DNA from: an uncultured Candidatus Rokubacteria bacterium
GTDB taxonomy: Bacteria; Methylomirabilota; Methylomirabilia; Rokubacteriales; DASRDR01
Direction of reading: 5' to 3'
NCBI GenBank assembly: GCA_963805625.1
Contig: CAWDVE010000021.1
Coordinates: 32,001 to 96,000, forward strand
DNA length: 64,000 bases
Shown here: positions 1 through 64,000 of the stretch, in pieces
Numbering within the stretch: position 1 is the stretch's first letter
Layout: the number at the start of each line of letters is the position of its first letter
Notes under the pieces: model-generated
The model's input: the letters and a program-made list of their open reading frames with translations, nothing else
What the model was told of the DNA's origin: nothing
The model's database searches: none
Program-made: the position numbers and the translations under genes

Positions 1-48
1 GAGAAGCTCCGCCAAGCGCTGGTCCAGGCCGGCATTCTGAAGGCCTGA
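1..48 (+). CDS. dapA: 3' end of a gene, probably dihydrodipicolinate synthase (partial)
   Basis: Reads EKLRQALVQAGILKA* immediately upstream of dapB; typical DapA C-terminus and usual dapA-dapB order. Confidence 0.55.
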   Translation, partial: EKLRQALVQAGILKA

Positions 49-66
49 GAAGAGTCGACCCGGCCC

Positions 67-867
67 GTGGTCGAGCTGGTCGTCGCGGGCGCGGCCGGGC
101 GGATGGGCGGGCGGATCATCGCCCTGGCCCGGGACGCGGCAGAGTTCCGGGTGACAGGCGCCTTCGAGCGGGCCGGTCACCCCGCCCTCGGGCGCGACGC
201 CGGGGAGGTCGCCGGCGCAGGCCACTTGGGCGTGCCGATCGCCCTCGATCCCGGGCCGCTCCTCGCCGCGGGGCGCGTCCTCGTCGAGTTCACCGCGCCC
301 GAGCCGACCCTCGAGCACCTTCGTCTGGCCGCCGCCCGGGGCACCGGGGCAGTCGTCGGCACGACGGGTCTCCAGGCGGCTCAGGTCGACGAGGTTCGCC
401 GGCTCGCCGCGCGGGTGCCCATCATGCTCTCGCCCAACATGAGCGTCGGGGTGAACCTCGCCTTCCGCGTCCTGGCGCTGATGGCCAAGGCTCTCGGTGA
501 CGACTACGATGTCGAGATCACCGAGATCCACCACCGGATGAAGAAGGACGCGCCGAGCGGCACGGCCGCCAGGATGGCCGAGGTGATCGCCGAGGCGCTC
601 GGGCGCCGGATCGAGGATGCCGGGGTCTATGGTCGCCATGGCCTAGTCGGGGAGCGGACCACGAAGGAGATCGGCGTCCACGCTCTCCGGGGGGGCGATG
701 TCGTCGGCGAGCACACGGTCGTCTTCAGCACCGTCGGGGAGCGGCTCGAGCTGACCCACCGGGCCCACAGCCGCGACACGTTCGCGCACGGAGCGCTCCG
801 GGCGGTGCGGTTCGTCGCGACCGCTCCCCCGGGTCTCTACTCGATGCACGACGTCCTCGGGCTCTAG
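67..867 (+). CDS. dapB: 4-hydroxy-tetrahydrodipicolinate reductase
   Basis: GAAGRMG Rossmann motif, GTTG, EIHHRMKKDAPSGTA signature, RGGDVVGEH. Confidence 0.97.
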   Translation: MVELVVAGAAGRMGGRIIALARDAAEFRVTGAFERAGHPALGRDAGEVAGAGHLGVPIALDPGPLLAAGRVLVEFTAPEPTLEHLRLAAARGTGAVVGTTGLQAAQVDEVRRLAARVPIMLSPNMSVGVNLAFRVLALMAKALGDDYDVEITEIHHRMKKDAPSGTAARMAEVIAEALGRRIEDAGVYGRHGLVGERTTKEIGVHALRGGDVVGEHTVVFSTVGERLELTHRAHSRDTFAHGALRAVRFVATAPPGLYSMHDVLGL

Positions 868-885
868 CCGGGGACGGCCGCCCGC

Positions 886-1272
886 ATGAGCCCCGTCCGG
901 CCGAGCCGCGGACCGTCTGATATGCTTTTCGTGGAAGACATCCGGTTCTATGGTCATCACGGCGTCACCCCTGCCCAACAGGAGGTCGGGGCGTGGTTCT
1001 CGGTGGACGTCGAGCTCGCGCTCGACCTGACCCCGGCCGCGCTCTCCGACGACCTGGACGCGGGGGTCGACTACGGTCAGGTGGTGCAGCGCGTGGTGGC
1101 GGTGGGCACCGGCGGACGGGTCCACCTGATCGAGCGGCTGGCGGGACTGCTCTGCGAGGTGCTCCTTCGGGAGTATCCGGCGCGCGACGTCACGGTGACC
1201 GTACGCAAGGTGACCGCGCCGCTCGACGGGGTCGCCGCGGTGCCGGGGGTGTGCATGACACGGAGTCGCTAG
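886..1272 (+). CDS. folB: Dihydroneopterin aldolase
   Basis: FYGHHGV, SDDL..VDY and LIERLA motifs; adjacent to folK. Confidence 0.93.
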   Translation: MSPVRPSRGPSDMLFVEDIRFYGHHGVTPAQQEVGAWFSVDVELALDLTPAALSDDLDAGVDYGQVVQRVVAVGTGGRVHLIERLAGLLCEVLLREYPARDVTVTVRKVTAPLDGVAAVPGVCMTRSR

Positions 1273-1274
1273 GG

Positions 1275-1784
1275 ATGGCGCGGGTTTTTCTCTCGCTCGG
1301 CTCGAACCTGGGAGACCGGCGGCGGCACCTCGAGGTGGCGCTGGCCCGGCTCCGCTCGGAGATGGCGGTCCGCGTCGTCACGTGCTCGCAGGTCTACGAG
1401 ACGACACCCTGGCCAGAGATCGGCTCGCCGCGCGAGACATGGCACCTGAACTGCGCGGTCGAGATTGAGACCGAGCTGCCGCCCCACCGGCTCCTTCGAC
1501 TGACCCAGGCCATCGAGACCCAGTCGGGCCGGGTCTCCCCAGCGGGACCGCCCGGTCCATCGAGTCCGCGAACCCTGGACATCGACATCCTCCTCTACGC
1601 GGACCAGGTCATCGCGGAGGACCGCCTTCAGATCCCCCATCCGTTCCTGCACCTGCGCCGGTTCGTGCTGGTCCCCCTGGCCGATATCGCGCCCGAAGTC
1701 GAGCACCCGACGCTCTACCAGTCGATCATGGACCTGCTGGGCGAGCTACCCGGCGAGGGCGACGTGCTCCCGTACCCCGACTGA
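1275..1784 (+). CDS. folK: 2-amino-4-hydroxy-6-hydroxymethyldihydropteridine pyrophosphokinase
   Basis: LSLGSNLGDR, PRTLDIDILLY, IPHP..RRFVLVPL; start taken at ATG 1275. Confidence 0.95.
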   Translation: MARVFLSLGSNLGDRRRHLEVALARLRSEMAVRVVTCSQVYETTPWPEIGSPRETWHLNCAVEIETELPPHRLLRLTQAIETQSGRVSPAGPPGPSSPRTLDIDILLYADQVIAEDRLQIPHPFLHLRRFVLVPLADIAPEVEHPTLYQSIMDLLGELPGEGDVLPYPD

Positions 1785-1795
1785 TCCGCGGCCCC

Positions 1796-2356
1796 TTGCC
1801 CGGGGCGGGGCATTCTGCTAGTGTCCCGAGCCAGGGGCCAGCCTTGCCCGAGCCGTCCACCGAGTTTCGCCAGCAGGCGCTCACGCACCTCGACACGCTC
1901 TACAACTTCGCCCTGCGGCTGACCAAGCGGCCTCCGGACGCCGACGATCTCGTCCAGGAGACGTACCTCCGGGCCTTCCGGTTTGCCCACCGCTTCGAGC
2001 CGGGAACGCACCTCCGGGCCTGGTTGTTCCAGATACTGAGGAACACGTTCCTCACGTTCTACCGACGGGAGACGCACCAGCCGGTGCTCCTCGACAAGGA
2101 ACTGGACGACGGGTTCGAGGAGGCACCCGCGGGGGAGGCTCCGGACCCGGCAGTCGTGACCGTGCTGGACCTCGAGCGGGCGCTCTCGGAGCTGCCCGAG
2201 GATTTCCGGTCCGTGCTGCTCCTCGCGGACCTGGAAGGGCTGGCCTTACACGAGATCGGGCAGATCATGGACATCCCCATCGGGACGGTCAAGTCGCGAC
2301 TCTTCCGGGCGCGCCGGATGGTGCGCCGGCGCCTGGGCGATTACCGGACGAACTGA
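1796..2356 (+). CDS. ECF RNA polymerase sigma factor (start may be TTG 1844)
   Basis: DADDLVQETYLRAF, AWLFQILRN (region 2); IPIGTVKSRLFRAR (region 4). Confidence 0.93.
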   Translation: MPGAGHSASVPSQGPALPEPSTEFRQQALTHLDTLYNFALRLTKRPPDADDLVQETYLRAFRFAHRFEPGTHLRAWLFQILRNTFLTFYRRETHQPVLLDKELDDGFEEAPAGEAPDPAVVTVLDLERALSELPEDFRSVLLLADLEGLALHEIGQIMDIPIGTVKSRLFRARRMVRRRLGDYRTN

Positions 2357-2358
2357 GC

Positions 2359-3150
2359 ATGGACTGCCACGCGACCCGCGAGGTCCTCGAGGAGTACCGC
2401 CGGCGCGAGCTCGAGCCCGACCGCGCCCGGGCCGTCGAGACGCACCTCCAGGAATGCCCCGCATGCCGGGCAATCCTCGCGCGGGAAGAGGCGGTGGCCC
2501 GGCTCGTCCATGCCCTGCCCCGCCCGTCCGCGCCAGCGGCTCTGGTGCGCCAGGTCCAGGCCCTCGGCATGCGTCCTCGGGGGATCGCCGGCTGGCTGGG
2601 GCGCCCCTGGGTCGCCGCCGCCGTCGCGGCGATCGTCGTCGCGGCCGTACTCGCTCCGTGGCTGCGCCGGCCGGCGGAACGGCCCGGCGACATCGTCGAC
2701 GCCCTGATCCAGTCGGGTGTCGCGGAGCACCGGCGGATCCTGCTCGATCTCGAGGCGACTCCCCGGGAGATCAGCAATCCGGATGCCGACGCGCTCTTTC
2801 AGCGCGTCCGGTCGGTCACCACGGTCGAGCTCCCAAAGGTGTTCGCGGGAACTGACGAGCTCCACCTCCTCGCCGCGCGCCCCACGATCCTGGCAAGCCG
2901 GAAGACGGCGGCCGCCACGCTCCGCTACAAGACCTTGCCCGACACGACCTACTTCGTGCTTCCCGGACCGGATCTGCCCATGCCAACCGAGGGCCGGGTC
3001 CAGATCGAGCAATACCGGCCGTACATGCGCGAGGTCAACGGGTTCAACGTCGTGTACTGGAAGCAGAAGGACCTGGTCTACCTCATGGTATCGGGGCTCG
3101 ACCGGGAGGGGTGCCAGAAGCTGTACCTCAAGGTACGGCAGACGCTGTAG
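2359..3150 (+). CDS. Zinc-binding (ZAS) transmembrane anti-sigma factor
   Basis: HLQECPAC (HxxxCxxC), one TM helix, extracytoplasmic domain; directly follows the ECF sigma. Confidence 0.9.
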   Translation: MDCHATREVLEEYRRRELEPDRARAVETHLQECPACRAILAREEAVARLVHALPRPSAPAALVRQVQALGMRPRGIAGWLGRPWVAAAVAAIVVAAVLAPWLRRPAERPGDIVDALIQSGVAEHRRILLDLEATPREISNPDADALFQRVRSVTTVELPKVFAGTDELHLLAARPTILASRKTAAATLRYKTLPDTTYFVLPGPDLPMPTEGRVQIEQYRPYMREVNGFNVVYWKQKDLVYLMVSGLDREGCQKLYLKVRQTL

Positions 3151-3425
3151 CTGGCCTCCCAGGGGTCCGACGTGGTGCTCTTCGCCAGCGAGCAGAGCAT
3201 CTCGATCGCCGGCGTCATCGGCATCTTTATCCGGGTTGTGAAGCGGGCGCCTCGCATCATCTGCATGCCCGACTCGGTGAGCCGGCTCAGCCGCCTGAGA
3301 TTCCGGTCCCTAGCATGGACGGACCGCGCGCCGCAGATGCTGGATCCAGCCGCGGGTGTCCGCGAGGTGGCACGGGAGACTTCCCGCCCCTCCCCGATCG
3401 CTGACCGCCGCCGAGGGTCGCGGCG

Positions 3426-4253
3426 TCAGCTGGCCCGTGGATCCAGGAGGTCGCGGAGCCCGTCGCCGAGCAGGTTGAATCCGAGAACGGCGAGCGCGAT
3501 GGCGGCGCCGGGAAAGACCGCGTACCAGGGGGAGAGCTGGAGGAAGTTCTGGGCCTCCCGCAGCATGAGCCCCCACGACGGATGGGGCGGCTGGGGCCCG
3601 AGCCCAAGGTACGAGAGGGCCGCCTCGGCAAGGATCGCCAAGGGGAACGAGATGGTCGCCTGCACGATCAGCGGCGACACCGTGTTGGGCAGGATGTGGC
3701 GCCAGAGGATCAGCCCGTCCCGGGCCCCGAGCGCCCGCGCGGCCGTGACGAATTCCTGCGCCCGAAGCGACAGGACGCTCGCCCGCGTCAGCCGCGCGAA
3801 GACCGGCACGTACGCGATGCCGACGGCGATCATGCTGATGAGCACGCCGGGGCCGAACACCGACGTGACCAGGAGCGCGGAAAGGACCGCCGGGAATCCA
3901 TAGACAGCGTCCGTCACCCGCATCGCCGCCTCGTCGAGCCAGCCGCCGATCCAGCCACCGGCCGCGCCCAGGACCACGCCGACGCTCAAGCCGATCGCGA
4001 CCGCCACGGCCCCGACGGCGAGCGAGGCGATGGCTCCGCGCATGACCCGGGACAGGAGGTCGCGCCCGTACTGGTCGGTGCCCATCGGGTGGGTCGCGGA
4101 CGGCCCCTCCAGGCGGGCCGCGAGCTCCATGCGCAGGGGGTCCCGCGGCGTGTACACGAGGGAGCAGACGGCGGTCCCGACGATCGCCACGGTGAGCGCC
4201 AGGCCGACCGCGAACCCGGGATGGTGGAGCGCCCGACGCCAGCGCCTACTCAT
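3426..4253 (-). CDS. Peptide/nickel ABC transporter permease (DppC-like)
   Basis: HPMGTDQYGRD, EFVTAARALGA (EAA loop), EAALSYLGLG. Confidence 0.95.
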   Translation of the reverse strand: MSRRWRRALHHPGFAVGLALTVAIVGTAVCSLVYTPRDPLRMELAARLEGPSATHPMGTDQYGRDLLSRVMRGAIASLAVGAVAVAIGLSVGVVLGAAGGWIGGWLDEAAMRVTDAVYGFPAVLSALLVTSVFGPGVLISMIAVGIAYVPVFARLTRASVLSLRAQEFVTAARALGARDGLILWRHILPNTVSPLIVQATISFPLAILAEAALSYLGLGPQPPHPSWGLMLREAQNFLQLSPWYAVFPGAAIALAVLGFNLLGDGLRDLLDPRAS

Positions 4254-5190
4254 ACCGGATCCGTGGGTCGAGCACCGTGTAGAGGACGTCCACGATGAAG
4301 TTGAACGTGACGACTGTCACCGCGACGAAGAGCACCACGCCCTGCACGACCGGCAAGTCCCGGGCGCTGATCGCGCCGAGGGCGAGGCGGCCCAGGCCCG
4401 GCAGGTAGAAGACATTCTCCAGCACGATGCTGCCGGTCAGGAGCTGGCCGAGCTGGAGTCCCACGATCGTGACGATCGTGAGGAGCGCGTTCCGCAGAAC
4501 GTGCTTCCAGGTCACCATCCGCTCGGCGAGGCCCTTCGCGCGCGCGGTCCGCACGTGGTCGGCCCGGAGGACCTCGAGAACCGCCGCGCGCGTCGTTCGC
4601 GTTAGGATGGCCGCCTGGATCACTCCGAGCGCGAAGGCCGGCAGCAGCAGCGCACGGAGCCCCAGCCAGACGCCGCCCGACCACCCGTCGAACCCGCCCG
4701 CCTGCACCCAGCCGAGGCGCACGGCGAAGAGGAGGATCAGGAGGAGCCCGGCCCAGAACGACGGAATCGCGATGCCAAGCTGCGAGAGGAGCATCGCGAC
4801 GTAGTCCCCCGCCCGCCCCTGCCGGGTTGCCGCGAAGACCCCGAGCGGGATGGCCGTCAGCACCATGAAGGTGGCGGCGAGGACGGTGAGCGGCAGCGTG
4901 ACGGCGAGACGACTCAGGACCAGGCGCCCGACGCCCACGTCGTATTGGATCGACCGCCCGAGGTCGCCCCGGAGCGCGCTTCCGAGCCACTCCACGTACT
5001 GGACCAGGATGGGCCGGTCGAGCCCCATCGCGCGCCGGAGCGCCGCCGCCGCTTCCGGACTCGCCTCCGTGCCCATGATGAGGAGTGCTGGGTCCCCGGG
5101 CAGTATCCGGACGACGGTGAAGATCAGCAGCGAGACGACGAAGAGCGTGGCGAGAAACGCCACGGCCCGGCGCAGGATCAGCTGGCGCAT
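4246..5190 (-). CDS. Peptide/nickel ABC transporter permease (DppB-like)
   Basis: LPGDPA, GDLGRS, RTARAKGL, ENVFYLPGLG. Confidence 0.95.
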   Translation of the reverse strand: MRQLILRRAVAFLATLFVVSLLIFTVVRILPGDPALLIMGTEASPEAAAALRRAMGLDRPILVQYVEWLGSALRGDLGRSIQYDVGVGRLVLSRLAVTLPLTVLAATFMVLTAIPLGVFAATRQGRAGDYVAMLLSQLGIAIPSFWAGLLLILLFAVRLGWVQAGGFDGWSGGVWLGLRALLLPAFALGVIQAAILTRTTRAAVLEVLRADHVRTARAKGLAERMVTWKHVLRNALLTIVTIVGLQLGQLLTGSIVLENVFYLPGLGRLALGAISARDLPVVQGVVLFVAVTVVTFNFIVDVLYTVLDPRIRYE

Positions 5191-5284
5191 GGACAGCTCC
5201 GTGCCGCGGACGCCCGAGACGGCGCCGCCCCGAGGCGGACCCCGGGGCGGGCGGCGGCGGGTGACGGCACGGCCGCGCGCGACG

Positions 5285-6808
5285 CTATTTCGCCCAGCCC
5301 ACCTCCGAGAGGTCCAGGGACGGGGTGGGGAGGTCCTTCCAGATGCCCTGGACGCCCTTCTTGGCCGCCACCAGGCGCGGGTACACGTAGAGCCAGACGA
5401 CCGGGGCCTCGTCGGCCATGATCTTCTGGAGCTGGACGTACAGCTCGCGGCGCTTCTTGTCGTCGAGCATCAGCTCGGACTCCTGAAAGACCGTCTGGAA
5501 GCGCGGGCTCTCGTACCGGTAGTAGTACTTCGGGTTCGCGTAGTTGCCGGCATCCCAGGCCTCGGCGTGCCCGATGATCGTCATGTCGTAGTCGGCGTTC
5601 TTGTAGACGCGATCGAGCCACTGGCCCCACTCGATCTGCTCGAGCTTCACGCGGATGCCGACCTTGGCGAGCTGCGCGAGCAGCACCTCCCCCGTCCGCA
5701 CCGTGTACGAGTACTGCGGTGTGACCTTGAGGACGGCCTCGAAGCCGCTCGGGTATCCCGCCTCCGTGAGGAGCTGCTTGGCCCGCGCAGGGTCGTGCGG
5801 CACCGCCTTGGCCATGTCGACGAAGTAGGGGTTGAGCGGGTCGACGTTGGACCCGAGAACTCGCCCGAAGCCGAACATCGCCCCCTTCACGACCTCCGGC
5901 TTGTCGATGGCGTGCGTGATCGCGCGCCGGACCCTGACGTCGGAGAACGGCTTCTTCGAGTTGTTGAGCGCCAGGATGACATCGTTCGTGGTCTCACCCT
6001 GGATGAGCTGGAGGTTCGGGGTGCGGCGAACGACCTCGACCGATTCCGGCCCCAGGCCGAACGCCATCACGTCGATATCGCCCGCCTGGAGCGCGGCGAG
6101 CGCGGCATTGGCGTCGGGAATGAACCGGAACGTGACGCGCTCGAGCTTCGGCAGGCCCTTGACGTGATATTCGGGGTTGCGCTTGAGGATGATGCGGTCA
6201 CCCCGGTCCCAGCGCTCCAGCATGAACGGCCCGGTCCCGATGGGCTGCGACTTCTGCTGGTCCACGGCCTCCCGCGGATAGATCACCGAGCCCTGGCGCG
6301 CGAGATTGTAGAGGAACATCGCGTTGGTACGCTTGAGCGTGATCGTGACGGTGTAGGGATCCCGCACGTGGATCGTGGCGATGTCCTCGTACTGCCGGGC
6401 GTGGGGGTGCTTGGTCTCGGGGTTCCGGGCGCGGTCGAGGACGAACTTGACGTCCTCGGCAGTGAGCTCGCGACCGCCGTGGAACCGCACGCCCTTCTTG
6501 AGGAAGAAGGTGTAGTTGAGGTTGTCGGTCGTATGCCAACGCTCGGCGAGCCAGGGGACCAGTCGGCCCTGGGCGTCGACCTTAACCAGGGCCTCCTGGA
6601 TGTTGTAGAAGACGACGGTCGCCGTCGCCGATGCGGGCGTCGCGGTGAGGTCGAGCCCCGGCGGCTCCGCGGTGGTCTGCACCGCGAGGGCGGCGCCCTG
6701 CGCCCTGACGACGGGCGGCCCGAGGAGTCCAGGAATCCCGAGCCCGGAGCCGGCCGCCAGAACCGCGGCCGTTCCGAGAAGCCAGCCCAACCGAGGCCAT
6801 CTTGCCAT
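5285..6808 (-). CDS. Peptide ABC transporter substrate-binding protein (family 5)
   Basis: Signal peptide, LKKGVRFHGG, PIGTGPF, DVRVRRAITHAID; start at ATG 6808. Confidence 0.93.
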   Translation of the reverse strand: MARWPRLGWLLGTAAVLAAGSGLGIPGLLGPPVVRAQGAALAVQTTAEPPGLDLTATPASATATVVFYNIQEALVKVDAQGRLVPWLAERWHTTDNLNYTFFLKKGVRFHGGRELTAEDVKFVLDRARNPETKHPHARQYEDIATIHVRDPYTVTITLKRTNAMFLYNLARQGSVIYPREAVDQQKSQPIGTGPFMLERWDRGDRIILKRNPEYHVKGLPKLERVTFRFIPDANAALAALQAGDIDVMAFGLGPESVEVVRRTPNLQLIQGETTNDVILALNNSKKPFSDVRVRRAITHAIDKPEVVKGAMFGFGRVLGSNVDPLNPYFVDMAKAVPHDPARAKQLLTEAGYPSGFEAVLKVTPQYSYTVRTGEVLLAQLAKVGIRVKLEQIEWGQWLDRVYKNADYDMTIIGHAEAWDAGNYANPKYYYRYESPRFQTVFQESELMLDDKKRRELYVQLQKIMADEAPVVWLYVYPRLVAAKKGVQGIWKDLPTPSLDLSEVGWAK

Positions 6809-6911
6809 GGTCGCGCCTCCACCTGACGGCGGGTAGAAACCGCGCCCACTATACCCGAAGCGTGGAAGCGCGCTCAAGACGCGGACGGTCCCGTGCCATC
6901 ATGGGCGCGCG

Positions 6912-7373
6912 ATGCGCCGCGCCGCCCTCGTCTTCGTCGCCGTCGCCCTCACCCTGGCCGCCGTCGCGGTGGGCTTGCGCCGCGACCCCAGCGGCGGCCG
7001 GGTCGCCCAGCCACCCGCGCCCGGTCCCATCGCCGGGGAGGCCTCCAGGCCCGCGTCCGCGCCGACGGTCGCCGCGACGCCCGCCACCCGGCCGGGCACC
7101 ACCGGCAGCGCCGCCTCCGTCGGCCTCGAGCGGGCGCGAGACGTGCTGGCCGCGATCGAGACGCGGGGGGGCGAGCCCCCGGCGGGCCACGTCGGGGGGC
7201 GCGCGTTTCACAATCGCGAGCGGCGGCTGCCCGCGGGGCGGTACCGGGAGTACGATCTGCACCCGCGGGTCCCCGGTCAGGACCGGGGCCCGGAGCGGCT
7301 CGTCATCGAACAGACCTCCGGCCGGGCCTACTACACCAGCGATCACTACCGCACCTTCGTGCCACTGAACTGA
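6912..7373 (+). CDS. Secreted or membrane-anchored guanyl-specific ribonuclease (RNase Sa/barnase family)
   Basis: N-terminal hydrophobic helix; FHNRERRLP, YREYD, RGPERLV, YYTSDHYRTF. Confidence 0.93.
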   Translation: MRRAALVFVAVALTLAAVAVGLRRDPSGGRVAQPPAPGPIAGEASRPASAPTVAATPATRPGTTGSAASVGLERARDVLAAIETRGGEPPAGHVGGRAFHNRERRLPAGRYREYDLHPRVPGQDRGPERLVIEQTSGRAYYTSDHYRTFVPLN

Positions 7374-7384
7374 GGCGGGCCAGG

Positions 7385-7870
7385 ATGAGCTCACCGTCCC
7401 TCTCCGACCGGCTCGCGGCCACCGCGCCGCCCTGGGTCCACCTCCTGGTCGAAGCAGACGACGCGCCGGTGACGCTCCCGGCGCCACCTCCCGGCTTCGT
7501 GGTCCGGACGCTCGACGGCTGCCACTGCCGGACGAAACGCGCCCTGCTCGACGAGCTGGCTCGGGCCCTCGGGTTCCCGGCGCACTTCGGGCGAACGTGG
7601 GACGCGCTCGAGGACTGCCTCACGGATCTCGGCTGGCTCCCGGGTGCGGGGTACCGGCTCGTCGTCCTCGCCGCCGACCGCCTGCTCACCCGAGACCCGG
7701 CGGGCTACGCCACGTTCGTCGCGCTCCTCGAGGATGTCGGCCGCGCCTGGGCCACAGTCGCGACCGGCCACCCGGGTCGGGGCGCGACGCCCTTCCACAC
7801 GGTCCTGGTGGTCCCCGCACGTCGACTCGGTGCGCGGCCAAGCTGGGGGGTGCCGCGTCCGAGCGACTGA
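7385..7870 (+). CDS. Barstar-family RNase inhibitor
   Basis: LGFPAHFGRTWDALEDCLTDLGW; directly downstream of the RNase. Confidence 0.9.
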   Translation: MSSPSLSDRLAATAPPWVHLLVEADDAPVTLPAPPPGFVVRTLDGCHCRTKRALLDELARALGFPAHFGRTWDALEDCLTDLGWLPGAGYRLVVLAADRLLTRDPAGYATFVALLEDVGRAWATVATGHPGRGATPFHTVLVVPARRLGARPSWGVPRPSD

Positions 7871-7962
7871 CGCGACGGCCGCGCCGCCTCGGGGCACCGG
7901 CGCGTTCCTCCGCCACGAACGCTTGACAAGCGACGGTGGGACAACTCACGCTGGAAGTGTCA

Positions 7963-10530
7963 ATGCCGCCTCGCGCGCGTCAACCTGCCCGGGCCAAGTC
8001 GAGCGGGGCCCCGGGCCTCGTGACCCCGGAGCGTGCGCCGGCAGCGCCCGCATCGGGGCCAACCCCCGCTGACTTCGAGAAGCTCGGCGTTTTCTACCTC
8101 GGGCGCCCCTACGATCTCGCCGCCAAGAAACCCGGATCGGGCCTCCTGCTCTACGACTCGAAGGATCTCGTCACCCACGCGGTGTGCATCGGGATGACGG
8201 GGAGCGGCAAGACAGGCCTCTGCCTCGCGCTCATCGAGGAGGCCCTGCTCGACGGCATCCCCGTGCTCCTCATCGATCCGAAGGGCGACCTCCCGAACCT
8301 CTGCCTCACATTCCCGGAGCTCCGCCCGGAGGATTTCGCCCCGTGGGTCAACGAGGACGACGCGCGCCGGAAGGGGCTCGCGGTGGACGCGTATGCCGCG
8401 CAGCAAGCGGAGCTCTGGCGAACGGGGCTCGCGGCATGGGGCCAGGACGGCGCGCGAATCCGGCGGCTCCGCGACGCGGCCGACGTCGCGGTCTACACGC
8501 CCGGCAGCACCGCCGGGCTTCCGATCTCGATCGTCAAGTCGTTCGCGGCCCCCCCGGCCACCGTGCGCGACGACACCGAGCTGTTCCGCGACCGCATCGG
8601 GACCACCGCCACGAGCCTCCTCGGACTCCTCGGGGTCGAGGCGGACCCCCTCCGGAGCCGCGAGCACATCCTGCTCGCGAAGCTTTTCGAGACCGCGTGG
8701 CGAGAAGGCCGCGACCTCGATCTGCCCGGGCTCATCCAGCAGATCCAGAGCCCGCCGATCGCCAAGGTGGGCGCGCTGGACCTCGAGGCGTTCTTCCCGG
8801 GAAAGGACCGGTTCGAGCTGGCGACCCGGCTGAACAACCTCCTCGCCGCCCCGGGATTCGACGCCTGGCTCGAGGGCGAGCCGCTCGACATCGGCGCGCT
8901 CCTCCACACGCCCGAGGGTAAGCCCCGCGCCACGATCCTCTCGATCGCTCACCTGTCCGACGCCGAGCGCATGTTCTTCGTCTCGCTCCTGCTGAACGAG
9001 ATGCTCGGGTGGGTGCGGGCCCAGTCCGGGACGACCAGCCTCCGGGCGCTGCTCTACATGGACGAGGTCTTCGGCTACTTCCCGCCGGTCGCGAATCCGC
9101 CGTCGAAGCTCCCCCTCCTCACCCTCCTCAAGCAGGCGCGCGCGTTCGGGGTGGGCGTGGTGCTCGCCACCCAGAACCCGGTCGACCTCGACTACAAGGG
9201 CCTCGCCAACACGGGGACGTGGTTCATCGGGCGGCTCCAGACCGACCGGGACCGCGCCCGCGTGCTCGACGGTCTCGAAGGCGCGGCGGCCGGTGGCGAC
9301 AAGCGCTTCGACCGCGCTGCAATGGAGGAGATCCTGGGCGGTCTCGGGAGCCGGATCTTCCTCTTGAACAACGTGCACGAGGACGCGCCCGAGATCTTCG
9401 AGACTCGGTGGGCGATGTCCTACCTGCGCGGCCCGTTGACCCGCACTCAGATCAAGCAGCTCATGGCAGACCGGAAGCCGGTCCCAGGGCGTCCCGCCGG
9501 CACGCCGGCCAGCGGCGCAGCACCCGCCGCCAGCCGAGACCCGGCATCCGCCGCCAGCGCCGCGCCGGCGCTCAGCCGAGGCGGGGTGCGGCCGGTGCTC
9601 CCGCCCGGCGTTCCTCAGCATTTCGTGTCCGTGCGCGGAACCGCGCCCGCGGGCGCCGCGCTCGTCTACCAGCCCATGGTCCTGGGCGCGGCCACCGTGC
9701 GCTTCGCGGACGCGAAGGCGGGCGTCGACCAGAGCGAGGAGGTCGTCGTCGCGACTCCCGTCACGGAAGCAGCGGTCCCGGTGAGCTGGGATGGATCGGT
9801 CCCCATCGACGTCGCCGTGGCCGACCTCGAGGCAACGCCGGGCGCCGCCGGCGACTGGGCGCCGCTCCCCTCGGCCGCCGCCAAGCCCAAGAGCTACGAG
9901 GGCTGGAGCCGCGACCTGGCGGCGTGGCTCTACGGGCACCGGCGGCTCGAGCTCCTCCGCGACCCCGCCTCGGGTGCGCTCTCACGCCCAGGCGAGAGCG
10001 AGCGCGACTTCCGGGTCCGGGTCCGCGAGGCGTCCCGGGCCGAGCGCGACGAGCGCGTGGAGACCCTGCGCAAGAAGTACGCACCCAAGCGCGTAGCGCT
10101 CGAAGAGCGTCTCCGGCGGGCGCAGCAGTCGGAGGCTCGGGAGCGGGAGCAGGTGAGCCAGCAGGGCGTCCAGGCGGCGATCTCGATCGGCGCCACCATC
10201 CTCGGCGCCGTGCTCGGGCGGAAGACGGTGAGCGTCGGCAACATCGGACGCGCGACGACAGCCGCGCGGGGGGCCGGACGCGTCCTCAAGGAGCGCGAGG
10301 ACGTCGCGCGTGCCCAGGAAACGGTGGCGGCGGTCCAGCAGGCGCTGGCTGCCCTCGAAGCCGAGCTTCAGGACGAGCTGGCCGCCCTCGAGGTCCGGGG
10401 CGAGCCCGATCGCCTCGAGCCCGTGGCCGTGCGGCCGAAGAAGACCGATGTGCGGGTGCGGCTGTGCGCGCTCGTCTGGACGCCCTACTGGCGCGACCAC
10501 GCGGGCACGCTGACGCCCGCCTGGACATGA
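7963..10530 (+). CDS. HerA/FtsK-like P-loop ATPase (DUF87/DUF853-like) with C-terminal coiled coil
   Basis: Walker A GMTGSGKT, IDPKGD, Walker B LYMDE, LATQNPVDLDYK. Confidence 0.85.
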   Translation: MPPRARQPARAKSSGAPGLVTPERAPAAPASGPTPADFEKLGVFYLGRPYDLAAKKPGSGLLLYDSKDLVTHAVCIGMTGSGKTGLCLALIEEALLDGIPVLLIDPKGDLPNLCLTFPELRPEDFAPWVNEDDARRKGLAVDAYAAQQAELWRTGLAAWGQDGARIRRLRDAADVAVYTPGSTAGLPISIVKSFAAPPATVRDDTELFRDRIGTTATSLLGLLGVEADPLRSREHILLAKLFETAWREGRDLDLPGLIQQIQSPPIAKVGALDLEAFFPGKDRFELATRLNNLLAAPGFDAWLEGEPLDIGALLHTPEGKPRATILSIAHLSDAERMFFVSLLLNEMLGWVRAQSGTTSLRALLYMDEVFGYFPPVANPPSKLPLLTLLKQARAFGVGVVLATQNPVDLDYKGLANTGTWFIGRLQTDRDRARVLDGLEGAAAGGDKRFDRAAMEEILGGLGSRIFLLNNVHEDAPEIFETRWAMSYLRGPLTRTQIKQLMADRKPVPGRPAGTPASGAAPAASRDPASAASAAPALSRGGVRPVLPPGVPQHFVSVRGTAPAGAALVYQPMVLGAATVRFADAKAGVDQSEEVVVATPVTEAAVPVSWDGSVPIDVAVADLEATPGAAGDWAPLPSAAAKPKSYEGWSRDLAAWLYGHRRLELLRDPASGALSRPGESERDFRVRVREASRAERDERVETLRKKYAPKRVALEERLRRAQQSEAREREQVSQQGVQAAISIGATILGAVLGRKTVSVGNIGRATTAARGAGRVLKEREDVARAQETVAAVQQALAALEAELQDELAALEVRGEPDRLEPVAVRPKKTDVRVRLCALVWTPYWRDHAGTLTPAWT

Positions 10531-10589
10531 GCCCGGGACCCGTCCCCGGAGAGGCGGCACCGACGCCGCCACGAAAGGAGCAGCATCAC

Positions 10590-10856
10590 ATGCGGAACCG
10601 CTTCACGATGGCCGTTCTCGCCGTCCTCGTCCTGGTGGGCCTCGTCGCGACGCTCTCGATGGCCGCCGGACCCAAGCAGTATCAATGGACCGGGACCGTG
10701 ACGGAGGTCGACGCGAAGACGAAGACCCTGATCGTCGACAAAGGTGGGGATGTGTGGGAGTTCTCCACCGAAGGTATGAAGGACGTAAAGGTCAAGAAGG
10801 GCGACAAGGTCACGGTCTACTACGTGGCGATCGCGAAGAAGATCGAGGCGAAGTAG
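10590..10856 (+). CDS. Small secreted Lys-rich OB-fold-like protein (88 aa)
   Basis: AAAGGAG RBS; signal peptide; WTGTVTEVDAK...KVKKGDKVTVYY. Confidence 0.8.
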   Translation: MRNRFTMAVLAVLVLVGLVATLSMAAGPKQYQWTGTVTEVDAKTKTLIVDKGGDVWEFSTEGMKDVKVKKGDKVTVYYVAIAKKIEAK

Positions 10857-10994
10857 CCAGTCGGTAGGCGGGCGGCGGCCCCCCTACGCCTGACGCCCCT
10901 CGACGGCTCCGAGCGCCGCGAGTGGCTGGATCGCGCCCGCACGCCCCCTCGTTGAGGCCGACCGCGCGCGCCAGCGCCGCGGCGGTCCGTGGCG

Positions 10995-12386
10995 CTACCC
11001 GCTCGTCAGGAACGCGCACGCGACCGCTCCCTGGCGGGCGACATTGACGACGGGCTCCCGGCTCACGCGGCAGTGGAGCCCGAGGTCCCCGGGCGCGTAG
11101 AAGAGACCCAGCGAGAAGTAGCAGGGCCCGCCGTAGGCGCGCCCCGCGCGGAGGTAGCACATGGTCCGGCGCGTGCCGGGCCGGCGGGCCTGGACGACCC
11201 ATCGCCCCGGCTCCCGCAGGGCGCGGGCGATCCGAGCCTCCCATCGCACAGGGCCCCCTTCCCGGCCGAGTAGCACGCCCGCTCCGCTCGATCCGACGTT
11301 CGGCTTGATCAGCAGGCGCTCCCGCTCGCGGCGGGCGAACTCCGGCAGGTCGACTCGCCGCCCGGCGATGTCCTCCGTCAGCCTGGCCCCGAGCACGCGG
11401 GTCCACGGCACCGCCCGGCGCAGGAGCCGGCGCTCGGCGGGCGTGAAGAGGGGCGCCAACTCGGGCCGCCCCATGCACTCGAGGAGCCCCTTCTGGCTGA
11501 ACTCTCCCGCCACGCCCGGCAGGGCCGCGCCGGCGTCGAAGCAGTCGAGGAAGCCACCGAGCGCCCGCCCCGCCGGGGTCCCGATGTCCTCGAGGCCGAG
11601 ATCGCGGTAGACAACATCGACGGCCACGTCGCGGAGGCGCACGCCGGCCCGGGCCCGGCGGAGCTCCGCCGCCGTACCCTGCTCGGCAGGGATGCCGGCC
11701 GCGCGGAACGCCGCGACGAGGCGCGGGACCTCGCTGTAGCCGTCGATGGGCAGGGCGTCCTCCACGAACGCGACCCCGCGCAGGCGCCGCCGGCCGAGGC
11801 TCCGCGCGGCCGCCTGTACCCAGCGCACCACGAGGGCCAGGAGATCAGGAGGATCGGCGAGGGCGCGCGCCTCCCGGGCGGTGTACACGCGGGAAAAGAC
11901 CTCGGCCCGCAGGATCCGGACGCCCGCCGCGTGATTGTAGAGCCCCGCGAGCCCCGTGGCGTTGGTTTCGAAGAGAACCGGCTCGAGCGCTCCATGCGGT
12001 CCCACCTCGAGGCCCACGTCGGGGCGGATCATGAGCTGCCAGGGCGCGAGAGCCCGCGCAGAGTCACGCGCCACCCAGGCCGCGGTCGCCTCGCTGACGG
12101 GGCATAACCCGCGGAAGCCGCCGACGTCGGCCCGCCAGAGGGCTGGCGCGTGGACCTGGACCCGGTGGACGAGGTCGGCGAGCCGCGCGAGCCCGGGCAA
12201 TGCCCGGCGGCGCACGAGGAACGGCGTGAGGGCGATCGGGTGCGGCACGGCCGGCGAGCCGGCGCGGTGGCGGTGGAAGAGCGCGGCCGTGGCCTCGGCC
12301 GCCTCCACCGCGCGGAACAGCTCGTGCCGCCGCCCAGGGGCGAGCCGCGTGATCCGCGTCGTGGCGAGCTGGTCGAGCGCCCTCAC
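10995..12386 (-). CDS. Circularly permuted ATP-grasp / glutathionylspermidine synthase-like ligase
   Basis: [43 protein letters not shown]. Confidence 0.75.
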
Positions 12387-12406
12387 GGCTCGCGTATTAT
12401 AGACTC
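12387..12406. promoter_or_regulatory. Bidirectional promoter with overlapping -10 elements
   Basis: 20-bp gap between divergent GTG starts; TATTAT (+, 12395-12400) overlaps TATAAT (-, 12401-12396). Confidence 0.6.
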
Positions 12407-13645
12407 GTGCCCAAGCAGGGAGCCCTGACGTCAGTGGGACACGAGCAGGCCCTGGCCGACGCCCTCGCGCGATTGCACGCCGAGGGACGCTATCGCGTCT
12501 TCGCCGACCTCGAGCGCCACTGCGGGCGCTTCCCCTGCGCCACCTGGCACGGTCCCGAGGGCCCGGTCGAGGTCACGGTGTGGTGCTCGAACGACTACCT
12601 CGGCATGGGCCAGCACCCCCTTGTGCTGAAGGCCATGGCCGAGGCGCTCGAGCGCGTCGGCGCCGGGGCCGGCGGAACCCGGAACATCGCCGGGACCTCG
12701 CACGCCCACGTCCTCCTCGAGCAGGAGCTGGCCGACCTTCACCACAAGCCGGCGGCGCTGCTCTTCACGTCGGGCTATGCCGCGAATGAGGCCGCGATCA
12801 GCACGCTGGCCCAGCTCCTCCCCGGCTGCGTGATCTTGTCCGACGAGAAGAACCACGCGTCGATGATCGAGGGCATCCGCCGGAGCGGCGCCGAGAAGCG
12901 GATCTTCCGCCACAACGACCCGGCCGACCTCGAGCGGCATCTCGGCGCGGTCGAGGCTGGCCGGCCGGCGCTCGTCTGCTTCGAGTCGGTCTACTCGATG
13001 GACGGGGACATCGCACCGATCCGGGAGCTCTGCGACGTCGCGGCGCGCCACGGCGCCCTCACCTATCTCGACGAGGTCCACGCGGTGGGACTCTACGGCG
13101 CCCGGGGTGCCGGCGTCGCCGAGCGGGACGGTGTGCTCGACCGGCTCACCGTGATCCAGGGGACGCTGGCCAAGGCCTTCGGCGTGGTCGGCGGGTACAT
13201 CGCCGGCTCGGCCGTCGTCGTGGACGCCGTCCGGAGCTACGCGCCGGGCTTCATCTTCACCACCGCGATGCCGCCCGTCGTGGCGGCCGGCGCTCTGGCG
13301 AGCGTACGGCACCTCAAGACGAGCCGGGCCGAGCGCGAGCGGCACCAGGAGCGGACCGCGCGGCTCAAGCACCTCCTCGGAGTCGCCGGACTGCCGGTCA
13401 TGCCGACGTCGAGCCACATCGTGCCAGTGTTCATCGGGGACGCGGCCCTGTGCAAGCAGGCGTCCGACGACCTCCTCAGCCGCCACCGGATCTACGTCCA
13501 GCCGATCAACTATCCGACCGTGCCCCGCGGCACCGAGCGGCTCCGGCTCACCCCGAGCCCGCTCCACGACGACGCCACGATGGACCGCCTCGTCGCCGCC
13601 TTCGGGGAAGTCTGGGAGCGCCTACGGCTTCCGCGCGCGGTCTGA
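12407..13645 (+). CDS. hemA: 5-aminolevulinate synthase (Shemin/C4 pathway, PLP-dependent)
   Basis: [79 protein letters not shown]. Confidence 0.93.
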
Positions 13646-13774
13646 CAGCCGCGCCGCTTCGAGGTCCGAAGGCCCCGACGGGCTCAGGCGTTTCCGAGGA
13701 GCGCGCGGAGCCGAGCGTATTGCGCCGCGGGTTGCTCCCCGGACCCCGCGCGGCGTACGATCGCGCTGAGTGAG

Positions 13775-14503
13775 ATGGCCGTCGACCCGTTCTTCAACGA
13801 CCGCGCGACCATCGGGGTCTTCGAGCGCGCCTTCTACGCGGGGCGCGAGGCCGCCGAGGAGGTCGAGGCGATCCTCGAGTGGGCGCCCCGCCCGCACCGC
13901 GTCCTCGACGTCGGGTGCAATGCCGGCCTCCACGCGCTCGAGTGGGCCCGGCGCGGCGTCCAGGTCGTCGGGATCGATTCGGCGCCGGTCGCCATCGCGC
14001 TCGCGCGCCAGCGGGCAGCCGGGAATCCCCGTCTCCGCTTCGAGATCGCCGATCTCGCCGACCCGGACCTCGGGCGACTGGGCACGTTCGACCTCGTGAC
14101 CGTCCTGGGCGGCGTCTTCAACTGCGTCCCGCGGTCCGTGCTCGTGCCCGCCTTCCGCGCGATCCGATCGGTGCTCGAGCCGGGTGGGGATCTCGTCTTC
14201 GACGTCCTGCGCTGGCGAGACACACCGCGAACGGTCTTCCTCCGCCGGGACGGACAGGGCGCGCTGCGGATCGTGTGGGAGTTCTCCCTGGACCCGGTCG
14301 AGGGGCGCGGGCACGTCGTGGGCCAGTTCCTCGAGACCGGTGCGATCCAGGACTCGGAGCGCAACTTCTACACCGCACCCGAGGTCACGACCCTCCTGGA
14401 GCTCGCCGGGCTCGAGCGCCGGGCCGTGGCGGGGGACCTCGCCCTCGCCGTCCCCGCCGAGGAGGCGGAGCCGAGCTTCTTCTTCCGCGCCCGACCCCGC
14501 TAG
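13775..14503 (+). CDS. Class I SAM-dependent methyltransferase
   Basis: VLDVGCNAG motif I, VVGIDSA, LEPGG. Confidence 0.88.
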   Translation: MAVDPFFNDRATIGVFERAFYAGREAAEEVEAILEWAPRPHRVLDVGCNAGLHALEWARRGVQVVGIDSAPVAIALARQRAAGNPRLRFEIADLADPDLGRLGTFDLVTVLGGVFNCVPRSVLVPAFRAIRSVLEPGGDLVFDVLRWRDTPRTVFLRRDGQGALRIVWEFSLDPVEGRGHVVGQFLETGAIQDSERNFYTAPEVTTLLELAGLERRAVAGDLALAVPAEEAEPSFFFRARPR

Positions 14504-14529
14504 ACCCCGGCATCGGCGAGAATGGTACA

Positions 14530-14625
14530 CTCATCGCCGAGGCGATCGATCCCGTCGGGATGCCGCCGCTCGTGACTTCGAAAGTCTTCGCCGAGCGGGT
14601 GTTCGCGGCCGACAAGGTGGTATCC
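14530..14625 (+). pseudogene. Possible internally deleted DsrE-family relic
   Basis: LIAEAIDPVGMPPL joined to VFAERVFAADKVVS, resembling two non-adjacent DsrE segments; no start codon. Confidence 0.35.
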
Positions 14626-14729
14626 CGCCAGGCACGCTCCGGGGAGGCACGACGCGGCATGGCCAGCGAGCCGTTCGCTCCGAAAGACTTCCGGGGGTTC
14701 GGCGCGCTGCGGGACTGCTTCCGCCTCCC

Positions 14730-15338
14730 GTGACCCCCGAGGAGGCGTGGCAGCGGCTCGGAAACGGCACTCCCGCTGAGCGGCGGGCGACCCTCCTCGC
14801 CCTCGCCCAGGAGGCCGACGCGCGCGTCACGCCGGCCGTCGCCGCATTGCTCCACGCCGACGATCCGGAGCTCGTCGCGCTGGCCGAAGCCACGCTCTGG
14901 CAGATCTGGAGCCGATCCGGCAGCCCGGCGGTCGACGCGCTCCTCGCCGAGGGACTCAACGCTATGGAGAGGCAGGACTGGCTCGGCGCGGTCGCGGCGT
15001 TCAGCCGCGTCGTCGAAGCGGCCCCAGCCTTCGCGGAAGGCTGGAACAAGCGCGCCACCGCGCGCTTCCTGGCGACGCACTACGCGACGTCCATCGCCGA
15101 CTGCGAAGAGGTCGTGCGGCTGAACCCGCACCACTTCGGCGCCCTCTCGGGTCAGGGCCTCTGCCACGCGGCGCTGGGACAGCTCCGCAAGGCGGCCCGA
15201 TGCTTCCGACGCGCGCTCGAGGTGCATCCCCGTCTCGAGGCGGTCCGGCAGCACCTCGCTCGGACGGAAACCACGCTGGCGCGTGCCAACGGGCACGCGC
15301 TCGGTGCCGCGCCGGCCGATGCGCGAGGCACAGGGTGA
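14730..15338 (+). CDS. HEAT/TPR repeat protein
   Basis: LWQIWSRSG, FAEGWNKRAT, LNPHHFGALSGQG TPR motifs. Confidence 0.85.
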   Translation: MTPEEAWQRLGNGTPAERRATLLALAQEADARVTPAVAALLHADDPELVALAEATLWQIWSRSGSPAVDALLAEGLNAMERQDWLGAVAAFSRVVEAAPAFAEGWNKRATARFLATHYATSIADCEEVVRLNPHHFGALSGQGLCHAALGQLRKAARCFRRALEVHPRLEAVRQHLARTETTLARANGHALGAAPADARGTG

Positions 15339-15418
15339 CGGGGCCCGGGCGCCGGGCCGCCGTGTTCGACATGGACGGGGTCCTCGTCAACAACTCGCGG
15401 TTCCACGCTTCCCCCTGA
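15335..15418 (+). pseudogene. Truncated HAD-family phosphatase (motif I only)
   Basis: VTGPGRRAAVFDMDGVLVNNSRFHASP*; GTGA overlap with the upstream stop, ends after 27 codons. Confidence 0.65.
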
Positions 15419-15433
15419 ATCGAGGAGGCACCC

Positions 15434-16342
15434 GTGGCGACGAACTGGACGGTCTCTCCTGAAGGCATCGAGCCGCCGAAGTCCGTGGCGGCGCTCGCGG
15501 AGCAGGTCGGACGGGACGGGGGCCGCGTCCTGGCGGTCTACCAGGAGCCGCTCAAGGACGCCTGGCAGCTCTTCGTGACTCTGCCGCTCGCACGGGTCGA
15601 GCCCACACCCTACCAGCGCGACCTCTCGAAGCCCCACGTCAAACGACTCCAGGAGGTCATCAAGAAGCTCGGCCGGTTCGTCGACCCCATCGTCGTGGTG
15701 TCCCCCGGCCCCGGGAAGTACTGGACGCCGAACGGCAACCACCGGCGCGAGGCGCTCACGAAGCTCAAGGCCGAGTGGATACCCGCCATCCTCATCCCCG
15801 AGCCCGAGGTCGCCTATCAAATCCTCGCTCTCAACACCGAGAAGGCGCACAACGTCAAAGAGAAGTCGCTGGAGGTCATCCGCATGTACCGCGGGCTCGT
15901 CGAGGAGGGCTCGAAAGCGACCGAGGAGGACTTCGCCTTCCAGTTCGAGGCCCCGCACTTCATCACGCTCGGGCTCCTCTACGACGCGCGACCCCGCTTC
16001 GCCGGCGGCGCCTTCGCGCCGCTCCTCCGCCGCGTCGACAAGTTCCTGAAGGCGCCGCTGCCGAAGGCCTACACCGAGCGGGAGCGGCGCGCCGAGCTCG
16101 TCCGAGCCGCGGACGACGTGCTGGCGGACGTGGTCGCCAAGGTCAAGAAGCGCGGGTTGAATCACCCGTATGTGAAGAACTACGTCCTGGCCCGCACGAC
16201 CCCGCTCAGTCGGGCCCGGAAGACGCTCCCCTCGTTCGAGCAGACCTTCGAGCGCCTCCGGGAGAACCTCGAAGCCTTCGACCCGGCGAAGGTCCGCCTC
16301 GACGAGATTGCCCGCGCCGCCGTCTTCGCGGCACCGGCCTAG
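15434..16342 (+). CDS. ParB/Srx N-terminal domain protein
   Basis: EPTPYQRDLS, DPIVV, TPNGNHRREAL, LNTEKAHN; GAGGAGG RBS. Confidence 0.8.
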   Translation: MATNWTVSPEGIEPPKSVAALAEQVGRDGGRVLAVYQEPLKDAWQLFVTLPLARVEPTPYQRDLSKPHVKRLQEVIKKLGRFVDPIVVVSPGPGKYWTPNGNHRREALTKLKAEWIPAILIPEPEVAYQILALNTEKAHNVKEKSLEVIRMYRGLVEEGSKATEEDFAFQFEAPHFITLGLLYDARPRFAGGAFAPLLRRVDKFLKAPLPKAYTERERRAELVRAADDVLADVVAKVKKRGLNHPYVKNYVLARTTPLSRARKTLPSFEQTFERLRENLEAFDPAKVRLDEIARAAVFAAPA

Positions 16343-16391
16343 AGGGGCACTGGCGCGCGCTAGGCTCACCGGCCGTCTGCCAGCGCTGAGG

Positions 16392-17378
16392 CTATCCCCC
16401 GAGCGTGGGCGTTTCCGCGGGGCTGGCGGCGGACACGTCCACACGGTTAGGCGACCCGTCGGCCAGAAGCTCGGGACGGCAGACCGCCTTGAAGTTGCAC
16501 CACCGGCAGAGCCGGAGATCCTCGGTCCGCTCGAAGTCCTCGAGTGCCGCCACGTTCGCATCCGCGTCGCGCAGCCAGGCCTTCATGCCCCGGATCGAGA
16601 GACGCAAGCGCTCGCGAATCTCGTCGAGCCGCGCCACGTCCCACGGATGCACGGTGATCTCACCCGCGCGAAGGTTCACCTCGAGGAGATCCACGCGCTC
16701 CGGCGACACGTCCAGGATGTCCCGGGCATACAGCGCGTAGCCGCCGAGCTGGACCGCCGTCTCGTTAGGATTGGGGCTCCCGGTCTTCCAGTCGACCAGC
16801 GCCAGCCGGTCCTCCCGCGTCCAGTACCCGAAGTCGGGTGCCGCGTAGATGGGCGTGCCCTCGAACTCGAAGGCACGAATGTCCTCGATCAGGATCCAGC
16901 GCTCCCGCGGCGTGTCTCGGATGTCGGCGAGGAGCGGCAGCCGGTAGAAGTTACGGAGACACCGGCAGACGTGGTCACGGAGGACCTGCCAGACCTGGTC
17001 CTTCACCTCGACACCGTACTCGTGCTCGTAGAGGGCGACGGCCTCCTTCGGCCGCTCCCGATATCCCCCACGGTGGGAGAACCGCCACTCCTCGCGCATG
17101 CGTCGCACCGTGTCCTCGACCAGGCGCCCCTCGGACAGCTCCTCGCCCGCATGGAGCGCCCGGAGCACGAGCTCCACCGCCGAGTGGACCGTGCGCCCCG
17201 CCCAGCCCTGCCGGCCGGTCAGCTGCTTCAGAACGTAGAGGCGCCGGACGTCCGGCGGAGCGCTGCTCTCCCAGCCGCCCCAGGCGCCGTAGTAGTGGTA
17301 GTAGTAGCGGCGACGGCAGTCCTCGAACATCCCCGCGCGGGAACGCGACCAGGAGAAGAGGTTGGCGAGATCCGCCAT
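16392..17378 (-). CDS. PD-(D/E)XK nuclease family protein (RecB/AddB-like)
   Basis: FSWS..CRRRYYY, APD..LVDWKTG, QLGGYA, CRWCNFKAVC. Confidence 0.85.
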   Translation of the reverse strand: MADLANLFSWSRSRAGMFEDCRRRYYYHYYGAWGGWESSAPPDVRRLYVLKQLTGRQGWAGRTVHSAVELVLRALHAGEELSEGRLVEDTVRRMREEWRFSHRGGYRERPKEAVALYEHEYGVEVKDQVWQVLRDHVCRCLRNFYRLPLLADIRDTPRERWILIEDIRAFEFEGTPIYAAPDFGYWTREDRLALVDWKTGSPNPNETAVQLGGYALYARDILDVSPERVDLLEVNLRAGEITVHPWDVARLDEIRERLRLSIRGMKAWLRDADANVAALEDFERTEDLRLCRWCNFKAVCRPELLADGSPNRVDVSAASPAETPTLGG

Positions 17379-17557
17379 CGCCCAGAGCATAGCACCGGGC
17401 CACCCGGCTTGACCGGTCCGGGACCTTCTGGTACCAAGGCAGACGCCGGACCGTCCGGTGCCACGCCTCACGCGCGATCCCCGATCGAGGAGGCTCCGTG
17501 GAGACCCGCCAGGAACCCGCGGGACCGGCGTCTCGCGCGGCTCGGACCTGAGCCGCC

Positions 17558-18739
17558 GTGTCCGGTCCTCTCGAGCGCCTCCGCGTCGTCGACTGCTCGG
17601 CGATCATCGCGGGGCCCGTCGCGACGGCGTTCCTCGCGACCTACGGCGCCGACGTCGTCAAGCTGGAGCCGCTCGAGGGGGACGCGCTCCGGACGTACCC
17701 GTCGACGCTGCCCGGTCTCTCCCGCTACTTTCTCGGGATCAATCGCGGCAAGCGGAGCCTGGCCGTCGACCTGAAGCACCCGGACGGCCTCGCCATCGCG
17801 CGACGGCTCGCGCGCGCCGCGGACGTGTTCGTCGAGAGCTTCCGGCCCGGCGTCGCGGCCCGCCTCGGGCTCGACGAGCCGACGCTCCGTGCCGAGAATG
17901 CGCGGCTCATCTACTGCTCCGTGTCCGCGTTCGGCCAGACCGGACCTCTCGCCGAGCGGCCCGGCCTCGATCCGGTCGTGCAGTCATACGGCGGCCTCGC
18001 GTGGGAGCAGGGCGCGGCCGCCGAGGACGCGCCGGAGCTCGTGCGCGGGAGCCTCGTCGACTACTACACCGGGAGCCTGGCCGTCTCCGGCGTCCTGCTC
18101 GCCCTGATCGCCCGCGGCCAGACCGGCACGGGCCAGCGGATCGAGACCTCGCTCCTTGACGGCGTGCTGGCGATGCAGGCCGGTCGGACCTTCTGGGCCG
18201 AGGCCGTGGAGCCCCCGGAGGCGGTCCGGGATCTCCTCGGCGACCGCGTGTCGCGGATCTACCCGACGCGGGATGGCCACCTCTATCTGTACGTGGAGCT
18301 GCCGAAGTTCTGGACGGGGCTCTGCCGGACGCTCGGCCTCGAGACGTGGCTCGACGATCCGCGCCTTCGGACCATGGTCGGGCGCCACACGCACAAGGCG
18401 GAGCTGATCCGGGCCATCACCGAGCGCCTCGCCCCGCGCACGGCCGCGGAGTGGGAGGCGCGCTTCGCCGAGGCGGACGTGCCGTGCACGCGGGTCCGCT
18501 CCGTACCGGAGATGCTGGTGGACCCCCAGGCGCTCCAGAACGGCAGCCTGGCCACCGTCCAGCATCCGGTGCTCGGCCCGGTCCGGATGCTGGGGGTGCC
18601 GGTACGCCTGGCGGGCACGCCCGGTGCGCCCCCCGGCCCGCCCCCGGGGGTGGGCGAGCACACGGACGCGATCCTGGCGGAGGCTGGCGTGGCGGCGCCG
18701 GAGATCACGCGCCTCCGGCGGGCCGGCGTCGTACGATGA
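17558..18739 (+). CDS. CaiB/BaiF family III CoA-transferase
   Basis: IAGP..GADVVKLEP, NRGKRSLAVDLK, ESFRPGV, GEHTDAIL. Confidence 0.93.
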   Translation: MSGPLERLRVVDCSAIIAGPVATAFLATYGADVVKLEPLEGDALRTYPSTLPGLSRYFLGINRGKRSLAVDLKHPDGLAIARRLARAADVFVESFRPGVAARLGLDEPTLRAENARLIYCSVSAFGQTGPLAERPGLDPVVQSYGGLAWEQGAAAEDAPELVRGSLVDYYTGSLAVSGVLLALIARGQTGTGQRIETSLLDGVLAMQAGRTFWAEAVEPPEAVRDLLGDRVSRIYPTRDGHLYLYVELPKFWTGLCRTLGLETWLDDPRLRTMVGRHTHKAELIRAITERLAPRTAAEWEARFAEADVPCTRVRSVPEMLVDPQALQNGSLATVQHPVLGPVRMLGVPVRLAGTPGAPPGPPPGVGEHTDAILAEAGVAAPEITRLRRAGVVR

Positions 18740-18817
18740 CGCCACCCAGCCGGCGGAGCCGGGGCGGGGGGACACCCACCCGCTCCGGGCCGCTTGCCTC
18801 AGCGGGCCCGAAAGGGC

Positions 18818-18838
18818 GATCCTGGGTAGAACAGGATC
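18818..18838. promoter_or_regulatory. Perfect 7-7-7 inverted repeat, candidate operator
   Basis: GATCCTG-ggtagaa-CAGGATC about 30 nt upstream of the UGSC gene. Confidence 0.4.
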
Positions 18839-18867
18839 TCGATCACCATCCCTGACCGGAGGCCTTC

Positions 18868-19407
18868 ATGGGGACGATCCGCGTGCTCTCTCCCGTGGTC
18901 GACAGCAAGGTCAGCCAGACGGCGGCTCTGCCCTTGCCGGGCACGCTCGCCGGCAAGCGACTCGGGTTCCTCGACAACACCAAGGCGAACTTCGAGCTCC
19001 TCCTTCGCCGCATGGAGGCGCTCCTGCGGGCGCAGGCGGGGCTCACCGACGTCGTCTACGAGCGGAAGGCGAACTCGTCGACACCCGCCCCGCCCGAGGT
19101 CCTCGTACGGCTCCGCGAGGTCGACCTGGTCGTCACCGGCTCCGCCGACTGAGGGTCCTGCACGTCGTGGAGTCTCCACGACGCAGTGACCCTCCAGCGG
19201 GCCGGCACGCCCGCGGTGGTCGTGACGACGACCGCCTTCGAGACGCTCGCCCATCACGAAGCGCACACGCTCGGGATGGAGGCTCTGCCGCTCTTGGTGG
19301 TCGACCATCCGCTCGGCGGTGAGCCCGCGGAGCGGATCGAGATCCGGGCGGCGCACGCGGCGAGCCAGCTCCTGACGCGCCTCGGCGTACGGCCGCCCGC
19401 GGGGTGA
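18868..19407 (+). CDS. UGSC-type selenoprotein (Sec at TGA 19150-19152), 179 aa
   Basis: ORFs 18868..19152 and 19186..19407 are in the same frame; readthrough gives GSAD-U-GSCTSWSLHD; hairpin follows the UGA. Confidence 0.88.
19151..19194 (+). promoter_or_regulatory. Bacterial SECIS-like hairpin
   Basis: GAGGGTC/GACCCTC lower stem, CTG/CAG, CGTCGTGG-AGTCT-CCACGACG upper stem-loop. Confidence 0.75.
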
Positions 19408-20483
19408 TCCTGCCCCGCCCCGCGCCCGTCCTCTCCTCGGAGGTCATCGAGCTCCCCGACTCGCTCGAGGCCGTCGAGGCCCACTTCCGCGCAGCGGGCT
19501 GGACGGACGGGCTACCGATCGTGCCGCCGACCGAGGCGCGCGTCGCGACGATGCTCGCGGGGATCGACGCGGACCCGGACCACGTCGTCGGGAAGATCCC
19601 GCCGCTCTGGACGGAGGCGACGGTCGAGAAGGTCGCGATCAACGCCGTCATGGCCGGATGCGGGCCGGAGGCCATGCCGGTCCTGGTCGCGGCGCTCGAG
19701 GCGATGCTCGACCTGGCCTTCAATCTCTACGGCGTCCAGGCGACCACGCACCCCGTGGCACCGCTCCTGATCGTGCATGGACCGGCCGCGGCCCGTCTCG
19801 GCATGCACGCCGGTCCCGGGGTCTTCGGCCCGGGCAACCGCGCCAACGCGACGCTCGGCCGCGCGGTGCGCCTATGTCTCTGGAATCTCGGCGGCGCGCG
19901 GCCCGGGCAGGGTGACATGGCGACGCAGGGCAGCCCGGCCAAATACACCTACGCGATCGCCGAGCGCGTCGAGGCAAGCCCCTGGGGGCCGCTCCATGCG
20001 AGCCTCGGGTTCGACGCCGGGGAGGATGCCGTCACCGTTTTCGGTGGCGAGGGGCCCCACAACGTCAACGACCACGTGAGCCAGAAGGCGCCGAACCTCC
20101 TTACCGTGATCGCCGACACCGCCGCCACCCTCGGCTCGAACGTGGGCTGGTACTTCGCGCAGAGCCAGCTCCTCCTCGTGCTCGGCCCGGAGCACGCCGC
20201 GACGATCGCGGAAGACGGCTTCACCCGCACCGACGTGCAGCGCTACGTGTACGAGCACGCACGGCTGCCGCTCCACCGGTTGAAGCAGGGCGGGATGTGG
20301 GGGATCCACGACTGGCCACGCTGGATGGAGACGGCGGATGAGCATGCGCTCCTGCCCGTTGTCCCCGGGCCGGACGACGTCTACGTCATGGTCGCCGGTG
20401 GGTCGGGCAAGCACTCGACCGTCGTCCCGAACTGCTGCTTCTCCCGCGCCGTCAGCCGGAGGATCACCCGCTGGCCGCGGTGA
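19404..20483 (+). CDS. Conserved hypothetical protein, partner of UGSC proteins
   Basis: GWTDGLPIVPPT, VEKVAINAVMAGC, GNRANATLGRA; GTGA overlap with the UGSC stop. Confidence 0.8.
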   Translation: MILPRPAPVLSSEVIELPDSLEAVEAHFRAAGWTDGLPIVPPTEARVATMLAGIDADPDHVVGKIPPLWTEATVEKVAINAVMAGCGPEAMPVLVAALEAMLDLAFNLYGVQATTHPVAPLLIVHGPAAARLGMHAGPGVFGPGNRANATLGRAVRLCLWNLGGARPGQGDMATQGSPAKYTYAIAERVEASPWGPLHASLGFDAGEDAVTVFGGEGPHNVNDHVSQKAPNLLTVIADTAATLGSNVGWYFAQSQLLLVLGPEHAATIAEDGFTRTDVQRYVYEHARLPLHRLKQGGMWGIHDWPRWMETADEHALLPVVPGPDDVYVMVAGGSGKHSTVVPNCCFSRAVSRRITRWPR

Positions 20484-21331
20484 CGTCGCGTGGCGCCGCG
20501 CCGGCCGCGGGGCGGGCGCCGGCCGCGCGCCGGCGCGCGGCGCCCGCTCGCCGGAGGCACCCGGGCTCCCTGGCGAGCCGGCTCGCGCGGGCCGCGATCC
20601 GGGCGCCGCTCGCTCTTCGCCTCGCGCTGCTGGGCGCCATGGTTCTGATCGTCCTGGCCGCGCTGAACGTCGCCTACCAGGTCGCCCGCAAGCCGACGGA
20701 GCTTCTGGGGCTCGCGTTCGCGCCGGCCCCTCTCACCCCGAGCGAGACGTGGACGCGCTACGGCGCCCTGTTCCGGGACCATGCCACCAACCTCGTCCGC
20801 GCGGAGCTCCTGGCCGCGCTGGCCCACGCCGAAAGCCAGGGGGATCCGCTCGCGCGCGCGGCGTGGCGCTGGCGCTGGACGTGGAATCCATTCGCCCTTT
20901 ACGCGCCCGCCTCGAGCGCGGTGGGGCTCTACCAGATCACCGACGCGGCGTTCGCGGAGGGACGGCTGCTCTGCATCCACAATCACCACGTTGCCCACGC
21001 CGGATCGTGGTACGACCTGCACGCCTGCTGGTTTCCCGCCCTCTACATGCGCACCGTGCCCAGCCACGCGATCGAGATGACGGCAGCCCGGCTCCACGAG
21101 CATCTCGTCCAGGCCCTTGGGCCCGAGCGGGCAGGCCGGACCCCGATGAGGTCGCGGGAGCGCCTGGCCGCGGTGATCCACCTTTGCGGCCCATCCCGGG
21201 GGGCGGACTTCGTCCGGCGCGGCTTCCGCGGGGCCGCCGGGGAACGGTGCGGCACGCACGATCTCGCGGCATATCTGGCGCGGGTCGATCGATTCACGCT
21301 CTCGTTCGAGCGGCTGGCCCGCGCCGCGTAG
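20480..21331 (+). CDS. Lytic transglycosylase (SLT)-like membrane protein
   Basis: TM helix; ELLAALAHAES, SSAVGLYQIT. Confidence 0.7.
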   Translation: MTSRGAAPAAGRAPAARRRAAPARRRHPGSLASRLARAAIRAPLALRLALLGAMVLIVLAALNVAYQVARKPTELLGLAFAPAPLTPSETWTRYGALFRDHATNLVRAELLAALAHAESQGDPLARAAWRWRWTWNPFALYAPASSAVGLYQITDAAFAEGRLLCIHNHHVAHAGSWYDLHACWFPALYMRTVPSHAIEMTAARLHEHLVQALGPERAGRTPMRSRERLAAVIHLCGPSRGADFVRRGFRGAAGERCGTHDLAAYLARVDRFTLSFERLARAA

Positions 21332-21411
21332 GCGGGGTCGCGCCGGCGGGCCGGGCGCTCTCCAGCGGGCCTGCCTTGCGGCCGCGCCTGACGCGTGATA
21401 GGGAGTCAAGC

Positions 21412-21717
21412 ATGGGGGATCAGCCGTCCACCACGTTCGACGTGACCTGCCCGTGCTGCAAGGCGATCCTGACGGTCGACGCCCAGGTTCATGCGGTGCT
21501 GGCGCACCGGGAGCCGCCGCGGAGCGGGCCGCTGTCGAGCCTCGACAAGGCCATGGACCACCTCCGGGGGGCCGGCGCCCGTCGCGAGGCGGCCTTCCGC
21601 CAGGCGACCGAGGCCGAGCGGACGAAGGGCGACGTCCTGTCGCGGAAGTTCGGCGAAGGGCTCAAGCGGGCGAAGGACGATCCGGACCCGCCGATCCGCC
21701 CCATCGACTTGGACTAG
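21412..21717 (+). CDS. Small conserved hypothetical protein with CPCC zinc-ribbon-like N-terminus
   Basis: GGGAG RBS; FDVTCPCCKAILTVD...IRPIDLD. Confidence 0.75.
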   Translation: MGDQPSTTFDVTCPCCKAILTVDAQVHAVLAHREPPRSGPLSSLDKAMDHLRGAGARREAAFRQATEAERTKGDVLSRKFGEGLKRAKDDPDPPIRPIDLD

Positions 21718-21739
21718 AGACCCCACGGACCCTGACGCC

Positions 21740-22789
21740 GTGACGCGGGCCCGGGCGTCCGGCGAGGTGGCGGTACCCGAGCTCCTGCGCGACATTCTCC
21801 CCGGCGTCAGCCGCTCCTTCGCGCTCTCGCTTCGCGTCCTCCCCAGGTCCCTCCGTCGTCCCTTCGGGGTGACATATCTCGTCGCGCGCGCGGCGGACAC
21901 GATCGCCGATACGCGGGCGTTGCCGCCGTCCAGCCGGCTCGCAGCACTCCACGCTCTTCGTGAATCCCTCGGCGCGGGCGCCGGCACTGCGCCAACCCTG
22001 GGAGGATCGACGTCGGGAGGCCACACCCCCGCCGAGCGGACCCTCCTCGCTCGGCTTCCTGAGGTTCTGGCCGCGTACCGCGCGCTCGAGCCGGGCGACC
22101 GGGAGCGCGCGCTCGCGGTGCTATTGACGCTGACCCAGGCGATGCTCGAGGCCCTCGAGCGCTTTCCGCCCGAGATGGCGGATCGGGTCGGCGCCTTCGA
22201 CACGCGAGCCGACCTGGACCGCTACACGCACCTGAATGCGGGCTGCGTCGGCGAGTTCTGGACCGAGATGGTGGTGGCACACCGTCCGCAATGCGCGGCA
22301 TGGGATCTGTCGGCCATGCGGCTGCGCGGCGCACGCTTCGGCCAGGGGCTCCAGCTCGTCAACGTGCTCCGCGACCTGCCGCGCGATCTCAGAATCGGAC
22401 GCTGCTATCTCCCGGCCTCGGAGCTCGCGGCGCTCGGTCTCGTGCCCCAGGATCTGCTCAACGCCGCGTCACTGCCGCGCGTCCGCCCGCTCCTCGATGC
22501 ACTGATCGACGAGGCGCTCCTCCGCCTCGACGAGGGCCGCGCGTATACGCTGGCCGTGCCCCGGCGCGAGCCACGCCTTCGTCTCGCCTCCCTGTGGCCG
22601 CTCTTGATCGGGCTCGGCACGCTCGCCCGACTCCGGCGGGCCGAGAACCTGCTCGACCCCGCCGTCACGGTCAAGCTGTCCCGCGGCGAGGTACGGTGGC
22701 TCCTCGTCCGCTCGCTCGCCCTCGTGTGGTCCGATCGAGGGCTCAGCGCCTGGGCCCGGCGCCTCGCCGCCGCCGCGACGGCCCGCTGA
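21740..22789 (+). CDS. Squalene/phytoene synthase family protein
   Basis: VSRSFALS, ARAADTIAD, LDRYT..AGCVGEFWT, GLQLVNVLRD, GRCYLP; start uncertain. Confidence 0.88.
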   Translation: MTRARASGEVAVPELLRDILPGVSRSFALSLRVLPRSLRRPFGVTYLVARAADTIADTRALPPSSRLAALHALRESLGAGAGTAPTLGGSTSGGHTPAERTLLARLPEVLAAYRALEPGDRERALAVLLTLTQAMLEALERFPPEMADRVGAFDTRADLDRYTHLNAGCVGEFWTEMVVAHRPQCAAWDLSAMRLRGARFGQGLQLVNVLRDLPRDLRIGRCYLPASELAALGLVPQDLLNAASLPRVRPLLDALIDEALLRLDEGRAYTLAVPRREPRLRLASLWPLLIGLGTLARLRRAENLLDPAVTVKLSRGEVRWLLVRSLALVWSDRGLSAWARRLAAAATAR

Positions 22790-22822
22790 AGCGCGCGGCC
22801 GGCGGCGCTGGATCGTTCAAGC

Positions 22823-23728
22823 CTAGGGCGAGCGCTCCTCCGGTGGGACCAGGCGCAGGAGCGCCTCGGGGTCGACGCGGGCGCCGTTGAGCTGCGCGGC
22901 GAAGTGAAGGTGCGGGCCCGTCACGCGGCCGGTCGCCCCCACGGTGCCGATGACCTGGCCGGCGGCCACCGGCTCGCCCACCAGGACACGTGTCTCGGTG
23001 AGGTGGTAGTAAAAGGTGAATAAGCCGAGGCCGTGGTCCAGCACCACATTACGCCCCGCGAAGAAGTGCTCGGTGACGAGCACCGCACGGCCGGCGTTCG
23101 CGGCGAGGACAGGCGTCCCCGCCGGCGCGGCCCAGTCGTAGCCGGTGTGAGCGCTTCGCGGCTGACCGTTGATGAGCCGCCGGAGCCCGAACCCGCCCGT
23201 CGGCTGGCCGCCCTCGACCGGAGTCCGGAACGGGCCGCGCCAGAGACGCTCCGACGTGCCGGCGGCAAGGGCGGACTTCAGCTCCCCTCGCTCGGTCTCG
23301 ACCCGGGCGAGCGCCGGCGCGTCGAGGTCGACCATGCCCTTCGGCAGCGTGAGCTGCTGCGTCGGGAACGTGCGGTCCCGCACGGTCACCATCCCCGCCG
23401 CGAGCCCGCCGCCGCTCTTCGCCACGCTCGGCCGGATGACACGCCAGCCGATCGGGCCTGGGCGGACGTCGAGGTCGATTCCGATCAACGCAGCGACACC
23501 CTGCCCCGTCGGGAACAGCGCGAGCGGGCGGCCATCCCATTCCCCGCGGACATCCGGGGGTGCCCCGGTCACCTGCAGGAGAACCACGTCGCCAGGCTGC
23601 GGACTCGGCGGCGTGACCGACACTCGCACGCTGCCGGGCGCTCCACCTGCGACGGTCGCCGGCGACGACACGATGCCCAGGAGCGCGCCGCCGATCAGGC
23701 CACCGATCAGGAAGGTCCGGCGCCTCAC
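22823..23728 (-). CDS. M23 family metallopeptidase
   Basis: HTGYD, GATGRVTGPHLHF; N-terminal signal peptide. Confidence 0.9.
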   Translation of the reverse strand: MRRRTFLIGGLIGGALLGIVSSPATVAGGAPGSVRVSVTPPSPQPGDVVLLQVTGAPPDVRGEWDGRPLALFPTGQGVAALIGIDLDVRPGPIGWRVIRPSVAKSGGGLAAGMVTVRDRTFPTQQLTLPKGMVDLDAPALARVETERGELKSALAAGTSERLWRGPFRTPVEGGQPTGGFGLRRLINGQPRSAHTGYDWAAPAGTPVLAANAGRAVLVTEHFFAGRNVVLDHGLGLFTFYYHLTETRVLVGEPVAAGQVIGTVGATGRVTGPHLHFAAQLNGARVDPEALLRLVPPEERSP

Positions 23729-24609
23729 TCCTGCGTCGGCCCGGGCGGCTGCTGGCGGAGAAAGCGCTCGATCTCGGCCACCAGGTCCTTCCCGTCCGGC
23801 AGATCCCCCGCCGGAGGCGGCTCGGCCTCCTCGGCCTCCTGATCCTTCGTCTCCAGGCGGCGCACGTAGCCCGCCACCTTCCGGTTCTGCTGGAGAACCT
23901 CGGTCAGCTGGGTGTCGAACTGGGTCGCGGCCTCCTCCAGCTCCCGGTAGTCGAGCGGCCCGTCGAAGAGCCGGTTCACGCGCTGGACCAGGGCGAGGGT
24001 GGCCCGCGGGTTCTCCATGGCCGAGATGTAATGCGGCACGTTGGCCCAGAGGCTCGCCGTCGCGAGTCCCGTCGCGCGGGCCGTCGAGGAGAGCACGCCG
24101 ACGATGCCGGTCGGGCCCTCGTACCGAGTCGGGCGGACGCCGAGGACCGCGCCCAGCTCCGGGTCGGTCGCGAAGCCCGTCAGCCGGACGGGCCGGGTGT
24201 GCGGCACCTCCGCCAGGAGCGCGCCGAGGGTGACCACCAGTCCCACCTCGAGCTCCTTCGCGAAGTCGAGCACCGCCCGGCAGTACGTCTTCCATCGGAG
24301 GTGCGGCTCGATCCCCACCGCGACGACGACGTCGCGGCTCCCGCGCGTGCAGAGGCTGAACTCCAGCTCCGGCCAGACGATCTCGCGGTCGAGCGTCCCC
24401 GGCACGAGGCGCACGAGCGGCCGCTGGAGCCCGAAGTGGTAGAACTCCTCCGGGTCGAGGCTCGCGATCCGCTGGCCGTCCCACGCGCTCCGGAGGAAGC
24501 GCGCCGCGTTGGTCGCCGATTCGGCGGCGTCGTTCCAGCCCGCGAAGGCCAGAAGGAGGACGGGCCGCCGGAGCCGGCCTGGATGCTCGTGGATCGTCAC
24601 CTGGGTCAT
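23725..24609 (-). CDS. PAC2 (proteasome assembly chaperone 2) family protein
   Basis: AFAGWNDAAESAT, GIEPHLRW, VPHTRP, YEGPTGIVG, WANVPHY. Confidence 0.9.
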   Translation of the reverse strand: MTQVTIHEHPGRLRRPVLLLAFAGWNDAAESATNAARFLRSAWDGQRIASLDPEEFYHFGLQRPLVRLVPGTLDREIVWPELEFSLCTRGSRDVVVAVGIEPHLRWKTYCRAVLDFAKELEVGLVVTLGALLAEVPHTRPVRLTGFATDPELGAVLGVRPTRYEGPTGIVGVLSSTARATGLATASLWANVPHYISAMENPRATLALVQRVNRLFDGPLDYRELEEAATQFDTQLTEVLQQNRKVAGYVRRLETKDQEAEEAEPPPAGDLPDGKDLVAEIERFLRQQPPGPTQE

Positions 24610-24847
24610 GGTCGTCGCTCTTAGGCCGGATTGTAGGGTGCCGGGCCCCACGCCACAACCGGTTTGTGGCGAGTGGCGTGCGCACCCGCTCACGCTCGGC
24701 TTGCCGTCCTGGCAGCGGCCCCCCCGCTGCGCAGCCCCTCGCGCAGAGCCGGCACAGCCGGCCCGCTCCGGCGCGGCCCCGCGGGGGCTTGACGCTTGCC
24801 CCGGGCGAGCGCCATCGTGGAGCCCAATCTCGAGAGGGAGGGATGCC

Positions 24848-26155
24848 ATGCGACGGACGACGATCGAGATCCTGGCCGCGGTGCTGGTCCTCACCCTGGG
24901 GGCTCTCGGACCCGCCCAGGCTGCCCAGCTTCAGTGGTGGAGCCACTGGGCCGTCGAGGATTCCAAGAAGGCCGTGCTCTTCGAGGTCAAGCGGCGCTTC
25001 GAGGCGAAGCACCCCGGGCACACGGTCGAGATCACCTTCTACGAGAAGAAGAACATGTGGCCCGCCCTCCGGGCGGCCTTCACGGCGGGCTCCGGCTTCC
25101 CGGACGTCTTCTACTACGACAACGACGTCCCCGAGTTCATGGCCGCCGGGTGGCTCGCCGATCTCTCGCAGGGGATTCGCTGGGAGAACATCGAGCCCTA
25201 CGGTAAGGCCTTCTGGACCCGTCCCGGCCCCCCGGGCAAGGTCGGGACGTGGGCCATCCCCGTCGAGGCGGCGTCCGACGAGATCTACTTCAACAAGAAG
25301 CTCTTCCGCGACCTCGGCATCGCGGTGCCGGCCAACTTCGCGTTCACCCAGGAGCAGTTCAAGGACGCCGTCGCCAAGTGCACGAAGGCTGGCTATGCAG
25401 CGTTCGCTACCGGCGCCGCCGACCGGGAGTGGGCGGCCCTCTACCTCCCGGACATGCTGCTCCTGTCGAAGCTCGGCTACACGGACGTGCAGAAGCTCTA
25501 CCAGGGCGAGCTCAGCTGGAAGGATCCGCGCGTCGTCGAGGTGTTCCGCTACTACAAGGAGCTCGTCGACCTCGGCGCGTACGCGAAGACGCTCACCAGT
25601 ATGACGCTCGCCGAGGCCCACCGCTACTTCCACACGGACCAGAAGGCGTGCATGTTCCCGGTGGGGTCGTGGTACACCGGCCGCGCCTTCGTCCCGCCGG
25701 AGAAGGGCGGACAGCCCCAGGGCTTCGAGCTCGGGCTCCTCAACTACCCCCTCATGAAGGACGGCAAGGGGCACGGGGAGAAGATGCTCGGGGTGGCCGG
25801 CTCCCTCGCGGTCGCGGCGAAGAGCCCCAACCTTCCCCTGGCGATCGAGGTCGCCAACGCCTTCGCGGACGTCGAGGTCGGGAACATGTGGATGGCCAAG
25901 ACGGGCATCCAGACGGGGATCAGGACCGAGCCCGGGCGGATCGACAGCCCCATCAAGTGGTACTTCGACGAGTTCGCCAAGGTGAACCGGACGACCAGGT
26001 GGGTCGACCTCACCGCCCAGCAGGTGAAGGTCATCATGAAGCCGGGCGTGTGGGAGGTCTACGTGGCGACGGTGAACCAGGGACTGCCCAACCGGCTCCT
26101 CGGACCGGACGAGGCGCTCGCCAAGCTCGAGGACGCGCGGCTCAAGGGGAAGTGA
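24848..26155 (+). CDS. Carbohydrate ABC transporter substrate-binding protein
   Basis: Signal peptide, PDVF, IYFNKKLF; followed by two MalF/MalG-like permeases. Confidence 0.88.
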   Translation: MRRTTIEILAAVLVLTLGALGPAQAAQLQWWSHWAVEDSKKAVLFEVKRRFEAKHPGHTVEITFYEKKNMWPALRAAFTAGSGFPDVFYYDNDVPEFMAAGWLADLSQGIRWENIEPYGKAFWTRPGPPGKVGTWAIPVEAASDEIYFNKKLFRDLGIAVPANFAFTQEQFKDAVAKCTKAGYAAFATGAADREWAALYLPDMLLLSKLGYTDVQKLYQGELSWKDPRVVEVFRYYKELVDLGAYAKTLTSMTLAEAHRYFHTDQKACMFPVGSWYTGRAFVPPEKGGQPQGFELGLLNYPLMKDGKGHGEKMLGVAGSLAVAAKSPNLPLAIEVANAFADVEVGNMWMAKTGIQTGIRTEPGRIDSPIKWYFDEFAKVNRTTRWVDLTAQQVKVIMKPGVWEVYVATVNQGLPNRLLGPDEALAKLEDARLKGK

Positions 26156-26172
26156 GGAACCCGCGGGTGCGC

Positions 26173-26187
26173 CGGGGCGAAACCCCG
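26173..26187 (+). other. Small GC hairpin after the binding-protein gene
   Basis: CGGGG-CGAAA-CCCCG; no U-tract. Confidence 0.3.
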
Positions 26188-26249
26188 CCGGGGCGCGCCT
26201 CCTCTCCGTGAGCCCTCGAGCCGATACGGGCCGTCACCCTTCGCCGCCG

Positions 26250-26284
26250 GGCCGCCACAGGCCGCCACAGGCCGCCACAGGCCG
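26250..26284. repeat. Tandem repeat (GGCCGCCACA)x3.5
   Basis: Three exact 10-bp units plus GGCCG in the SBP-permease spacer. Confidence 0.9.
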
Positions 26285-26334
26285 AAGGCTGTACGACCCA
26301 GGCGGGTACGACCGAGACCGTCCGATCCGACGCA

Positions 26335-27321
26335 GTGGAGAGCCAGGGGCGCGCCGTGGGTGCTGATTCCACCGGCCGCGTGGACGCGCTCCCCGGAGTC
26401 GTCCCGCGCGTCGCCGTCCGGCGCGCGGGACCCCGGCGTCCGTGGGGCGCCATCGCCGTCTTCCTGGGCCCGACGCTGCTCCTCTACTTCGCGTTCACCA
26501 TCTATCCGGTCCTCGTGACGTTCTACAACAGCGTCCACAGCCTCCGCATGGACCTCGGGATGCTGTACGAGTTCGTCGGGCTCGACCACTTCCGCGAGAT
26601 CCTCACCAGCGACGAGGTCTTCTGGAAGGCGGCGGCGAACTCGCTGACCTGGGGACTGGTGGCGCCCATCGTCGACATTCCGCTGGCGCTCGGGCTCGCG
26701 CTGGTCCTCCACGCGCGAGTGCCCTTCGCGAAGGTCTTCCGCACCGTCTGGTTCACGCCCGTCCTCATGTCCTACCCGGTCGTCGGCGTGATCTGGCTAT
26801 GGGTCTACAACTACGACTGGGGCATGGCGAACCTCGCCCTCCGCGCCGTCGGCCTCGGCAACTACGCTCAGGCGTGGCTCGCAAGCCCCACGACCGCGCT
26901 CCCCGCCTTGATCCTGGTCACGACGTGGATGTTCGCGGGCTTCAACATGGTGGTCCTGCTGGCGGCGATTCACGCGATCCCTGCCGACTACCTCGACGCC
27001 GCCCGCGTCGACGGTGCGGGCGTCGCCCGCCGCGTCATCCACGTCCTGGTCCCGCTCCTCCGCCCGACCCTGGTCAACCTCGCGATCCTCGATTTCATCG
27101 GAAAGATGAAGCAGTTCGCCCTGGTCTGGGTCATGACGCGGGGCGGGCCGATGTGGGGCACGGAGACGGTCGCCACCTACGTCGTCAAGCGGGCGTTCGA
27201 GTGGAAGACCCTCGACCTCGGCTATCCGTCCGCGGTGGCCGTGCTCTGGTTCGTGATCATCTTCGGGCTCTCGTACGTTTTCACGCGCCTGCTCCAGCGG
27301 CGCGAGGCGCTGGAGTTCTGA
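26335..27321 (+). CDS. Sugar ABC transporter permease (MalF-like)
   Basis: DAARVDGA EAA loop, MTRGGP; start uncertain. Confidence 0.92.
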   Translation: MESQGRAVGADSTGRVDALPGVVPRVAVRRAGPRRPWGAIAVFLGPTLLLYFAFTIYPVLVTFYNSVHSLRMDLGMLYEFVGLDHFREILTSDEVFWKAAANSLTWGLVAPIVDIPLALGLALVLHARVPFAKVFRTVWFTPVLMSYPVVGVIWLWVYNYDWGMANLALRAVGLGNYAQAWLASPTTALPALILVTTWMFAGFNMVVLLAAIHAIPADYLDAARVDGAGVARRVIHVLVPLLRPTLVNLAILDFIGKMKQFALVWVMTRGGPMWGTETVATYVVKRAFEWKTLDLGYPSAVAVLWFVIIFGLSYVFTRLLQRREALEF

Positions 27322-27323
27322 GC

Positions 27324-28154
27324 GTGCGCGGTCGGCTGGGGCGCTGGCTCCTTCTCGTCCCCGTGCTCGCCTACACCGTCTTCTCCGCGGGGCCGTACGT
27401 CTGGACGGCGATGATGTCCCTCCGCACGACGGACGAGATCTACCGCAGTCACTACGGCCTGCCGCTCCCCGCCCACTGGGCCAAGTATCATCGGGCCTGG
27501 ACCGAGTTCGGCTACGCGACCTACTTCCGGAACAGTGCGATCGTGACCGTCGCGGCCGTCACCCTGGTGACCGGGCTGGGGGCGATGGCCGCCTTTGCCT
27601 TCGCGCGGCGCCGCTACGCGTTCCCGGGGCGCGAACCCCTCTTCTTGCTCGTGTTCCTCTCCATCATGTTTCCGCCCCAGATCATGCTGCTGGCGCTCTT
27701 CCAGATCCTGGTCCAGTACAAGCTCTTCAACACGCTCACCGGGCTCGTCCTGGTCTACGCCGCAACGGAGCTGCCGCTCACGATCTACCTCCTGCGCGCC
27801 TTCTTCGCCCAGATCCCGACCGAGCTCGAGGAGGCGGCCCGGATCGACGGCTGCAGCGACTGGAATCTCTTCTGGCGAGTCATGCTGCCGATGGCGCTTC
27901 CCGCCGTCGCCACCACCGTGATCCTGAACTTCATCTACTTCTGGAACGAGTTCCTCTACGCCGTCGTCTTCATCACTCGCCAGCAAAGCCGCACCCTGCC
28001 CCTCGCGATCCAGTTCCTCGTGAGCGACCAGTACTTCGACATCGGCATGCTGGCGACCGGGCTTATGATCGCGACCCTGCCCGTACTCGTGCTCTACCTC
28101 TTCCTCTCCGAGTGGTTCGTGAAGGGCATGACCGCGGGGGCGATCAAGGGCTAA
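27324..28154 (+). CDS. Sugar ABC transporter permease (MalG-like)
   Basis: ELEEAARIDGCS, WNEFL, GMTAGAIKG. Confidence 0.92.
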   Translation: MRGRLGRWLLLVPVLAYTVFSAGPYVWTAMMSLRTTDEIYRSHYGLPLPAHWAKYHRAWTEFGYATYFRNSAIVTVAAVTLVTGLGAMAAFAFARRRYAFPGREPLFLLVFLSIMFPPQIMLLALFQILVQYKLFNTLTGLVLVYAATELPLTIYLLRAFFAQIPTELEEAARIDGCSDWNLFWRVMLPMALPAVATTVILNFIYFWNEFLYAVVFITRQQSRTLPLAIQFLVSDQYFDIGMLATGLMIATLPVLVLYLFLSEWFVKGMTAGAIKG

Positions 28155-28271
28155 CCCGAGCCGGCCGGCCGGACTCGACCGGAGCGCGATGTGCGTCGAT
28201 TCCGGCACCTGTCGGGTATAGTGGACCCATGATGACCTCTGGATTCGCCGCCAGGAGCGAGCTGACCACGC

Positions 28272-29789
28272 GTGGCATCGCGCAGGCCGGACGCTGACCC
28301 CGCCGCCCCCGGCGGGGGGGGCCCCACGCGGCGCCTCGACGGACTTCGGAGGGGAACGCTGACGGTCGCGACGCTTCTCCTCCTCTTCCTCGCCTGGACA
28401 CCGATTCCCTCCCACGCCGCCCAGCCGGCCGACGTCCTGAGCACCGTGGAGAAGCGGGCGAAGGGTGATCTGGACCAGATGCTCGCGAGGCGGCGGATCC
28501 GCGTCCTCCTCGTCTACAGCAAGACCTTCTACTTCCTCGACCGGGGGCGCCAACGCGGGGCGACCTACGACCTGGCGCGAGCCTTCGAAGATGACCTCAA
28601 CCGCCGTCTGAAGACGGGGACCCTCAGGGTGAACGTGGTCTTCATCCCGGTGAGCCGGGATGAGCTGCTCCCGGGGCTGGTGGAAGGCCGCGGCGACATC
28701 GCGGCCGCCAACCTGACGATCACCGACGAACGTCGCCAGCAGGTCGACTTCTCGGACCCGCTCGGCACAGGGGTGAGCGAGATCGTCGTGACCGGCCCGT
28801 CATCACCGCCGATCGAGCGCGCCCAGGACCTGGCCGGCCAGGAGGTCTTCGTCCGCAAGTCGAGCAGCTATCACGAGAGCCTGCTGCGCCTGAATTCGGA
28901 GCTCAACCAAGCGGGCAAACCGGCCGTCCGCCTCAAGCTCGCGCCCGAGACTCTCGAAGATGAAGATCTCCTCGAGATGGTGAACGCGGGACTCGTCCGA
29001 TTCGTCGTGGTCGACAACCACAAGGCCGAGTTCTGGGCCCAGATCTTTCCCAAGATCCGTCTCCATCCGGACGCGACCGTCCGAACAGGGGGCGACATCG
29101 CGTGGGCCTTCCGGAAGAACAGCCCCAAGCTCCGCGCGGCCGTGAACCGCTTCATCGCCACGCACAAGGTCGGCACGTCCTTCGGCAACCAGACCTTCAA
29201 CCGATACCTGCGCAGCGCCAAGTACGTCCGGAACTCGCTCGCGCCGGAGGAGGTCGCGAAGTACGAGCGCACGGTCACGCTCTTCCGAAAGTACGGCGAC
29301 CGCTACGGCTTCGACGCGCTCATGCTCACGGCGCAGGGCTACCAGGAGTCCCAGCTCGACAACCAGCGACGCAGCCACGCGGGCGCGGTCGGGGTCATGC
29401 AGGTCCTGCCCGCAACGGGCAAGGAGATGCAGGTCGGGGACGTCCGCCAGCTCGACCCGAACATCCACGCCGGGACCAAGTACCTCCGGTTCATGACGGA
29501 TCGCTACTTCAAGGACGCTCCGATGGATCCCGTGGACAAGATGCTTTTCGCCTTCGCGTCGTACAACGCGGGCCCCGCCAAGATCGCGCGGCTCCGCAAG
29601 GAGGCCAAGCAGGCCGGGCTCGACCCGAATAGATGGTTCAACCACGTCGAGCGGATCGCGGCCAAGCGGATCGGCCGCGAGACGGTCCAGTACGTGAGCA
29701 ACATCTTCAAGTACTACGTCGCCTACCGGCTCCTCGAGGACGAACGGCAAGAACGGGAGCTTGCGAAGCAGCAGAAGCCCGCCGGCTAG
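28272..29789 (+). CDS. MltF-like lytic transglycosylase (SBP_bac_3 plus SLT domains)
   Basis: GRGDIAAANLTIT, QGYQESQL, GAVGVMQ, ASYNAGP, ETVQYV. Confidence 0.88.
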   Translation: MASRRPDADPAAPGGGGPTRRLDGLRRGTLTVATLLLLFLAWTPIPSHAAQPADVLSTVEKRAKGDLDQMLARRRIRVLLVYSKTFYFLDRGRQRGATYDLARAFEDDLNRRLKTGTLRVNVVFIPVSRDELLPGLVEGRGDIAAANLTITDERRQQVDFSDPLGTGVSEIVVTGPSSPPIERAQDLAGQEVFVRKSSSYHESLLRLNSELNQAGKPAVRLKLAPETLEDEDLLEMVNAGLVRFVVVDNHKAEFWAQIFPKIRLHPDATVRTGGDIAWAFRKNSPKLRAAVNRFIATHKVGTSFGNQTFNRYLRSAKYVRNSLAPEEVAKYERTVTLFRKYGDRYGFDALMLTAQGYQESQLDNQRRSHAGAVGVMQVLPATGKEMQVGDVRQLDPNIHAGTKYLRFMTDRYFKDAPMDPVDKMLFAFASYNAGPAKIARLRKEAKQAGLDPNRWFNHVERIAAKRIGRETVQYVSNIFKYYVAYRLLEDERQERELAKQQKPAG

Positions 29790-29817
29790 GGCACGCCCGG
29801 GCTATAATCCCCGCGTC

Positions 29818-31281
29818 ATGGCCCACGACCTCGTCGTGCGGGACGGCACCGTCGTCACCGCGACCGAGACGCTCCGGTGCGACGTCGGCATCGACGGGGG
29901 CCGGATCACGGCGCTGGGCGGGGCGCTGCCACCCGGGCGCCGGGAGCTCGACGCACGCGGCCTCTACGTCCTCCCGGGTGGCATCGACAGTCACGTCCAC
30001 CTCGAGCAGCTCTCCTCGGCCGGCGTCATGTGCGCGGACGACTTCCACTCGGGCACGGTCTCTGCGGCCTTCGGCGGCACCACGACCGTGGTGCCCTTCG
30101 CCGCGCAGCACCGCGGCATGAAGCTCCGCGCAGTCGTCGAGGACTACCATCGCCGGGCCAGCGAGAAGGCGGTGATCGACTACGCCTTTCACCTGATCGT
30201 CACCGACCCGACCGAGGAGGCGCTCCAGGAGGATCTGCCCCGGCTCGTCGCGGACGGGATCACCTCGCTCAAGGTCTACATGACCTACGACCGTCTCCGC
30301 GTCGGGGACGAGCAGCTGCTCGACATCCTGGCCGCGGCCCGGCGGCTCGGCGCCCTCACCATGATCCACGCCGAGAACCACGGCATGATCGCGTGGCTGT
30401 CGAGTCGGCTCGTCCGCGCCGGTGCGACCGCCCCGCGCTACCATGCGATCGCGCACCCGCGCCTGGCGGAGGGCGAGGCGGTCCAGCGCGCGATCGCCCT
30501 GGCGGAGCTGGTCGACGTGCCGATCCTGATCGTCCACGTGTCGGACGCGGCAGGGGCGAGTGCGATCCACCAGGCGCAGACGCGCGGGCTCCGCGTCTAC
30601 GGCGAGACGTGCCCGCAGTACCTCTTCCTCACGGCCGATGACCTTGACCGCCCCGGCCTCGAGGGCGCGAAGTACGGCTGTAGCCCCCCGCCCCGCGACC
30701 GGGCCTCTCACGAGGCGATCTGGGGCGGGCTCGCCAACGGCACGTTCCAGGCCTTCTCGTCCGATCACGCGCCCTACCGGTTCGACGAATCGGGCAAGCT
30801 CCCGAAGGGCGATCGGACGACGTTCAAGGACATGGCCAACGGGGTACCCGGGATCGAGCTCCGGCTCCCGCTGCTCTTCTCGGAGGGGGTCGGCCCGGGC
30901 CGGCTCTCGCTCAACGAGTTCGTGGCCCTCGGCGCGACCAACCATGCCAAGCTCTACGGGCTCTACCCCCGCAAGGGGACGATCACCCTCGGCGGGGACG
31001 CGGATCTCGCCCTTTGGGATCCGGAGCGCCGGGTCCGCGTCACCGCGACCATGCTCCACGACCGGGTGGGTTACACCCCGTACGAGGGGCGCGAGCTCTC
31101 GGGGTGGCCGGTCACGGTGATCTCGCGAGGGCGCGTCGTCGTCCAGGATGGCCGGCTCCAGGCAGAGCCCGGCACCGGGCAGTTCGTGCCGTCCGCGCCC
31201 TCGGACTGGGCGCGCCCACGCGGGGTGGCCGTGCCGGAGCTCGAACGGCTCCGCGAGCTCGGCCCCGCCCTCGATCTCTAG
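29818..31281 (+). CDS. hydA: Dihydropyrimidinase / D-hydantoinase
   Basis: PGGIDSHVH, AAFGGTTT, LKVYMTY, HAEN, ETCPQYL, SSDHAP. Confidence 0.92.
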   Translation: MAHDLVVRDGTVVTATETLRCDVGIDGGRITALGGALPPGRRELDARGLYVLPGGIDSHVHLEQLSSAGVMCADDFHSGTVSAAFGGTTTVVPFAAQHRGMKLRAVVEDYHRRASEKAVIDYAFHLIVTDPTEEALQEDLPRLVADGITSLKVYMTYDRLRVGDEQLLDILAAARRLGALTMIHAENHGMIAWLSSRLVRAGATAPRYHAIAHPRLAEGEAVQRAIALAELVDVPILIVHVSDAAGASAIHQAQTRGLRVYGETCPQYLFLTADDLDRPGLEGAKYGCSPPPRDRASHEAIWGGLANGTFQAFSSDHAPYRFDESGKLPKGDRTTFKDMANGVPGIELRLPLLFSEGVGPGRLSLNEFVALGATNHAKLYGLYPRKGTITLGGDADLALWDPERRVRVTATMLHDRVGYTPYEGRELSGWPVTVISRGRVVVQDGRLQAEPGTGQFVPSAPSDWARPRGVAVPELERLRELGPALDL

Positions 31282-31315
31282 GCGCGCGAGGCGGCGGAAC
31301 GCCCCGGGCGCTCAA

Positions 31316-31450
31316 TCAGGCAAGGAACGGGTAGTACAGGACCGCACCGTACAGGAGCGTCGCGATGACCGGCCCCGAATACAGGCGCCAGGGCTCGGCG
31401 AAGTCGGCGCTCTTCGGATCGTCGGGATCGTAGCCGCCCGGCTCGCAGTA
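31316..31450 (-). pseudogene. C-terminal relic of a membrane protein (DUF3592-like)
   Basis: YDPDDPKSADFAEPWRLY followed by a TM helix and stop; no plausible start. Confidence 0.3.
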
Positions 31451-31493
31451 GCGATCAGGAGCCGGACCCAGTCCCGGGTCCGCAGCGAGAGTG

Positions 31494-32516
31494 CTACCCG
31501 GCCGTGGCGCGCCGGCGGACCTCGGGCAGCACCTCGCGCCCGAGAAGCTCGAGGCCGGCGAGGATGTCGTCCTGAGGCATCCCGGGCCAGCTGACACGCA
31601 TGGTGGCATGGGTCACTCCGGCCCGGTGCTGAGCCAGGAGCGCGTCGACCACCTGCGGCGGTGACCCGATCGCGAAGCGATTCGCCGCCAGGCGGCGGAG
31701 CTGGGCCTCCGGGGCGGCGCCCGGTTCGAGGGTGATGCCGGGGATCCCCCAGGCAAGGTACGCGGCGTACTTCGTGAGGAGGAAGGGGGCCACCCGGCGA
31801 ATCGCGGTCGCCTCGTCGGGCGCGCACGCCACCTCGAGCAGGCGGCAGACGTGCCGGCTGGGCGGCAGGCCCGCCGCGACCCGGGCGCCGGCGAAGGCGG
31901 CGGCCTGCGTCGCGAACTCGTCCACCGTCGGCACCGGGACCACCATCCAGCCGTCGGCGATGCGAGCCGCTCGCGCGATCCCGGTGGGCACCTGCGAGCC
32001 AACGAGAATGGGGGGCCGGGGCCGCTGGAGCGGCCGGGGCCGGATGCTGACCCCGTCGAGCTGCCAGTGACGCCCGCGATGGGTGACCCCGTCCTCGGTC
32101 CAGAGCCGGCGGATGATCTCGACACCCTCGACGAGCCGGCTCACCCGCTCGGCCATCGGCACGCCGAAGAGCGCGAACTCCTCGGACCGGTAGCCGAGGC
32201 CCACCCCAAGCAGGAACCGCCCGCCGGTGATCACGTCGAGAAACGCGCCGATCTCGGCCACCTCGACCGGATTGTGCAACGGCAAGAGGATCAGGTTCGT
32301 GCCCACCCAGAGCCCGTCGGCCTCGGCCGCGAGCCGCTGGAGGAACGGGAGGAGCGGGAAGTAGTGGAATCCCGGCGTGGCGTGGTGCTCTCCACCCCAG
32401 ATCGAGTCGAACCCGAGCGCCCGGATGAGGCGCACCTGCTCGACCGTCTCGGCGAATCGGCGCGCGGGGTCATCCCCCGCCGGGTGTTGCGCGTTGAGGT
32501 AGACGCCGAGTTGCAT
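31494..32516 (-). CDS. LLM-class flavin-dependent oxidoreductase
   Basis: GFDSIWGGEHH, PLHNPVEVAE, GRFLLGVGLGY, RPPILVG. Confidence 0.92.
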   Translation of the reverse strand: MQLGVYLNAQHPAGDDPARRFAETVEQVRLIRALGFDSIWGGEHHATPGFHYFPLLPFLQRLAAEADGLWVGTNLILLPLHNPVEVAEIGAFLDVITGGRFLLGVGLGYRSEEFALFGVPMAERVSRLVEGVEIIRRLWTEDGVTHRGRHWQLDGVSIRPRPLQRPRPPILVGSQVPTGIARAARIADGWMVVPVPTVDEFATQAAAFAGARVAAGLPPSRHVCRLLEVACAPDEATAIRRVAPFLLTKYAAYLAWGIPGITLEPGAAPEAQLRRLAANRFAIGSPPQVVDALLAQHRAGVTHATMRVSWPGMPQDDILAGLELLGREVLPEVRRRATAG

Positions 32517-32600
32517 TCGCCGCCCCCTGCTTTGCATCACGCCCTGGCGCGATCCGGCTCGCGCGGTCACCGTCGCGGGCCATAGGGTACACTCAGTTTG

Positions 32601-35600
32601 ATGGATGCGCTGGCCGGCTTCCACCCCGCGATCCGCACGTGGTTCGGGCGCCGGTTCCCGGAGGGCCCGACGGATCCCCAGGCGCTCGGCTGGCCCGCGA
32701 TCGCCGCCGGGGCGGACACGCTGATCGCGGCACCCACGGGCTCCGGCAAGACGCTGGCCGCCTTCCTCACCGGCATCGACCGGCTCTTTCGTACGGCGAC
32801 CACGGAGTCCGACGCCGACCTCGCGACCGAGGTCGTCTACGTGTCGCCGCTCAAGGCCCTCGCCGCCGACATCCGGGAGAATCTCGAGCGCCCGCTCGAG
32901 GAGATCCGGGCAGTGGCACGGGAGCTCGGGCTGGCCGTCCCGGACCTCCGCGTGGTCGCCCGCACGGGGGACACGACCCCCACCGCCCGCGCGGCGATGC
33001 TCCGGCAGCCGCCGCACCTCCTGATCACAACGCCCGAGTCGCTGTACCTCCTCGTCACCGCGGGCCGCAGCCGCGAGCGCCTTCGGGGCGTGCGCACCGT
33101 GATCGTGGACGAGATCCACGCGGTGGCGCGGGACAAGCGGGGGTCGCACCTCGCCCTCACGCTGGAGCGCCTCGACGCGCTGGCGAAGACCCGGCCGCAG
33201 CGCATCGGCCTCTCGGCCACCCAGCGGCCGATCGAGACGGTCGCCCGCCTCCTCGTGGGCGCGGGCGAGGGGCGAAGCCGGCCCGACGGCGCGCCGGCGT
33301 GCCGCATCGTCGATCTCGGCCACCGCCGGCAGCTCGACCTCACGATCGAGCTCCCGGACAGCGAGCTGGAGGCCGTCGCGTCCCACGAACAGTGGGGCGA
33401 GATCCTGGACCGGATCGCGACGCACGTGCGGGCACACCGCACGACACTGATCTTCGTGAACACCCGGCGCCTGGCGGAGCGGGTGGCGCATCTTCTCGGG
33501 GAGCGGCTCGGGGAGGGCCAGGTCGCGGCCCACCACGGCAGCCTGTCCAAGGACCGGCGGCTCCGGCTCGAGGCGCGGCTCCGGGCCGGTGAGCTGGCCG
33601 CGCTGGTCGCCACGGCGTCCCTCGAGCTCGGCATCGACATCGGGCCCATCGAGCTTGTGTGTCAGATCGGGTCGCCGCGCAGCATCGCGACGCTCCTCCA
33701 GCGGGTCGGCCGCTCGGGCCACGCCCGCGGCGCTGTCGCCCGGGGGCGGGTCTACCCCACCTCGCGCGACGAGCTCGTCGAGGCGACGGCGCTGCTCCGC
33801 GCCGTGCGTGCCGGCCAGCTGGATCGGGTTCTCCCGCCGCACGCCCCGCTCGACGTGCTGGCGCAGCAGATCGTGGCGGCGTGCGCCGCCGACGTCTGGC
33901 CCGAGGACCAGCTCTTCGAGCTGGTCCGGCGCGCGGCGCCGTACGCCGACCTCGACCGCACTGATTTCGACGCGGTCGTGGCGATGCTGTCGGACGGCAT
34001 CCAGACCGGGCGCGGGCGCCGGGCCGCGTACCTCCACCGGGACCGCGTCCACGGCATCCTGCGGGGCCGGCGGGGCGCCCGGCTCGCCGCGCTGACGTCG
34101 GGAGGCGCCATTCCGGAGACGGCCGACTACCGCGTCGTCACCGACCCGGACGACACGACGGTCGGTACCGTCAACGAGGACTGGGCGATCGAGAGCATGC
34201 AGGGCGACGTGTTCCTTCTCGGGAGCACGTCGTGGCGGATCCGTCGCGTCGAGGCCGGTGTGGTGCGCGTGGTGGATGCCGAGGGCGCGCCTCCTACGGT
34301 TCCCTTCTGGCTCGGGGAGGCGCCGGCGCGCACCGCGGAGGCCTCGGCCGCCGTGTCGGCACTCCGCGAGGCGCTGGACGATCGGCTCGTGACGTGCCCC
34401 ATCGCGGCCGCCGCGGAATGGCTCGCGCCCGAGGCCGGCGTCGACACCCGGGCCGCGACGGAGGTTGTCCGATACCTCGCGGCCGCCCGCGCGGCCCTCG
34501 GCGTCCTCCCGACCCAGCGCCACGTCGTCTTCGAGCGCTTCTTCGACGAGGCGGGCGGGATGCAGCTCGTCGTTCACGCTCCCTACGGGGGCCGGATCAA
34601 CCGCGCCCTCGGCCTCGCGCTCCGGAAGCGCTTCTGCCGGCGATTCGACTTCGAGCTCCAGGCCGCGGCCAGCGACGACGCGGTCGTGCTCTCGCTCGGC
34701 CCGGGGCAGAGCTTTCCGCTCGACGACGTGCCGCAGTTCCTGACCCCCGGGAACACGGCGGAGGTCCTCGCCCAGGCGCTGCTCCTATCACCGATGTTCC
34801 AGGTGCGATGGCGCTGGAACCTCGGCCGCGCGCTCGTGGTGCTGCGGCAGCGCGGCGGGCGGCGGACGCCGCCCCCGATCCAGCGCATGGAGGCGGACGA
34901 CCTCATGGCCGCGGTCTTCCCCGCGCTCGCCGGCTGCCAGGAAAATGCGGGCGCCGGGCCCATCGAGATCCCGGAGCACCCGATCGTGCGCCAGACGATG
35001 CACGACTGTCTCCACGAAGCGACCGACGTGGACGGGCTCGTCCGCCTGTTTGACGGCTTCCGGAGCGGGGTCGTGAAGCCCATCTTCCGCGAGACGACCG
35101 AGCCCTCGCCGCTCGCCCACGAGATCCTCAACGGCCGGCCCTACACCTTCCTCGACGACGCGCCGCTCGAGGAACGGCGGACGCGAGCCGTCGCGCTCCG
35201 GCGGGGGCTGCCCGAGACGGCGCGGGATCTCGCGCAGCTCGACCCGGACGCGATCGCGCGGGTCCGCGAGGAGGCACGCCCCGACTGCCGCAACGCCGAG
35301 GAACTCCACGACCTTCTACTCGAGCTGGCCGTCCTCCGCCCCGAGCCCGCGTATGAGCCCTGGTTCCGGGAGCTCGCCGTGACCGGGCGAGCCGCGACGG
35401 TGCTCACGGCCGCGGGCCCGCTCTGGCTCCCCGCGGAGCAGCGCCCGCGCGTGACGGCGCTGTTCCCCGGGGCCCGGATCGAGCCGGACGTGCGGGTTCC
35501 TGCCGGGATCGCACCGACGGCCGACGAGGAGGAAGCCCGGGCCTTCACGGTCCGGGGCCATCTGGCGCGCCTCGGGCCGTGCACGGCGGCGGAGCTGGCG

Positions 35601-36899
35601 GCGCAGACGGGCCTCGCCGAGGCGCTGATGCCCGCCCCCCTCGCCCGGCTCGAGGCCGAGGGCTTCGCGCTGCGGGGGCGGTTCGATCCCGCCCGGGCAG
35701 GCATCGAGGAATTCTGCGAGCGGCGACTCCTCGCTCGGATTCACCGGTACACGACGGAGCGGCTCCGCCGCGAGATCGAGCCCGTCACCGCGCAGGATCT
35801 GGTGCGCTTCCTCCTGCGATGGCAGCACGTCGCCCCAGACACCCAGCTCGAGGGGCGGCAGGGCCTCCTGACCGCGATCGAGCAGCTCCAGGGGTTCGAG
35901 ATCGCGGCGGGCTCCTGGGAGCCGTCCGTGCTGCCGGCGCGCGTCCGGGGCTACCGGCCCGAATGGCTCGACGAACTCTGTCTGTCGGGGCACGTCGCGT
36001 GGGCACGCCTCGCCGTCCGCAGCGCCCCGGCCGGCGAGCCCGGTGAGACCCCGGGACGGGGCGGCCTCACCCCGTCGCACGCCACGCCCGTCAGCTTCCT
36101 CGTGCGCGAGAACCTGCCATGGCTCCTGAGCGCTGCACGGGGCGACGCCGCCCCGGTCCTGCCCGGCCCCGGACCCACGCACGACGTGTTCGAGTGCCTG
36201 CGGACGCGGGGCGCTCTGTTCTTCCACGATCTCGTCCCGGCCACGGGCCGGCTCGGCGTCGAGGTCACGGACGCCCTGTGGGACCTGGTCGCCCGCGGAC
36301 TCGTGACCGCGGACGGATTCGGGAGCGTGCGCGCGCTCTTCAGCGCCCGCCATCGGTGGTCGCACCGCGCCGCCAGGCCCGGGTCGACTGAGCGCCTCCG
36401 GCGGAGCGGCTCGCGGGCGGGTGGCGGCGAAGGCCGCTGGGCCCTCGTGCCGGCGCCACCTCCGGCGAGCGCCGGTGACGTGGAGACGCTCGCGGAGGCG
36501 GTGGCCGAGCAGCTCCTCGCGCGCTGGGGGGTCGTGTTCCGGGATCTGGTCGTCCGCGAGACGCTCGCCGTGTCCTGGCGTGAGGTCCTCTGGGCGTTCC
36601 GGCGTCTCGAGGCGCGCGGCACGATCCGAGGCGGCCGCTTCGTCACGGGGTTCGTCGGCGAGCAGTACGCGCTGCCCGAGGCAGTGGAGGGTCTTCGCGA
36701 GACGCGCCGCCGCGAGCGCTCCGGCGAAATCGTGCGCGTCGCGGCGGTCGACCCGCTGAACCTAGTCGGCATCCTCACCCCGGGTCCTCGCGTCCCGGCC
36801 GTCCGCCGCCATGCTGTCGTTTACCACGACGGGGCGCCGGTGCCGGCGGGCGGCGCCGCCACGACGATTCGCCCCGCGGCCAGCCTCGGCTCCCGTTGA
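32601..36899 (+). CDS. lhr: Large DEAD/DEAH helicase Lhr (long form with C-terminal winged-helix region)
   Basis: APTGSGKT, YVSPLKAL, DEIH, LSAT, HHGSLS, QRVGRSGH, GRFVTGFVGEQYA. Confidence 0.93.
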   Translation: MDALAGFHPAIRTWFGRRFPEGPTDPQALGWPAIAAGADTLIAAPTGSGKTLAAFLTGIDRLFRTATTESDADLATEVVYVSPLKALAADIRENLERPLEEIRAVARELGLAVPDLRVVARTGDTTPTARAAMLRQPPHLLITTPESLYLLVTAGRSRERLRGVRTVIVDEIHAVARDKRGSHLALTLERLDALAKTRPQRIGLSATQRPIETVARLLVGAGEGRSRPDGAPACRIVDLGHRRQLDLTIELPDSELEAVASHEQWGEILDRIATHVRAHRTTLIFVNTRRLAERVAHLLGERLGEGQVAAHHGSLSKDRRLRLEARLRAGELAALVATASLELGIDIGPIELVCQIGSPRSIATLLQRVGRSGHARGAVARGRVYPTSRDELVEATALLRAVRAGQLDRVLPPHAPLDVLAQQIVAACAADVWPEDQLFELVRRAAPYADLDRTDFDAVVAMLSDGIQTGRGRRAAYLHRDRVHGILRGRRGARLAALTSGGAIPETADYRVVTDPDDTTVGTVNEDWAIESMQGDVFLLGSTSWRIRRVEAGVVRVVDAEGAPPTVPFWLGEAPARTAEASAAVSALREALDDRLVTCPIAAAAEWLAPEAGVDTRAATEVVRYLAAARAALGVLPTQRHVVFERFFDEAGGMQLVVHAPYGGRINRALGLALRKRFCRRFDFELQAAASDDAVVLSLGPGQSFPLDDVPQFLTPGNTAEVLAQALLLSPMFQVRWRWNLGRALVVLRQRGGRRTPPPIQRMEADDLMAAVFPALAGCQENAGAGPIEIPEHPIVRQTMHDCLHEATDVDGLVRLFDGFRSGVVKPIFRETTEPSPLAHEILNGRPYTFLDDAPLEERRTRAVALRRGLPETARDLAQLDPDAIARVREEARPDCRNAEELHDLLLELAVLRPEPAYEPWFRELAVTGRAATVLTAAGPLWLPAEQRPRVTALFPGARIEPDVRVPAGIAPTADEEEARAFTVRGHLARLGPCTAAELAAQTGLAEALMPAPLARLEAEGFALRGRFDPARAGIEEFCERRLLARIHRYTTERLRREIEPVTAQDLVRFLLRWQHVAPDTQLEGRQGLLTAIEQLQGFEIAAGSWEPSVLPARVRGYRPEWLDELCLSGHVAWARLAVRSAPAGEPGETPGRGGLTPSHATPVSFLVRENLPWLLSAARGDAAPVLPGPGPTHDVFECLRTRGALFFHDLVPATGRLGVEVTDALWDLVARGLVTADGFGSVRALFSARHRWSHRAARPGSTERLRRSGSRAGGGEGRWALVPAPPPASAGDVETLAEAVAEQLLARWGVVFRDLVVRETLAVSWREVLWAFRRLEARGTIRGGRFVTGFVGEQYALPEAVEGLRETRRRERSGEIVRVAAVDPLNLVGILTPGPRVPAVRRHAVVYHDGAPVPAGGAATTIRPAASLGSR

Positions 36900-37023
36900 G
36901 GCCGGCGATCCCCGCCGCGTCCGCCGGGCGGACGGGCCCGCCTCGCGGAGGTCTCGGGGTTCAACCCCTGATGTGAGGCTGGTTCGTGGGCCCCGATCTC
37001 ACGGGCTACACTGAAATGCCGGC

Positions 37024-37581
37024 TCAGCGGGGCGGCGCGAGGAGCGCCTGGAAGAGCGCGCGACCGTCAGGCCCGGTCCACGGGCGCGGGCCGATGGCGC
37101 GCCCCACGATCGTCCCGTCACGCGCGATCAGGAAGACGGTCGGCGTGGCGTGGACCCCGTAGGCCTCGCTGACCGCGCCGTCGAGATCCAGCACGACGGG
37201 GGCGACATAGCCCCGCTCGGCGGCGGCTCGGGCCACCTTCGCCCGATCCTCACGGATGTCGACCAGGAGCACCGTCACGCCCTTCGGCTCCCACTCCCGG
37301 TGCACCTGGTTGATCGAGGGTAACTCCCTCGTACAGTACGGTCACCAAGTCGCCCAGAAGTAGAGGAGGACGACGCGCCCCCGGAGGGCGGCGAGGCGTA
37401 TGGACCGGCTGTCGAGGGTCGTCAGATCGAAGGCGGGCGCCTCGAACCGCGAGGTGGGCCGCCGGAGCTGGAGCGCGTCGAGCAGCGGCACGGGCACCGC
37501 CGCCCAGGCCGCGCCGAGGAGCAGGAGCGGCGCGCTCACGAGGACCGCGGCCCGCACGCGCCTCATCCGGGGCCATCGCAT
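37024..37581 (-). CDS. TlpA/ResA-like redoxin selenoprotein (UPYC; Sec at TGA 37344-37342)
   Basis: ORFs 37342..37656 and 37024..37305 are in the same frame; readthrough gives FWATW-U-PYCTRELP, matching the FWATWCxxC signature; cis-Pro motif ATPT. Confidence 0.9.
37315..37331 (-). promoter_or_regulatory. Bacterial SECIS-like hairpin
   Basis: CGAGGG-AGTTA-CCCTCG beginning 10 nt 3' of the in-frame UGA. Confidence 0.65.
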
Positions 37582-37655
37582 GTGACCCATCATACGCGCT
37601 TGCGCCGGAGGGTCGGTCCGATCTCGCAGAGCGGGGTCGCTCGGATGCGGGCGCA

Positions 37656-38858
37656 TCAGTCTGCAGGGGCGAACGCCGGCGCGGCGGGCAGGCGCGCCGG
37701 GCGCACCAGCCCGGCCCCCATCCCGATGAGGGCGCAGGCGAGCACCACGAGCCCGAGCGCGGCCGGCAGCCCGAGCGCGTCCGCCACGAGACCGATCACC
37801 GCCGGCCCTGCCAGGAACCCGCCGTAGCCGGTCGTCGCCACCGCGGCGAGCGCCACCCCCGCCGGGAGCCCGGGCATCCGGCCCGCGGCACCGAACAGCA
37901 CTGGCACCGAGTTGGCGAGCCCCAGTCCCACCAGGCCCGCCCCGGTGATGGCGGCCGCGGGGCGGCCCACGATCAGAGCGGCAGCCAGCCCGACGGCCGC
38001 GAGGCCGCCGGACAGGCGGAGGAGCCGCACCGGACCGAGGCGGGTCGCGAGATAGTCGCCGCTGAACCGGCCCACCGCCATCGCGAGCGAGAACGCCGCG
38101 AATCCTGCCCCGGCCAGCGCCGGCGCCGCCCCGAGATCATCGTGAAGATAGACGGCGCTCCAGTCGCCCATCGCCCCCTCCCCCAGCAGCGCGCAGAACG
38201 TCAGGCTTCCGAGCCCGAGGAGCCGCCGCGGGGGCCAGGCGAAGACGGGCGCGTGCGTCGCGGCCGACAGAGACGTCGGCAGGAGCCCTCCGCGCATCGC
38301 GATGAGGACCGCGAGGCTCCCGAGCGTCACGGTCAGCACGTGCGCGACCGCCGCGACCCCGACGGCCATCGTCCCCACCGCCACGGCAGCGCCGACCAGG
38401 CCGCCCAGACTGAAGAGTCCGTGGAAGCTCGAGAGGACCGGCCGGCCGAGCGCCGCCTCGACCGCCACCCCCTGCGCGTTCATCGCCACGTCGAGCGTCG
38501 CGTTCGCGGCGCCGAGGAGCCAGAGGGCCACGGCGACGAGGACCGCGCTCGGCGCGAAGACCGGCAGCGGGAGCACCAGCGCCAGCGTGGCCGCTGCCAG
38601 GAGCGTGGCGCGCCGGCTCCCGCCCCGGGAGACGAGCCATCCTGCAGCCGGCAGCACCATCACGGCCCCGAGGGCCATCGCGAGGAGCACGCCGCCGAGG
38701 GCGCCGTCCCCAAGGCCGTGCGCTGTCTTGATCAGGGGGATGTAGGGCACCCAGCTGGCGAGCACGAGGCCGTTCACGAAGAAGACCGTGCCCACCGCAA
38801 CCCGCGAGGATCGGTACCACGACACACCCGGCGGCTGCGGCAGTCCGTCGAAGGGCAT
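37656..38858 (-). CDS. MFS transporter
   Basis: About 12 TM segments; DVAMNAQG, SSFHGLFSLG, EGAMGDWS. Confidence 0.9.
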   Translation of the reverse strand: MPFDGLPQPPGVSWYRSSRVAVGTVFFVNGLVLASWVPYIPLIKTAHGLGDGALGGVLLAMALGAVMVLPAAGWLVSRGGSRRATLLAAATLALVLPLPVFAPSAVLVAVALWLLGAANATLDVAMNAQGVAVEAALGRPVLSSFHGLFSLGGLVGAAVAVGTMAVGVAAVAHVLTVTLGSLAVLIAMRGGLLPTSLSAATHAPVFAWPPRRLLGLGSLTFCALLGEGAMGDWSAVYLHDDLGAAPALAGAGFAAFSLAMAVGRFSGDYLATRLGPVRLLRLSGGLAAVGLAAALIVGRPAAAITGAGLVGLGLANSVPVLFGAAGRMPGLPAGVALAAVATTGYGGFLAGPAVIGLVADALGLPAALGLVVLACALIGMGAGLVRPARLPAAPAFAPAD

Positions 38859-38934
38859 GGCGCCGGCGGTCAGCGCGGCGCCGTAAGTCCGGAGCGGAAG
38901 GTGCCGCGTCGCATCAGACCGTGATAGAGCGTGG

Positions 38935-41604
38935 CTACTCCCCGCTCTGCTGGAGGAGCTTCGCGACCACTCCGGTCCAGCCGGTCTGATGGCTCGCCCC
39001 GACGCCCGCCCCCGTGTCGCCGTGGAAGTACTCGTAGAAGAGGAGCAGGTCGCGCCACCGCGGGTCGGTCTGGAACTGCCGCGCCTCGCCGTGCACCGGC
39101 CGGCGGCCCGCCGGGTCCCGCAGGAAGATCCGCGTGAGGCGCCGCGACAGCTCGGCGGCGACGTCCCAGAGCGTCATCTGCTGGCCCGAGCCCGTCGGAA
39201 ACTCGACCTTGAACGCGCCCCGGTAGAAGTGATCGAAGCGCTGGAGCGCCTCGATCAGGAGGAAGTTCATCGGGAACCAGATCGGTCCCCGCCAGTTGGA
39301 GTTGCCGCCGAAGAGCCCCGTCGTCGACTCCGCCGGCTCGTAGGCCACCCGGTGCTCGGCTCCGTCCACCTGGAGCACGTAGGGATGGTCCTGGTGGAAC
39401 CGGGACAGCGCGCGGATCCCGTGGGGCGAGAGAAACTCCGATTCGTCCAGCATGTAGCGCAGCACCCGACGGAGGCGGTCCCCGCTCACGAGCGACAGAA
39501 GCCGCCGCGACTTTCCGTCGGGGCCGCGCTCCCGCACGAAGTGGTCGCGGAGGTCGGCCCGGTTCCGCAGGAACCACTTCATGCGACGCTCGAACTGCGG
39601 CAGCCCGCTGATGTTCTCCGGCTCGAGGACCTGCACGGCGAAGAGCGGCACTAGCCCCACGAGCGACCGGACCTTCAACGGCACGACCGCGCCGTCGGGC
39701 ATGTGGAGGACGTCGTAGAAGAAGCCGTCCTGCTCGTTCCAGAGTTCGACACCCTCGCCGCCCATGTCGGTCATCGCGTGGGCGATGTAGACAAAGTGCT
39801 CGAGGAACTTCGAGGCCATGTCCTCGTAGGCGGGGTTGTCCTCGGCGAGCTCGAGGGCGATCGCAAGCATGTTCAGGCAGTACATCCCGATCCACGCCGT
39901 GCCGTCGGACTGCTCGAGGTGGCCGCCGATGGGCAGCGGCGCCGACCGGTCGAAGACCCCGATGTTGTCGAGGCCGAGAAAGCCGCCCTGGAAGACGTTC
40001 TTCCCCTCGGGGTCCTTGCGGTTCACCCACCAGGTGAAGTTCAGGAGGAGCTTCTGGAAGACGCGCTCGAGGAACCGCCGATCGGCGACGCCCCGGATCC
40101 GCTTCTCGATCTTGTAGACGCGCCAGGCCGCCCAGGCGTGAACCGGCGGGTTCACGTCCCCGAACCCCCACTCGTAGGCGGGAACCTGGCCGTTCGGGTG
40201 CATGTACCACTCGCGGAGGAAGAGGATGAGCTGGTCCTTCGCGAAGTCGGGATCGACCAGCGCCAGCGCGATCGTGTGGAACGCGAGGTCCCAGGCCGCA
40301 TACCACGGATACTCCCACTTGTCCGGCATCGACACGACGTCGTCGTTGTAGAGATGGGTCCACTCGGCGTTCCGGCCGCCCCGGCGCTCCGGCGGGGGCG
40401 GGGGCTGGCCCGGGTCGCCCTCGAGCCAGCGCCGGACGTCGTAGTGGTACCACTGCTTCGACCAGAGCATGCCGGCGAGCGCCTGGCGCATGACGCCCCG
40501 CGCGTCCTCACCGAGCCGATCCGGGACCACGGTCGCGTAGAACTCGTCGGCCTCGCGCTGGCGCGCGGCGAAGGTCCCATCGAACTCCGGTCCGAAGGGC
40601 GCCGCCGGCCTCCCGTCGACGAGCCGGAGCCGCAGGACCGTCCGGCCGCCCGCCGGAATCGTGAGCCGGTGCTGGACCGCGACCTTCGTCCCCTCCTCGC
40701 CCGGGAGGAGCAGATCTTCCCGACCGTGGACGATCGCCTCGTGGAAAGCGTCCTTCCGCCCGGCGTCGGGCTGGCCGGCGCCGAACAGGCGCCCGACGTT
40801 CGTCTCGTTCTCGGTGAAGAGCAGCCGCGGTGCCCCCTCGGCGTAGAGACGGAAGTCCGGCGAGAGCTCCGGATGCTCCACGCGCACGACCGTGGCGCCA
40901 GCCAGGGCCTGGTCTCGGGTCAGGCGCGGCTTCCGCGCGTCGGGCTCCCAGGCCCAGGTGTTCCGGAGCCAGAGCATCGGCAGCACGGTGAGCGGCGCCG
41001 CCTCCGGGCCCGGGTTGTCCACCGTCACGCGGATGAGGACGTCATTCGGGCTCGCCTTCGCGTACTCCACCTGGACGTCGAAGTAACGGTCGTCGTCGAA
41101 GGCACCGGTGTCGAGGAGCTCGAACTCGGGCTTCTCGCGCCCGCGCCGCGCGTTCTCCTCGACGAGGCGCGCGTACGGGTACTCGTGCTGCGAGTACTTG
41201 TAGAGCGCCCGCATGTAGGAGTGGGTGGGCGTGGCGTCGAGGTAGAAGTAGTACTCCTTGACGTCCTCGCCGTGGTTGCCCTCGGGCCCCGTGAGGCCGA
41301 AGAGCCGCTCCTTCAGGATGGGGTCCCTCCCGTTCCAGAGCGCGAGGGCAAAGCAGAGGCGCTGGTGGTTGTCCGAGAACCCCAGGAGGCCGTCCTCACC
41401 CCAGCGGTACGCGCGCGAGCGGGCGTGGTCGTGCGGAAGGTAGTCCCACGCCGTCCCGTGGGCCGAGTAGTCCTCGCGGACGGTGCCCCACTGGCGCTCG
41501 GCCAGATACGGGCCCCAGCGCTTCCAGTGCGCCGTCCGCGCCTGCGCTTCGGCGAGGCGCAGAGTCTCGGCCGCCGGCGGCCGGCTACTAGCTGCCACGG
41601 GCAA
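38935..41604 (-). CDS. GH63 / mannosyl-oligosaccharide glucosidase-like glycoside hydrolase
   Basis: [53 protein letters not shown]. Confidence 0.92.
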
Positions 41605-42397
41605 ACTCCGGATAGAGCGTCATTCCGCCGTCGACGAAGAGGGTCTGCCCGTGGACATAGTCGGCGTCGTCCGACACGAGCCACGCCGCCGCTCGGCCGA
41701 TGTCCTCGGGTTGGCCGATCCGCCCGTACGGGATCGTCGTGAGGAGCTGCTCAACCGCCCCGGGGGTCTCCCACGCGGCGGTGTTTATCGGCGTCTGGAT
41801 GGCTCCGGGGGCGATCGAGTTCACCCGGATCCGGTGGGGCGCCAGCTCCTGGGCCACGGACTGCATGAACAGCATCATGCCGCCCTTGGACGCCGCGTAG
41901 TTGACATGCCCGGCCCAGGGAATACGCTCGTGGACCGAGGAGATGCAGACGATCTTCCCGGTGGCGCGGGAGACGTCGGGGCGCGGGCCTCGGCGGATCA
42001 TCTCACGGGCGGTCTCGCGCACGCAGAGGAAGGTGCCGGTGAGATTGACCTCGAGCACCGTGCTCCACTGCTCGAGCGTCATGTCGACGAGGGCCGCATC
42101 CCGCTGGATCCCGGCATTCGACACGAGGATGTCGATCGTCCCCCAGGCCGTGATCATCTGCTGAAACATCGACCGCACCTCGGCCTCGCGCGAGACGTCG
42201 GCCCGGACGGCCATCGCCCTCACACCCACCGTCTTGAGGTCGGCCACCACGCGCTCGGCATCCTCGGGGCGGCTCACGTAGTTGACGACGACGTCCGCGC
42301 CCGCGACGGCAAGCGCGCGGGCGACGCCCTCGCCGATCCCGGAGTTGGCGCCGGTCACGAGCGCCTTCTGGCCCTTGAGCGACTGGTGTCCAGTCAT
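41588..42397 (-). CDS. Glucose 1-dehydrogenase-like SDR
   Basis: [36 protein letters not shown]. Confidence 0.9.
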
Positions 42398-42804
42398 GTC
42401 GGTCGGTCCCCCCTCTGGTCCATCGGTCCAGAGCTCCAGGCCTCCCCGCTTGGACTCGAGCCCCGGCCGGCGCGGCTCGGGCACCAGCGCCGACGCTCAG
42501 GCGGGTGGCCGGCCCACTCGATCGAGCAGGACCCGCCGGAACCGGCCGCCTCGCCTGCACGCCGTTGCCCCCCATGGTCGCAGATGAGCCTGGCCCGGGC
42601 TACTGGCCCACGGCTAGGGGACGCCGGCGGGGGCACGGTCCAGAGGCTACCGCTTTCGAACCCCTTGATTCCATCGACGCCGCGATGACCTCTTGACGCG
42701 GCTCCCACGCGGGACGATTCTCGGGCTCTATCTGTGGGACGCTTCGCGTCCCTGGGGCGGCGACGGAGCCGCGGACCGAGACTCCGCGATCAGGGAGGAT
42801 CCTC

Positions 42805-44031
42805 ATGGCGTCAGACGTGCCGAGCGGAACGACTCACACACCCATCTCGCGACGCGCGCTCATCACCGGCGTCGGCCTGGCGGCCGGCGCTGCGGTCATC
42901 GCACCTCGTCTCGCCAGGGCCCAGGGCGGGGCGATGGCGCCGCCGAGCACGGTCACGACCCCCCCGCGCGACTTCGGGCCGAATGGCGCGCCGACAACCT
43001 ACTTCACGGACCCGGACATCCTCAGCGTCGACCCGATGTTCGACGGCTTGGCTCAGCCCAACAGCGCCATCCAGCGCCTCTGGACCGGCGCCCTGTGGTC
43101 GGAGGGGCCGGCGTGGAGCGCCCAGGGGCGGTATCTCGTCTGGAGCGACATCCCCAACAACCGACAGCTCCGCTGGCTGGAGGACAACGGCCGCGTGAGC
43201 GTCTTCCGCATGCCGTCGAACAACAGCAACGGCAACTCCTTCGATTTCCAGGGGCGCCAACTGTCCTGCGAGCACCTCACGCGACGGGTTGTGCGTTACG
43301 AGAACGATGGGTCGATCACGGTCCTGGCGGACTCGTTCGAGGGCAAGCGCCTCAACTCGCCGAACGACGTGGTCCCCCACCCGGACGGGAGCTACTGGTT
43401 CACCGACCCCCCCTATGGCGGGCAACTCTACGAGGGAGCGCCCGACGCTGCGGGCGGCGCCAGCAACCAGAGCGGCCGGCTCAAGAACCGGCTCGGCCAG
43501 GCCGCCGAGATCGGCGTGGCCAAGCGGGAGCTGCCAACCAACTGCTACCGGATCGATCCGAGCGGGAAGGTCGACCTCGTGGTCACCGAAGCCCAGGTCC
43601 CGGACCCGAACGGGCTCTGCTTCTCCCACGACTACAAGAAGCTCTACGTCGCCAGCACCGGGAAGGGACCCGGGGACACCGGCCCGGGCGGTAAGGGCGA
43701 CATCCACGTGTTCGACGTGGGAAGCGACAACAAGCTATCCAATCAGAAGCTGTTCTCGGACTGCATGGTGGACGGGGTGAAATGCGGGCCGGATGGGGTC
43801 CGCTGCGACGTCGACGGCAACGTGTGGGCCTCCAGCAACGCGGGCCGCGCGGTGGGCTACAGCGGGGTGACCATCTGGACGCCCGAGGCCAAGCTGATCG
43901 GGCGCATCCGGCTCCCGGAGATCTGCGGCAACGTCTGCTTCGGCGGCCCCAAGCGGAATCGCCTGTTCATGGCTGCCAGCCAGTCACTCTACGCGGTGTA
44001 CGTCAACACCCAGGGGGCCGCGCCCGGCTAG
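42805..44031 (+). CDS. SMP-30/gluconolactonase family protein, Tat-exported
   Basis: SRRALI Tat motif; WSEGP, LNSPND, PNGL, PDG. Confidence 0.92.
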   Translation: MASDVPSGTTHTPISRRALITGVGLAAGAAVIAPRLARAQGGAMAPPSTVTTPPRDFGPNGAPTTYFTDPDILSVDPMFDGLAQPNSAIQRLWTGALWSEGPAWSAQGRYLVWSDIPNNRQLRWLEDNGRVSVFRMPSNNSNGNSFDFQGRQLSCEHLTRRVVRYENDGSITVLADSFEGKRLNSPNDVVPHPDGSYWFTDPPYGGQLYEGAPDAAGGASNQSGRLKNRLGQAAEIGVAKRELPTNCYRIDPSGKVDLVVTEAQVPDPNGLCFSHDYKKLYVASTGKGPGDTGPGGKGDIHVFDVGSDNKLSNQKLFSDCMVDGVKCGPDGVRCDVDGNVWASSNAGRAVGYSGVTIWTPEAKLIGRIRLPEICGNVCFGGPKRNRLFMAASQSLYAVYVNTQGAAPG

Positions 44032-44168
44032 ACCGCGTCGGCCGATTCATCGGGCCTCCGCGAGCCCGGCGACGCTGCTCCCCGGCATCGCCGGGCTCGC
44101 GCTCCCACGCCGAGGCTCGTCGCCACCCACGTCCCGGGCGCCCCGCGCCGGAGATTGAAGAGCCGACC

Positions 44169-45524
44169 ATGAGCATCCTCATCCGTGACGCGACGGTCAT
44201 CACGGTGGACCCTCAGCGGCGCATCCTCGACCCCGGCGCCGTCTACGTGGAGGGCGCGCGCATCGTCGACCTCGGCCCGAGCGACGAGGTCGTGCGGCGG
44301 CACCCGACCGCGGCGCGGGTTCTCGACGGCCGGCGCAAGGTGGTCATTCCCGGGTTCGTCAGCGCCCACAACCATGTCGGCTACACGCTCTTCCGCGGCC
44401 GGGCCGAGGATGCGGGCCTTGGCTGCGTCACCGGCCAGTACTTCCCCATGACCACCGTCGTCACGCGCTTGGAGCGCCTGGCCGTCGGCTCCCTCACCTA
44501 CGCCGAGCTCCTGCGGAGTGGCGTGACGACCGTGCTCGAGATGGAGGAAGACGCCGACGTCTACTCGCCGTTCGTCGAACGGCTCGGGATCCGGAGCCTC
44601 ATGGGGGTCATGACCCTCGACGTGGAGGTGGACGGCCTGCGCCACGACCGCTACCGCTACGACCCCGCCCTCCGGCAGGCCCAGCTCCGCCAGGCCGTCG
44701 AGTTCGCCGAGGCCTGGCACGGTAAGGCCGACGGCCGGATCTCGGCCATCATGGCGCCGAACATGACCATCAGCTCGTCCCCCGAACTGCTCCAGGCCTC
44801 CCGGGCGGCCGCCGACCGGCTGGGGCTCCGGCTGAGCATCCACCTCGGCTGGGGACCGGGCGAGGTGGCGGCGACGCGCCGGCTCCACGGCATGAGCCCG
44901 TTCGAGTATGCCCGGGCCAACGGTCTCCTCGCACCCGACGTCGTCGCCGCACACTGCTACGTCGTGGACGACGCCGACATCGCCCTCCTGGCCGAGACGC
45001 GCGCGGCCGTCGCCCACTGCCCGCTCATGAACGCGGTCCGCGGGCACATCGCGCCCCTCGGAGACTTCCTGCGCCGCGGGGTCACCGTGGGTCTCGGCAT
45101 CGACAACATGTTCGCCGACTACTTCGATGTCGTGCGGGCCTGCGTCCTCACGGCGCGCATTCGCGCCCACGACGCGACAACCATGCTCACCCCCGAGGTG
45201 CTCGGGCTCGCCACGATGGGCGGGGCGCGGGCGCTCGGTCTCGACCGCGAGATCGGGTCCATCGAGGCCGGCAAGCGCGCGGACCTGGTGGTGCTCGACT
45301 ACCGGGCGTTCGGCCTCACGCCGACGCTCGATCCCGTCCAGAACCTCGTCTACCACGCCCACGCGAAGGATGTGGAGACCGTGCTCGTCGACGGCCGGAT
45401 CGTGGTCGATGGACACCGGCTCGTCCACGTCGACGGCGCCGCGCTCGTCGACGGCGCCCAGGACGCCGCCACCGCCGCCTGGCGACGCTTCGTGGCGAAG
45501 TACGGCGGCATCATGGCGGGATAG
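44169..45524 (+). CDS. Amidohydrolase (MtaD/TrzA-like)
   Basis: PGFVSAHNH, AHC, GLGID, GSIEAGKRADLVVLD. Confidence 0.9.
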   Translation: MSILIRDATVITVDPQRRILDPGAVYVEGARIVDLGPSDEVVRRHPTAARVLDGRRKVVIPGFVSAHNHVGYTLFRGRAEDAGLGCVTGQYFPMTTVVTRLERLAVGSLTYAELLRSGVTTVLEMEEDADVYSPFVERLGIRSLMGVMTLDVEVDGLRHDRYRYDPALRQAQLRQAVEFAEAWHGKADGRISAIMAPNMTISSSPELLQASRAAADRLGLRLSIHLGWGPGEVAATRRLHGMSPFEYARANGLLAPDVVAAHCYVVDDADIALLAETRAAVAHCPLMNAVRGHIAPLGDFLRRGVTVGLGIDNMFADYFDVVRACVLTARIRAHDATTMLTPEVLGLATMGGARALGLDREIGSIEAGKRADLVVLDYRAFGLTPTLDPVQNLVYHAHAKDVETVLVDGRIVVDGHRLVHVDGAALVDGAQDAATAAWRRFVAKYGGIMAG

Positions 45525-45553
45525 CGCCTCGAGTGCCGAGACAGGAGATGCCG

Positions 45554-46258
45554 ATGGCGGACACCGCTGCGCTGCGGGCCAGGATCAAGGTGTGCATGTT
45601 CGACCAGTACGGCACCGTGGTGGACATGCAGACGGGCCTCACGGCCGTCGCCGCCCCGTACCTCCGGAGCAAGGGCTGGACGGGCGATCCGCACTCGTTC
45701 GTGACCTGGTGGCGCCGCACGCACTTCGAGAACTCGATGATCGACGCGCTGCTGCAGCGCGAGCACACGCCCTACCGGGAGATCGGCCACCGGTCGGTGG
45801 CCTGGGTCCTGGAACGGGCCGGGATCCCGTACACGATGGACGAGGTGCGGCACCTGGTGGCGCAGATCGAGACGCTCCGTCCGTTTCCCGAGGTGCCCGA
45901 GGCCCTCGCCCGCCTCAAGGCCAGGTTCAAGATCGTCGTGCTCTCGAACGGGGATCCGGACATGCTCGAGGCCGCGAAGCTGCATCACGGGATCCCGTTC
46001 GACGCCGTCATCTCGGTGGCGGTCGCCAACGCGTTCAAGCCCCATGTCGCGACGTACACCCGGGCGGCCGAGATCGTGGGGGTCCCGATGCGCGACATCC
46101 TCTTCGTCGCCAACCACAACTTCGACTGCATCGGCGCGAAATCGGCGGGGATGCACACCGCCTACATCGACCGCCGCCGCCGGCCGTTCGGTGCGACACC
46201 GCACCAGCCAGACCTCATCGTCGCTGACACGAAGGAGCTCGCGGATGTCCTGTGCTGA
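45554..46258 (+). CDS. Haloacid dehalogenase type II
   Basis: FDQYGTVVD, LSNG, FKP..Y, NHNFDCIGA. Confidence 0.9.
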   Translation: MADTAALRARIKVCMFDQYGTVVDMQTGLTAVAAPYLRSKGWTGDPHSFVTWWRRTHFENSMIDALLQREHTPYREIGHRSVAWVLERAGIPYTMDEVRHLVAQIETLRPFPEVPEALARLKARFKIVVLSNGDPDMLEAAKLHHGIPFDAVISVAVANAFKPHVATYTRAAEIVGVPMRDILFVANHNFDCIGAKSAGMHTAYIDRRRRPFGATPHQPDLIVADTKELADVLC

Positions 46259-46283
46259 TGCTCGGGCGTGTGCCCGCCACCTC

Positions 46284-46626
46284 ATGACGCTCCTCTTCGC
46301 GGCTGTCCTCGGACTCTCGGAGAGCCCGATCGCGGGCGCCGGAGCCTTGCTCGGGTCACCCTACCTCGCCCAGGCCACCGGAAGCTCGACCGACCGATCA
46401 CGCTCGGAGGCACCGTCGTCGGTCTCCAGGGGACCGAGCTCCGCGTCGCCACCGCCGCCGGCCCGGAGGTGGTCCGGCTGGTCCAGCCCCTGGTGATCAC
46501 CGGAGTGACCCGAGTCTCCTCGTTCCCGGAGCCAGCGTCGTGGTCCGCGCCGTCCGGACGGCCGACGGGACCGCCAGCCCCTCGCGGCTCACGGTCGGGG
46601 TGGACGGCACGCGCCTGACCATGTGA
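46284..46626 (+). pseudogene. Frameshifted, deleted relic of a secreted OB-fold (DUF5666-like) protein
   Basis: Signal peptide MTLLFAAVLG, then LGGTVVGLQGTELRV and VPGASVVVRAVRTADGTASPSRLTVGVDGTRLTM* in different frames. Confidence 0.5.
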
Positions 46627-46663
46627 GCCGCGCCTCGGGATGCTATGATGCCGGCGGTGATAC

Positions 46664-48244
46664 ATGAGGCCAGCGGACTCCCCGCGTGACCGGCCTCCGA
46701 ACCTCCTCCTCGGTCGCCGGGACTTCCTCGGTCGCGTCGCGGCGATCGGGCTAGGCGCCGGGGCCCTGCCCTCCGCCACCGCGCGGGCCTCCCCCGACAC
46801 CACCCAGAAGCGCGAGCTCGTGGTGCTCCAGTGGAGCGACCTCACCGCGCTCGATCCCCACGCGGCGACCTACATGACCGACTGTCGCGTCGTTTACAAC
46901 CTCTTCGACACCCTCGTGCGCCGCCATCCCGACGGCACGCTCCACCCCGGCCTGGCGACCGCCTGGCGACGCACGGGGCCGACCACCTGGCACCTCACGC
47001 TGCGGCAAGACGTGCGATGGCACGACGGCACCCGGTTTACCACCGTCGACGCCAAGTACAGTCTCGATCGAACGTTCGACCCGTCCGTGAAGGCGGCCCG
47101 CCTCCTGCCGTTGCTCCAGACGATCGAGCGGACCGAGACGCCCGACCCGGGCACGCTCGTCATCCACACTAAGCGACCGGACGTGCTCATCCCGGCTCGG
47201 CTCGCCGGCTGGGGCCACATCGTCCCGTGGGCATACATCGACCGGGTCGGGTTCACCGGGTTCAACCAGCGCCCCGTGGGAACCGGGCCGCTCCGCTTCG
47301 TGTCGTGGACCAAGAGCGAGGAATGCGTTCTCGAGGCAAACCCAGATTACTGGGGTGGACGCCTCGACCTGGACCGCGTGGTCTTTCGCCCCGTGCCCGG
47401 TCCGGCAGCGCGCGTGAACGCGCTGCTCCATGGTGACGCGGATCTCATAACACAGCTCTCTCCCGAGCATGGCGAGCGCGTCGCCTCGAATTCGTCGACC
47501 CGGGTCGTCGGGGCGCCCTACGCGGGGCTCTACGTGCTCGCGGTCAACGTCTTGGTGGCGCCGCTGAACCAGCCGCTCGTCCGGCAAGCCCTGTCGTTGG
47601 CCGTCGATCGTGACACGATCGTGAAGGAAATCTGGCGGGGACGCGGTCTCGTGCCGAGCGGGCCGATCCCTCGGGGGGACAATCACTACGACTCGTCGCT
47701 GCCACCACTCCCGTATGCGCCAAGGGAGGCGCGGGATCGACTCCGCCGGGCCGGTTATCGGGGCGAGCCCATCTTCCTCGAGATGACGGTCGGCTACCTC
47801 GCGAACGACAAGGTGATGACCGATGCGATCGCCGAGATGTGGGAGGACGTCGGCGTCAATGTCGTCGTCGAGGTGATCGACGGCGCTGCCCGCCACGTGA
47901 AAAGCCGTCAGCAGACCTTCAAGGGGTTGTGGTGGTCGGATCCGACCTCGATCCTGCGCGATCCTGACGGTATGATGGGGCGGCTCCTGAGCCCCGGCCA
48001 GATGCACGACTACTGGCGTCACCCGGAGTTCGAACGGCTCCGTCTCGCCGCGCGCGCCGGTGAGGAAGCCGACCGAGGCGAGGCGTACCGGAAGATGACG
48101 GCGATCTTCCTGGAACACAACCCCTGGATCGTGGTGCTGCAGCCCTACGAGGACTACGGAGTTCGCCGCTACGTCGAGTTCACACCGAGCCCTGACCAGC
48201 GGCTGGAGCTCCGGCGCTACAACTTCCGGTTGCGCCGCCCCTGA
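46664..48244 (+). CDS. Orphan peptide ABC substrate-binding protein (family 5), Tat signal
   Basis: GRRDFL, LRQDVRWHDG, PVGTGP, VRQALSLAVDR. Confidence 0.92.
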   Translation: MRPADSPRDRPPNLLLGRRDFLGRVAAIGLGAGALPSATARASPDTTQKRELVVLQWSDLTALDPHAATYMTDCRVVYNLFDTLVRRHPDGTLHPGLATAWRRTGPTTWHLTLRQDVRWHDGTRFTTVDAKYSLDRTFDPSVKAARLLPLLQTIERTETPDPGTLVIHTKRPDVLIPARLAGWGHIVPWAYIDRVGFTGFNQRPVGTGPLRFVSWTKSEECVLEANPDYWGGRLDLDRVVFRPVPGPAARVNALLHGDADLITQLSPEHGERVASNSSTRVVGAPYAGLYVLAVNVLVAPLNQPLVRQALSLAVDRDTIVKEIWRGRGLVPSGPIPRGDNHYDSSLPPLPYAPREARDRLRRAGYRGEPIFLEMTVGYLANDKVMTDAIAEMWEDVGVNVVVEVIDGAARHVKSRQQTFKGLWWSDPTSILRDPDGMMGRLLSPGQMHDYWRHPEFERLRLAARAGEEADRGEAYRKMTAIFLEHNPWIVVLQPYEDYGVRRYVEFTPSPDQRLELRRYNFRLRRP

Positions 48245-48293
48245 GGCGCGCTGTCCCGTCGAGCGCCGGCGCGCCCCACCCAGGCCCTCGAGG

Positions 48294-48971
48294 TCACTCC
48301 GCGAAGCGGTAGCCCTGGCCGTGAACCGTCAGGATGTGCGCGGGGCGCTCGGGATCCTGCTCGAACTTCTGGCGAAGCCGGAGGACGTGGGTGTCCACGG
48401 TCCGCGTGGTGGGGAAGCGCTCGTAGCCCCACACCTCGTCCAGCAGGCGCTCCCGTGTGAGGATCTCCCCCGGGTGCTCGACCAGGTAGCGCAGGAGGTC
48501 GAACTCCTTCCGCGTGAGCCGGACCTCGACCCCGGCCCGGAAGGCCTGGCGGGCCCGGAGGTGGAGGCGGACGTCGGCAAACTGGAAGACTTCCATCCGC
48601 TGGCGCGGGCCAGGGCGCCGGAGGACCGCGCGGACCCGGGCGAGCAGCTCCCGCAGCGAGAAGGGCTTCGTGATGTAGTCGTCGGCCCCGAGCTCGAGCC
48701 CGAGGACCCGGTCCGCCTCCTCGCCGCGCGCCGTCAGCATCACCACTGGGATGTCGATCCCCTTCCGCCGGAGCGTGCGGAGGACGTCCCAGCCGCTCAG
48801 GCCGGGCATGGCGACGTCGAGGAGGACGAGGTCGGGCCCCTCGCGAAAGGCGAGGTCGAGGCCCTCCTGGCCGCTCGACGCCGCCAGCGTCTGGTAGCCC
48901 TCGAACCGGAGGTTGTCCTCGAGCCCTCGTACCATCTGGGGCTCGTCGTCGACGATCAGGATCCGCGACAT
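48294..48971 (-). CDS. OmpR-family response regulator
   Basis: ILIVDDE, LLD, GADDYITKPF, RTVDTHV, VHGQGY. Confidence 0.96.
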   Translation of the reverse strand: MSRILIVDDEPQMVRGLEDNLRFEGYQTLAASSGQEGLDLAFREGPDLVLLDVAMPGLSGWDVLRTLRRKGIDIPVVMLTARGEEADRVLGLELGADDYITKPFSLRELLARVRAVLRRPGPRQRMEVFQFADVRLHLRARQAFRAGVEVRLTRKEFDLLRYLVEHPGEILTRERLLDEVWGYERFPTTRTVDTHVLRLRQKFEQDPERPAHILTVHGQGYRFAE

Positions 48972-48994
48972 GCCGAGCCCGATCCCGGCGTCCG

Positions 48995-50521
48995 TCAGGC
49001 CGTGGCCCGGGACTGCGGGAGCCAGAGCGTGAAGCGGCTCCCCTCGCCCGGCCGGCTCTCGACGCTGACGCGGCCCCCGTGGGCCTCGGCGACATGCCGC
49101 ACCAGGGCGAGCCCCACGCCGCTCCCTCGCCGTCCCTGGGTCTCGCTCCGCCCGACGCGGTAGAACTTGTCGAAGATCCGGCCCTGCTCCTCGCGCGCGA
49201 TGCCGATTCCTTCGTCGCCGACCGTGAGGGCGAGCCCGCCGTCCCGGAGAGCCGCCTCCACGGTCAGGACCTTTCGCGCCTCGGAGTACTTGATCGCGTT
49301 GTCGATCAGGTTCGCGAGCGCCTGGCTCACAGCGTCGGCGTCCATCGGCACCTCGGGAAGGCCCGGCTGCACCGCCACGTCCATCTTGAATCCCTGCTGG
49401 GTGAGCACCCAGGCGAAGCTCTCGACCGTGTCCCGGACGAGCGGCTCCACGCTCACCGGCACCAGGTCGTAGGTGCGCCGGCCGCCCTCGATGCGCGAGA
49501 AGTCGAGCACGTTCTCGATCAGCCGGGACAGCCGCTCGCTCTCGTGGGCGATGACCCGGTAGTACTCCTGTCGCGTGGCTTCGTCGGTCACACGCCCCAT
49601 CTCGAGCGTCTCACCGAACACCCGGATCAGGGAGAGCGGGGTCTTGAGATCGTGCGACACGTTGGCGACGAACTCGGCCTTGAGCCGGGCCGTCTCGGTC
49701 TCCCGCCGGACCAGCCGGTATGTCGCGGCCAGCCCCGTGGCGATCACGACCAGCAGGAGCCCGAACGCGATCGTGAACAGCATCACCTGGCGGTCGACGG
49801 CCGCCCGCGGGGAGAGCCCTGCCGGTTGATAGAGCGCGAGCCGCCATGCCGGCAGCGCCTCGCTGAGCGGGACCTCGGCGACGACCTCGGGTTGCTCGGC
49901 GCCCGTCCGCCGGTAGACGGGCCGGTCGCGGTGATCGGTGACCGTGAGGAGCGGCGCTTCCGGCCCGCCGAGGGTGGGCTCGAGCACGTCGCGCCGGAGC
50001 ACCTCGGCATCCAGCACCAGGAGTGCGAGGAAGGCCGGCCGACCGCCGCCCCCGACCAGACAGCCCACGACCAGCTCGTCGTCGACGACCCGGTGCGCCT
50101 TGCCCCCCTGCACCCAAACGACTCGCGCGAGGTCGCCGAGCGGCCCCGTGAGCTCGAGCCCCGGCGCGCCGGCAGATGGATAGACCATCCGGCTGGTGGC
50201 GTCGAACAGGGCGAGCCGCGCGATGAGCGGTGTGTCCTTGATCAGAGCGTCGATGGTGTCACCGACGACGGCACCGCTCCGGGTCGCGGCCTCGAGGCGC
50301 CCCATGATCCCGTACTCCGCATGCCGGAGGGCGAGGTCGACCTTGTCCGCGACCATCACGGCCATGCTCCGCGATTGCTCCCGGAATAGGGCATCCGCCG
50401 ACCGGTGCCACTGACGCAGCGAGTGGTAGCCCAGAACGGCCAGGATCACCGCGGGAACGACGACGGCGAGGAGGGCGAAGGCAGCGAAGCGGACGAGGGG
50501 CGACCCGCGAGCGCCCGTCAT
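48995..50521 (-). CDS. Membrane sensor histidine kinase
   Basis: Two TM helices; SHDLKTPL, NLIDNAIKY, DEGIG, GSGVGL. Confidence 0.95.
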   Translation of the reverse strand: MTGARGSPLVRFAAFALLAVVVPAVILAVLGYHSLRQWHRSADALFREQSRSMAVMVADKVDLALRHAEYGIMGRLEAATRSGAVVGDTIDALIKDTPLIARLALFDATSRMVYPSAGAPGLELTGPLGDLARVVWVQGGKAHRVVDDELVVGCLVGGGGRPAFLALLVLDAEVLRRDVLEPTLGGPEAPLLTVTDHRDRPVYRRTGAEQPEVVAEVPLSEALPAWRLALYQPAGLSPRAAVDRQVMLFTIAFGLLLVVIATGLAATYRLVRRETETARLKAEFVANVSHDLKTPLSLIRVFGETLEMGRVTDEATRQEYYRVIAHESERLSRLIENVLDFSRIEGGRRTYDLVPVSVEPLVRDTVESFAWVLTQQGFKMDVAVQPGLPEVPMDADAVSQALANLIDNAIKYSEARKVLTVEAALRDGGLALTVGDEGIGIAREEQGRIFDKFYRVGRSETQGRRGSGVGLALVRHVAEAHGGRVSVESRPGEGSRFTLWLPQSRATA

Positions 50522-51072
50522 CCGCGCTCGTCCAGGAGTCGGCGGATCATCGCCTCCGTCTCCGCGTAGGCACCCTCCCCGATGTGGGTGTAGCGGATCA
50601 CGCCCCTGCGGTCCACGAGAACGGCAGTGGGCCACGCCCAGGTGCTGAAGCGCTTCCAGATCGCGAAGTCATTGTCCTGCACGACGGGATAGCGGATGTC
50701 GAGCTCACGCACGGCAGCCGCGACGCGGTCGTGCGGCTTCTCCCAGAGGAACTCCGGTGAGTGGACGCCGACGATCGTGAGGCCCGCCCCCGCGTACCGC
50801 TCGTGCCAGGCGCGCAGCTGAGGGAGGACGTTCCGGCAATTGGTGCAGCCATGAGTCCAGAACTCAACGAACACGACGCGGCCCCTGAGGCCCGCCAGCG
50901 AGAGCGGCTCGCTGTTGAGCCACGGGCGGCCCGTGATCTCCGGCGCGGGCTGACCCACCCGCGCCCCCCGCTGCGCCTCCGTCGCCGGCGCCCAGAGCGC
51001 CGCGATCGCCACGACCGCGGCCAGCGTCACGACCGCGAGGGTTCCCCTCGCCGCGCCCCGTCCCTGTCGCAT
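50518..51072 (-). CDS. Secreted redoxin (DipZ-type thioredoxin domain, CTNC)
   Basis: WLNSEPL, FWTHGCTNC, GVHSPEF, HIGEGAY. Confidence 0.9.
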   Translation of the reverse strand: MRQGRGAARGTLAVVTLAAVVAIAALWAPATEAQRGARVGQPAPEITGRPWLNSEPLSLAGLRGRVVFVEFWTHGCTNCRNVLPQLRAWHERYAGAGLTIVGVHSPEFLWEKPHDRVAAAVRELDIRYPVVQDNDFAIWKRFSTWAWPTAVLVDRRGVIRYTHIGEGAYAETEAMIRRLLDERG

Positions 51073-51228
51073 GGCCGGCACCTCCGGGGCGCGAGTCTAC
51101 CCGGACGCTACCGGCCCGGTGTCACAGAGGTGTGAAATCCGGCCCGCGCCGGCCGGTCATCTGGCTGGAGGAGGGCGCCAAGCAGGCGGCAGGACCCAGC
51201 GGCGGTCCTCCGGCGACCCGAGATCGGG

Positions 51229-52857
51229 CTAGAGCTCCCACGGCGGCTCGATGGCGAGCGGCACCTCGATGAGCGCGGGGCCGGTGTGTGCGAGCGCCTT
51301 GTCGAGGGCCGTCCGGAACGTCTCGGGGTCGAGCGAACGGTACGCTTCCAGCCCGAACGCCCGCGCCAACGCGAGGATGTCCGGACCGGCGAGGGCGTGC
51401 TCGCCCGTCCGGCCGTAGAGCTGCGTCTGGAGATACCGGATTGCCCCGTAGTCCTGGTCGTTCATCACGACATAGACGATGGGGAGACGGTACTTCGCGG
51501 CCGTGGCCAGCTCCGCCACCGTGAACAGGAGGCCGCCGTCGCCGACGACGGCGACAACCGCGCGGTCCGGGTGGGCGACCTTCGCCCCGATCGCCGCCGG
51601 GACGCCGTAACCGAGCGTCGCCGAGCCGATCGGGTAGAGGAACGTCCGGGGCGCCAGGATCGGAAGGTGCCACTCCATCCAGTAGTTGAGGCCGGTCTGG
51701 TCGCCGACCACGATCCCGTCCGCGGGCAGCGCCTCGCGGAGCGTCCGGAGCAGGCGGTCCACCGTCGAGGTGTAGCGGGGGCTCCGCGCGTCCCGCGCCT
51801 GGCGAAGCGCCGCCCAGTCCCACTCGGCCGCCGGCGCCCCGGGCGGCATCGCCGCGAGGATCCCCGCGACACCATCCCGGGCGTCGCCGATGATCCCGAG
51901 CGCCGGCACGTGCATGCGGCCGATCGTGCGCGGGTCGAGATCGATCTGGATCAGCGCCTGGTCCGGGCGGAACTCGAGATTGAGGAGCAGACCCTTGGTC
52001 GAGCGGTGAGAGAAACGGCAGCCCACGGAGAGAATCACGTCCGCCGCTTCCAGGGCGTCCTTGGTGGCGCGCCGGTTCGGCAGGACGCCGAGCCAGAGTG
52101 GATCGGTCTCGGAGATCGTGCCGCGTCCCATCACGGACGTGATCACCGGCGCCCGGAGCCGGCGCGCGAGGGCCTGGAACTCCCCTGTCGCCTCGGCCGC
52201 GATCACCCCGCCGCCTGCGACGAGGAGCGGCCGCCGAGCCCGGGCGAGGTAGCGGGCTGCCTCCTCCACCAGCCCGATGTCGCACGGTGGGCGCCGACCC
52301 TCGCCGGCGGGGGTGAGCCGCGCCGAGACGGGCGCGTTGAGCAGATCGGTGGGGATCGACAGCGTGACCGGGCCGGGCCGGCCGGTCCGGAAGAGGTGGA
52401 ACGCGCCCTGGACCGCACCGGGGATCTCCGTGCCGCTCCGGAGGGCGTCGGCCCACCGGCTGACCGGGCGGAAACACTCGATCTGGTTCGGCACCTCGTG
52501 AAGCGCGCCCATGTCCTGCCCGACCAGCGCGCTGGGAACGTCTGACATGAGGAGAAGCACGGGCTGCGAGCCCGCGTGGGCCTCGACGAGCGGTGTCAGC
52601 GCGTTGGTCGCGCCTGGCCCGGTCGTCACCACGACGACCCCGGGTCGCCCCGACGCACGGGCGTAGCCGTCCGCCATGAACCCCGCGCCCTGCTCGTGCC
52701 GCGCGAGGATGTGGGCGATCCGGTCCTGGCGGAGGAGGGCGTCGTAGATCGCGAGGTTGTGGACGCCCGGGATACCGAAGACGTGGCGCACACCTTCGGC
52801 GCCGAGCGCGGCCACGACCCACTCCCCGCCAGTGCGCGTCGCGGCGTCCGCGCTCAC
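51229..52857 (-). CDS. Thiamine-diphosphate-dependent enzyme (acetolactate synthase-like)
   Basis: FGIPGVH, RHEQGAGFMADGYAR, TGPG, GDGG..N ThDP motif. Confidence 0.93.
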   Translation of the reverse strand: MSADAATRTGGEWVVAALGAEGVRHVFGIPGVHNLAIYDALLRQDRIAHILARHEQGAGFMADGYARASGRPGVVVVTTGPGATNALTPLVEAHAGSQPVLLLMSDVPSALVGQDMGALHEVPNQIECFRPVSRWADALRSGTEIPGAVQGAFHLFRTGRPGPVTLSIPTDLLNAPVSARLTPAGEGRRPPCDIGLVEEAARYLARARRPLLVAGGGVIAAEATGEFQALARRLRAPVITSVMGRGTISETDPLWLGVLPNRRATKDALEAADVILSVGCRFSHRSTKGLLLNLEFRPDQALIQIDLDPRTIGRMHVPALGIIGDARDGVAGILAAMPPGAPAAEWDWAALRQARDARSPRYTSTVDRLLRTLREALPADGIVVGDQTGLNYWMEWHLPILAPRTFLYPIGSATLGYGVPAAIGAKVAHPDRAVVAVVGDGGLLFTVAELATAAKYRLPIVYVVMNDQDYGAIRYLQTQLYGRTGEHALAGPDILALARAFGLEAYRSLDPETFRTALDKALAHTGPALIEVPLAIEPPWEL

Positions 52858-53116
52858 CGGGCTATGCTCGCTGCTCGCGGGGACCGATCGGGCGGGCCGG
52901 CGGGCCCATGGTGTCTCGCAGCGTACCGGGGGGCCTCCCCGACCGTCAAGGCGCGGCCGTCCGTCGGGGCGCCGGCCCTGAGCAAGTCGAACGCGTCCAG
53001 CGTCATTCCGAGCGGACGGTCCTTACCGATGACGATCCGGGCCGCCCGAGGGGGATGGACGTCGCGCGCCGCGGCGTCCCCACGATACCACTCGTGGGGC
53101 GCCGCGCCGGGCACGC

Positions 53117-53416
53117 TCAGGCGAGATCCCGATCAAGGCGGAGGAGGACCTCCAGGAGAACCTTACGGCGGTCGCGAGGTGCGTCGAGTGTCCCCGCCCG
53201 CCGCCCGATCTGGTTACCGGCGGCGTCGACCGCAGGACCGAGGCCGGCCTCGACCATCCGGCCCGCCAGCCACTGGCGCGCCGACCGATCCTCGTCGGAG
53301 AAGGCGCGACGCGTGTACGGACGGTCGGGGCGCGTGAAGGTCTCGAGCGCGCGGAGATCACCGGCGAGCCGCTCGGCCGACGGCTGAGGCAGCCCGGCCG
53401 AGAGGGCGTCACTCAC
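53117..53416 (-). pseudogene. Internally deleted M20 Zn-dependent hydrolase (allantoate amidohydrolase/carbamoylase-like)
   Basis: YTRRAFSDED..DAAGNQIGRRAG N-terminus fused to a C-terminal-like helix VLLEVLLRLD; catalytic core (GSHxD) missing. Confidence 0.7.
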
Positions 53417-53450
53417 GGGCCGTCCGCTGGCGGCCAGCAGCACGCGGTCC

Positions 53451-54338
53451 TCACGTGGGCAGGACGGCCGACGCGAGCGCGCCCGCAATCCCCGCCAGCG
53501 CTCGGCCCGCTGGCGTCTCCCCGTGGTCGAGGACGAAGGGCCGCCCGCGGTCGGCGGCCGCGGCGAGCCGCGGGTCGAACGGGACTCGCCCGAGGAAGGG
53601 CAGGCCGTGCTGGGCGGCCGTCGCCTCTCCGCCCGGGCCCTCGAAGAGCGGGCCAACGGTGCCGCACGTCGGGCACACGTAGCCGGCCATGTTCTCGACC
53701 AGCCCGAGGAGCCGCGCCCCGCGCTCGCGGGCGAGAGTCATGGCGCGGCGCACGACCAGGTGGGAGACGCCGGAGGGAATCGTGACCACGACCGCGCCGG
53801 TCAGCCCGGGCAGGAGGTCGAGGAGCGTCGGCAACCGATCGGCGCCCGGCGGGAGGTCGATGAGGAGAACGTCGAGCGTGCCCCAGGCGGTGTCGGCCAG
53901 GAACTCACGGAGGGCCGTGCCCTCCATGGTCCCACGCCAGGTGTGGGCCTCGGCCTGGGTGGGAGCGTCCCACTCGACGGGCGCGTCGTCGCCGGGCAGG
54001 AGCAGATCCATCGACAGGACGCGGATCCCCTCGGCGGAGACGGCCGGCTGCACGCCATCCCGCTCGACCCGGAGCGTCTGACCGCGCACGCCCAGCATCT
54101 TGCCGATGGACGGGCCGTTGAGGTCCGCGTCGAGGACGCCCACCCGGAGCCCGCGCCCCACGAGCGCCCCCGCGAGGTTCGCGGTGACCGAGCTCTTGCC
54201 GACGCCGCCCTTGCCGGAGACCACTGCCACACTGGCGCGGATCGGGGCCATCCGGGCGGCGAGCCGTGCCTGCTGCGCGACGACCTGCTCGCGGATGTTC
54301 GAGCCGCCGTCGCCGGCGATGTCGCGATAGCCCTTCAC
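53451..54338 (-). CDS. mrp: Mrp/NBP35/ApbC family Fe-S carrier ATPase
   Basis: SGKGGVGKS, DADLNGPS, IDLPPG, VENM, CPTC, VPFDP. Confidence 0.92.
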   Translation of the reverse strand: MKGYRDIAGDGGSNIREQVVAQQARLAARMAPIRASVAVVSGKGGVGKSSVTANLAGALVGRGLRVGVLDADLNGPSIGKMLGVRGQTLRVERDGVQPAVSAEGIRVLSMDLLLPGDDAPVEWDAPTQAEAHTWRGTMEGTALREFLADTAWGTLDVLLIDLPPGADRLPTLLDLLPGLTGAVVVTIPSGVSHLVVRRAMTLARERGARLLGLVENMAGYVCPTCGTVGPLFEGPGGEATAAQHGLPFLGRVPFDPRLAAAADRGRPFVLDHGETPAGRALAGIAGALASAVLPT

Positions 54339-55351
54339 ACCCCGCTCCCCTCGTCGCTCGTGTCGAGCGGAGCCGCGGCGGGGTCCCGGAGGTGCGCCCG
54401 GAACCGGCACATGAGGTCCTCGCCGAGGAAATCCCCGGACTGGCCGTGACGCTCCGTCTCGAAGTAGTGCCGGATGCGATCCAGGCGCTCCTGCGCCTCG
54501 GGGTTCAGGCTCACCGTGCGGATCTCGGCCTTCGCCGCGTCGAAGGCATCGAACGTGAGTTCGGTGAAGCCGAGCTCGCGGATGCGCTTGACCGCCTTCA
54601 TCATCGCCTGGTTGCGGAACCGGGTGAGGAGCGGCGAGGTGATCTCGGCCACACCCATCCGCCGCGCGCGCCGCTCGGCCGCCTTCCGGATGCCCTCACG
54701 GACGAACTCCGGCGCCGTCTGGAGCCGCGCCCAGGCCTCGGGCGTCCAGCGCACGGGCGTCTCCGGTGCCGCCTGCCAGAGCCGCTCGACGACCTCCACG
54801 GTGACCCGGTCGAGGCCCGCGCGCCGTGCTTCGATCTCGACGTCCCGCTGGAAGAGGCGCAGCACGAAGTCCGCCATCATGGCCGGGGCCTTCCCGAGAC
54901 GCGCGACGAGCCGGGCCTCCGCCTCCGGCGTCCAGAGGAGCGGCACCGCTGCCGTTTCGGTCTCGGCCTCCGCCTCGGCTTCCCGGATCAAGGCCGGCGT
55001 TACCGCGACCGCGCCGTGCTCGGCCGCCAGCTCCTCGCAGATCCGACGCGTCATCGGCCGCATGAACGGCGGGACGGCGTCGAGCAGCGCCAGCGCCTCG
55101 GGGGTCCACGGCGCGGCCGACTGCGGAACCTGGTAGGCGCCGCTCGCGGCCAGACCCATCATCTCGCCCTTGTAGCGGGTCATGAGCTCGGGTGTGATCA
55201 CGCGGACGCCCTCGGCGCGCGCCCGCTTCTCGGCCAGCCGCCGGACCATGCCGCGGAGGAACACCGGAGCGCGCGCGACCCGCGCCTCGGCCTCCGGCGT
55301 CCAGCGCACCTCGCCGGGTTGGGGGTCCGGCGGCGATCCGGCCGCGCTCAC
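54335..55351 (-). CDS. Protein with four tandem PCP_red (BchB/ChlB C-terminal-like) modules
   Basis: Four WTPEA...P.F.R...E..A...G...IT repeats followed by a helical C-terminal domain. Confidence 0.8.
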   Translation of the reverse strand: MSAAGSPPDPQPGEVRWTPEAEARVARAPVFLRGMVRRLAEKRARAEGVRVITPELMTRYKGEMMGLAASGAYQVPQSAAPWTPEALALLDAVPPFMRPMTRRICEELAAEHGAVAVTPALIREAEAEAETETAAVPLLWTPEAEARLVARLGKAPAMMADFVLRLFQRDVEIEARRAGLDRVTVEVVERLWQAAPETPVRWTPEAWARLQTAPEFVREGIRKAAERRARRMGVAEITSPLLTRFRNQAMMKAVKRIRELGFTELTFDAFDAAKAEIRTVSLNPEAQERLDRIRHYFETERHGQSGDFLGEDLMCRFRAHLRDPAAAPLDTSDEGSGV

Positions 55352-55773
55352 GGCTCGCGGCTCCACGCCGCCCGCGCGAGCATCACGGCCGTGACGACCG
55401 TGAGGAGGCAGAAGGCCCAGGCGCCGGCCCGCAGGGACACGTCGAGCCCGAGGACGGAGACGGTCTCGGCGCGGGGCATCCGGGCGATCCGCGCCACCTC
55501 GATCGCGCGGAGCGCGACGAGAAGCGTCAGGACGCGCGCGAAGTCCCGCCGCGAGAGCACCCAGCGGTCGAACCACGCGCGCTCCTTGACGAGGAGCCAG
55601 GGGAAGACGACGACGAACAGGGCGCCCACGACGAACCAGGCCGTGCCCCCACGCTCCATGCCCCGCGGGCCGAGTCCACCGCTGGCCAGGACGAGCCCCC
55701 CGAGCCAGTAGACGACGCCGTAGGCGACGTAGGTCCAGGCAGCCTGACGGTATCGCGCCTCCCGGGTGTCCAT
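55348..55773 (-). CDS. Hypothetical 4-TM membrane protein
   Basis: Four hydrophobic segments; GTGA overlap with the next gene. Confidence 0.75.
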   Translation of the reverse strand: MDTREARYRQAAWTYVAYGVVYWLGGLVLASGGLGPRGMERGGTAWFVVGALFVVVFPWLLVKERAWFDRWVLSRRDFARVLTLLVALRAIEVARIARMPRAETVSVLGLDVSLRAGAWAFCLLTVVTAVMLARAAWSREP

Positions 55774-55780
55774 CGCCGGC

Positions 55781-57163
55781 TCACCCGTCCCCGGCCACGG
55801 GAGGCCGGCCGGAGGCCGGCGTGAACGGTCGCCCCGGCGAGATGCCCCAGCGGCTCCGCACCTCGGCGAGGAGCGCCGGCGTCACCGTCGCCTGCCCCTG
55901 GCCGCGCGCGTAGGCCTCGACCGCCTGGACCACCATCGCCCGGGCGAACCCGGGGATGGCGTCGAGCCGGGCGCGGGCCGCCGGCTCCCACCCGAGCGCG
56001 AAGCGCACCTCGAGCCCGAACGTCTGCTCGACCCCGAGCCGGATCAGCTCGCCGCCGTGGGCACCCGGCTGGTAGCCGCAGGCCGGGTCCTCGGCGAGGT
56101 AGTCGCCGTAGGTCGCGTAGGCGCGGCAGCGGCAGCCGCCGCAGATCTCGCGGAACTCGCAGGCGCCGCACCGGCCGCCGAGCGGGCCCGTGCGAAGATC
56201 CGTGAAGACCCGGGACCGCTCCCACAGCTCGGCGAAGCCAGTCTCGCGGAGGTTCCCCGCCGCCACCGGCATGTAGGGACACGGCGTCACGTCACCCGTC
56301 GGCGTGATGCGGCAGTAGTACTTGCCGGCGGGACAGGAGCCGTGGGCGTAGTTGGCGAGGAGCGGGGAGCGGGGGTCCAGCTCGTAGAGTACCCGCCGGA
56401 AGTGCGGCGCGCACTTGGCCCGGATCAGGAGGCCGCCGGCCCGGCCGATGGGCACGCTCCACGGATCCTCGCGCCGCTCGAGGACGGAACCCGGCGCGGC
56501 CCCGTCGGGCGCGCCGCCCGCCCCCTGGGCGCGCGCCAGGTACGTGAGGATCTCCTCGTACTGCGCCGGCGTGATGTCGGTGAGGCCCTCGCCCCGGCCC
56601 GTCCGCACCAGGAAGAAGAAGTTGAGCACGCGTGCCCCGAGCTCCCGCGAGAGGTCGATCATCGCGGGGATCTCCCCGACGTTCCAGTCGGTGACGCTCA
56701 TGTGAAGCGAGAAATCGATCCCCTCCGCCCGGAGCGCCTCCGTCGCCCGGACGGCGGCGCGCCAGGCCCCGGGCAGGTGCCGGAACTCGTCGTGGCGCCC
56801 CGGATCGGTCGAGTCGAGGGAGAGCGAGGCGCCCTGGACCCCGTGCGTCTTCATGAGGCGCGCTTGCTTCTGCCGGAGGAGGACCCCGTTGGTCCCGAGC
56901 ACGACCGTGAAGCCGTGCTCGCGCCCCTCGGCGGCGAGCTCGAAGATGTCCGGGCGGAGGAGCGGCTCTCCGCCCGTTAGGATGAGGAACGTTCCGGGAT
57001 TCACCCGGGCGATGTCGGCCATCACCCGCCGGCACTCGTCCGTCGAGAGCTCGCCCGCCGCGGAGGCGCCCGGCGCCGCGCTGATGTAGCAGTGGGCGCA
57101 GAAGAGGTTGCAGCGCTGGGTGAGGTTCCACGAAACCGCGTACGCCTTGTAGGTCATCGCCAT
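55781..57163 (-). CDS. Radical SAM/SPASM enzyme (NirJ/AhbC-D-like) with C-terminal PCP_red module
   Basis: WNLTQRCNLFCAHCY, TGGEPLLR; SPASM CPAG..GDVTPC..CGAC..CGGCRC..EDPAC; tail WEPAARARLDAIPGFAR. Confidence 0.88.
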   Translation of the reverse strand: MAMTYKAYAVSWNLTQRCNLFCAHCYISAAPGASAAGELSTDECRRVMADIARVNPGTFLILTGGEPLLRPDIFELAAEGREHGFTVVLGTNGVLLRQKQARLMKTHGVQGASLSLDSTDPGRHDEFRHLPGAWRAAVRATEALRAEGIDFSLHMSVTDWNVGEIPAMIDLSRELGARVLNFFFLVRTGRGEGLTDITPAQYEEILTYLARAQGAGGAPDGAAPGSVLERREDPWSVPIGRAGGLLIRAKCAPHFRRVLYELDPRSPLLANYAHGSCPAGKYYCRITPTGDVTPCPYMPVAAGNLRETGFAELWERSRVFTDLRTGPLGGRCGACEFREICGGCRCRAYATYGDYLAEDPACGYQPGAHGGELIRLGVEQTFGLEVRFALGWEPAARARLDAIPGFARAMVVQAVEAYARGQGQATVTPALLAEVRSRWGISPGRPFTPASGRPPVAGDG

Positions 57164-57196
57164 AGCCGAGCTCACTCTACAACCCGTCTTGCAGGA

Positions 57197-57625
57197 TCAG
57201 TGGCGCGATGCCGCCGGTCTCCACCACGGCTGGAAGGTCGCCTCGAATTCAGCGCTCGCCCATTCAAGGCCGTCCACCCGCACAATGTACACGCCGCGCT
57301 TGAAGGCGAGCAGAGGCTCCCGTTCACCCTGAACGGTATTGACTCGGTCGCCTCGCAGGTAGACCCATAGCCGTGAGCTCCATGGCGCGAGTAGGTGGGG
57401 CTCGGCGTAGTCAAGGATGGTCCCCTCTTCGCCCCATGCTCGAACCCGTAGTGGTGGGCCCAGGGTCTCGAGGACTTCTTCGGATGTCATACCGGGACGG
57501 ACAGATCGGATGGAGGCGGCGCTGACGCCCGGTGCGACCCGCCAGTACGGTCCGACGACGCTCACCGTGAGCCCGCCTGCCACCAGGAGCGCCGTCGTCA
57601 TCGGTCGCCATCCCGCGAGGCTCAT
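57197..57625 (-). CDS. SmpA/OmlA (BamE)-like domain membrane protein
   Basis: TM helix then IRSVRPGMTSEEVLETLGPP. Confidence 0.55.
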   Translation of the reverse strand: MSLAGWRPMTTALLVAGGLTVSVVGPYWRVAPGVSAASIRSVRPGMTSEEVLETLGPPLRVRAWGEEGTILDYAEPHLLAPWSSRLWVYLRGDRVNTVQGEREPLLAFKRGVYIVRVDGLEWASAEFEATFQPWWRPAASRH

Positions 57626-57714
57626 CGGGACCAAGCCTCCCGCCAGTCTGTGAGGCCTGGGCCTCTCCCTCGCGTCCAGGCTGTTGAGCGGCTGCCCACA
57701 ACTCTCCGAAAACG

Positions 57715-59616
57715 CTAGCTCTGGGGCTTGTTCTTGATGTAGCCGGCGATGACCTCGTTCATCGTGACCCGCGCGTGGCCGATCCCCTCCTCGCACAGGG
57801 CGAGGTCGATGAAGCCCACCTGCTTCTCGCGCGCCACCTTCTCGATCGCCTCGCGCGTCATGTCCCGCATGAAGCCCGCCGGCACGCGGTTCAGCCGCGC
57901 GACCGCGTCGTCGGTCCAGGTGAAGGCGCCGTTCGGGTCGGTCACGTCCTTGAGCGTCGCCTGGGCGAACCGCGTGTTGGCGATGAGCGTGTCCCAGCCG
58001 TCGCCGAGCTTGTCGCGTCCGACGGTCTCCTCGATCAGCGGGAACGCGATCTCCTTGGTGATCACGGGAATCTTGCGCGTCCGCGCGTACTTCTCGATCC
58101 GCGCCTTCGCGCGCCGCCGGAGGTAGGCGTCGGTGACCTCGCGGAGGCCCTCCCGCGCGTCGTTGGCCCAGCGGACCGTCACGCCGGGCATGACCTCCTC
58201 CTCGGCGATCCCCCCCTCGGCCGTGGCGATCTGCTCCACCGCCCGGCGGTCGATGTGCGTGAACCCCTCCGGGCCGCCCGAGCAGACCGGGCACTTCACG
58301 ACGGGGTTCGGGCCCTTCACGACGTAGCCGCAGACCGAGCAGATCGCCGTCACCGCGGCGTCCTCCGCCCGGAGCTTCGCGACCGCCAGGTCCTCGGCCA
58401 GGATCTGCATCTTCTCCGCCATCCGGCCCGGCATGAAGATCGCCATCGCCTCGTCGATCACCTTGGAGGTGATGACCGTGTGCCCCTGCTCGATCGCGTA
58501 CCGGAGGAGCGCCGTCCGGGCCACCCCCGCCACCTGCTCGGGGACCCGCTTCATCCGCTCCCGGGCCTCGTCTGTCCAGGCGATGATCTCTTCGGCCTTA
58601 ACGTCGAGGGGCGGATAGAACTTGCCCGCGACCAGGAGCACGTTGCACGGCGCCAGGCGGAGGAGGTTCTCCGTGTTGGACCCGAGGTCCGCCTCACGCT
58701 CGTCCGAGTGCACGCCGATGCGGCCCAGGATCAGGAGCCAGGGCTGCTCCTTCCGGCAGAACTGCAGCACCTTCTCGAAGCACTTGCCGTCGAGCAGCGT
58801 GATCGCGAGATCGACCCCCTCGTCGGCCGCGAGCTTCCGGCCAATCTCGAGGTGCGACTGGTAGATCTTGGCCAGCCCGGTGTCGATGATCTCCTCGTGG
58901 AGCTGCTCCTGCTCCTTGAAGCGGAAGACCTTCGAGGCCTGCTCGGTCAGCACGCCGACGATCCCGTTGAACATGGCATAGTGGAGGTAGGGATCGTAGA
59001 CGGCGACCGCATGGACCGGCCGGTGGAGGGCCTTGCCGAGCGCGATCCCGACCTTGAGCCCGTGGAAGGACTGGGGGCTTCCGTCGAGCCCGACGACGAT
59101 CGCGCCCTGCTGCGCTTCGGGCGGCTCGGGGCTCCGGATCACCAGCGTGTCGACCGGCGTCTTGCGCACAAACCGCTCGGTCACGGAGCCGAGCTGGCTG
59201 TCGCGGACCGCGCCAAGCCCGAGGGCGCCCATGATCACGAGGTCGTAGTCCTTGCCCTGGACGTCCTCGATCAAGGCCTTGTAGTGCTTGCCGTCCATCA
59301 TCCGCGGCTCGAACGGGAGCCCGGCGGCTTCCGTCTTCTTTCGCATCACCTCGAGGTACGAGTCGGAGACCAGCTGGAGGCCCATCGCGATCAGCGAGTC
59401 GTGGATCTTCCGCTGGCGCTCGAGCTCGTGCTCGTCCCGGTACTCCTCGGGCAGCGTGTACTCCATCTGCTTGAAGCGGTAGTCGTGAAGCCGCGCCGCG
59501 TAGACGTGGCAGCCGGTCAAGGTCGAGCCGAAGGCTCGCCCGAGCTCCACGGCCAGGTCGATGGCGCGGTTGGAGTAGTCCGAGTTGTCGACCGGCACGT
59601 AGATCTTCCGGAACAT
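57715..59616 (-). CDS. Tandem universal stress protein fused to a rubredoxin-like site and three PCP_red modules
   Basis: KIYVPVDNS..GALGLG..GSVTE (USP1); IVVGLDGS..GRIG..GSNTE (USP2); CSVC..CPVC; WTDEA, WANDA and WTDDA modules. Confidence 0.88.
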   Translation of the reverse strand: MFRKIYVPVDNSDYSNRAIDLAVELGRAFGSTLTGCHVYAARLHDYRFKQMEYTLPEEYRDEHELERQRKIHDSLIAMGLQLVSDSYLEVMRKKTEAAGLPFEPRMMDGKHYKALIEDVQGKDYDLVIMGALGLGAVRDSQLGSVTERFVRKTPVDTLVIRSPEPPEAQQGAIVVGLDGSPQSFHGLKVGIALGKALHRPVHAVAVYDPYLHYAMFNGIVGVLTEQASKVFRFKEQEQLHEEIIDTGLAKIYQSHLEIGRKLAADEGVDLAITLLDGKCFEKVLQFCRKEQPWLLILGRIGVHSDEREADLGSNTENLLRLAPCNVLLVAGKFYPPLDVKAEEIIAWTDEARERMKRVPEQVAGVARTALLRYAIEQGHTVITSKVIDEAMAIFMPGRMAEKMQILAEDLAVAKLRAEDAAVTAICSVCGYVVKGPNPVVKCPVCSGGPEGFTHIDRRAVEQIATAEGGIAEEEVMPGVTVRWANDAREGLREVTDAYLRRRAKARIEKYARTRKIPVITKEIAFPLIEETVGRDKLGDGWDTLIANTRFAQATLKDVTDPNGAFTWTDDAVARLNRVPAGFMRDMTREAIEKVAREKQVGFIDLALCEEGIGHARVTMNEVIAGYIKNKPQS

Positions 59617-59780
59617 GAAGGCCTCCCTTGGCGACGCCGGAATCACTTGAGCTCGAACTCGACCGCGCCCTCGCCTTCGCGCGAGGCGGGGACGCGGTGG
59701 CGCCCCGGCGGACTCTCACCGATGCGGCACTGGCTACTCTCCGGCGCGGCCACGCCCCGGCGCATCCTAGCGTCGTCGCC

Positions 59781-60167
59781 TCACGGCCCGCCTGGCCCAG
59801 GCTGTCCGGAGGCATCGGTCGGGTCCACCAGGTGGTCGAGCGCCAGCCAGAGCGCCTTGCTGTACCGGAACGACCAGAGCGGGAAGAAGACCGTGAAGGC
59901 GCCCCAGACGAGCACCTGCCACCGGGGGGACGGCGCGAGCCACGCCTCGAGCAGGAAGTAGCCGGCCACCGCGAGCCCCACCGTCAGGCCGTAGTTGATG
60001 TAGATCGCGCCGATGAAGTACCCGGTCTCGCGCTCGAAGAGGAGCCCACACGCCGGGCAGCGTGGCAGCATGCGAACGAGCCCGGTGAAGAGGGGCGCCC
60101 CGCCGCAGCGCGGGCACCGGAGCCCGACCGCTCGCCGGAGCGCCTGAGATACGCGGGCGCGGTCCAC
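59781..60167 (-). CDS. DUF983 family protein
   Basis: RCPRCG..LF..CPACG..ERETGYFIGA plus two TM helices. Confidence 0.85.
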   Translation of the reverse strand: MDRARVSQALRRAVGLRCPRCGGAPLFTGLVRMLPRCPACGLLFERETGYFIGAIYINYGLTVGLAVAGYFLLEAWLAPSPRWQVLVWGAFTVFFPLWSFRYSKALWLALDHLVDPTDASGQPGPGGP

Positions 60168-60189
60168 CTGGCGCCTCCGTCACACCCGC

Positions 60190-60603
60190 TCATCCATGAT
60201 AGAGCATCCAGTACACCACTACGCCCGTCACCGATACGTAGAGCCAGATCGGGAACGTGACCCGGGCCAGCCGCGCGTGGCGCGCGAACTGGGACCGGAG
60301 CGCCCGATAGAGGGTCGTCGAGACCAGCGGGACGATCGCGACGGCCAGCACGGTGTGGGTCAGCAGGATCAAGAGGTAGAGCGTCCGAAGCCCGCCCTCG
60401 CCGCCGTAGGGACGCGAGCCCACCTGGGCGTGATAGACAAGGTACGAGCAGAGGAACAGCACCGAGAGACCGACGGCCGTCAGCATGCAGGCCCGGTGCA
60501 CGGCGATGCGCCGCTGCCGGATGGCCACGAAGCCGACGAGCATCGCCACCGCCGCCGACGCGTTCAGCACCGCGTTGATGGTCGGCAGGATGGTGAGACT
60601 CAC
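60190..60603 (-). CDS. DUF420 (CtaM/YozB-like) membrane protein
   Basis: LPTINAVLN, HRACM, FLCSYLVYH, IWLYVSVTGVVVY. Confidence 0.9.
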   Translation of the reverse strand: MSLTILPTINAVLNASAAVAMLVGFVAIRQRRIAVHRACMLTAVGLSVLFLCSYLVYHAQVGSRPYGGEGGLRTLYLLILLTHTVLAVAIVPLVSTTLYRALRSQFARHARLARVTFPIWLYVSVTGVVVYWMLYHG

Positions 60604-60634
60604 CGGCCGGTCAGCCTCGGGGTCACGACCCGCG

Positions 60635-60961
60635 TCAATGCTGCGGCGCCTCGACCTTCTTCGAGTCGGCCGTCTGGTGCGGCGCGTGGAGCGAGTCGGG
60701 CAGCAGCACCATCACCAGGAGCGCGCCGATCACCACCGGCGTGAGGGCGATGTAGCCCAGCGTCTTCACCTCGAGGCGGAGATGCATGAAGTAGAGCGCC
60801 ACCATCGCCGCCTTCGTGGAGGCCAGGATCACCAGCAACACGCCGACCGCCATCTTGGCGATGGGCAGGTAGATGACCGCGATCTCGATCACCGTGAGCA
60901 CCGCCAGGTACCAGAAGATGGCCATGTAGCTCGGCCCGTGCTTCGCGTGAGTGTCCGCCAT
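60635..60961 (-). CDS. ctaF: Cytochrome c oxidase subunit IV (caa3 CtaF-type)
   Basis: LTVIE, KAAMVALYFMHL. Confidence 0.85.
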   Translation of the reverse strand: MADTHAKHGPSYMAIFWYLAVLTVIEIAVIYLPIAKMAVGVLLVILASTKAAMVALYFMHLRLEVKTLGYIALTPVVIGALLVMVLLPDSLHAPHQTADSKKVEAPQH

Positions 60962-60986
60962 CGTCGCCTCCGTCCCGCTCGCGCGC

Positions 60987-61610
60987 CTACAGGAGGTAAA
61001 TGAACGTGAAGACCATGATCCAGACCAGGTCGACGAAGTGCCAGTAGAGCCCGGCGATCTCCGAGACCATGTAGTTGTACTGCATGTCCTTGACTCGGCT
61101 GATCACCTTGTAGATCGAGAGGAGGTAGATCACGCCGCCGGTCACGTGCAGCCCATGGAAGCCCGTGATGATGAAGAAGCTCGCCCCGAAGAGCGTGGAC
61201 CCCCAGGGGTTCCCGAAGATCTTGAGCCCGCGGTGAATCAGGTGTGTCCACTCGTAGGCCTGGAGCCCGACGAAGATCGCCCCGCCCAGCGCCGTGAGCA
61301 GGACGAACATCTTGGCGCGCGCCAGGTTCGAGCTCTTGAGATTCTCGAGCGCCTTCACCATGGTGACGCTCGAGCAGATCAGGAGGAACGTCATCAGGGC
61401 GGTGAGCTGGATGCCGAGCACCTGGGCTGGGTGCGGCCAGTCGACGCTGCCGGCTCGCAGGGCACCGTAGGAGGCCAGGAGCACGCCGAATCCCACGGCG
61501 TCGCCGGCCAGGAAGATCCACATTCCGAGCTTGCCCCAGCTCTCAGGCGTCAGGGGCGACTCGACCGGCTCGACGGCCGGATGGTGCAGCGCGGTAGCTG
61601 CGTCGCTCAC
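60987..61610 (-). CDS. ctaE: Heme-copper oxidase subunit III (second copy)
   Basis: KLGMWIFLAGD, TGFHGLHV, GLYWHFVDLVW. Confidence 0.9.
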   Translation of the reverse strand: MSDAATALHHPAVEPVESPLTPESWGKLGMWIFLAGDAVGFGVLLASYGALRAGSVDWPHPAQVLGIQLTALMTFLLICSSVTMVKALENLKSSNLARAKMFVLLTALGGAIFVGLQAYEWTHLIHRGLKIFGNPWGSTLFGASFFIITGFHGLHVTGGVIYLLSIYKVISRVKDMQYNYMVSEIAGLYWHFVDLVWIMVFTFIYLL

Positions 61611-61632
61611 GATCCGCTCTCCTTCCCTGCGG

Positions 61633-62322
61633 TCATACGAGGTAGACGAGCACGTACAAGACCGGCCAGAGCGCCACGACGAAGTGCCAGTAGATCGCGC
61701 AACACTCGAGCGCGACGTGCCGGTCTTGCGTGAACCGGCCCCGCCGGGCGAGCCAGAGCACCCCGCCCAGCCAGGCGGCCGCACCGAGCACGTGGACGGC
61801 GTGCACGCCGATCAGCGTGTAGAACGTGGCGCCATAGATGCCTGACGACACCCGGAGCCCGAAGTGCACCATCCGCGTCCACTCGACGCCCTGGATGACC
61901 AGGAAGAGGGCGCCGAGCCCCCACGTCCAGGCGAGCCAGCGCACGAGCCCCGTCCGGTCGTCGGCGCGGACGGCCCGGAGCGCCCGCACGAGTGTCCAGC
62001 TCGACGCGAGCAGGACGAGGGTGTTCACGGCCGTGAGCCCGACGGGGAGCCGTGGCTGGCCCGGCGGCGGCCATACCGCCGCTCCCAGGCGGAGCTGGAG
62101 GAAGGCGATCACCAGGCCACCGAAGAACATCGCCTCCCCGCCGAGGAGCATCAGCATGCCCAGGCGAGCGTTCGAGAGCGGCAGTCCCTCCGAGCTCGCG
62201 TGAGGCTCGCCATCCCCGTTGCCGTCATGGGGTCCCGGCGGAGCGGGCGGCCGCCCCCCGCGGTCCGGCACCCGATCGCGGGGCGCCTCGTGGGTCCGGA
62301 TCTCGACGTCGAGCACGGGCAC
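61633..62322 (-). CDS. ctaE: Heme-copper oxidase subunit III (first copy)
   Basis: EAMFFGGL, FYTLIGVHAVHV, YWHFV. Confidence 0.9.
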   Translation of the reverse strand: MPVLDVEIRTHEAPRDRVPDRGGRPPAPPGPHDGNGDGEPHASSEGLPLSNARLGMLMLLGGEAMFFGGLVIAFLQLRLGAAVWPPPGQPRLPVGLTAVNTLVLLASSWTLVRALRAVRADDRTGLVRWLAWTWGLGALFLVIQGVEWTRMVHFGLRVSSGIYGATFYTLIGVHAVHVLGAAAWLGGVLWLARRGRFTQDRHVALECCAIYWHFVVALWPVLYVLVYLV

Positions 62323-62330
62323 GAGCGAGC

Positions 62331-62471
62331 TCAGTTCCGCAGCCAGGCCACGGCGGCCGACGCGACCATGAGGAGAACGATCCAGGCCACGAGCACCACC
62401 GCCGTCCGGCGGTTTCGACTCGGAAGGCTGCGCGTGACCGTCGACCCGGCATCCGGCCTCGAGGCGGACAT
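62331..62471 (-). CDS. Small single-TM protein (46 aa) within the oxidase operon
   Basis: MSASRPDAGSTVTRSLPSRNRRTAVVLVAWIVLLMVASAAVAWLRN*; fills the ctaB-ctaE gap; below the ORF-track cutoff. Confidence 0.6.
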   Translation of the reverse strand: MSASRPDAGSTVTRSLPSRNRRTAVVLVAWIVLLMVASAAVAWLRN

Positions 62472-62495
62472 CGCGGGCGCGCGCTCGGGCACGGG

Positions 62496-63406
62496 CTAGC
62501 CGACCTTGTCCAGGGCCATGAGGACCAGCAGGAGCGGCAGATAGATGACGGAGGCGATGACCACCCGCCGGGCGGCCGGCGCCGAGGGACGGAGGGCCTG
62601 CGCCGTGCCGAAGGCCAGAAACACCGCGCCCAGGACAAGAGCTCCGAAGAAGTAGACGCCCCCCGTGAGCCCGACGAGGGTCGGCAGGAGACCGGCGGCG
62701 TGCAGGGCGAGACAGCCGGTCACGATCTGCCGCTCCGTGCTCCCGCCGTCCGGGTCGACGACCGGCAGGACGCGGATGCCGGCGCGCGCGTAGTCCTCGC
62801 GATAGAGCCGGGCGATGGCGAGGGTGTGGGGGAGCTGCCAGAGGAACAGGATGGCGAAGAGCACCCCGGCCCCCACGCCCAGCTCCCCGCGGGCCGCCAC
62901 CCAGCCCGCCACCGGCGGGAGGGCGCCGGGGATCGCGCCCAGCACCGTGCAGAGCGGGCTCACCTGCTTGAGCGGCGTGTAGACGCCGAGGTAGAGCACC
63001 GAGGTAACCGCGGTGATCGCGGCGGCGGCGGGGCCCGCCACCACCACGAGGTACGCGAGGCCGCCGACCGTCACCAGGCTACCGAAGGCGGCCGCCTCGA
63101 TCGGCTGGAGACGCCCGTCCGGGAGGGGCCGGGCACGGGTCCGCAGCATCTGCGCGTCCACGTCCCGCTCGAGGAACTGGTTGAGCGCCAGCGTCCCCCC
63201 GCCGCCAGGGCCGTCCCCACCAGGACCTGCACCAGCCGCAGGAGGTCGAGGTCCCCAGGCGCGCCGAGGTAGTATCCGACGAGCGTCGTCAGCACCACCA
63301 TCAGGACGACCCGGGGCTTCGCGAGGGCGAGAAAGTCCGCCGCCCGGCGGCGGGTCCCGGCCAGCGGGAGCGCTCCCTCCCGCACGATCGCCGTCGGTGA
63401 GGTCAC
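62496..63406 (-). CDS. ctaB: Protoheme IX farnesyltransferase (heme O synthase), frameshifted at 63195-63200
   Basis: LAKPRVVLMV..TALAAG in one frame; TLALNQFLERDVDAQMLRTRARPLP..WQLPH in another; junction is a G6 run where G7 restores the frame. Confidence 0.88.
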
Positions 63407-64000
63407 GCCGCCACCTCCGTCCGCACCGCGGCCATCCGCGGCGCGGCACGCACGCCGGCGCCGAGGGCACGGCGACGGCCCAGCTGGAGCGCGAGGGCCA
63501 CCGCGCTCCCGAGGACGAGCGCTCCCACAGCCCGGTGCAGGACCGGCAGGGCGACGACGGCGACCTCCCCCCCCGGCACCCCGAGACTCGTGAAGCGAAC
63601 GGCGTAGGCGCCGAGACCGAGGAGCAGCTGGACCAGCACCAGGACCTTCACGGCACGCGCCCACCAGGCGAGGATCGGATCCTCCCGGGCGCCGCGGAGG
63701 ACGGCCAGGGCCGTCCCGACCAGGACGCCGGTCGCCACGATCGCCCCCGCCACGTGCCACCACACGGCCGTCCCGTGCGTGGTGAAGGCCCCGAGCACCA
63801 CCTGCCCGTAGACCACGGCCACCGCGAGGCTACCAAGCGACGCCAGTTGCGGGGCCCGCGCGGGCACGCTGGACGGAGCTTGCCATCCGCGGCCCGTGAC
63901 CACGGCGATCCCCACGAGGAGGGCGAAGAACAGCTGCGCCAGGCAGCCGTGGATGAGGGCTAGGGCGTCCCGCAGGAGCACGACACGCAGCCCCCCGATG
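63403..64000 (-). CDS. ctaA: Heme A synthase (COX15/CtaA), 3' part
   Basis: HGCLAQLFF, QVVLGA..H, QLLLG..H; directly upstream of ctaB. Confidence 0.85.
   Translation of the reverse strand, partial: IGGLRVVLLRDALALIHGCLAQLFFALLVGIAVVTGRGWQAPSSVPARAPQLASLGSLAVAVVYGQVVLGAFTTHGTAVWWHVAGAIVATGVLVGTALAVLRGAREDPILAWWARAVKVLVLVQLLLGLGAYAVRFTSLGVPGGEVAVVALPVLHRAVGALVLGSAVALALQLGRRRALGAGVRAAPRMAAVRTEVAA

Follow-up and report, generated by a model that had tools for sequence, protein, structure and literature searches.

The PCP_red domain (PF08369) has been described as the C-terminal domain of BchB/ChlB in dark-operative protochlorophyllide reductase (DPOR; 2KRU, 2YNM) and as the stand-alone protein Asr4154 (2L09). 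Tailoring and delivery of tetrapyrroles are exemplified by HemW and NirJ (PMC10114771). The OR-N family of the cytochrome bd superfamily (Murali et al., 10.1101/2021.01.16.426971) covers TO_1 of Manganitrophus and bd-like_2/3/4 of Nitrospira, and it has been proposed to reduce oxygen in nitrite oxidizers. PMC6606698 and PMC12342949 leave open which enzyme Nitrospira uses for O2 reduction and what cofactors it contains. Another bd-superfamily member, expressed in E. coli, worked with b haems only (available part of 10.1101/2021.01.16.426971), and the accessible OR-N literature, including that paper and PMC6606698, names no accessory or maturation genes.

Here we analyzed a 64,000-nucleotide window (contig CAWDVE010000021.1, positions 32,001 to 96,000) from an uncultured Candidatus Rokubacteria genome (GCA_963805625.1, designated G000), in which positions 53451..59616 carry a cassette of PCP_red genes. 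The cassette is undescribed in the literature we searched, including that on PF08369/PCP_red and on Rokubacteria/bd-like terminal oxidases; the OR-N operon tables accompanying the articles by Murali et al. and by Kop et al. may mention its genes.

Organization of the locus

The features of the cassette and its flanks are as follows.

59781..64000, minus strand: DUF983, DUF420, coxD, two coxC, ctaB and cox15 (context)
57715..59616, minus strand: tandem USP fusion, 633 aa, USP-USP-PCP-rubredoxin-like-PCP-PCP
58447..58578, minus strand: PCP_red module 1 of the USP fusion, 40.0 bits
58282..58341, minus strand: rubredoxin-like CxxC-x13-CPxC knuckle of the USP fusion, residues 426-445
58048..58170, minus strand: PCP_red module 2 of the USP fusion, divergent, 25.9 bits, E 9e-5
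57790..57918, minus strand: PCP_red module 3 of the USP fusion, 41.6 bits
57197..57625, minus strand: intervening 142-aa ORF, weak BamE-like match
55781..57163, minus strand: AhbD/NirJ2-like radical SAM/SPASM enzyme, 460 aa, with C-terminal PCP_red
55856..55990, minus strand: PCP_red module of the radical SAM enzyme, 49.5 bits
55348..55773, minus strand: membrane protein of 141 aa with about four helices, matching no Pfam family
54335..55351, minus strand: four-PCP_red-module protein with a conserved helical tail of ~90 aa
55172-55303, 54977-55108, 54782-54934 and 54620-54748, minus strand: modules of the four-module protein
53451..54338, minus strand: Mrp/NBP35-family ATPase, 295 aa, without DUF59, with CPTC
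G000:C21:102801-104678, past the window edge: bd-like oxidase subunit

As the initial annotation had stated, the genes are co-directional, and a GTGA joins the membrane protein gene to the four-module gene and the latter to the Mrp gene as overlapping stop and start codons. Two features were added here: the rubredoxin-like domain (PF21349), whose knuckle is lost in several relatives, and the four-helix membrane protein between the radical SAM and four-module genes, whose place between the genes for the radical SAM enzyme and Mrp is conserved in Methylomirabilota. The 142-aa ORF separating the USP and radical SAM genes had a GC3 of 0.73 as compared to 0.93-0.97 for the cassette genes and was absent in the closest relative checked (L020), where the gap is 124 bp; we rejected it as a cassette member for these reasons, and it is likely a recent insertion outside the system. 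Upstream of the window the same operon contains coxA, coxB, a carboxypeptidase-regulatory-like protein, a cytochrome c-EB_dh protein, a dihaem cytochrome c and, last, the bd-like oxidase subunit. Its head is formed by an OR-N1/N2-type cytochrome bd-like oxidase and its cytochromes.

PCP_red modules and their carrier proteins

The initial annotation had counted eight copies of a ~45-aa repeat resembling PF08369. A profile search (Pfam PCP_red, cut-off 32.5 bits) matched all three proteins, with 81 bits in three stretches of the USP fusion, 44.9 bits in one stretch of the radical SAM enzyme and 148.1 bits in four stretches of 54335-55351, bearing out the count of 3+1+4. Scored singly in the genome, the eight modules gave E values of 2.2e-14 to 3.0e-4; six were above the cut-off and the remaining two scored 25.9 and 24.1 bits. 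A ninth lies elsewhere in the genome in a CxxC..CxxC Zn-ribbon protein (G000:C16:173298). Across ten modules (these eight and two outside copies) W1, A5 and A28 were invariant, and P13 and E25 occurred in at least nine. The AF2 model of the four-module protein (pTM 0.45) had three helices per module and no confident packing between modules. Foldseek returned 2KRU, 2L09 and 2YNM_D as top matches (probability 1.0, rmsd 1.3-2.3 Å over one module, E 0.014-0.47, all above 0.001). Nothing on PCP_red contacting BchL was found in the available part of PMC12022308. Under the hypothesis of the initial annotation the module would be a docking tag, with PCP_red binding Mrp as BchB binds BchL. PCP_red was also found fused to a ChdC/chlorite-dismutase-family domain in five cassette-negative genomes.

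Oxidored_nitro (PF00148; BchN/BchB/NifD/K-type) had no match in G000, which is 99.9% complete (99.91%), while as a control the model matched in 3 of 14 genomes. The window ATPase scored 18 bits with the BchL-type Fe protein model (cut-off 345). With the DPOR catalytic genes missing genome-wide, a DPOR or chlorophyll role was rejected, and the system is non-photosynthetic as originally annotated.

PF00582 matched two stretches of the USP fusion (132 bits), each domain having a nucleotide loop of the form G-x2-G-x9/10-GS (x9 at residue 130, x10 at residue 298); G-x2-G-x9-G(S/T) is the loop of ATP-binding-type universal stress proteins. Each domain also contains two histidines spaced 28 residues apart, His44/His72 and His212/His240; the fusion further has His303. 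The paired residues were near-invariant in the USP alignment (102/105, 107/109, 124/127 and 124/128, respectively). A complex prediction of USP 1-400 with radical SAM 1-445, haem and three 4Fe-4S clusters had a score of 0.00 and weighs neither way.

The radical SAM enzyme contains CX3CX2C (residues 18-25), C251/C277/C295 and CX2CX5CX2CX17C (residues 332-362). The last is the auxiliary-cluster motif of AhbD (PMC10114771, section 7) and was present in 51/51 orthologues. AhbD and NirJ2 were the top NCBIfam matches, at scores below every cut-off: 298 bits for AhbD TIGR04545 (cut-off 500; orthologues 294-314), 297.8 for NirJ2 (500), 189.5 for NirJ (515) and 255 for TIGR04053 (395). Peptide and PQQ/mycofactocin maturase models scored at most 145 bits as compared to 298 for the nearest tetrapyrrole models. 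These matches, the motif and a hemY gene directly behind a radical SAM/four-module fusion in G122 make the tetrapyrrole handling proposed in the initial annotation probable, though not with aa3 as the recipient.

The Mrp-type ATPase has GKGGVGKS and the annotated CPTC, and matched PF10609 with 241 bits (cut-off 27.1); neither the ApbC equivalog (160 bits, cut-off 348) nor MrpORP (241, cut-off 450) was reached. The housekeeping Mrp paralogue is separate (contig C10, 40% identity, with DUF59). SGKGGVGKS was invariant among orthologues, while CxxC was absent in 23 of 68 rows, a few of which repeat one gene from overlapping loci, including one large clade. This loss of CxxC weakens an Fe-S-carrier role of Mrp. 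The last module and tail of the four-module protein occurred in 23 of 101 Methylomirabilota genomes versus 64 for the USP fusion; this protein is accessory, not core.

Co-occurrence of the cassette with a bd-like oxidase

Of 101 genomes of Methylomirabilota, 64 had the USP fusion and 64 the bd-like gene, with both in 59, neither in 32 and 5+5 discordant; among 101 Nitrospirota, USP was found in 36 and bd-like in 34, all of them USP-positive. These counts overstate independence since the genomes are related. They confirm the expectation that the system is conserved across genomes. The radical SAM and Mrp genes (59 and 57 Methylomirabilota genomes, respectively) were found in none of the 32 double negatives. 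Among the 37 USP-negative Methylomirabilota, PF08369 occurred in exactly the five with a bd-like gene and in 0/32 others. One USP-positive genome, G059, in which bd-like was not found, has beside the pair an operon that is, judging from motifs, presumably alternative-complex-III-like. Alignments A3 and A4 exclude three genome pairs in which a stop fell within the selected range, as well as two other rows. An island transferred as a unit would give co-occurrence without function.

The initial annotation had named the adjacent aa3 oxidase as the client, the bd-like gene lying beyond the sequence available to it. A-type COX1, however, was present in 33 of 37 USP-negative as well as 63 of 64 USP-positive Methylomirabilota, and absent in 29 of 36 USP-positive Nitrospirota (present in seven). 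Eight genomes have a close orthologue of the operon COX1 (74-80% identity) without the cassette or a bd-like gene. Since the cassette tracks the bd-like oxidase and not COX1 in both phyla, aa3 is not the client, and that version is largely refuted by the Nitrospirota counts.

Gene order pointed the same way in part. The cassette stands immediately behind the cox operon in Rokubacteriales. In other lineages it adjoins the bd-like genes, and no cox genes intervene in G014, G026, G136, G142, G168, G049, G052 and G064, the last three having the order USP-rSAM-membrane-Mrp-ZnPCP-bd. Of 23 metagenome loci (at least 6 kb, USP below 70% identity), 16 had a bd-like or cytochrome c-EB_dh gene, one only cox and six neither. 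In Nitrospira, the USP-rSAM pair, the Mrp-ZnPCP pair and the four-module gene are at separate places, away from the oxidase as well; a CopD/DUF4149-like gene follows the radical SAM gene, and G001 has a two-module PCP protein inside a duplicated bd-like cluster. A ubiE/B12 radical SAM pair lies upstream of USP in many Nitrospira; a link was rejected because the pair is missing in other Nitrospira and in Methylomirabilota. Fusions of the radical SAM enzyme with the entire four-module protein (G142, G122) and of USP with the last module and tail of that protein (G125, G116) support the earlier view that the genes act together.

The bd-like subunit matches only positions 2-240 of 418 of PF01654 (CydA), i.e., the oxygen-site half without the quinol-site half. 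H80, H194 and H250 were invariant in 32 rows, and no CxxCH was found in the oxidase of the window operon. Crude hydropathy gave 12 transmembrane segments, the OR-N1/N2 criterion being 14 helices; a quick oxidase tree leaves forks open, and N1 versus N2 was not assigned from it. Identity to three long G001 copies was 42-50%, and a G001 copy has the HxH (550/552) of the protein here. The exact client within the oxidase module was not singled out because the bd-like subunit, the membrane cytochrome c and the cytochrome c-EB_dh protein always travel together.

HemE and ChdC-family genes were found in all five genomes tested for each and HemH in four of five; AhbA/B, HemF and true HemN were found in none of five. 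A siroheme route or haem d1 was rejected, as AhbA/B (PF17805) were found in 0/5 genomes and NirDL/GH-type genes in none of the five. ChdC-family genes are present in cassette-positive genomes; therefore bulk haem b does not depend on the cassette.

Proposed function and alternatives

From co-occurrence, gene order, domain content and conserved residues, we lean on balance towards a dedicated cytoplasmic haem-making and loading kit for the OR-N1/N2-type bd-like oxidase module. Coproheme would be made via the HemE-HemY-HemH route, and the AhbD-like enzyme would take coproheme or haem as its substrate and yield the haem needed by the oxidase module. Using its two His pairs, the tandem USP would hold the tetrapyrrole (or a metal) and pass it on under nucleotide control, with the ATPase driving loading and CxxC-bearing copies perhaps also giving Fe-S clusters to the radical SAM enzyme. 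PCP_red modules would tether partners or hold tetrapyrrole, and the small membrane protein would recruit the kit to its membrane client. The kit does not account for why OR-N would need its own haem enzyme beside ChdC-family genes, and the b haems of the bd-superfamily member expressed in E. coli also speak against it.

A bolder version, which we regard as possible but doubtful, is that a haem other than b or d, made by the radical SAM enzyme, sits in the OR-N oxidases, among them the suspected terminal oxidase of Nitrospira and Manganitrophus, with the USP as an ATP-gated bis-histidine haem chaperone and PCP_red as a general module of tetrapyrrole enzymes (DPOR, the kit and ChdC-family proteins).

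It is improbable, in our view, that the cassette is an undedicated low-oxygen haem b back-up, an O2-independent coproheme decarboxylase replacing ChdC and inherited with a haem-hungry module. The invariant AhbD motif, the coproporphyrin-route genes and hemY adjoining the G122 fusion fit it, and a review notes that under anaerobic conditions the role of ChdC may fall to an AhbD-like enzyme (PMC10114771). It leaves the USP, Mrp and PCP partners and the near one-to-one oxidase match unexplained, however; most of the 32 double negatives have haem enzymes yet no cassette radical SAM, and the AhbD cut-off was missed.

Just as improbable is the same client with other chemistry, i.e., Cu/Fe insertion or a protein cross-link, the USP His pairs being a metal site and the ATPase an insertase. 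SPASM enzymes often modify proteins, the four histidines are near-invariant, the ATPase motif is kept where CxxC is lost, and the CopD/DUF4149-like gene follows in Nitrospira. PMC6606698 suggests a copper site in one of the bd-like copies of Nitrospira, and the HxH is common to the G001 copy in that context. Some cassette-linked oxidases lack the HxH, though, and the nearest families of the radical SAM enzyme are tetrapyrrole enzymes.

A nucleotide/redox sensor regulating the bd-like module instead of building it is very unlikely: although the closest structures are the tandem ATP-binding USPs TTHA0350 and Rv2623, a rubredoxin-like knuckle is present, and UspA proteins, not necessarily the tandem USP, were up under O2 limitation in N. 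marina (available part of 10.1101/2020.07.02.185504), no DNA-binding or kinase domain was found by Pfam in any cassette part, a radical SAM enzyme with three clusters and an Mrp ATPase belong to biosynthesis, and several relatives have lost the knuckle. A PCP-tagged complex maturing aa3, favored by its position behind cox and by COX1 in USP-positive Methylomirabilota, is hardly credible given the COX1 counts and CtaB and Cox15 already in the operon.

If the OR-N module needs the cassette, the kit reading names genes to co-express, predicts a haem product in cultured Nitrospira, would give PF08369 its first function outside photosynthesis and points to USP as a cofactor carrier. The whole module is present in many soil Rokubacteria (64 of 101 genomes for the phylum).

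Comparison with known systems

The kit would share the logic of dedicated cofactor cassettes (nir haem d1 genes, ctaAB, HemW), namely enzyme-specific tetrapyrrole tailoring and delivery, although the radical SAM superfamily is all they have in common; to our knowledge, neither USP nor PCP_red belongs to them. The window enzyme shares CX3CX2C and the AhbD auxiliary motif with AhbD and NirJ2/NirJ/TIGR04053 but falls below their cut-offs, ends in PCP_red and is tied to an oxidase family. With the Mrp/ApbC/NBP35 Fe-S carriers (PF10609; MrpORP), the window copy shares the deviant Walker A and ENM..CxxC, but the type has its own N-terminal helix in place of DUF59 and a CxxC that is dispensable in one clade. 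The PCP_red modules resemble those of DPOR and Asr4154 in sequence and predicted fold; here, in contrast to DPOR, 8-12 copies per genome sit on four to five unrelated proteins without a nitrogenase-like catalytic subunit. The USP fusion has the fold (E 1e-16) and nucleotide loops of the tandem USPs TTHA0350, Rv2623 and UspE at ~20% identity, but differs in its helical inserts with paired His and its PCP and rubredoxin-like tail, and it is unusually conserved, with 95-99% identity among closest relatives as compared to 85-98% for COX1.

PCP_red modules and the composition of the cassette

We searched the cassette proteins with the Pfam PCP_red profile (PF08369) and obtained three matches in the tandem USP fusion, one at the C-terminus of the radical SAM protein and four in the protein encoded at 54335-55351, which bore out the three proteins and the 3/1/4 module counts of the initial annotation. 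When the modules were scored individually, six of the eight were above the PF08369 cut-off and two were weaker. The predicted structure of the four-module protein had three helices in each module at low overall confidence (pTM 0.45), and its top structural matches were 2KRU, 2L09 and chain D of 2YNM. A nitrogenase-like catalytic subunit was not found in the source genome, in which contig C16 encoded a Zn-ribbon protein with a ninth module. Four Nitrospirota genomes had 12 modules each, carried by the USP fusion, the radical SAM enzyme, the four-module protein, a Zn-ribbon protein adjoining Mrp and a small protein; in a Nitrospira (G001) the small protein lay inside a duplicated bd-like cluster. 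We infer that PCP_red would serve as a tether or a tetrapyrrole holder.

Two parts of the cassette had been overlooked, a rubredoxin-like knuckle within the USP fusion and a four-helix membrane gene. The predicted USP fold (pLDDT 88.6) was like that of tandem ATP-binding USPs, from which the window protein differed by helical inserts with two His pairs, spaced 28 residues within each pair and ~97-98% conserved among distant representatives. One further ORF was located:

57197-57625, low-GC3 ORF with a weak BamE-like match, inserted between the USP and radical SAM genes

Positions 53117-53413, immediately after Mrp, hold a short, truncated fragment that we take to be similar to the N-terminal part of Zn-dependent amidohydrolases. 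Upstream, past the window edge, the operon order was bd-like oxidase subunit, dihaem cytochrome c, cytochrome c-EB_dh, carboxypeptidase-regulatory-like protein, coxB and coxA, followed by cox15, ctaB, coxC, coxC, coxD, DUF420, DUF983 and the cassette. This order was kept in 18 Rokubacteria-type loci, within reach of their flanks; the remaining 61 loci, Nitrospirota among them, had the four-module gene and no adjoining cox gene. The ctaB gene (haem O synthase, 62496-63400) was split across two frames near 63200, likely by a sequencing error, and the cox15-ctaB spacing was one base less than in loci L004, L020 and L212.

The cassette tracks a bd-like oxidase

Since Nitrospira are described as being without a canonical haem-copper oxidase in an excerpt of PMC6606698, both oxidase candidates were tested on the same genome samples. 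These genomes were drafts and related, so that absence means 'not found' and the counts cannot be treated as independent trials; among 101 Methylomirabilota, 64 had the USP fusion, 64 the bd-like subunit, 59 both and 32 neither. At strict thresholds the radical SAM enzyme was found in 59 and Mrp in 57 of the 101, with none among the 32 double negatives. A-type COX1 was present in 96 of the 101, and of the 37 genomes negative for USP, 33 had it. An independent search of those 37 with the PF08369 model gave matches in exactly the five with a bd-like gene and in none of the 32 without both genes. Among 101 Nitrospirota, USP occurred in 36 and the bd-like gene in 34, all of them within the 36, and COX1 occurred in 32, overlapping with USP in seven. 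The module identity proposed by the initial annotation was upheld by the PF08369 matches, but not the aa3 oxidase as client, because the cassette tracks the bd-like gene and not COX1. Among USP+PCP_red clusters in the Atlas, Pseudomonadota, Acidobacteriota and Nitrospirota were the most frequent sources; Manganitrophus and Mariprofundaceae are among the members that have names.

Gene order pointed the same way as co-occurrence, placing the cassette with the bd-like oxidase. The order in G049, G052 and G064 was USP, radical SAM, membrane protein, Mrp, the Zn-ribbon PCP_red protein, bd-like subunit and cytochromes, with no cox gene; other direct cassette/bd-like arrangements were seen in G014, G026, G136, G142 and G168. 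In G014 (L121-L122) the cassette lies between a probable nitrate reductase/nitrite oxidoreductase-type molybdoenzyme operon and a probable arsenite-oxidase-like operon. We tabulated the 23 metagenome loci that were 6 kb or longer and whose USP was less than 70% identical: a bd-like gene or a cytochrome c-EB_dh gene was present in 16, cox genes only in one, and neither in six. The cassette very probably serves the OR-N module, by which we mean the bd-like oxidase gene with its membrane cytochrome c and cytochrome c-EB_dh.

The bd-like subunit matched only the first half of CydA, had no CxxCH, and was 42-50% identical to three long G001 copies. By the half-CydA match and missing CxxCH, it fits OR-N1/N2 as characterized in an excerpt of Murali et al. 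(10.1101/2021.01.16.426971). The literature proposes this type as the terminal oxidase of Nitrospirales (PMC12342949) and as TO_1 of Manganitrophus (10.1101/2021.11.15.468770). The bd-like cluster is also present, according to PMC6606698, in anammox Planctomycetota and in Nitrospinota. A quick oxidase tree did not separate N1 from N2. In L272, L273, L278 and L288, long USP fusions stand ahead of paired short bd-like genes from another clade, so more than one OR-N subfamily may be served by the cassette.

Conservation and fusion of the cassette genes

Most loci had the USP and radical SAM genes side by side, including those whose USP was without a module (G136, G185); in the exceptions, G051 and G019, the radical SAM gene was elsewhere. 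Each of the 13 radical SAM orthologues inspected at full length retained the module. The radical SAM enzyme was fused to the entire four-module protein in G142 and G122, the USP was fused to the last module and tail in G125 and G116, and USP fusions with as many as six modules occurred. The four-module protein, found in 23 of 101 genomes, is accessory.

Several other genes were seen nearby. A split-barrel-like domain (weak PF01243) was fused ahead of USP in P0133, P0176 and P0199; in G185 and G170 it was encoded separately, behind the radical SAM gene (L130:11560-12291). In Nitrospira a DUF4149/CopD-like membrane gene came behind the radical SAM gene, and in G049 such a gene preceded hemE-hemH (L112:14648-15157; L161:9351-9755). 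Many Nitrospira loci, though not every one, had two genes upstream of USP, one ubiE-like and the other a B12 radical SAM gene resembling slr0320 at a score below cut-off (L133:13120-14892). A GNAT-like gene came next after USP in one lineage (L279:4175-5017, L282, L284, L276, L277).

Likely chemistry of the cassette

The radical SAM enzyme was closest to AhbD and NirJ2, under every cut-off, and the AhbD auxiliary motif, taken from section 7 of PMC10114771, was present in 51 of 51 orthologues. With five genomes tested per search, HemE was found in 5/5, HemH in 4/5 and a ChdC-family protein in 5/5; the searches gave no AhbA/B, no HemF and no HemN above its cut-off. This pattern suggests that coproheme would be the likely substrate pool of the enzyme, and that the cassette would serve the OR-N module by making or loading haem is the reading towards which we lean. 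Ordinary haem b can, on the same pattern, arise without the cassette. The hemY gene came next after the radical SAM/four-module fusion in G122 and, we assume, next after hemE in the source genome. Mrp was without CxxC in 23 of 68 rows, chiefly in a large neighbouring family, and its constant part is therefore the ATPase and not cluster binding. Of the other readings, generic low-oxygen supply of haem b is unlikely, and equally so metal insertion or protein modification. Regulation of the OR-N module seems distinctly improbable, and aa3 maturation is hardly credible beside the co-occurrence counts.

PCP_red was also fused at the N-terminus of a ChdC/chlorite-dismutase-family domain in five cassette-negative Nitrospirota genomes:

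L319:1456-2481, PCP_red-ChdC fusion, G146
L320:1456-2490, PCP_red-ChdC fusion, G152
L321:1456-2469, PCP_red-ChdC fusion, G157
L323:1459-2502, PCP_red-ChdC fusion, G139
L324, PCP_red-ChdC fusion, G132

The ChdC-family domain had 34% identity to the G001 copy, with the His of the 'DEH' motif replaced, and the fusion was the sole ChdC-family member in 3/3 genomes checked. This adds a third tetrapyrrole context in which the module occurs.

On contig C14 of the source genome, two TIGR04053 radical SAM enzymes (L157:10159-11577, L158:8726-9901), one with a fused DUF59/SufT domain, flanked a divergent haem-copper oxidase operon, which makes this the second instance in which AhbD-like enzymes adjoin a terminal oxidase.

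The cassette is a real and conserved accessory system, undescribed in the literature searched, supplements aside. Its component families are already known, but in that literature we found no description of their union or of their tie to OR-N oxidases.
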